Source: a virus
Lineage: Duplodnaviria; Heunggongvirae; Uroviricota; Caudoviricetes
Reading direction: 5' to 3' (one strand)
Virus record (IMG/VR): IMGVR_UViG_2778261203_000006
Coordinates: 1 to 14,909 of that record
DNA: 14,909 nt
A program made the position numbers and the translations under genes. Below are positions 1 to 14,909 of this stretch, piece after piece. Within the stretch, counting starts at the first letter, position 1; every line of letters starts with the position of its first letter. The notes beneath the pieces are model-generated. The model was not told where the DNA came from. It saw only the letters and a program-made list of their open reading frames with translations, and did not search any database.

Positions 1-88
1 CGTCTGCGTTTCTCCGGTCCTAAGACATCAATCATCTGCTCTCCAATGACTAGTCTAAAAACTAGTATTAAGACTATCACTTATTTAA

Positions 89-517
89 GTGATATTGGTT
101 GTCTGGAGATTCATGGGGCCAGTCTACCTGTCATGGGCTGTTAATCATTACCGTGATAACGCCATCGCCTACAAAGAGCAGCGCGATAAAGCCACGTACA
201 TCATCGCTGACATGCAGAAGCGTCAACGTGATGTAGCAGAACTCGACGCCAGATACACAAAGGAGCTTGCTGATGCTAACGCGACTATCGAAAGTATTCG
301 TGCTGATGTTTCTGCTGGTCGTAAGTGGCTGCGCGTCAAAGCAGTCTGTCCGGACATGCATAAAACCACCGCCGCCTCCGGCGTGGATGATGGCGCCAGC
401 CCCAGACTTACTGACACCGCTCAACGGGATTATTTCGTTCTCAGAGAGCGCATCGAAACCATAACTAACCAATTGAATGGCCTGCAAGAGTATGTGAGAT
501 CACAGTGTTCATATTAG
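89..517 (+). CDS. Rz-like inner-membrane spanin (i-spanin), N-terminus replaced or truncated; possibly non-functional
   Basis: Product from [13 protein letters not shown] onward matches, from memory, phage lambda Rz (periplasmic coiled-coil part, C-terminal ...QCSY-like end). GTG start directly after an in-frame TAA at 86-88. The first ~12 residues ([12 protein letters not shown]) are not a convincing transmembrane helix, unlike lambda Rz. Confidence 0.75.
273..464 (+). CDS. Rz1-like outer-membrane lipoprotein spanin (o-spanin), embedded in the +1 frame of Rz
   Basis: ATG at 273 with AGGAG at 261-265. Hydrophobic signal ending in lipobox-like LVVSGC, then a proline-rich stretch ([15 protein letters not shown]) and TPLNGIIS, as in lambda Rz1. 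Fully nested in the Rz gene in another frame, the classic embedded-spanin arrangement. Confidence 0.75.
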
Positions 518-555
518 AAAAGTCTTATCATAAGATTTTTGTATATGGATGCATT

Positions 556-930
556 ATGTCTCAATACGCGCGCGCCGCTTTAATTGCTTATTATTTGGTT
601 GCTGATAATTCAATATCCCCGCGTGATGCATGGGATGCTGCTGTCGCTGAGGTTACAGAAAGCGAATCGGCAAGAAAGAAGGGATGCCCAAGGGCAACGT
701 TTCTCGCTCTGGCGGATAGCGGTTATCTGAAGAATGTAAAACCACATCATGGGGAGAAAAAGATCGGTAAGTTGTACCAAAGGGCAATTGAAGTTGCGAA
801 TCTGATTCTTGATTTACCCGGAATTAGCAAAGCTGAGCTAGTTGATAAAACTTGCTATAAAGACAGGCAAGGGTCTTATGACATTGCTCTAACTCTCGCT
901 CAGCACGGATTACTCCAGCGTCCTCAATAA
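556..930 (+). CDS. Hypothetical protein (about 124 aa from ATG 556; a GTG at 505 would give 141 aa), family not recognised
   Basis: Open frame with phage-like codon usage directly downstream of Rz, followed by an intrinsic terminator. No motif I can name. Start codon choice uncertain. Confidence 0.5.
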   Translation: MSQYARAALIAYYLVADNSISPRDAWDAAVAEVTESESARKKGCPRATFLALADSGYLKNVKPHHGEKKIGKLYQRAIEVANLILDLPGISKAELVDKTCYKDRQGSYDIALTLAQHGLLQRPQ

Positions 931-947
931 GATATTAAGTGATTTAT

Positions 948-972
948 GGCCTCGCTTTTAGCGGGGCCTTTT
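948..972 (+). terminator. Rho-independent terminator
   Basis: GGCCTCGC-TTTTA-GCGGGGCC hairpin (7 of 8 pairs, one G-T wobble) followed by TTTT, 18 nt after the stop of the 556-930 gene. Confidence 0.6.
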
Positions 973-1374
973 CACATCTGAATTTCAACGCGCATCTCAG
1001 CGCACAATAACCACCTGACCATTTGGAATGAGTCGTTGAAGATACCTGCAGAGTAGACAGAAAAACCAGCAGAATAAACAACAGAGTAACGAATTAGCTA
1101 GCAGGAATGATTGGCCATCAACTACAGCAGTTCCGATTTGATGGCCACAAAAAAGTTAGTTCAGATCGGCAACGTAGTTGGTAGCTTCGAGATTAGTGAT
1201 ACTAAATTCTGACGCCAAAATACGAGCAAGCTCTTCTTTCGAGCTTGCTGTGCGGTTTTGATTAGACCAGGCGATCAAGTAAAAACCATTGCTCTTCGCA
1301 AGCATGATTTGTATTGCATTGATAGTTATGTAGTAACTGTCCAAGAATAAATTACCTCAGTGTTAGGAAAAGTA

Positions 1375-1926
1375 ATGGCACTCACCGACAAGCAAGAAAT
1401 GTTCTGTCGCGAGTACCTCATCGATTTAAACGCCACGCAAGCGGCTATTCGGGCGGGGTACAGCGCAAAGACAGCTAACCGTACCGCATCCGAAAACTTG
1501 TCAAAACCTGACATCAAGTTAAGAATCGCCGAACTGAAAGCGCAACGCAATGATCTTGTTGGTATTAATGCAGAATATGTACTTAATCGCCTTCTTGAAA
1601 TCGACCAGATGGATGTGCTCGACATTCTCCTGCAAAACGGTGAGCTAAAACCCATTAAAGACTGGCCTAAGGTATGGCGCACAACGCTATCAGGAATGGA
1701 TGTCGTGGAGATGGTATCCGCAGATAGCGCCGCACTTCTGAAGAAAATCAAATGGCCTGATAAGGTTAAAAACCTTGAGTTACTTGGGCGCCATGTTTCT
1801 GTTCAGGCGTTTAAAGACAACGTCAAAAATGAAGTGACTGGCGCTGATGGAGGACCAGTCAGAACAGAAATTACCAACTTAACGCCGGAGCAGGCTGCAG
1901 AGGCGTATAGAAAAATGATGGGCTAA
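1375..1926 (+). CDS. Terminase small subunit
   Basis: Product begins [30 protein letters not shown], the N-terminal pattern I associate with phage terminase small subunits. AGGAAA ribosome-binding site at 1365-1370. Stop lies 2 nt before the terminase large subunit start. The track ORF starts at GTG 1360; ATG 1375 preferred. Confidence 0.8.
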
Positions 1927-1928
1927 GT

Positions 1929-3551
1929 ATGCCGTTACCATTCCCCTTCGATTTTAAACATCCTGATTACCAGATGGTTTTTGAATGGCGGATGGAACGC
2001 CTACAGCGCATTCGCCAGAATCCTGAAATATTGCCTGCACTAAAACAGTTTTACCGAACCAATCCGGCTCAGTTCATCATCGACTGGGGCATGACAACGG
2101 ACCCGCGTAATATTGATTATGGCCTGCCGGTGACCATTCCGTTTTTACTCTTCCCTAAGCAGGAGGAGTGGATCCACTGGATTATGGAACGCTGGAGCAA
2201 TCGGGAGAATGGTATTACCGAAAAATCCCGTGAAATGGGGCTCAGTTGGACCGCGATCGGACTGGCATGCTCGCTTTGTCTCTTCAACAAAGAAATGGTT
2301 ATCGGTTTTGGCTCCCGTAAAGAGGAATACGTCGACAGCACTGGTGACCCGAAAGCATTGTTCTGGAAGGCGCGCAAGTTCGTGGAAACGCTACCTGTAG
2401 AGTTTCGCGGTTCGTGGAGTGAGAAGAAGCACGCGCCATATATGCGTGTTGAGTTTCCTGAAACTGGTGCCGTTATCAAAGGCGAGGCTGGCGATAATAT
2501 TGGTCGTGGTGACCGTACCACGCTTTATCTGGTTGATGAGGCTGCATTCCTTCAGCGTCCTCTGCTGATTGATGCGGCGTTGTCACAAACGACGCGTTGC
2601 CGTATCGACCTGAGTTCAGTTAACGGCATGGCTAACCCGTTCGCTCAGAAGCGTCATGGCGGGAAGATACCGGTATTCACATTCCACTGGCGGGATGATC
2701 CTCGCAAGGATGAAGAGTGGTATCGCAGGGAATGCGAGAAAATCGATAATCCGGTGGTGGTGGCACAGGAACTTGATCTGAACTACAGCGCATCAGCGGA
2801 AGGCGTTCTGATTCCATCCGAATGGGTACAGGCTGCCGTTGATGCGCATATCAAACTGGGTATCCAGCCAACAGGCAAACGACTTGGCGCGATGGATGTC
2901 GCCGACGAAGGCAGGGACAAAAATGCCTTTTCCACCCGTCATGGCTTCCTCCTGGAAAATGTGCGGGAATGGTCCGGTGTGGGCAGCGACATTTATCAGT
3001 CCGTCGAGAAGGTTTTCGGCTTTTGCGAACAGGACAACCTCGAAGAGTTTCGCTTTGACGAGGACGGGCTGGGCGCTGGCGTTCGCGGCGATGCACGCGC
3101 TATCAACGAACTGCGTAACGCTGCGCGTCGACCGTCAATACTTGCCACACCGTTTCGAGGTAGTGGCGCGGTATTTGATCCGGATGATGAAGCTGTTCGC
3201 GGGGACAACGGGCAAGCCGCACGTCTGAACAAGGACTTCTTCGCTAACGCCAAAGCCCAGAGCTGGTGGCGGTTACGTAAACTTTTTCAGAATACCTGGC
3301 GCGCCGTGGTTGAAGGTATGGCTTACAACCCGGACGAAATCATCTCAATCAGCAGTAGCATGGCACTCAAAGATAAACTCATCATCGAGCTTTCGCAGCC
3401 GACCTATTCCATTAATGGTGTGGGAAAAATCGTTATTGATAAACAGCCTGATGGAACCCGATCGCCAAACCTTGCCGACTCGGTGATGATCAACTATGCC
3501 CCAATGAATTCAGCCCTGAACATCTGGGAGCTGCTAGGGAGACAGGCCTGA
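1929..3551 (+). CDS. Terminase large subunit (ATPase/nuclease)
   Basis: 540 aa directly after the small subunit. Deviant Walker-A-like [11 protein letters not shown] and Walker-B-like [10 protein letters not shown]. Stop overlaps the next gene start (ATGA). Confidence 0.85.
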
Positions 3552-4312
3552 TGGCACGAAACAAACAAGCCCTGCGGCGAACTGCGCAGGCCACAGCTGA
3601 TGGTTATGAGAATTTTATTGCCCGCGTAGGGATACAGACGCCTAACCAGCACTCAGCATCGACCTACCGGGCTAACTTCACCAGCCGCAACCGCATGCTG
3701 GTGGAATGGTCCTATCGTTCGTCCTGGATCATCGGCGAAGCGGTCGACGCTATCCCGGACGATATGACCCGGAAAGGCATTCGCATCACTTCGGAGATTG
3801 ACGCCAAAGACCGTGGCACCCTGGAAGCGCAGCTGGATGAGTTGCAGATCTGGGATGCGCTGAACGACGTGCTGAAATGGTCGCGCCTCTACGGCGGCGC
3901 GGTCGGCTTCATCATGATCGAGGGGCAGGCACCAATGACCCCGCTGCGGCTCGAAACCATTGGAGAAGGCAAGTTTAAGGGCATTCTCCCGCTCGACCGC
4001 TGGATGATTAACCCGGTCCTGACCCGCCGCATTAAAGAGATGGGGCCGGATCTCGGCAAACCTGAGTTTTACGACGTGGTGACCACTGCCACGGGCATTC
4101 CAGCCTGGCGCATCCATCACAGTCGCCTGATTCGCTTCGACGGGGTGACGCTGCCATTCCAGCAGAAGATGACCGAAAACGAATGGGGAATGTCGGTTGT
4201 AGAGCGTATCTGGGATCGGCTTACTGCGTTCGACAGCGCCACTGTCGGCGCGGCGCAGCTGGTCTACAAAGCGCATTTGCGTACCTACAGCGTGGAGAAG
4301 CTACCCATGTAG
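3551..4312 (+). pseudogene. Portal protein, N-terminal fragment (253 aa; intact portals are much longer)
   Basis: Sits immediately after the terminase large subunit with start/stop overlap, the usual portal position. Length is about half of a normal portal. Similarity to portal families is from memory, not a search. Downstream head genes are missing. Confidence 0.55.
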
Positions 4313-4324
4313 TGAGGGATAAAG

Positions 4325-5448
4325 ATGCCGACTCTTGATGTAACAGATGTGCTTTTTGACCCCGATTTTTGCAACTTCAATTTGTGGGTAACACGCCGAG
4401 TGCAAACGGTTGATGAGGACGGGACGGGAACGGTCAGGGAATTGAGCTAAGTGATTTCAAAGTCACCTTTACGATCGACTGGTTCAACATCAGCAGCGCG
4501 TCCCGGGTAGGGACTATCAAAATTTATAACCTCTCGGCAGATACTGTGAACCGAATCACCGGGCAGGAATTTTCGAAAGTGCGTCTGATTGCCGGTTACG
4601 ACGGTGTCGCGCCAGAGGTGTCAGCAAGCGACGTAGGGACCGTGCGGGAAGTTGACGCGGCGGACGTGGGCCAGAGAGATGGCCGCAACTACGGACTGAT
4701 TTTCAGCGGTGAAATTCGCTACTCGGTCACAGGAAAAGACAGTCCGGTTGATACCTACGTCCTGATTCAGGCAGCAGATACTGATCTGGCTTTTGCCACC
4801 AGTATAACCTCACAGACGCTGGCTGCCGGTTACACGGTCGCTGATGTGAACCGTGCGCTGATGAAAGACTTCGAAGCCAAAGGCGCGACCGAAGGCCTGA
4901 CGCCTGAAATGCCTGCTACCGTATTCCCTCGAGGGCGGGTGCTGTTCGGCATGACACGGCATCTTATGGATAACGTGGCCGGACAATGTGGCGCAACATG
5001 GCAATTCGTGGACGGTCAACGCCAGATGGTGGCGAATAACGAATATGTTCATGAAGCGATTGTGCTCAACAGCGCTACCGGGCTTATTGGCATGCCGCAG
5101 CAGACTATCGGTAACGGCGTAAACGTCCGCGCGCTTATTAATCCGAACATCCGGGTTAACGGGCTCATTCAACTGGATCAGGCTTCAGTGTATCGTACCG
5201 CGTTGTCGAACAACGATATCGCGATGGCCGGTGGGCAGATCACCGACCAGAACACGGACGGAAATATTACGCTAAGCGGCACCACATCGCAGCCTGCCAG
5301 CATCGCAACGGATGGCGTTTATATTGTGCGTGGGATTATGTACACTGGCGACACAAGGGGGCAGGCGTGGTACATGGATATGATGTGTGAAGCACGTGGC
5401 GCGGCTGATCTACTTTCGTCCTCAGCGCAGCAAAGGATTTATTCATGA
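4325..5448 (+). pseudogene. Phage structural (tail/baseplate-region) gene, frameshifted or 5'-disrupted; family not recognised
   Basis: ATG 4325 with GAGGG ribosome-binding site opens a 41-codon frame that stops at 4448-4450. The long frame ending at 5448 is open from 4417 (after TGATGA at 4411-4416) but has no ATG until the GTG at 4546. The two frames overlap at 4417-4447, implying a -1 frameshift within one gene. Confidence 0.45.
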
Positions 5449-5792
5449 AGCGTATGAAGTTAGTTTTGACAATTTCGTTATTATTTTCTTGTTCAGCAGC
5501 TTTTGCTGATTTGCAATGCGGCGGATATCTACTTCATGCAGCTGATAACGGTTGGACAAAAATCAACGGTGAGCAGGTAACATCACAGAAGATTACGTTT
5601 CTTGGTAAGAAAGATGACTGGGACAACGTTAAAACTAACATGGGCCTGATGCCTTCTCGCGATGGCAACAATTACGGCTTTGAGTTTGTGAAGCGTAACG
5701 GAAAAGCTTTCCTGAACGTCCAGCTTCTGCAGAACAGCATGGATGCGCCTAAAATCATCGGATCATTCCCTTGTAAAAAGGCGTTACGCTAA
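5445..5792 (+). CDS. Small secreted protein (115 aa) with N-terminal signal peptide; candidate prophage cargo (moron)
   Basis: MKRMKLVLTISLLFSCSAAFA|DLQ: positively charged N-terminus, hydrophobic core, AxA cleavage motif (a weak lipobox LFSC is also possible). ATG overlaps the stop of the upstream gene (ATGA). Appears AT-richer by eye than flanking genes. Confidence 0.6.
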   Translation: MKRMKLVLTISLLFSCSAAFADLQCGGYLLHAADNGWTKINGEQVTSQKITFLGKKDDWDNVKTNMGLMPSRDGNNYGFEFVKRNGKAFLNVQLLQNSMDAPKIIGSFPCKKALR

Positions 5793-5829
5793 AGTTTGAT
5801 GTCAATCTTCCGAGATGAGCGCTTTAAGG

Positions 5830-5858
5830 TTGACGAGATATTGTTCAAAGTTCACAAT
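5830..5858 (+). promoter_or_regulatory. Candidate sigma70 promoter for the two-gene cassette
   Basis: TTGACG (5830-5835), 17-nt spacer, CACAAT (5853-5858), about 30 nt upstream of ATG 5888. The -10 element matches consensus at only 4 of 6 positions. Confidence 0.3.
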
Positions 5859-5887
5859 CACAATCCCTTTAGTAAGAGAAATAATCC

Positions 5888-6661
5888 ATGGCGGCAGGCA
5901 TCCCATTAGAAAAAGCGCAAAAATATATTGAACAATTCAATGCGCTTCTATTGGATAGGGAAAGTTTAGATCCCTTCACTGAAAAGAAAATTCGAGAGGA
6001 ACTTTCTGTCTCTCCAACGCCTGCTACCAACATTGCACTATCTTATCTGGATGCAATAACCGGAAAGATTGAAAGCGCGTTACGTTATCTCAGGATAAGC
6101 CTAGAAGTAAACGATGTAACGTTGGCAATGCACTATCATCACATTTTAATTAATACATTTAGCTATAATGAACTCAAGGATGTCTATGTCCCGCTGGCAA
6201 AGAAGTATCGGACAAAACTCTTTAGTCACAACGCATACAGTTGGGCGTACCGTTGCGGCGAGCGTGAACAGTTAAAATTTTATATGGAAGAGCACATTAA
6301 GCTTCTTTCTGAATCAGAAGGCAGGAGTAATGCTATGAAGCACAAAGAAGAACTCCTTGCAGAAATGGATAATTTCTATAGCGCCACACAGTGCTCGAAG
6401 GAACAGTTCCAGACCTTAGCATCCATAATCTGGGGCTTGCTAAGTGAATACAAGGCTACGACAGGTTTCGTTCAGCTTAGTGGAAGCGGTTGCTATGTTG
6501 TTGATATTAAAAATCTTGAGCCTAAAACTATTGCCAAAATGAACTTCGACTTGGCTGATAGAGTCTGCGCTGAATCTAAACTGGATGATTGTTCCCTGTT
6601 AGCTAGATTTACCTCTCCGCGTCAGTTGCATACGGGGGTGAGCTACCATGTCGGTAACTAG
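5888..6661 (+). CDS. Hypothetical 257-aa protein, upstream partner of a HEPN-like protein; unrecognised family
   Basis: ATG with AAGAGA ribosome-binding site 8 nt upstream. Appears AT-rich. Last codons overlap the start of the next gene. No catalytic or nucleotide-binding motif recognised by eye. Confidence 0.6.
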   Translation: MAAGIPLEKAQKYIEQFNALLLDRESLDPFTEKKIREELSVSPTPATNIALSYLDAITGKIESALRYLRISLEVNDVTLAMHYHHILINTFSYNELKDVYVPLAKKYRTKLFSHNAYSWAYRCGEREQLKFYMEEHIKLLSESEGRSNAMKHKEELLAEMDNFYSATQCSKEQFQTLASIIWGLLSEYKATTGFVQLSGSGCYVVDIKNLEPKTIAKMNFDLADRVCAESKLDDCSLLARFTSPRQLHTGVSYHVGN

Positions 6662-7043
6662 CAATCAGATTCTCGATACCGCTCGATTATGTCTGTCTGA
6701 AAATATTGAGAGTGGATTTCGAAGCGCTATCTCAAGGGCGTATTACAGTATGTTACATGAGTCTATTAGCTCACTTACTGCCATACCGCATTTTACCCAT
6801 GAGCATCACAAAAATACTGTGGGTTATATGTCAACGCCCTCAGAGTGCAAATCAGAGCCATACCCGACAAATACACTGAAATCCCTAGCTTTCGTACTTC
6901 GCCAGTGGCGGGATGCTAGAAATGAAGCTGACTATGATCTGACGAATGTGACTGTTTCGAAAGAGATGGGACAGGATGCAATCGAGGCTGCTGAACTCTA
7001 TTTTGAGCGCTGGGAACAGCTAAAGTCTGCTAGAGTTTCATGA
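6648..7043 (+). CDS. HEPN-like small protein (131 aa), candidate RNase toxin or effector
   Basis: Residues 29-37 SRAYYSMLH (codons 6732-6758) form an R-x6-H arrangement on a predicted helix, resembling the HEPN Rx4-6H motif. ATG lies inside the last codons of the upstream gene (ATGTCGGTAACTAG). A strong terminator follows. Confidence 0.55.
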   Translation: MSVTSNQILDTARLCLSENIESGFRSAISRAYYSMLHESISSLTAIPHFTHEHHKNTVGYMSTPSECKSEPYPTNTLKSLAFVLRQWRDARNEADYDLTNVTVSKEMGQDAIEAAELYFERWEQLKSARVS

Positions 7044-7060
7044 ATAAAATTAACGTTATC

Positions 7061-7084
7061 AAACCCGCTTCGGCGGGTTTTTTG
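7061..7084 (+). terminator. Rho-independent terminator closing the two-gene cassette
   Basis: AAACCCGC-TTCG-GCGGGTTT perfect 8-bp stem followed by a T-run, 18 nt after the stop at 7043. Confidence 0.75.
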
Positions 7085-7102
7085 CTTTCTGGAGCCTACT
7101 AA

Positions 7103-7855
7103 ATGGCAGTATCTGACCAGACCCGCAGCGGCGACCTTGCCGAAACATTCAAATCTGAACGGGAAACAACAAAGAACCAGATCCGTGTCGCCTTGCCTGG
7201 CATTATTCAGTCATTCGATCCTGATGCGGTGACGGCAGTTGTGCAGCCTGCTATCCGTTCGGTTGAAAAGGATAATGACGGCAACCGCATTACCAAAAAT
7301 TACCCATTGCTGGTGGATGTGCCAGTGGTATTCCCGCGCGGCGGAGGATGTACGCTAACGTTCCCAGTTAAAGCCGGTGATGAATGTTTGGTGATTTTTG
7401 CCGATCGTTGTATTGATTTCTGGTGGCAGAGTGGCGGGATACAGGAGTCGGTCGATGACAGAATGCATGATTTATCGGATGCGTTTTGTATTGTCGGTCC
7501 CCAGTCGCAGGCAAGGAAGATTAGCGGTATTAATACCAGTGCCACACAGTTGCGTAGTGATGACGGCAGCACCTATTTTGAGCTTAATCCTGATACCAGG
7601 AAAATTAAAATTGTCGCTCCAGGTGGTCTTGATGTGGTTGCCCCTCTGGCTGATTTTTCTGAGAAAGTAACCATTCATGGCCTGTTAACCTGGATGGGGG
7701 GCATGGTGGGGTCTGTGGTTTCTGGTGTGGCTTCAAAAATCACTGGTGCTGTTGAGTTTTTGGGGAGCGTGAAGGCTAATGGCAAGCCAATCGATGATAC
7801 ACACACTCATGGTGGTGTTCAGCGTGGTGGAAGCAGTACCGACGGGGTAAACTGA
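7103..7855 (+). CDS. Baseplate central spike/hub protein (gpV / Mu gp45-like)
   Basis: GGAG ribosome-binding site. 250 aa with a glycine-rich C-terminus (THTHGGVQRGGSSTDG) typical of spike proteins. First gene of a run of translationally coupled baseplate genes. Confidence 0.6.
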   Translation: MAVSDQTRSGDLAETFKSERETTKNQIRVALPGIIQSFDPDAVTAVVQPAIRSVEKDNDGNRITKNYPLLVDVPVVFPRGGGCTLTFPVKAGDECLVIFADRCIDFWWQSGGIQESVDDRMHDLSDAFCIVGPQSQARKISGINTSATQLRSDDGSTYFELNPDTRKIKIVAPGGLDVVAPLADFSEKVTIHGLLTWMGGMVGSVVSGVASKITGAVEFLGSVKANGKPIDDTHTHGGVQRGGSSTDGVN

Positions 7856-8208
7856 TGCGATACAGACGTGAAGACGCCGATGGCGATTACACCTTTGGCA
7901 GCGGTGATGACACCTGGCTGATTAACTCGCCTGAGGCCGTAGCGCAGGCTGTGAAAACGCGATTCGAATTGTGGTATGGGCAATGGTTTCTTGATACCAC
8001 AGAGGGAACACCGTGGATCCAGTCCGTGCTGGGCAGGCAAAAACCAGAAACTTACAACCTGGCGATCCGTAAGCGCATCCTCGAAACGCAGGGCGTTAAA
8101 TCAATCCTCTCTTTCAATACGACGGTGGATACCACGACCCGACGTGTCATGTTTTCCGCTGAAATCGACACTCTCTATGGAATAACGACTGTTACATCGG
8201 AGGCGTAA
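7855..8208 (+). CDS. Small baseplate protein (gpW / gp25 / Mu gp46-like position)
   Basis: 117 aa. TGATG overlap with the upstream gene and TAATG overlap with the downstream baseplate J gene. Assigned by position and size; family not confirmed. Confidence 0.5.
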   Translation: MRYRREDADGDYTFGSGDDTWLINSPEAVAQAVKTRFELWYGQWFLDTTEGTPWIQSVLGRQKPETYNLAIRKRILETQGVKSILSFNTTVDTTTRRVMFSAEIDTLYGITTVTSEA

Positions 8209-9407
8209 TGGCTCTGAACCTTGATTCTCTCGGTTTATCTGCAAAGGTAACCGCGGAGGGGATCAGTGCGCCTGATTATCAGACGATACTCAGCACCCTG
8301 ATTAGCTATTTTCAGCAGATTTATGGTAGTGATGCCTACCTCGAACCGGACAGTAAAGACGGTCAGATGGTGGCTCTGATGGCGCTGGCGATTCATGATG
8401 CCAATAATATGGCGATAACTGTCTACAACTGTTTTTCACCAGCAACCGGCTATGGGGCCGCACTGACCAGTAACGTGAAAATAAATGGTATTTCACGTAA
8501 AGGCGCGACGAATTCTACGGTTGATTTGCTTCTTACAGGAACTGCCGGAACAACCATCATTAATGGCAGCGTGAAAGACAGTAATAATGTGATATGGCGT
8601 TTGCCTGCTTCAGTGGTGGTCGGCGTGGATGGTACAGTGATGGTGACCGCAACATGTTCCGTCAGTGGTGCAGTGGCGGCGCTGGCTGGAACTATCACTG
8701 AAATTAATACGCCAACCCGTGGCTGGGTTTCGGTAACCAATCCTGCTGCAGCTACTGTGGGCACTCCGGCAGAAACTGACGCGGAGTTACGTATCCGCCA
8801 GTCGCAAAGTGTTGCATTGCCATCAATAACCCCATTTGAAGCACTGGATGGTGCTGTTTCTAATGTTACCGGTGTAACCCGCCACAAACTCTATGAAAAC
8901 GATACTGGTTCGGAGGACGGTAACGGGTTACCACCACACTCTGTTGCTGTAATTGTGGATGGCGGTGATGTGACGGATATTGCTCAGGCTATCAGAGGGA
9001 ATAAAGGTCAGGGGACAGCCACTCACGGTACAACATCCGTTACGGTTCCGGATAAATACGGCAATCCCCATGTAATCAAATTCTCGCGTTCCAGTGATGT
9101 ACCTGTTTATGCCCGGATTAAATTAAAAGTTTTTACGGGTTATACCTCACAGATAGGGCAGCAGATCCAGCAGGCTATTTCCGACTATATCAATAGTCTG
9201 ACGATTGGTGATTCAGTCCTTTTAAGTCGCATTTACTCACCGGCCAATCTTGGCGTGGTGAGTGGCGGGAATGCACGCTATTACGATATTCAGGAACTGA
9301 CGATTGGGAAATCCCCGGGGGCTTTGTCGTCATCAAACATTGATATCAGATACAACGAATCTGCGTCCTGTACCCCGGAAAATATCGTTATAACGGTGGA
9401 GTCATGA
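8208..9407 (+). CDS. Baseplate J-like protein
   Basis: 399 aa containing ETDAELRIRQ, which resembles the ESDxxLR motif of baseplate J proteins. Translationally coupled on both sides. Confidence 0.75.
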   Translation: MALNLDSLGLSAKVTAEGISAPDYQTILSTLISYFQQIYGSDAYLEPDSKDGQMVALMALAIHDANNMAITVYNCFSPATGYGAALTSNVKINGISRKGATNSTVDLLLTGTAGTTIINGSVKDSNNVIWRLPASVVVGVDGTVMVTATCSVSGAVAALAGTITEINTPTRGWVSVTNPAAATVGTPAETDAELRIRQSQSVALPSITPFEALDGAVSNVTGVTRHKLYENDTGSEDGNGLPPHSVAVIVDGGDVTDIAQAIRGNKGQGTATHGTTSVTVPDKYGNPHVIKFSRSSDVPVYARIKLKVFTGYTSQIGQQIQQAISDYINSLTIGDSVLLSRIYSPANLGVVSGGNARYYDIQELTIGKSPGALSSSNIDIRYNESASCTPENIVITVES

Positions 9408-10084
9408 GCAAATACACCGAACTAATCACGAACTACCACGCCACCAAACCTAAATTTCTTGCGCATGTTGATCTGATGACCCGGCCGCTTATTGATGTTG
9501 CGGCTGCCACCAGAGGGCTGATTACTGCATTTGATATTGACTCTGCGGTTGGTGTGCAACTTGACATTCTGGGATTGTGGATCGGACGTAGCCGTGTTGT
9601 CAGCCAGCCTATCTCAGGTGTCTATTTCAGCTGGGATACCGACGGGCTTGGATATGATCAGGGGGTATGGCAGGGGCCATATGATCCTGATTCTGGATAC
9701 ATGTATCTCAGCGATGAAACTTATCGTGTCATTCTTAAAGCGAAGATTGCGATTAATAACTGGGACGGACGGAATGATTCGCTTCCGGCAATTCTTGACG
9801 CGGCAACAGCAGGATCCGGGCTGCGAATGCAGATTGTCGATAACCAGGACATGACGATATCGGTCTGGGTCTTTCCTGATACTGATATTTCAGATGTATC
9901 GCGTGAGTTAATTGCTGCAATTAAACAGGGATATCTCACAGTAAAAGCCGCCGGGGTTTGGGCGGGTGGCATTGAAACACCTTCGGTGGAAACTCCATCG
10001 GAAGGTTCAAAATTTTTTGGTTTTGATATGGATAACGAATTCATCAGTGGTTTTGATGTAGGGGCATGGGGAGTATTACTCTGA
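9404..10084 (+). CDS. Tail/baseplate protein (P2 gpI / Mu gp48 / YmfQ-like position)
   Basis: 226 aa immediately between baseplate J and the tail-fibre gene. Start overlaps the upstream stop (ATGA); stop overlaps the tail-fibre start (TGATG). Confidence 0.6.
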   Translation: MSKYTELITNYHATKPKFLAHVDLMTRPLIDVAAATRGLITAFDIDSAVGVQLDILGLWIGRSRVVSQPISGVYFSWDTDGLGYDQGVWQGPYDPDSGYMYLSDETYRVILKAKIAINNWDGRNDSLPAILDAATAGSGLRMQIVDNQDMTISVWVFPDTDISDVSRELIAAIKQGYLTVKAAGVWAGGIETPSVETPSEGSKFFGFDMDNEFISGFDVGAWGVLL

Positions 10085-10731
10085 TGGCGAAAAATGACTT
10101 TAAAGCGTTTGCAACTGATCGGAATGCCAATGTTATGTCGCAGGAGGAATGGGAAGCGTTGCCTGCGCTTTTATCCGGATTTACAGCAGGGAAAGCATCC
10201 AGTGCGCAAGTCAATAAGGTTATTCGGCAGGCCAGCTTTATTGCTGCAGCTCTGGCCCAGTTTGTAAGTGACAAAACGCAACGGGATGTGCTTGATAATG
10301 GTGATCTGCCCGGTTTTGTTGAATTGCTGGGATCGGGGTTTGCTGTTGAATACCTGAGCCGCAAGAATCCGTTTGGTGATATCAAATCGGATGGCACGGT
10401 GAAAACAGCTCTCGAAAACCTTGGTTTAAGAGCAAGCGGGCAGTACACCGATAATTTGTTATTTACAGGTCCTGATGGTCTTAAGATTCAGGTGTTTCGC
10501 CGGACGCTCGCAAATTTGACTACTGTCGGTGTAGTAAATTCTGTGCCAGTGACTTTCCCTGTCCCGTTCCCTGTTAATTGCTGGGGCGTTTTTTCTACCA
10601 AATTAACATGGGTTCAGATAACTAACTCATGCGAGTGGGTAAGCAATACAGGATTTACCGCTCAGGTCATGATGAATATTGCTGTAAATACAAACACCTC
10701 AGACGCTATGTTTTTAGCTATAGGATATTAA
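10084..10731 (+). CDS. Tail fibre protein: constant N-terminal part (to about 10422) plus the currently expressed variable C-terminal part
   Basis: ATG 10084 with GGGGAG ribosome-binding site (track ORF starts at 10066). N-terminus MAKNDFKAFATDRNANVMSQEEWEALPALL...ASFIAAALAQFV is a tail-fibre-like N-terminus. A crossover site lies inside the gene at 10409-10434. Confidence 0.75.
   Translation: MAKNDFKAFATDRNANVMSQEEWEALPALLSGFTAGKASSAQVNKVIRQASFIAAALAQFVSDKTQRDVLDNGDLPGFVELLGSGFAVEYLSRKNPFGDIKSDGTVKTALENLGLRASGQYTDNLLFTGPDGLKIQVFRRTLANLTTVGVVNSVPVTFPVPFPVNCWGVFSTKLTWVQITNSCEWVSNTGFTAQVMMNIAVNTNTSDAMFLAIGY
10409..10434 (+). other. Crossover site (left) of the Pin-type invertible segment
   Basis: CTCTCGAAAACC-TT-GGTTTAAGAGCA: imperfect 12-2-12 palindrome with the AAACC-NN-GGTTT core typical of Hin/Gin/Cin/Pin sites. 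Lies inside the tail-fibre reading frame. Confidence 0.6.
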
Positions 10732-10732
10732 T

Positions 10733-11173
10733 ATGAATCGTTTTGTGTTCAGTCCATCTGAGTCCCGTTTTTATGCCATCGAGTGGCAGGTTGATTATGT
10801 TGATAATAATTGTTGGCCACATGATGCCATTAACGTTAGTGACAGCATTTATTATGAGTTTTCCGGCACTCCCCCTACAGGTAAGCAACTTATAACTTTA
10901 AATAACATGCCAGCATGGGGTGATATTCCTCCACCTACACGAGAAGAATTAATTGTCGTTGCTGATGTGGAGAAGCAAAAAAGAATAGATTTAGCCAATG
11001 ATTACATGAACGGTAAGCAATGGCCTGGTAAAGCAGCTATTGGTCGTCTGAAAGGTGAGGAACTGGCACAATATAATTTGTGGCTGGATTATCTGGACGC
11101 ACTGGAGCTGGTCGATACCGCCAGTGCGCCAGATATTGAATGGCCTACGCCTCCGGCAGTTCAGGCCAGATGA
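10733..11173 (+). CDS. Tail fibre assembly protein (chaperone for the currently expressed fibre)
   Basis: 146 aa directly after the fibre gene. C-terminus ...ASAPDIEWPTPPAVQAR resembles the conserved tail-fibre-assembly C-terminal motif. Confidence 0.75.
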   Translation: MNRFVFSPSESRFYAIEWQVDYVDNNCWPHDAINVSDSIYYEFSGTPPTGKQLITLNNMPAWGDIPPPTREELIVVADVEKQKRIDLANDYMNGKQWPGKAAIGRLKGEELAQYNLWLDYLDALELVDTASAPDIEWPTPPAVQAR

Positions 11174-11750
11174 CATCCGGCGCGGTGCTGGTATCTGTTG
11201 CCGTCACCGCGTCAATGTAATCCAGCACAGCGTTAAGGCTGGTTGTTTCTGCCTGCGTCAGTTTACGTCCGGCCTGCAATTTCAGCTGAATCAGACTGAT
11301 TGAAGCCATTGCAGTATCAATCAGTGACTGGCGCTGTGCTTCTGCTGCATCTACTGCGGCGCTATGCTGTGCTTCGGTATCCGTCACCCATTTCTCACCA
11401 TCCCATTTATCGTATGGCGTTAACGGGGCGATAGTGGTTGTATTATCAGGGTAATCACCCGGAGCTGTGATTTCTTTTGATTCTCCTGTTTCGGTGCTAA
11501 AGACGATTTCACCGCGATGGTCTGGCACATATTCCCATGAGTTAAAATCTACAGATCGGCAGATTGCATAACCAGCTTTGTATGTGCCAGGGGCATCTAA
11601 ACAGGAATATGCAGGGATACCGACACCAACGGCAAGATATTCAGTTGATGTGGAAATATATTCCCGTGTCTCACTGTCATAGTTATAAACGGTAATCTCT
11701 CCTGCCTTTGTGGCAATAAATTTATTATTTAAGATGGCGTTATACATCAT
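11145..11750 (-). CDS. Tail fibre assembly protein (chaperone for the alternative, inverted fibre)
   Basis: 201 aa on the - strand, convergent with and overlapping the 3' end of the + strand assembly gene by 29 bp. C-terminus ...TSTAPDVIWPELPEA has the same motif. Start overlaps the stop of the upstream - strand fibre segment. Confidence 0.75.
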   Translation of the reverse strand: MMYNAILNNKFIATKAGEITVYNYDSETREYISTSTEYLAVGVGIPAYSCLDAPGTYKAGYAICRSVDFNSWEYVPDHRGEIVFSTETGESKEITAPGDYPDNTTTIAPLTPYDKWDGEKWVTDTEAQHSAAVDAAEAQRQSLIDTAMASISLIQLKLQAGRKLTQAETTSLNAVLDYIDAVTATDTSTAPDVIWPELPEA

Positions 11751-12283
11751 GCAGCCCTCACAATGTAATTAAATGAAATATTACGTGGGCGTGTCTCTGC
11801 TGCACCGACAATACTGGTACTCAACCCCGTTGCCGTTCGTTTGTTATTTTTATTTCCTTCAATCAGACAGTTGTAATCATCATTACCAATTAACGAATTG
11901 GTGGCATCAATACTGTCCGGGGACAAGGCATTAGTTGTGGAACTTAAAGTCAGCATCTCGTCTGAACTTGGAAGATTTTTTAATGGTGTTTCATTGCGTG
12001 AAATACCCGCGTAAAAAAAGGACTCATGTCTGTGAGCTTCAAAAGAGTCATCCTGAAGACTTAACAAGGCTCGCCCCGCATCCACCCCGCGCCCATCATC
12101 CCATCCACGAATAAATTCACCGCGTAAATCAGGCAATTTATTTGTCGGGTAAGCCTTTGCCAGTTCCGGGTATTCTTCAGCAGAAAAAGCTGCTCCGTTG
12201 CATTTTAGCCAGCCTGTTGGCGGAGTGGCTGAGGGCCACGGAACAGGGACACCAACAGGTAATGCAGAGCCTTCTCCCAAACC
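11747..12283 (-). CDS. Alternative tail-fibre variable C-terminal segment (no own start; expressed only after inversion)
   Basis: - strand frame encoding ...GEGSALPVGVPVPWPSATPP...NISFNYIVRAA, which resembles the C-terminal receptor-binding region of lambda-like side tail fibres (PWPS motif, NYIVR ending). The frame continues in register through the right crossover site. Confidence 0.65.
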   Translation of the reverse strand, partial: GLGEGSALPVGVPVPWPSATPPTGWLKCNGAAFSAEEYPELAKAYPTNKLPDLRGEFIRGWDDGRGVDAGRALLSLQDDSFEAHRHESFFYAGISRNETPLKNLPSSDEMLTLSSTTNALSPDSIDATNSLIGNDDYNCLIEGNKNNKRTATGLSTSIVGAAETRPRNISFNYIVRAA

Positions 12284-12297
12284 AACATTTATGAAAA
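12272..12297 (+). other. Crossover site (right) of the Pin-type invertible segment
   Basis: TTCTCCCAAACC-AA-CATTTATGAAAA. The inner arm matches the left site at 9 of 12 positions when inverted; the central dinucleotide is AA on the + strand, i.e. TT on the - strand, the same as the left site in inverted orientation. Confidence 0.55.
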
Positions 12298-12351
12298 TGC
12301 AGAAATAACGAGCAAATGGCATCATTCCTGCTTTTGTCAGGGAGATCTACC

Positions 12352-12906
12352 ATGCTTATTGGCTATGTACGTGTGTCAACAAATGACCAGAACACAGATC
12401 TACAACGTAATGCGCTGAACTGTGCAGGATGCGAGCTGATTTTTGAAGACAAGATAAGCGGTACAAAGTCCGAAAGGCCGGGACTGAAAAAACTGCTCAG
12501 GACATTATCGGCAGGTGACACTCTGGTTGTCTGGAAACTGGATCGGCTGGGGCGCAGTATGCGGCATCTTGTCGTGCTGGTGGAGGAGTTGCGCGAACGA
12601 GGCATCAACTTTCGTAGTCTGACGGATTCAATTGATACCAGCACACCAATGGGACGCTTTTTCTTTCATGTGATGGGTGCCCTGGCTGAAATGGAGCGTG
12701 AACTGATTGTTGAACGAACAAAAGCTGGACTGGAAGCTGCTCGCGCACAGGGACGAATTGGTGGACGTCGCCCCAAACTTACACCAGAACAATGGGAGCA
12801 GGCCGGACGATTAATTGCAGCAGGAATTCCTCGCCAGAAGGTAGCGATCATCTATGATATTGGTGTATCGACTTTGTATAAGAGGTTTCCAGCCAGGATT
12901 ATATAA
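12352..12906 (+). CDS. pin: Serine-recombinase DNA invertase (Hin/Gin/Cin/Pin family)
   Basis: Product MLIGYVRVSTNDQNTDLQ...: N-terminal resolvase/invertase catalytic domain with the active-site serine in YVRVSTNDQ, and a C-terminal helix-turn-helix. 184 aa from ATG 12352 (track ORF starts earlier at 12316). Confidence 0.9.
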   Translation: MLIGYVRVSTNDQNTDLQRNALNCAGCELIFEDKISGTKSERPGLKKLLRTLSAGDTLVVWKLDRLGRSMRHLVVLVEELRERGINFRSLTDSIDTSTPMGRFFFHVMGALAEMERELIVERTKAGLEAARAQGRIGGRRPKLTPEQWEQAGRLIAAGIPRQKVAIIYDIGVSTLYKRFPARII

Positions 12907-12944
12907 AACCGCAGACACGCCGTATGCAAGAACGTGCTGCGGTT
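12907..12944 (+). other. Stable hairpin immediately downstream of pin (not a canonical intrinsic terminator: no T-run)
   Basis: AACCGCAG ... CTGCGGTT perfect 8-bp inverted repeat, extendable to about 12 bp with one bulge, starting 1 nt after the pin stop. Confidence 0.35.
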
Positions 12945-13742
12945 GGCTGGTGAACTTTCGATAGTGCGAGTATTGAATGATTTTCAGCCGTTGCCGATTT
13001 TACTATGTTTTCAGTAGAACACTTAGACAAAACTGAGGCGCACAAAGCTTTGCACTGGATTGCAAGACTTTGTGCTATTCGATAGTTTAAGGTCGCTCAC
13101 TCTACCTTTTCATCAAGCCAGTCCGCCCACCACAGCATCATTTCTCTGCGCTTAATGTAGCGGATGCCTCACTATCACATAGTGATGGTTCATTACTGCT
13201 TTGTAGAATGGATAGAGAACTGAGGATAAAAAGATATCCCAAAACCCCAAAATCTCATCTTTAGGATTTGCAGAAAGGGAGGCGTGAACAGATACCTGCG
13301 CATGAAGACGGAACTAGTCCAGATGTGATATTTGTGGTGATCACATACATCATCAACGATGCTCGTTATGGTGAGTTTGATGACTACCCGCTGAAGTGAA
13401 AATAGTGTTGTGTACCAAATTGCGTACCAAACTAAAATCACAAATCATGAAACCCTTGTTCATGGCGGTTCTCAGGGGTATTGCGCGTAATCGTGAAACA
13501 AAAAGGTAGATTGTTGCTTACCGTCATTCATCATTAGGTTAAATCCGTTATTTCTGCTGTCTGCCAGAGTATCAAATATCACCGTGCTAATCAGCTTTAG
13601 CGCCACAATTTGGCAGCGAGTGGCAACAGATCATGTCAGATAAAAATGAGAGGGTAGTCACATTTTCTTGCACTTTATTCCAGCCAGTTCATAAGTATTT
13701 CCGTAAAAAGAACAGCTATTTGAAACTCCTGAGGGTTTGCTG

Positions 13743-14909
13743 TTGAAACGCCGTCTTATTATTGCTGCTTCTTTGTTCGTTTTTAACTTATCGTCTGGTT
13801 TTGCGGCGGAAAACATTCCTTTTTCACCTCAGTCTCCAGAGATTCATGCCGGGTCCTGGGTATTGATGGATTACACCACCGGTCAGATCCTCACCGCGGG
13901 AAATGAGCATCAACAGCGCAATCCCGCCAGCCTGACAAAGCTGATGACGGGTTATGTCGTGGATCGCGCTATCGATAGTCATCGCATTACGCCAGACGAT
14001 ATTGTCACCGTGGGGCGCGATGCGTGGGCGAAAGATAATCCGGTGTTTGTCGGTTCTTCACTGATGTTTTTGAAAGAGGGCGATCGCGTATCGGTACGTG
14101 ATTTAAGCCGTGGTTTAATTGTGGATTCCGGAAATGACGCTTGTGTTGCACTGGCTGACTATATTGCCGGTGGGCAACGGCAGTTTGTTGAAATGATGAA
14201 CAACTATGCCGAGAAGCTGCATCTCAAGGATACGCATTTTGAAACAGTGCATGGCCTGGATGCACCTGGCCAGCATAGCTCGGCTTATGATTTAGCTGTA
14301 CTTTCTCGCGCTATCATCCACGGCGAGCCCGAGTTTTATCATATGTACAGTGAGAAAAGTCTCACCTGGAACGGTATCACCCAGCAAAACCGTAACGGGT
14401 TGTTGTGGGATAAAACCATGAATGTTGACGGTCTGAAAACGGGTCATACTTCTGGTGCCGGGTTTAATCTCATTGCTTCGGCTGTAGATGGGCAGCGTCG
14501 TCTCATTGCAGTGGTAATGGGGGCTGACAGTGCAAAAGGTCGTGAGGAAGAGGCAAGAAAATTACTACGTTGGGGGCAACAAAACTTTACTACGGTGCAA
14601 ATTTTGCACCGTGGGAAAAAGGTCGGAACGGAACGCATCTGGTATGGCGATAAAGAAAATATCGACCTGGGAACGGAACAAGAGTTCTGGATGGTGCTAC
14701 CGAAAGCCGAAATTCCACATATCAAAGCCAAATATACCCTTGATGGTAAAGAACTCACCGCGCCAATTAGCGCCCATCAGCGGGTAGGGGAAATTGAACT
14801 TTACGACCGTGATAAACAGGTGGCGCACTGGCCGCTGGTTACCCTGGAATCTGTCGGGGAAGGCGGCATGTTTTCCCGCCTGAGTGATTATTTCCACCAT
14901 AAGGCCTGA
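13743..14909 (+). CDS. dacD: D-alanyl-D-alanine carboxypeptidase (penicillin-binding protein 6b)
   Basis: Product has a signal peptide, the SxxK active-site motif (ASLTK) and SGN (DSGNDAC), and matches my memory of E. coli DacD. Likely TTG start at 13743 (MKRRLII..., 388 aa) with GAGGG 8 nt upstream; the track ORF starts at TTG 13737. Confidence 0.88.
   Translation: MKRRLIIAASLFVFNLSSGFAAENIPFSPQSPEIHAGSWVLMDYTTGQILTAGNEHQQRNPASLTKLMTGYVVDRAIDSHRITPDDIVTVGRDAWAKDNPVFVGSSLMFLKEGDRVSVRDLSRGLIVDSGNDACVALADYIAGGQRQFVEMMNNYAEKLHLKDTHFETVHGLDAPGQHSSAYDLAVLSRAIIHGEPEFYHMYSEKSLTWNGITQQNRNGLLWDKTMNVDGLKTGHTSGAGFNLIASAVDGQRRLIAVVMGADSAKGREEEARKLLRWGQQNFTTVQILHRGKKVGTERIWYGDKENIDLGTEQEFWMVLPKAEIPHIKAKYTLDGKELTAPISAHQRVGEIELYDRDKQVAHWPLVTLESVGEGGMFSRLSDYFHHKA

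Follow-up and report, generated by a model that had tools for sequence, protein, structure and literature searches.

The locus examined here raises the question of what a small exported protein does in the late tail operon of a temperate phage, where its gene, here called sec, stands between the genes of the baseplate hub and the baseplate spike. The window, that is the whole stretch of 14,909 nucleotides that was analysed, is Escherichia coli-like chromosome that holds what remains of a SEN34/Brunovirus-type temperate myophage. The end of this remnant adjoins a dacD-like penicillin-binding protein gene (13737-14909, judged from its translation), and an Rz/Rz1-like pair is found at 89-517. The features around sec are the following:

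4423..5448, + strand: truncated baseplate-hub gene, E217 gp41-like (blastn against the intact prophage L001; PF22759; phrog_196 "baseplate hub")
4546..5448, + strand: open reading frame left to the hub, from its first usable start (GTG at 4546) to the stop codon TGA at 5446-5448, which overlaps the sec ATG
5433..5437, + strand: Shine-Dalgarno-like AAGGA, 7 nt before the sec ATG, read from the sequence
5445..5792, + strand: sec coding sequence including the stop codon, for a 115-aa exported protein (open reading frame list, PHROG 3443, 404 homologue clusters, dN/dS)
5445..5507, + strand: Sec-type (signal peptidase I) signal peptide of sec, codons 1-21, ending in AFA (rule check, alignments)
5508..5789, + strand: mature 94-aa domain of sec, a predicted eight-stranded up-and-down beta-barrel
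5888..7043, + strand: neighbouring cargo outside the sec unit, a 257-aa gene and an overlapping 131-aa HEPN-like gene (weak HEPN match)
7061..7080, + strand: terminator-like hairpin followed by a T run, closing the cargo cassette just before the spike
7103..7855, + strand: baseplate spike gene (PF18352 N-terminal domain and GpV Apex motif), the fixed downstream boundary of the slot

The prophage remnant and its relatives

The portal gene of the window is cut at about position 4312. A blastn comparison with the intact prophage L001 gave 97.8% identity between window positions 4422-10427 and L001 positions 7978-13982, and matched window positions 4302-4427 to a head gene of L001 located about 6 kb further upstream. 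Homology to L001 thus resumes at 4422, inside the hub gene, so that the hub of the window is without its first 13 codons, and the original prediction was right to call the gene upstream of sec a fragment of a structural gene. This exact junction was found in none (0/5426) of the complete E. coli genomes.

Prophages of this group are common. Hub genes of SEN34/Brunovirus-like prophages are present in 396 of the 5426 complete E. coli genomes (about 7%), and related prophages were also found in Klebsiella, Salmonella, Yersinia, Photorhabdus, Pantoea and further genera. The tail genes of intact relatives encode, in this order, a tape-measure protein carrying an SLT transglycosylase domain, a 196-aa baseplate protein, a 100-aa plug, the 355-aa hub, the 115-aa sec protein, the products of variable genes, and the spike. 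These are followed by a sheath initiator, baseplate J, a DUF2612 protein and the fibres.

The sec gene and its family

The sec protein matches PHROG 3443, a phage protein family listed as of unknown function, over its full length (E 1.1e-53, residues 1-112 against positions 1-112 of the 115 in the profile). A word-indexed search gave 404 homologue clusters, all from Enterobacterales or metagenome contigs, and the median pairwise dN/dS of sec is 0.09. The predicted 115-aa open reading frame at 5445-5792 on the + strand is therefore a real gene, as this number of homologues, the PHROG match and a dN/dS of about 0.1 together indicate. Comparing the window with the related locus L003, the C-terminal half of sec has a dN of 0 and a dS of 0.40. 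Positive selection was not seen in pairwise dN/dS comparisons, which showed purifying selection instead.

The family is narrow, as an exhaustive profile search of 1.8 billion representatives gave only 64 at 50% identity. Among the homologues found, it is confined to SEN34/Brunovirus-like temperate myophages of Enterobacterales, with hosts ranging from insect and plant pathogens through to gut bacteria, and sec is present in at least 150 of the 5426 complete E. coli genomes. The protein gave no match in Pfam or PADLOC, and NCBIfam returned only a chance match far below threshold. Pfam, PADLOC and NCBIfam, which may or may not include models of the known superinfection-exclusion proteins (T4 Sp/Imm, Cor, Llp, P1 Sim), thus gave sec no family name. 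No publication on the family turned up in literature searches that used phage names, locus tags and accessions. The family is thus one that is already catalogued, as PHROG 3443, and we file it as an exported phage accessory protein.

The proposed ATGA coupling is present, with the sec ATG (5445-5447) overlapping the TGA of the hub, and sec is co-oriented and coupled with the late tail genes, as had been expected from a link to late expression. No promoter or terminator belonging to sec was found at the locus. The G+C content of sec in the window is 42.5%, lower than in the hub (55%) and the spike (50%). Across loci it stays near 45% (range 0.39-0.51) whatever the neighbours, with a range of 0.44-0.60 for the hub, and it was below that of the spike in all 37 of 37 loci.

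Export signal and cysteines

The N-terminus of the sec product, MKRMKLVLTISLLFSCSAAFA followed after the cleavage site by DLQCGG, combines basic residues and a hydrophobic core with AFA at positions -3 to -1. Of the 130 full-length members of the family, 127 passed a rule-based check for a Sec-type presequence, which asked for a hydrophobic core with small side chains at -3 and -1; alanine is at -1 in 124 of the 130, and the cleavage site usually lies three residues ahead of the first cysteine of the barrel. The Sec signal peptide with its AxA site, a mature part of 94 residues and the placing of the protein in the cell envelope thus stand as originally proposed, and the sec protein is most likely a substrate of signal peptidase I, with predicted cleavage after AFA21. 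Some database annotations of family members cut off the signal peptide, which the family comparison corrects.

The mature part was thought to hold three cysteines. It has two, C25 (5517-5519) and C110 (5772-5774), both of them invariant in an alignment reaching down to 21% identity, and exactly two cysteines past the cleavage site were found in 129 of the 130 members. The third, C16 (5490-5492), belongs to the signal peptide, where it ends a weak lipobox-like LFSC (residues 13-16). A lipobox-like motif (consensus [LVI][ASTVI][GAS]C) is found in only 10 of the 130 members. Close relatives lose C16 or carry a residue other than Gly, Ala or Ser at -1 (Phe in P0004, Val in P0009), and those without a proper lipobox still keep the A-x-A site. 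The reading of LFSC16 as a lipobox was rejected, since the cysteine is not conserved across the family. That the sec protein encoded in the window is a lipoprotein, as the original prediction had allowed, appears unlikely, because C16 lies within the signal peptide and is not conserved.

A lipoprotein signal does occur in long variants of the family. Twelve variants of 285-300 aa (one of them of 292 aa) and one partial sequence of 248 aa combine a lipoprotein signal (LSGC) and some 170 residues of helical domain with the sec barrel at the C-terminus. On the contigs examined the gene of one of these, P0135, occupies the same slot behind the hub. The export of sec is independently supported by these variants, as they carry the same barrel.

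Fold and residue conservation

An AlphaFold2 model built from 27 sequences (mean pLDDT 83, about 90 over residues 22-112) shows eight strands in meander order, forming an up-and-down beta-barrel. The BFVD viral structure library gave no match at E <= 0.001 (best E 0.009), and a profile search of PDB sequences with the family found nothing. Barrels of the avidin/streptavidin type share only 3-11% identity with sec, which has no avidin Pfam match, and the type VI immunity barrel BtaiB (PDB 9jdd) shares 13%. The resemblance of the modelled barrel to avidins and to the lysozyme inhibitors PliC/MliC is generic, at the level of a very common fold.

Only C25, G26, L90 and C110 are invariant family-wide. 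With just these four invariants and no conserved residues of a catalytic type, sec looks like a binding protein rather than an enzyme, and it probably works by binding. Residues 22 to 65, approximately, form a variable half that comes in allele types, and residues 66-112 a conserved half. Entropy is about 1.1 bits in the conserved loops 41-46, 69-75 and 96-102, and 1.65-2.2 bits in the variable segments, which are strand 2 and the loops 33-37 and 53-61. Along the chain, conserved loops thus alternate with variable ones. Judged by the order of the strands in the model, the two sets of loops would lie at opposite ends of the barrel and a C25-C110 disulfide would join the first and last strands.

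Position of sec and the cargo slot

We compared 43 related loci, seven of them from E. coli genomes or phages, 34 chosen as one genome per species from at least 20 genera, and two more (L044 and L045). In all 35 loci where both flanks could be detected, sec lies between hub and spike, and in all of these except two (L030 and L038) it follows the hub directly. In the remaining loci the hub or the spike is missing, in some of them through a contig end or because the locus is a degraded remnant (L010, L013, L039). The spike gene starts at least 35 bp and at most 4.1 kb beyond the end of sec. In four loci the slot is empty of cargo, and sec is still there. Elsewhere the slot holds at least 20 unrelated gene families, for example PD-Lambda-1 (E 1e-82), a tRNA_anti-like OB-fold protein, a YafO toxin pair and, in three distinct versions, a pair made up of a 243-267-aa protein and a protein like the 131-aa one of the window. 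The cargo hotspot therefore starts after sec, which is fixed beside the hub, with the variable genes between sec and the spike. The original prediction had placed sec at the start of the cargo block; its base composition agrees with that, and its position in the compared loci, as a fixed neighbour of the hub, does not. The reading of sec as cargo was wrong.

The pair at 5888-7043 has no more promoter-like sites upstream than shuffled sequence. It was found in 27 of the 5426 E. coli genomes at 98-100% identity whatever sec allele adjoins, and is absent from the 34 loci of other genera. At L003 it is 100% identical beside a sec allele that is only 70% identical. Given these differing counts (27 genomes for the pair, at least 150 for sec), the unlinked identities and the loci in which sec stands beside other cargo or none, sec and the downstream pair are independent units, which was one of the two options first considered. 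Sec does not look like a sporadic moron, as it has no promoter or terminator of its own, keeps a fixed position between hub and spike, and is present in most phages of the group. Its base composition does deviate, as that of a moron would, and it is absent from outgroup tails and from Hafnia phage yong1.

Dispensability in related tails

Of the 23 phage records in which the hub is 47% identical or more, 20 carry sec. Hafnia phage yong1, with a hub 78% identical, is without it, and its slot holds unrelated cytoplasmic proteins. In Providencia PSTCR3 and Acinetobacter AbTJ the hub gene is followed directly by the spike gene. Furthermore, in the solved baseplates of E217 and Pa193, which are of the PB1 type, the hub trimer contacts the tip directly and no sec-like protein is needed (PMC10329688, PMC11456595). 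Tails and baseplates related to those of the window can thus do without sec, which suggests an accessory gained by the enterobacterial clade and kept there, and points to a protein that is neither part of the virion nor needed for tail building.

Two proteins found in the same slot of other phages were considered as counterparts and rejected. E217 gp42, of 178 aa, is not related to sec, lacks a signal peptide and goes unmentioned in the E217 structure paper. Burkholderia phage Magia gp21 is a 123-aa signal-peptide protein encoded on the opposite strand, and has no homology to sec.

Allele types and mosaic evolution

The loci L001 and L003 have hubs and spikes that are 98% identical and J proteins within 98-99%. 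Their sec proteins are 100% identical in the C-terminal half, 56% in the N-terminal half and 33% in the signal peptide. This contrast places a recombination breakpoint within sec. At least four types of N-terminal half recur across genera. Exemplified by two of them, the type HAADNGW...DDWDN is found in E. coli, Enterobacter, Shimwellia, Yersinia and Photorhabdus, and the type MTGDGMT...DGDY in E. coli, Klebsiella, Pantoea, Raoultella and Yersinia. Phages with hubs only 60-67% identical can share a type at 71-78% identity. Three genomes were seen to carry two or more such prophages, and in all three the co-resident copies of sec differ in the type of their N-terminal half. The overall divergence is ordinary, with mean pairwise identities of 0.54 for the N-terminal half of sec, 0.72 for the C-terminal half and 0.66 for the hub. 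As far as can be read from these sequences, sec would consist of old alleles that are kept and exchanged by recombination, each under purifying selection.

The identity of the N-terminal half correlates best with that of the adjacent hub (Spearman 0.62), and at 0.10 with that of the tape-measure protein. Co-evolution with a phage partner was considered as an explanation and set aside, as the correlations track physical linkage and do not discriminate. Linkage alone suffices to explain why the N-terminal half follows the hub, and the correlations give no sign of co-evolution with a phage target.

Possible functions of sec

Taken together, it is very likely that sec encodes an exported small-barrel protein of SEN34/Brunovirus-like phages, with the identity, export and genomic status described above. 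For its function we propose the following. Translated along with the other genes of the late tail operon, the protein reaches the periplasm through the Sec pathway, is most likely cleaved by signal peptidase I after AFA21, and would fold there into an eight-stranded barrel held by the single C25-C110 disulfide. The conserved loops at one end of the barrel may hold a conserved partner, and the opposite end, together with strands 2-3, would set the specificity through its several old allele types. In the periplasm the protein may then interfere with the entry apparatus of incoming related phages. Candidate targets are the ejected spike, the SLT tape-measure protein, or an envelope factor that incoming phages need; as a result, superinfection would be excluded or the infected cell protected.

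An exported binding barrel that acts on phage entry or on the envelope is, as a whole, the best explanation that we can offer, and it is put forward tentatively. An exclusion-type function in the narrower sense is possible and somewhat doubtful. The purifying selection seen in pairwise comparisons, with no signal of an arms race, would count against it. Moreover, a purely late protein fits classical exclusion less well, as expression in the lysogen would be needed, and such expression is not indicated since no promoter-like site was found upstream of sec. Bolder, and in our view unlikely, is the speculation that the family forms a new class of periplasmic "entry gate" in the baseplate operon, of which the loop face binds the ejected spike or the SLT tape-measure protein, and the N-terminal halves define exclusion groups shuffled by recombination across many enterobacterial genera. 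More unusual still, the barrel could mature in the periplasm and be added to the tail tip only once the cell has lysed, serving there as a specificity cap.

A different role, which we regard as quite unlikely, is that of a periplasmic inhibitor of a peptidoglycan-cleaving enzyme, similar to PliC/MliC or Ivy, with the conserved loops plugging the active site of the tape-measure transglycosylase domain, a host lytic transglycosylase or a lysozyme. PliC and MliC resemble sec in length (about 90-100 residues), in their periplasmic export, in their eight-stranded antiparallel barrel and in having one cysteine near each end of it, and the tape-measure proteins of this phage group do offer an SLT domain as a target. 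One source's label for the homologue P0118 starts with "C-type ly...", which hints at a C-type lysozyme inhibitor. However, sec sits in a phage tail operon and not as a housekeeping gene on the chromosome, and relatives with SLT tape-measure proteins can be without it. Membership in the MliC/PliC family was tried and rejected: the window protein and 30 members gave no match to PF09864 at E up to 10, and hhalign of the mature profile against the MliC/PliC profile gave a probability of 0.1%, with a profile so narrow (Neff 2.3 with partial PDB sequences added) that a very remote link could escape. The MliC loop motifs SxSGAxY and TKG, the latter after an aromatic run, have no family-wide counterpart in the sec alignment. 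The window protein has DGNNY and KRNGK at roughly comparable places, neither of which is conserved in the family.

Equally, it seems improbable that sec is a factor of lysogenic conversion or host fitness unrelated to phages, whose barrel would alter the envelope by binding either a small ligand or a component of the envelope itself, in the manner of avidins or lipocalins. In support of this speculation, sec is kept intact in degraded prophages such as that of the window, and its base composition is both distinct and constant. Conversion genes are usually sporadic and independently transcribed, whereas sec has no promoter of its own and always holds one position in the late tail operon. Its hosts are so varied that no single niche-specific benefit stands out, and a barrel of 94 residues would leave little room for a ligand cavity.

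There is a smaller chance still that sec is a late periplasmic helper of the phage's own cycle, either in the timing of lysis through holin, spanin or endolysin, or by masking envelope debris on behalf of the progeny. Co-transcription and translational coupling with late genes, export to the compartment of spanins and endolysin, and conservation across the phage clade are all consistent with such a role. Against this, sec lies far from the lysis genes, which in the window are represented by the Rz/Rz1-like pair, its variation in allele types has no obvious partner among lysis proteins, and the deposited genome of phage yong1 does without it. Least probable by far is that sec forms part of the tail or baseplate or helps to assemble it, with a hydrophobic N-terminus that stays uncleaved: the place between hub and spike and the coupling to the hub gene would suit such a role, but A-x-A-type sites are kept family-wide while the presequence itself is the least conserved part of the family, the two invariant cysteines suit an oxidising compartment, a lipoprotein fusion fills the same slot, and both the related tails without sec and the direct contact of hub and tip in PB1-like baseplates speak against it.

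What makes sec noteworthy is chiefly its constancy in a common prophage group, nearly all phages of which keep it under strong purifying selection, together with its allele structure. It also marks the exact boundary of a hotspot for defence and toxin-antitoxin cargo, the interval from sec to the spike. If sec does control phage entry, it would represent a new family among the few periplasmic exclusion factors, and could make it easier to foresee cross-resistance among the temperate phages that infect clinically important Enterobacterales.

Comparison with known exclusion systems

The Spackle protein (Sp) of T4 acts in the periplasm, where it excludes superinfecting phages by inhibiting gp5, the lysozyme of the tail spike. 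By analogy, a small Sec-exported phage protein directed against the tail-tip enzyme of an incoming phage may serve as the working model for sec. The two differ in that Sp is helical and expressed early by a lytic phage, and no homology connects them, Pfam being empty for sec.

Cor of phages phi80, N15 and HK022 and Llp of T5 are outer-membrane lipoproteins that block FhuA, with genes lying beside those for the tail or for receptor binding. The original prediction had a role of this kind in mind. Like sec, they are small exported phage proteins encoded in or beside tail gene clusters, and Llp has a disulfide. Unlike them, most members of the sec family (120 of 130) have no lipobox and only the rare long fusion variants are lipoproteins, and no sequence relationship to sec was detected.

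The gp15 protein of HK97 is a superinfection-exclusion moron in the tail operon, located beside the tape-measure gene. It resembles sec in being the product of an accessory, non-structural gene among tail genes, with a link to DNA entry. However, gp15 resides in the inner membrane, is separately expressed in the lysogen and occurs sporadically, whereas sec is predicted to be a soluble barrel and holds a fixed position across its clade.

Cargo slot downstream of sec

A cargo hotspot lies between sec, the gene of the exported protein (window 5445-5792), and the baseplate spike gene. Across the 37 loci compared, this slot was found to contain at least 20 gene families unrelated to one another. 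Among them are PD-Lambda-1 (E 1e-82), a tRNA_anti-like OB-fold protein and a pair that includes a YafO toxin; four loci carried no cargo at all.

Sec-spike cargo slots in the window and related loci
Window 5793-7102
L037 7434-8660
L021 8346-9403
L008 7358-8095
L017 7483-8642
L044 8931-10117

The cargo of the window, a 257-aa gene and an overlapping gene for a 131-aa HEPN-like protein (5888-7043, plus strand), is a self-contained cassette. A terminator-like hairpin follows it at its 3' side (7061-7080), and promoter-like sites precede it at 5830-5885, at a frequency not above that of shuffled sequence. The pair was found in 27 of the 5426 complete E. coli genomes, at 98–100% identity. Weak matches of the 131-aa protein to the PDB entries 9xbd and 9xbc, both "HEPN domain-containing protein", were obtained (E 0.002-0.007), and in other phages its relatives are paired with different partners of 243–267 aa. 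A PADLOC search using the pair gave zero matches.

Annotation gaps and start sites

The 131-aa gene is absent from the RefSeq annotation of three E. coli loci, where the open reading frame is 99–100% conserved. For the sec homologues of Salmonella phage SEN34 and Klebsiella phage ST340-VIM1phi10.1, the database CDS begins at an internal ATG and encodes 77 aa, a product that lacks its signal peptide as well as the first strands.

Genes unannotated or shortened in the databases
L001 10204-10599, 131-aa gene, unannotated in RefSeq
L002 7204-7599, 131-aa gene, unannotated in RefSeq
L003 7087-7482, 131-aa gene, unannotated in RefSeq
L004 5001-5342, sec homologue with shortened CDS (SEN34_20)
L006 5001-5342, sec homologue with shortened CDS

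Variants of the exported protein

In three loci the barrel predicted for the exported protein also occurs as a C-terminal domain, within a lipoprotein of 292 aa. The helical N-terminal domain of this lipoprotein has the motifs DDCxTWK and YAAYHEYG; it was not found elsewhere in the databases, nor was a recognisable fold relative.

Lipoproteins of 292 aa with a C-terminal barrel
L044 8001-8879
L045 4625-5503
L046 492-1370

Three genomes were found with two or three prophages of the sec-bearing group, and the sec copies within each are clearly unlike each other, in a sample that is too small for interpretation. Identities to the window protein are 67, 52 and 57% in Pantoea stewartii (L016, L035, L039), 64 and 48% in Apirhabdus (L027, L041), and 61 and 50% in Pseudescherichia vulneris (L026, L038).

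State of the window prophage

The window prophage is a deletion remnant, the affected region being 3551-4546. Its portal gene is cut near codon ~253 of ~590; next come 126 nt from a head gene and then the hub gene, which lacks 13 codons. This junction was found in none of the 5426 complete E. coli genomes.

At window 89-517 lies a 142-aa ORF, with a 65-aa ORF (267-464) nested inside it in another frame and having a lipoprotein-type start, LLVVSGC. Judged from sequence, the two look like a putative Rz/Rz1-type spanin pair.

The tail-fibre end (10066-12906) looks like a candidate invertible segment. Its forward strand carries fibre and assembly genes at 10066-11173; pointing towards them, on the reverse strand, are genes for assembly and for the fibre tip (11145-12325), which adjoin a Pin-like serine invertase at 12316-12906. 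A quick scan of this end revealed no convincing crossover repeats.

Comparison with Burkholderia phage Magia

The hub-spike slot of Burkholderia phage Magia encodes a 123-aa protein that has a clear signal peptide and is unrelated to sec (L049 3957-4328, minus strand, opposite to its neighbours). Exported proteins may recur at the hub-spike position.

Follow-up and report, generated by a model that had tools for sequence, protein, structure and literature searches.

Organization of the locus

The stretch of DNA that we analysed (14,909 nucleotides, referred to below as the window) comes from a defective E. coli prophage of the Brunovirus (SEN34)-like kind, and it carries a two-gene insert in the baseplate operon. 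All features described here lie on the + strand. The left neighbour of the insert is a gene for an STY1065/STY2022-family phage protein (5445-5792, phrog_3443), which at a GC content of 42.5% is equally AT-rich; the right neighbour is the baseplate central spike gene (7103-7855), with its PF18352 N-domain and Apex motif. Between them lies an exchangeable cargo block of 1.28 kb (5780-7058, GC 42%). It encodes a 257-aa protein (ORF 5888-6661, phrog_17809) consisting of a TPR array and a C-terminal domain, which we call A, and a 131-aa protein (ORF 6648-7043, phrog_5176) with an AF0298/UPF0332-type HEPN domain, which we call B.

Both reading frames of the initial annotation were confirmed, and so was their overlap of 14 nt, with the ATG of B placed within the last codons of A. 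The annotation took this overlap as a sign of translational coupling, and the junction (6630-6661) indeed supports that view: an SD-like GGGGGTGAG is embedded in A, 6-14 nt 5' of the B ATG, and an equivalent G-rich run together with an A/B overlap of 0-20 nt recurs in all nine of nine homologous loci. A scan of the window with Rfam found no RNA family.

A sigma-70-like promoter, TTGACG-17-CACAAT, occupies 5830-5858, the end of its -10 element lying 29 nt 5' of the A start. Its score of 9/12 in the single-sequence scan is at chance level, since that scan returned 19 sites where 19.8 are expected by chance. The promoter suggested earlier is nevertheless present at a conserved position: in four contexts, which represent three phage backbones, the pair TTGAC(G/T)-17/18-(C/T)A(C/G)AAT is found 28-29 nt 5' of the A start. 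It is this comparative evidence, and not the single-sequence score, that supports the prediction.

The intrinsic terminator, AAACCCGC-UUCG-GCGGGUUU followed by a U-run (7061-7086), marks where the variable slot ends on the right. Its core at 7061-7080 (an 8-bp stem, a UUCG loop and a T-run) folds at -14.2 kcal/mol and is the top-scoring + strand terminator match within the window. Hence the terminator is as strong as had been claimed, but it is not private to the cassette, since it also stands 3' of unrelated cargos in the same slot. On the backbones of Mu-like and Klebsiella phages it is likewise found 3' of B homologues.

The impression, originally gained by eye, that the block is AT-richer than its flanks was borne out by computation. 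The GC content of 5793-7060 is 42.0%; the values for 1929-5792 and 7103-10084 are 53.0% and 49.1%, and only 0.8% of equal-sized windows have a GC content as low as that of the block.

A mobile cargo unit in a variable slot

The cassette was described at the outset as a self-contained insert between structural genes, an architecture known from phage morons and hotspots, and comparison with related prophages bears this out. The cargo has sharp breakpoints at 5780 and 7059; on the left, homology to other cargo variants stops at 5779-5781, which is 12-14 nt before the stop codon of the STY1065-family gene. Between prophages the cargo block is 99.9-100% identical while their left flanks are only 89.6-97.7% identical, as expected of a mobile unit. 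Among 318 E. coli prophage genomes with the slot, 27 carry the cassette and the remainder hold unrelated cargo. At least eight alternative cargos occur in the E. coli slot, including a YafO-family toxin pair that has the same layout as the A-B pair, DUF2335 and DUF4282. Two distant alleles of the A-B system itself (B: hhalign 97%; A: E 4e-5) are also among these cargos, so that three alleles of this system occupy the same E. coli slot. The locus is thus a variable hotspot between core genes that contains known TA genes, and the interval 5780-7086 is a moron. This cargo unit, autonomous from promoter to terminator, lies between the STY1065-family and baseplate spike genes and shows a predicted promoter and terminator, deviant GC content and presence/absence among related phages.

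Since the pair is located between the genes for baseplate hub and spike, which is the only point in favour of such a view, A and B might be virion structural or baseplate assembly proteins. We find this very improbable. Neither protein matches a virion structural family in Pfam or PHROGs; most relatives of the same phage type lack both of them, and non-homologous genes, a TA toxin among them, take their place in the slot.

The pair is not confined to one kind of phage, being found on Brunovirus-like, Mu-like, P2-like and Klebsiella phage backbones. An A-like gene stands directly 5' of a B-like gene at each of the nine loci, which represent at least four backbones, and the pairwise identities of A and B are correlated (r = 0.96): A and B are always inherited together. 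On three backbones the pair is surrounded by tail or baseplate genes. Positions outside tail modules are seen in a Vibrio P2-like phage, between the gpA and late control B/portal genes, and in a Yersinia element, where it adjoins a Fic protein and Ogr/Delta genes. The interval between gpA and late control B/portal in P2-like phages is a defence hotspot (Rousset et al. 2022), and the cartridge therefore spans tail-module and P2-type hotspot positions. The exact A and the exact B protein are each present on more than 1000 public contigs.

The cassette also persists in prophages from which about 11 kb of structural genes have been deleted, which we count in favour of the reading preferred below. 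Together with the TA-like architecture and the presence of the YafO TA at the same slot, this retention would also suit a plain addiction module, stabilising the prophage or its remnant by post-segregational killing and having no anti-phage activity. In our opinion this is unlikely, since the pair lies in recognised phage defence hotspots, and its allelic diversification at one slot and rapid horizontal exchange fit conflict-driven selection better.

The HEPN domain of B

The B of the window by itself matches no Pfam or NCBIfam model. Its family, on the other hand, can be placed. Two HEPN proteins of known structure are matched by the family profile, namely 9xbd (E 2.6e-6 to 4.9e-12) and 2hsb/AF0298 (E 4.3e-7), and the Pfam HEPN family PF05168 is matched by seven of 17 B relatives (best E 5e-6). 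The AF2 model of B (pLDDT 88.6) consists of helices only. In Foldseek its top match is 2hsb, with a probability of 1.00 and a TM-score of 0.57-0.59, the E-values being weak (0.03 or higher); further matches are HepT, the sacsin HEPN domain, HEPN-MNT structures, 4nqf and 8xeh. The initial annotation called the 131-aa protein HEPN-like, and these profile and fold matches establish B as a true HEPN domain; its type is AF0298/UPF0332 (HEPN-T), at the periphery of PF05168. Its clade is narrow, phage-borne and mostly enterobacterial, with members also in Aeromonas and a Vibrio phage.

The proposed catalytic motif has to be given up. The R30-x6-H37 pattern that was likened to Rx4-6H lies in helix 2, and the canonical site, at the junction of helices 3 and 4, is instead R88-D-A-R91-N-E-A-D95-Y96, where D replaces H, so that B lacks a classical Rx4-6H motif and carries R91-x3-D95-Y96. 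The two residues are conserved all the same: across homologues as distant as 24% identity R30 never varies, and the conservation of H37 is 90% or more. Over the same range the invariant residues of the family are E21, R25, I28, S29, R30, Y32, Y33, H54, R91, D95 and Y96; among them, H54 is the compensating His. AF0298-type HEPN-T domains have D for the motif H together with an alternative conserved His, and the residues of this alternative pattern are predicted to form an active site (Anantharaman et al. 2013). The resemblance of B to the AF0298/UPF0332 proteins (2hsb, 9xbd) extends to the fold, the helix-2 (S/T)xAYYAxxH, a conserved His after helix 2 and R-x3-D-Y, and several sources already give relatives of B the label UPF0332/HEPN. 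Unlike those proteins, the B of the window is matched by no Pfam or NCBIfam model, and its partner is not a nucleotidyltransferase.

We had considered B to be a pseudogene in the Klebsiella phage MK416008, where its annotation is split. Translation shows the 131-aa frame to be open, and the argument for toxin inactivation that would have followed was dropped for that reason.

The TPR partner

The 257-aa protein, in which no motif had been recognised, does contain one: an N-terminal TPR array spans residues ~7-140, with tandem repeats matching TPR models. The linker that follows is strongly conserved (HIKLLSExEGR..KHK.ELL), and the C-terminal alpha/beta domain (146-245) gave no fold match. The A family comprises ~125 clusters at 50% identity, nearly all of 245-270 aa and without fusions. 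An alignment of 64 members has no invariant column, and because no residue is invariant across the family A probably acts by binding and not as an enzyme. A nucleotidyltransferase was considered on account of the segment GSGCYVVDI and was rejected. This segment has a beta-hairpin topology, its D206 varies in the wider family, and there is no NTase match; A has neither a nucleotidyltransferase fold nor the GS...DxD motif that a minimal NTase partner would have.

Among the fold matches of A are the TPR chaperones IpgC, PcrH and AcrH. They bring to mind a role in the phage's own biology, for which the location of the pair within tail/baseplate clusters on three backbones also speaks: B could be an inactive HEPN domain that binds RNA or nucleotides, and the pair could serve the phage programme by regulating late or tail genes or as a TPR tail chaperone. 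The canonical His is indeed missing in B, and catalytically inactive HEPN domains are known (Anantharaman et al. 2013), some HEPN-T domains being non-catalytic binders; these same two points argue against B as an RNase effector. We nevertheless judge such a role improbable, given that so few of the E. coli prophages with the slot carry the cassette and the others hold unrelated cargo, that the cassette has its own promoter and terminator, that the pair is outside tail modules on the P2-like and Yersinia elements, and that the eleven invariant residues of B agree with the alternative active site that has been proposed.

In 95% of comparisons A is the faster-diverging of the two proteins. This is what one might expect if B were inactive by default and A activated or recruited it once the TPR domain had bound a phage protein; B alone would then be non-toxic, and A would be needed for defence, not for immunity. 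TPR domains are sensors in other bacterial immune proteins (STAND/TPR proteins), and A has no DNA-binding antitoxin domain. We consider this arrangement rather unlikely, since the overlapping order, large gene first and small gene second, and the tight coupling represent the classic antitoxin-toxin layout, and a YafO toxin pair of the same layout occupies the same slot.

Comparison with known systems

A scan of A and B against PADLOC-DB v2.0.0 returned zero families at E up to 1, which is a point against the reading as a defence module. Scans of the window's A and B with Pfam (cut-off E up to 0.1-1) and NCBIfam gave no usable match, and in PHROGs both proteins match only families of unknown function. 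The AbiV models (PADLOC AbiV and Pfam HEPN_AbiV) do not match B, and no validated DefensePredictor system matched A or B. The available portion of the supplementary files of the DefensePredictor paper contains none of the accessions of the A-B family. In the literature on UPF0332, COG1895 and HEPN with TPR we did not find a description of the A-B pair, nor did the papers that we searched describe the baseplate-operon slot of Brunovirus-like prophages as a hotspot. The earlier statement that the pair cannot be placed in a named family is therefore half correct: B belongs to HEPN-T/UPF0332, whereas the pair as such falls into no named defence or TA family.

HEPN-MNT systems (Shewanella HepT/MntA, 5yep, 6m6w) share with the pair a small HEPN gene downstream of an overlapping partner gene and a Tyr adjoining the catalytic motif, and HepT structures are among the fold matches of B. 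The motif, however, is Rx4HxY in those systems and R-x3-D-Y in B, and their partner is a nucleotidyltransferase, in contrast to the TPR protein found here. Since A has no NTase fold, motif or invariant residue, neutralisation of B by AMPylation is not expected.

AbiV of Lactococcus is a toxic, rRNA-degrading HEPN RNase of an abortive-infection TA system, and AF0298 is included among its closest structural neighbours. AbiV and AF0298 have been grouped together as proteins in which the motif His is typically absent and an alternative His is conserved (Anantharaman et al. 2013). The effector reading of B draws support from this analogy. The antitoxin of AbiV is an RNA, whereas here the candidate is the conserved protein A.

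The E. coli system DS-28 of DefensePredictor also consists of two genes, a small HEPN and a partner of 252 aa, but with the opposite gene order and a canonical RNxxxH. As an identity for our pair it was rejected, there being no detectable homology to A or B (hhalign probability 0.1%).

As for the locus, it resembles phage morons and the P2 gpA-gpQ hotspot (Rousset et al. 2022) in having its own promoter and terminator and a deviant composition, and in being a core-flanked slot with many unrelated cargos, TA or defence genes included. One homologous A-B pair lies within that hotspot itself; the present slot differs in lying in the Brunovirus-like baseplate operon.

Proposed function

In our opinion the pair most likely consists of a HEPN RNase as effector and a TPR protein that holds it back as antitoxin or sensor, a function that we infer from the comparisons above. 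B would be a metal-independent RNase effector or toxin, whose active site may be formed by R91 with D95 and H54, aided by E21, R25 and R30, which together would stand in for the classical Rx4-6H. A would be its non-enzymatic partner, translated just before B from the same mRNA, which binds B and so holds it inactive. The size of A, unusually large for an antitoxin, and the lack of the DNA-binding domain that is usual in type II antitoxins speak against this role. The fast-evolving TPR surface of A may in addition sense a trigger from an infecting phage. A lysogen would express the cassette from its own promoter; superinfection or loss of A would free B to cleave RNA, and the consequence would be arrest of the cell and aborted infection, or death of the cells that lose the element. 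Different alleles in the same slot would then correspond to different specificities. We give about even chances to this reading as a whole, namely a moron encoding a toxin-antitoxin-style anti-phage module with B as the RNase and A as the antitoxin and trigger sensor.

A bolder proposal, which we hold more tentatively and at somewhat less than even chances, is that the pair founds an undescribed phage-borne abortive-infection family. This family would combine an AF0298-type HEPN RNase that has an R...D/H site with a TPR antitoxin-sensor and allele-specific phage recognition, in a promoter-to-terminator cartridge that has spread between unrelated temperate phages.

Implications of the hypothesis

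B is missing from the RefSeq annotation in 24 of the 27 carrier E. coli genomes, and protein-based defence-mining pipelines would therefore miss it. If the proposed function is true, HEPN toxins would have a new class of partner, a TPR protein where an MNT nucleotidyltransferase or an antitoxin RNA is otherwise seen. The AF0298/UPF0332 branch of HEPN domains, whose alternative site has so far only been predicted, would also gain its first handle on function. Finally, the baseplate operon of Brunovirus-like prophages would be a new cargo hotspot, one whose cartridge is also carried by Mu-like and P2-like phages.

A two-gene cassette in a defective prophage

The window holds an E. coli prophage of the kind represented by Salmonella phage SEN34 (Brunovirus), in which the cassette has baseplate hub, STY1065/STY2022-family, central spike, sheath initiator, baseplate J and wedge-1 genes as its neighbours. 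This prophage is defective. A portal fragment at 3551-4312 (positions 6-205 of 357 in Pfam Phage_portal_3) is joined to a 5'-truncated baseplate hub gene at 4546-5448; window 1375-12475 corresponds to 22.4 kb in intact relatives, and about 11 kb of their head, sheath, tube and tape-measure genes are gone. The arrangement of portal fragment and truncated hub (3551-5448) occurs in no complete E. coli genome of our collection. The right host flank holds the chromosomal gene dacD (13737-14909; NCBIfam DacD, E 5.6e-255), and the otherwise identical cassette of strain PK8276 lies within a remnant adjoining tRNA-Thr/proA; hence this prophage type has more than one integration site. Downstream of the PK8276 remnant (NZ_CP080146, locus L001 16142-20101) are a DUF262 protein and a retron Ec67-family reverse transcriptase/endonuclease, which puts that copy of the cassette near other defence-type genes. 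The window itself also carries a tail-fibre host-range switching module at 10066-12906, where an inverted second set of fibre and assembly genes (11145-12325, - strand) faces the first set on the + strand and adjoins a serine invertase gene (12316-12906). A quick repeat search of 10066-12906 located no crossover sites convincingly.

We agree with the initial annotation on the coordinates of the two + strand genes, A (5888-6661, 257 aa) and B (6648-7043, 131 aa), and on their 14-nt overlap, which places the ATG of B within the last codons of A. An SD-like GGGGGTGAG lies inside A, immediately 5' of the B start. In all nine homologous loci that we extracted, B starts 5-12 nt after a G-rich run and overlaps A by 0-20 nt, and since this arrangement recurs throughout, the translational coupling suggested earlier is a feature that the pair conserves. 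The block was also said to be AT-rich by eye, and indeed GC content is 42.0% over 5793-7060, while the left flank has 53.0% and the right flank 49.1%. A value this low is reached by only 0.8% of windows of that length, although the upstream backbone gene at 5445-5792 is likewise low (42.5% GC).

The slot as a cargo hotspot

The site between that upstream gene, of the STY1065/STY2022 family, and the central spike gene (7103-7855) has exchangeable contents. Among 5426 complete E. coli genomes the flanks were matched in 318 and the cassette was present in only 27. When 12 related loci are aligned to the window, homology ends sharply at 5779-5781 and returns at 7059-7071, as expected of the moron-style cargo between structural genes that had been proposed. 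Elsewhere the slot holds a DUF2335 protein, a DUF4282 protein, a 121-aa protein, a 170-aa protein, a pair of 243 and 142 aa, or a 190-aa protein with a YafO-family toxin; in SEN34 itself it holds 77-aa and 138-aa genes, and in Yersinia phage YP3 a 266-aa gene. The slots held by the cassette are hotspots that also carry TA genes. At one YafO locus (NZ_CP195942, L004 1900-2890) the 190-aa hypothetical protein precedes the toxin, and the annotation lacks the small YafN antitoxin that is usual there. Contents so variable make a structural role of A or B very unlikely, despite their position in a baseplate operon. Further, the cassette of RIVM_C029670 differs from that of the window at 1 of 1279 nt, with left and right flanks only 89.6% and 97.7% identical, so the block has recently been exchanged between diverged backbones.

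The intrinsic terminator of the initial annotation is real and strong. The + strand hairpin at 7061-7080 (8-bp stem, UUCG loop, T-run after it; folding -14.2 kcal/mol) is the top terminator-like site of that strand in the window. It does not belong to the cassette alone, however, being part of the conserved right edge of the slot and standing also 3' of the YafO, DUF2335 and 243+142 cargos. Equivalents of ACCCGC(C)-loop-(G)GCGGGT plus T-run (window 7061-7086) were seen in loci L004, L005, L006, L010, L014, L017, L022 and L028. Exchange of cargos may use this common terminator as an anchor for recombination, and its position mid-way through a late operon implies read-through or antitermination in lytic growth.

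The pair on other backbones

An A-like gene (243-262 aa) stands directly 5' of a B-like gene (126-142 aa) in every setting that we list: Brunovirus-like prophages of E. coli, Salmonella and Enterobacter; a Mu-like prophage of Aeromonas, with the tape measure gene on one side and the DNA-circulation gene on the other; a metagenomic Mu-like element; Klebsiella phage ST405-OXA48phi1.3, upstream of the tape measure gene; a P2-like phage of Vibrio, where the pair separates the late control B/portal genes from replication gene A; and Yersinia pekkanenii, adjoining Fic protein and Ogr/Delta genes. In P2 the known defence hotspot is the gpA-gpQ interval (Rousset et al. 2022). The linkage of A and B is obligate and goes with translational coupling.

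The candidate promoter TTGACG-17-CACAAT (5830-5858, + strand, score 9/12) provides no evidence on the window sequence alone, since a scan found 19 such sites against 19.8 expected in shuffled sequence. What supports it is its kept position elsewhere: TTGAC(G/T)-17/18-(C/T)A(C/G)AAT lies 28-29 nt before the A start in the window and in the Aeromonas Mu-like, Enterobacter and Klebsiella phage loci. The Aeromonas hexamers are identical to those of the window, the Enterobacter and Klebsiella phage loci have TTGACT-18-TAGAAT, and the spacers between hexamers have diverged. The ACCCGC(C)-loop-(G)GCGGGT hairpin and T-run likewise follow B on Mu-like and Klebsiella backbones. The cassette is an autonomous, mobile promoter-to-terminator cartridge; comparative analysis supports this architecture better than the window alone allowed, and we regard the finding as genuine and its limits as clear.

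Over 16 pairs, the pairwise identities of A and B correlate (r = 0.96), and A is the faster-diverging protein in 95% of comparisons; the comparisons are phylogenetically non-independent. The 243+142 cargo proves to be a distant homologue of the pair (small protein against B, hhalign probability 97%, E 7e-11; large protein against A, E 4.4e-5 across 217 columns), and a third allele in the same slot encodes 257 and 126 aa, its B being 39% identical. Complete E. coli genomes carrying the three alleles number 27, 33 and 2. Wider public data for Escherichia, Salmonella, Enterobacter and Citrobacter contain each exact allele protein that we checked, on 678 to more than 1000 contigs and annotated as hypothetical throughout. 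RefSeq/PGAP leaves the B ORF (window 6648-7043; L001 10263-10703) unannotated in 24 of the 27 complete genomes with the cassette, although its family is conserved and the exact protein is on more than 1000 public contigs. In the Klebsiella phage record (MK416008, L028 3232-4396) the deposited A homologue starts 48 nt late and loses its conserved MAAGIP N-terminus, and the intact 131-aa HEPN frame is broken into two small ORFs.

Protein B is a HEPN protein

The window's B matches no Pfam, NCBIfam or PADLOC model, so the HEPN call is made through its family. The profile of these relatives reaches the solved HEPN proteins 9xbd (E 2.6e-6; broader profile E 4.9e-12) and AF0298/2hsb (E 4.3e-7), 7 of 17 relatives match PF05168, and several sources annotate relatives as UPF0332 or HEPN. 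The AF2 model (pLDDT 88.6) has helices only, and Foldseek returns 2hsb as best match, then HepT, sacsin HEPN and HEPN-MNT structures, with weak E-values. B belongs to the HEPN superfamily (HEPN-T, AF0298-like) and has a conserved polar constellation: E21, R25, I28, S29, R30, Y32, Y33, H54, R91, D95 and Y96 are invariant among relatives down to 24% identity.

The initial annotation was right to call B HEPN-like, but R30-x6-H37, which it likened to the Rx4-6H motif, is not that motif. These residues are conserved (R30 invariantly, H37 in at least 90% of relatives) as part of a family signature, SRAYYxxxH, in helix 2; in solved HEPNs H37 corresponds to Tyr in 9xbd and R30 to Thr in AF0298. The canonical motif position is R91-N-E-A-D95-Y96, from which the histidine is absent. 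HEPN-T domains of the AF0298 type have D for H, and a second conserved His, in an insert after helix 2, as a possible alternative active site (Anantharaman et al. 2013). In B this putative alternative-site His is H54. A rival reading is a non-catalytic HEPN in the service of phage regulation or assembly. Anantharaman et al. name AbiV together with the AF0298 family, and AbiV, which has AF0298 among its closest structural homologues, is a proven toxic rRNA-degrading RNase of an abortive-infection TA system; hence this branch of HEPN can be catalytically active.

Protein A and the likely role of the pair

A is a TPR protein without a conserved catalytic residue. Its AF2 model (pLDDT 91.5) has ten helices, then a beta-beta-alpha-beta unit. 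Exhaustive searching of 1.84 billion representatives with an HMM gave only about 125 clusters, nearly all of them 245-270 aa long and free of fusions. Not one column is invariant among the 64 members aligned, which argues against an enzyme, especially an MNT-like nucleotidyltransferase. The close subfamily strongly conserves an N-terminus MAAGIP.EK, a linker HIKLLSE.EGR..KHK.ELL and a C-terminal tail RF.SPR.LHTGVSY, the last few codons of which serve also as the ribosome-binding site of B.

The earlier view that the pair fits no named family holds for the pair as a system, but not for B, placeable in HEPN-T. A fails the NTase test, and we reject HEPN-MNT; neither protein matches a PADLOC v2 model, and DefensePredictor DS-28 was rejected likewise. 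Nor is the pair AbiV, since B matches no AbiV model and its partner is a protein, whereas that of AbiV is RNA. We found no description of the pair in the literature, some supplementary tables being covered in part, and none of the baseplate-operon slot as a hotspot in the literature searched.

In our opinion, a well-motivated inference as to function is a TA or abortive-infection module built on HEPN, in which a TPR protein is the unprecedented partner. B would be the RNase effector or toxin, which A would bind and restrain, and the fast-evolving TPR surface of A could possibly sense a phage trigger. A sensor-effector pair without intrinsic toxicity and an addiction module pure and simple are rival explanations. 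If B acts as a restrained toxin, its release would abort the infection, or would kill cells that lose the element.

Follow-up and report, generated by a model that had tools for sequence, protein, structure and literature searches.

The window, the 14,909-nucleotide stretch of prophage DNA analysed here, carries a Pin/pix inversion module of the e14 type that sits on the fibre gene of another prophage, a lambdoid one of the myovirus type. With a probability of roughly 0.9, we consider it a working leftover and not a maintained host-range device. As the initial annotation had proposed, and as judged from the DNA, all structural elements of a Pin-type fibre switch are present and intact: two pix sites, in-frame alternative fibre ends, their chaperones, the invertase and a homologue of the enhancer. 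The system itself is a known one that has already been described; only the tail backbone differs.

The recombination sites are two 26-bp sequences in inverted orientation, at 10409-10434 (left, a pixL variant; CTCTCGAAAACC TT GGTTTAAGAGCA) and 12272-12297 (right, a pixR variant; TTCTCCCAAACC AA CATTTATGAAAA). Two sites with an identical central dinucleotide had been placed at these positions, the first of them inside the tail-fibre gene, and both points were borne out: the left core TT (10421-10422) falls within the fibre open reading frame, and the right core AA (12284-12285) is the same dinucleotide read on the other strand. In inverted orientation the two sites agree at 17 of 26 positions. 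Of the proposal that both are of the AAACC-NN-GGTTT type, only the part concerning the left site stood, as it alone has the full dyad; the right outer half reads CATTT where the published pixR has CGTTT. When the sites were aligned to known sites, the check that had been suggested, the left site matched the published pixL (23/26 identical, with three mismatches, in the inner half) and the right site the published pixR (25/26, the change from CGTTT to CATTT being the one mismatch), and both lie at positions homologous to those in K-12 e14. No match was expected by chance in either case, and none of 200 shuffled sequences gave a match to the published 26-mers with three or fewer mismatches.

The inverted repeat by itself is not above chance, and the sites gain their significance only through the published 26-mers. 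In a generic inverted-repeat search the site pair ranked fourth among 218 pairs, which is chance level; by their repeat length alone the sites do not stand out. A 14-nt half-site pattern with two mismatches allowed gave three matches against 1.4 expected, a number equalled in 35 of 200 shuffles.

The constant N-terminal part of the fibre gene, defined from the list of open reading frames and its translation, extends over 10084-10420 (+), and residues 1-123 have matches among the tail fibre families of PHROG. The gene starts at an ATG at 10084 that overlaps the stop codon of the preceding wedge gene (DUF2612); an in-frame ATG is also found upstream, at 10066, and RefSeq relatives start the fibre gene at the position equivalent to 10084. 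The constant part ends in ~21 codons (10357-10420, +) that form a conserved junction, which moves with the invertible module: over 10357-10427 the window is 94% identical to K-12 e14 DNA, and in a BLASTP comparison of the fibre with K-12 StfP only SRKNPFGDIKSDGTVKTALENLGL is shared, with 23/24 residues identical. The end that is now expressed (Sv; 10423-10731, +) encodes a Gp53-like C-terminal domain (Pfam PF21882, E = 7e-7, residues 150-215). The silent alternative end (Sv'; 11747-12283, -) encodes a phage tail Collar domain, detected in the in-silico inverted fibre with E = 3e-15 (Pfam) and matching PHROG 523 and 3100.

The invertible segment between the two core dinucleotides is 1861 bp long (10423-12283, unstranded). 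Position 10421 is codon position 2 of the fibre gene, and the plus strand has the junction codons AAC CTT GGT TTA, the minus strand AAT GTT GGT TTG. The Leu/Val-Gly-Leu junction is thus shared by the two sites, with the core at codon positions 2-3 in each, so that the 113-residue N-terminus joins either tip in frame. The present fibre of 215 aa reads ...ALENLGLRASGQY... and has the Gp53-like tip. Cutting at the core and inverting the segment in silico yields a fibre that reads ...ALENLGLGEGSALPVGVPVPWPS..., has the Collar tip and stops after 291 aa (from ATG 10084) or 297 aa (from 10066), in agreement with the prediction that inversion keeps the reading frame.

Each fibre end is followed by its own assembly chaperone gene, and the two genes converge, as had been described for this locus. 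The chaperone of the expressed end lies at 10733-11173 (+; Pfam Caudo_TAP, E = 5e-26; PHROG 188) and that of the silent end, which is TfaE-like, at 11145-11750 (-; Caudo_TAP, E = 1e-32; PHROG 105), with an overlap of 29 bp between them. The latter has ~90% DNA identity to K-12 tfaE. The arrangement is therefore that of a tail-fibre switch, with a constant N-terminus in frame with either C-terminus and each C-terminus followed by its chaperone. A scan for promoters and terminators, which returned no more sites than in shuffles, gave no terminator between the convergent chaperone genes. Outside the segment, a short putative leader ORF of 14 codons, MMPFARYFCIFINV, is found at 12286-12325 (-). 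It is the counterpart of the start of stfE in K-12 and runs in frame via the right site into the fibre end that faces pin at the time.

The serine invertase gene had been placed just outside the right site, and pin indeed begins 54 bp beyond it (12352-12906, +). It encodes a serine DNA invertase of 184 aa with a Resolvase domain (residues 3-135) and a C-terminal HTH_7 helix-turn-helix (138-181), an architecture that corresponds to the ~185-195 aa recombinases of the Din family. Pin is 96% identical to K-12 PinE, 83% to Cin and 79% to Gin. Residues R7, S9, D64, R65 and R68, which we take to be the catalytic residues, are invariant in the alignment of these four proteins. In a search of solved structures Gin came out on top (3uj3 and 4m6f; best 3uj3, E = 4e-95). 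No NCBIfam equivalog model matched Pin at its cut-off, and the fibre and chaperone proteins had zero matches in that collection. Within the 5' part of pin, positions 12370-12441 (+) form a gapless alignment with cin nt +19 to +90, the stretch that the P1 record annotates as the recombinational enhancer; 70 of the 72 nucleotides are identical to K-12 pinE, 55 to P1 and 54 to Mu. We assume from this homology that a Fis-bound enhancer with putative Fis sites lies in cis in the 5' end of the gene. The sites also conform to the family, being two imperfectly palindromic 26-bp inverted sequences with identical 2-bp cores, and in natural variants from other isolates reciprocal exchange at the core was found.

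By analogy with the family, Pin dimers would bind the two 26-bp pix sites, Fis on the enhancer in the 5' end of pin would promote synapsis of the sites, and both sites would be cut at the central 2-bp core, rotated and religated, which would flip the 1861-bp segment. In one orientation the constant fibre is joined in frame to the Gp53-like tip, followed by its chaperone, and in the other to the Collar tip, followed by the TfaE-like chaperone.

The closest known system is the e14 element of K-12 (stfP-tfaP-tfaE-stfE-pinE). It has the same gene order, including the convergent chaperones with their 29-bp overlap, the same 24-aa junction before the crossover and the same pin-proximal leader ORF, and its TfaE-like chaperone and the N-terminal part of its Collar end have ~90-94% DNA identity to the window. 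Like the prophage of the window, e14 is defective. The two differ in that no DNA similarity to the K-12 counterparts is seen in the Gp53-like tip, in the distal Collar tip or in the N-terminal part of the chaperone of the Gp53-like tip, and in that the two inner half-sites, which are identical in K-12, differ from each other in the window (TGCTCTT... and TTCTCCC...). The segment of the window, at 1861 bp, compares with one of 1797 bp reported for K-12 (PMC12529663). The backbones differ as well: e14 has Mu-like YmfQ, whereas in the window the fibre gene follows a DUF2612 wedge gene and has another N-terminus, and the genes upstream comprise the DUF2612 wedge, Baseplate_J and another spike. Insertion is at icd in e14 and between sbcB and dacD here, with dacD found on the right flank and sbcB on the left, the latter as seen in a sibling contig. 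The locus is not e14 in the strict sense, as it has neither the Mu-like YmfQ/JayE baseplate setting nor the integration at icd, and K-12 e14 has no more in common with it than the module, from position 10357 on. The comparison with e14 that had been recommended thus recovered the same Pin/pix module on another tail backbone.

The layout is also that of the Mu G (Gin/gix) and P1 C (Cin/cix) segments, in which a constant part leads through the crossover site to convergent Sv-U and U'-Sv' pairs with the invertase gene adjacent. The invertases of Mu and P1 are 79-83% identical to Pin, the enhancer has a homologous position inside the invertase gene, at its 5' end, and the cix inner half TTCTCTTAAACC agrees with the left inner half-site of the window, TGCTCTTAAACC, at 11/12 positions. 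The gix core, however, is GA and that of the window AA, and Mu and P1, both viable phages, have far longer fibres and segments of 3-4 kb, whereas the fibres of the window are short (215 and 291 aa). Hin/hix, which mediates flagellar phase variation in Salmonella, shares the recombinase family and the 26-bp site architecture, and hixR resembles the right site of the window in having one half strongly off consensus. Hin inversion needs a Fis-bound enhancer (PMC3798978). Hin flips a promoter and switches expression, whereas in the window coding C-termini are exchanged.

The prophage that carries the module is a recent deletion derivative and cannot build virions by itself. Capsid and tail-shaft genes had been noted as missing, and comparison with full-length relatives confirmed this: the portal C-terminus and the capsid, sheath, tube, tape-measure and baseplate-plug genes that the relatives possess are absent from the window. 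Window positions 1375-4304, 4302-4424 and 4422-10439 map to 4001-6930, 12117-12239 and 18222-24238 of L004. The region 4302-4424 (+) is thus the scar of two deletions with a 123-bp remnant between them; together the deletions remove ~11.2 kb, which reach from the portal C-terminus across the baseplate plug and 41 nt into the hub gene. Contigs with exactly the truncated portal of the window are 99.9-100% identical to it. Four truncated-portal contigs carry different further deletions, located in spike, baseplate J, wedge or fibre genes, and four different deletion sets in such near-identical siblings indicate recent, ongoing decay. This pattern suggests decay rather than maintenance of the baseplate and fibre module, and the earlier view that the module is maintained finds no support in it. 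The earlier designation as a host-range switch holds for the ancestry of the module and fails for its present function, since the element cannot form particles alone; with the particle genes missing, the switch does not alter the host range of virions of its own. No viable sequenced phage with the DUF2612 backbone of the window was identified in the phage collection. The best Pin match there, vB_EcoM-689R6, was set aside as an e14-type prophage record with host flanks and another backbone.

A host could nevertheless keep such a module for its own use. StfE2 of e14 blocks T2 adsorption in K-12, according to one study with overproduced proteins (PMC12529663), and a flip in the window would put the Gp53-like, receptor-binding tip behind the leader ORF and might yield a small StfE2-like protein that blocks adsorption by unrelated phages. 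The leader MMPFARYFCIFINV was kept in all ten loci compared and is in frame through the right site in both orientations. Moreover, the sibling contig L010, in which the left site and the greater part of the baseplate are gone, keeps the leader, the Gp53-like tip and pin; it would be locked in an StfE2-like state, that is, locked ON if the module serves defence. L011 likewise retains the pin-proximal side. These two contigs are anecdotal, however, and the published effect comes from that single study of overproduced proteins. In addition, BLASTP revealed no similarity between the Gp53-like tip and the K-12 StfP tip, so receptor-blocking activity is not transferable from K-12. We consider such co-option by the host unlikely, and a working leftover remains our preferred reading.

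That the module works, at least in relatives, is indicated by natural variants. The crossover had been proposed to occur at the cores described above, and this agrees with the flipped natural copies, in which the breaks fall inside a 7-bp overlap, AAACCAA/TTGGTTT, that surrounds the core, and with the occurrence of the predicted junctions in sequenced E. coli. In L005 the block is inverted relative to the window, with breakpoints overlapping 10421-10427 and 12271-12285. Two sibling E. coli isolates, Z1323PEC0011 (L020) and Z1323PEC0013 (L021), are 100% identical except for a flipped block of 1829 bp, and they carry the two site variants of the window with the inner halves reciprocally swapped. 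The predicted inverted left junction (300 nt) was found in 62 complete E. coli genomes at ≥80% coverage, with up to 99.3% identity, and the inverted right junction in 11 genomes at ≥80% coverage, three of which match it at 300/300 nt. L010, which has exactly the truncated portal of the window and 100% identical flanks, contains the hybrid site TGCTCTTAAACC AA CATTTATGAAAA, the predicted product, and matches 60/60 nt of the predicted junction. These sequenced copies show that the same two site variants recombine in nature, also within this deleted prophage lineage; we infer that switching occurs in the window's own isolate too. In K-12, inversion of the e14 P segment by PinE has been seen in clonal cultures (PMC4272514) and measured by qPCR (PMC12529663). 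Two further signs of mixed orientation within a single sample, the end of the L012 contig exactly at 10427 and 15 collection blocks that have the chaperone only on contigs <2 kb, are suggestive and were discounted, as repeated prophage cassettes elsewhere could mimic them.

It is quite improbable, on this evidence, that the segment is a locked relic that no longer flips here and that the polymorphism elsewhere records past activity in intact phages. Pin might be silent, since no sigma-70-like promoter was picked up for the gene and the scan gave no more sites than shuffled sequence, or the variant sites, one and three bases off canonical pix, might be poor substrates; the as-is left junction on the window's backbone is also rare, occurring in just two complete genomes. 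Yet the same site variants recombined between L020 and L021, isolates with 100% identity elsewhere, the recombinant site is present in L010 of the same truncated-portal lineage, and both the ORF of pin and its enhancer-homologous stretch are undamaged and differ little from their counterparts in K-12, where PinE is active. Homologous recombination or cassette replacement between prophages, to which the mosaic nature of the module (the same chaperone cassette on Mu-like, P2-like and DUF2612 backbones, and fibre tips swapped between relatives) might point, is hardly credible as the source of the orientation differences, because all three blocks show 100% identity between L020 and L021, the breakpoints lie within the 7-bp core region, and the reciprocal half-site exchange is the exact product of a serine invertase, whereas homologous exchange at 7-bp repeats is implausible.

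Beyond its correct annotation, the locus itself matters little. It illustrates cleanly how the Pin/pix module, from ~64 bp ahead of the left site up to and including pin, moves as one unit onto different tail backbones, and the natural variants indicate that flipping of the switch continues after the genes for particle formation have been lost. The lineage forms a convenient natural series, with the reference form, a form locked in the orientation of the window, one locked in the flipped orientation and in-frame fusion derivatives, in which one may ask whether the fibre switches of defective prophages persist as neutral leftovers or serve the host, for instance by blocking adsorption. If the latter were true, the single published case of e14/PinQ would extend to another tip and another prophage.

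Two 26-bp sites in inverted orientation, with the same core, had been proposed in the initial annotation to bound an invertible segment, and both were found: the left site at 10409-10434 (CTCTCGAAAACC TT GGTTTAAGAGCA) and the right site at 12272-12297 (TTCTCCCAAACC AA CATTTATGAAAA). Compared in inverted orientation they agree at 17 of 26 positions and the core dinucleotide is identical. The AAACC-NN-GGTTT core ascribed to both is present in the left site, which forms a good dyad, but not in the right site, whose outer half (the half outside the segment) is degenerate (CATTT). Judged by its inverted repeat alone, the pair does not stand out, ranking 4th of 218 pairs in a generic inverted-repeat search, and a 14-nt half-site pattern showed no enrichment over shuffles. 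Its significance comes from the comparison with published Din-family sites, whose sequences are tabulated in PMC3241671 (Table 3): the right site equals pixR at 25 of 26 positions and the left site equals pixL at 23 of 26, and none of 200 window shuffles gave a match to the published sites at ≤3 mismatches. Canonical pixL and pixR are present at homologous positions in e14, the cryptic prophage of E. coli K-12.

The probable start of the fibre gene is the ATG at 10084, overlapping the stop of the DUF2612 wedge gene, and RefSeq relatives are annotated likewise. Position 10421 is codon position 2, and the core TT occupies positions 2-3 of a leucine codon, with GGT TTA coming next. The minus-strand reading of the right site is GTT GGT TTG, in frame with the ORF 11747-12325. 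The present fibre product is 215 aa long with a Gp53-like C-terminal domain, and core-to-core inversion in silico yields a continuous 291-aa protein carrying a Collar domain, so the reading frame is kept, as had been predicted. Each fibre end also has its own convergently arranged chaperone gene encoding a Caudo_TAP protein, at 10733-11173 (plus strand) behind the Gp53-like tip and at 11145-11750 (minus strand) behind the Collar tip. These genes overlap by 29 bp; tfaP and tfaE of e14 are likewise convergent and overlapping.

The serine invertase gene (pin, 12352-12906), which was expected just outside the right site, starts 54 bp beyond it and encodes 184 aa with Resolvase and HTH_7 domains. 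Its product shares 96% identity with K-12 PinE, 83% with Cin and 79% with Gin, the last being its best relative of solved structure; in close relatives the gene is already named pinE by PGAP. R7, S9, D64, R65 and R68, which we take to be the catalytic residues, are invariant in an alignment of the four proteins. A stretch at 12370-12441 aligns without gaps to the enhancer annotated inside cin in the P1 record and is identical to K-12 pinE at 70 of 72 positions. The steps linking the sites, frame and domains to the natural products found here are inferred from the invertase family (PMC3798978) and the published site table. Pin dimers would bind both sites and Fis the enhancer, an invertasome would assemble, both sites would be cut with a 2-bp stagger at the core, and one subunit pair would rotate by 180 degrees before the DNA is religated. 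Fis dependence, pin expression and the switching rate in the window strain are likewise matters that we infer.

Flipping was judged from natural variation among genomes. In L005 (E. coli QML220601), a full-length relative, window 10910-12285 aligns on the opposite strand, and neighbouring alignment blocks share window 10421-10427 and 12271-12285, where the cores are predicted. In L005 and a further relative, L001, the two chaperone proteins are the same but encoded on opposite strands, within an inverted block that is 99.9% identical. Four junctions built in silico were searched against 5,426 complete E. coli genomes. At a coverage of at least 80%, the predicted inverted left junction was found in 62 genomes (identity up to 99.3%) and the inverted right junction in 11, with 300 of 300 nt matching in three. 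The as-is junctions were found in 2 (left) and 937 (right), counts that do not form a ratio because the right junction is independent of the backbone. Z1323PEC0011 and Z1323PEC0013, sibling isolates from dogs, show 100.000% identity across blocks of 2329, 1829 and 2329 bp, with 7-bp overlaps between blocks and an inversion of the middle one. Their two site variants are exactly those of the window. One sibling has the sites TGCTCTTAAACC AA GGTTTTCGAGAG and TTCTCCCAAACC AA CATTTATGAAAA, and in the other the inner, segment-facing halves are exchanged; therefore the window's site variants are able to recombine.

The absence of capsid and tail-shaft genes, noted initially, was confirmed against the full-length relatives L004 and L005, in which a lambdoid early and lysis region is accompanied by a full complement of head, sheath, tube, tape-measure and baseplate genes. 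On L004 the window corresponds to 4001-6930, 12117-12239 and 18222-24238; a 5.2-kb and a 6.0-kb deletion lie on either side of a 123-bp head-tail connector remnant (window 4302-4424). The lost region starts at the portal C-terminus, runs as far as the baseplate plug and takes in the hub gene's first 41 nt. The portal ORF (3551-4312) stops just past the first deletion junction. The truncated portal protein is an exact marker of the deleted lineage and is found on 14 contigs, including the window itself (L009; GCA_002468085.1, NMNN01000025.1). One contig of this lineage, L010, has window 10421-10939 reverse-complemented and joined to window 12279 onward, and its flanks match the window at 100% identity. 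The site in L010 reads TGCTCTTAAACC AA CATTTATGAAAA, as expected of the hybrid, and equals the in-silico junction at 60 of 60 nt; the flip in the deleted lineage therefore came after the loss of the head and tail genes. The left site of L010 was removed by a deletion later than the flip.

Among the short-read contigs of this lineage, L012 ends at window 10427, the last base common to both orientation junctions, and L014 ends at 10450, 30 nt beyond the core. Neither e14 nor any other relative retrieved contains the 31-mer whose last base is 10427. In 15 collection blocks the chaperone gene is confined to contigs shorter than 2 kb. These contig ends and short contigs fit mixed orientations within cultures, with repeated cassettes as another possible explanation. 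In L030 (GCA_900481895.1, UDGI01000003.1), locus 1985-6069 has four pix-type sites and duplicated Gp48/J fragments flanking the cassette; this arrangement resembles the outcome of a compound rearrangement involving two elements with pix sites, perhaps through Pin-mediated inversion across prophages.

The truncated-portal contigs are 99.9-100% identical to the window, and four have differing extra deletions: window 8550-10329 in L008, 7442-7974 and 8966 onward in L010, 9843-10875 in L011, and 2310-2667 and 9591-10220 in L014. Differing deletions in near-identical contigs are the signature of a young, rapidly eroding prophage. The initial annotation had supposed that the baseplate and fibre module is maintained; with four sibling contigs carrying different extra deletions, nothing points to maintenance. 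The deletions upstream of the switch in L008, L011 and L014 are three independent events, all in-frame fusions (J-fibre, wedge-chaperone and wedge-fibre); 7442-7974 and 2310-2667 are out of frame. Three in-frame fusions of three, a pattern noticed post hoc with a chance of about 1/27, could hint at selection for continued translation into the fibre region.

A DacD-type carboxypeptidase gene forms the right flank of the prophage, and a sibling contig has sbcB and yeeD/E/F-type genes left of the integrase. Because of these flank genes and what we take to be the K-12 gene order, we place the prophage between sbcB and dacD. In window 1-1375, the left end, lie an Rz-like lysis gene and a DUF6979 gene; this end differs from the lysis region of L004 and L005 (only 122-282 aligns, at 75%), relatives otherwise 98% identical to the window, and marks another mosaic joint just before the small terminase gene. 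Two overlapping ORFs between the hub-associated genes and the spike, 5888-6661 (257 aa) and 6648-7043 (131 aa), gave no Pfam match and only PHROG matches of unknown function. L006, another relative, has a different gene pair there, one annotated as a YafO-family toxin, and 5888-7043 may be a variable cargo slot.

The comparison with e14 suggested in the initial annotation bore out the kinship, through the homologous pix sites, PinE and DNA similarity that begins at 10357. Between K-12 StfP and the window fibre, similarity is confined to the 24 residues that directly precede the crossover (23 of 24 identical), and the K-12 tip is unrelated in sequence to the window's Gp53-like tip. Mu-like (e14-type), P2-like and DUF2612 backbones are each followed by the identical chaperone cassette, which occurs in both orientations. 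The inner half-site TGCTCTTAAACC always accompanies the Gp53-like tip and occurs joined to both kinds of outer half, as predicted by reciprocal exchange at the core. The window system is the known Pin/pix module, with one tip cassette exchanged and a backbone other than that of e14.

In clonal K-12 cultures the P segment of e14 has been seen to invert (PMC4272514). Its inversion is reported to create StfE2, in which the Gp53-like end of StfP follows the stfE leader, and StfE2 is reported to block T2 adsorption when produced (PMC12529663, 2025). The window has an equivalent minus-strand leader ORF from 12325 down to 12286 (MMPFARYFCIFINV), whose 14 codons are in frame and conserved in the window and its relatives (all ten loci compared). 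AGGA lies just upstream of the leader ATGs, 27 bp separate the leader from the divergent pin start, and any leader promoter would fall inside the pin 5' end, overlapping the enhancer-homologous stretch. The window has the orientation of the K-12 reference, with the Gp53-like tip on the structural fibre and the Collar tip on the leader; L010 is locked in the leader-plus-Gp53-like state. The conserved leader and this locked state would fit a co-opted role, an unlikely possibility; the Gp53-like tip here is, as noted, not related in sequence to the K-12 one.

The sites, frame, domains and natural flipped products support the reading of this region as a Pin-type invertible fibre switch. To the known module they add in-silico evidence of a recombination-proficient switch that flipped after the capsid genes had gone, as well as evidence of decay in the surrounding prophage.
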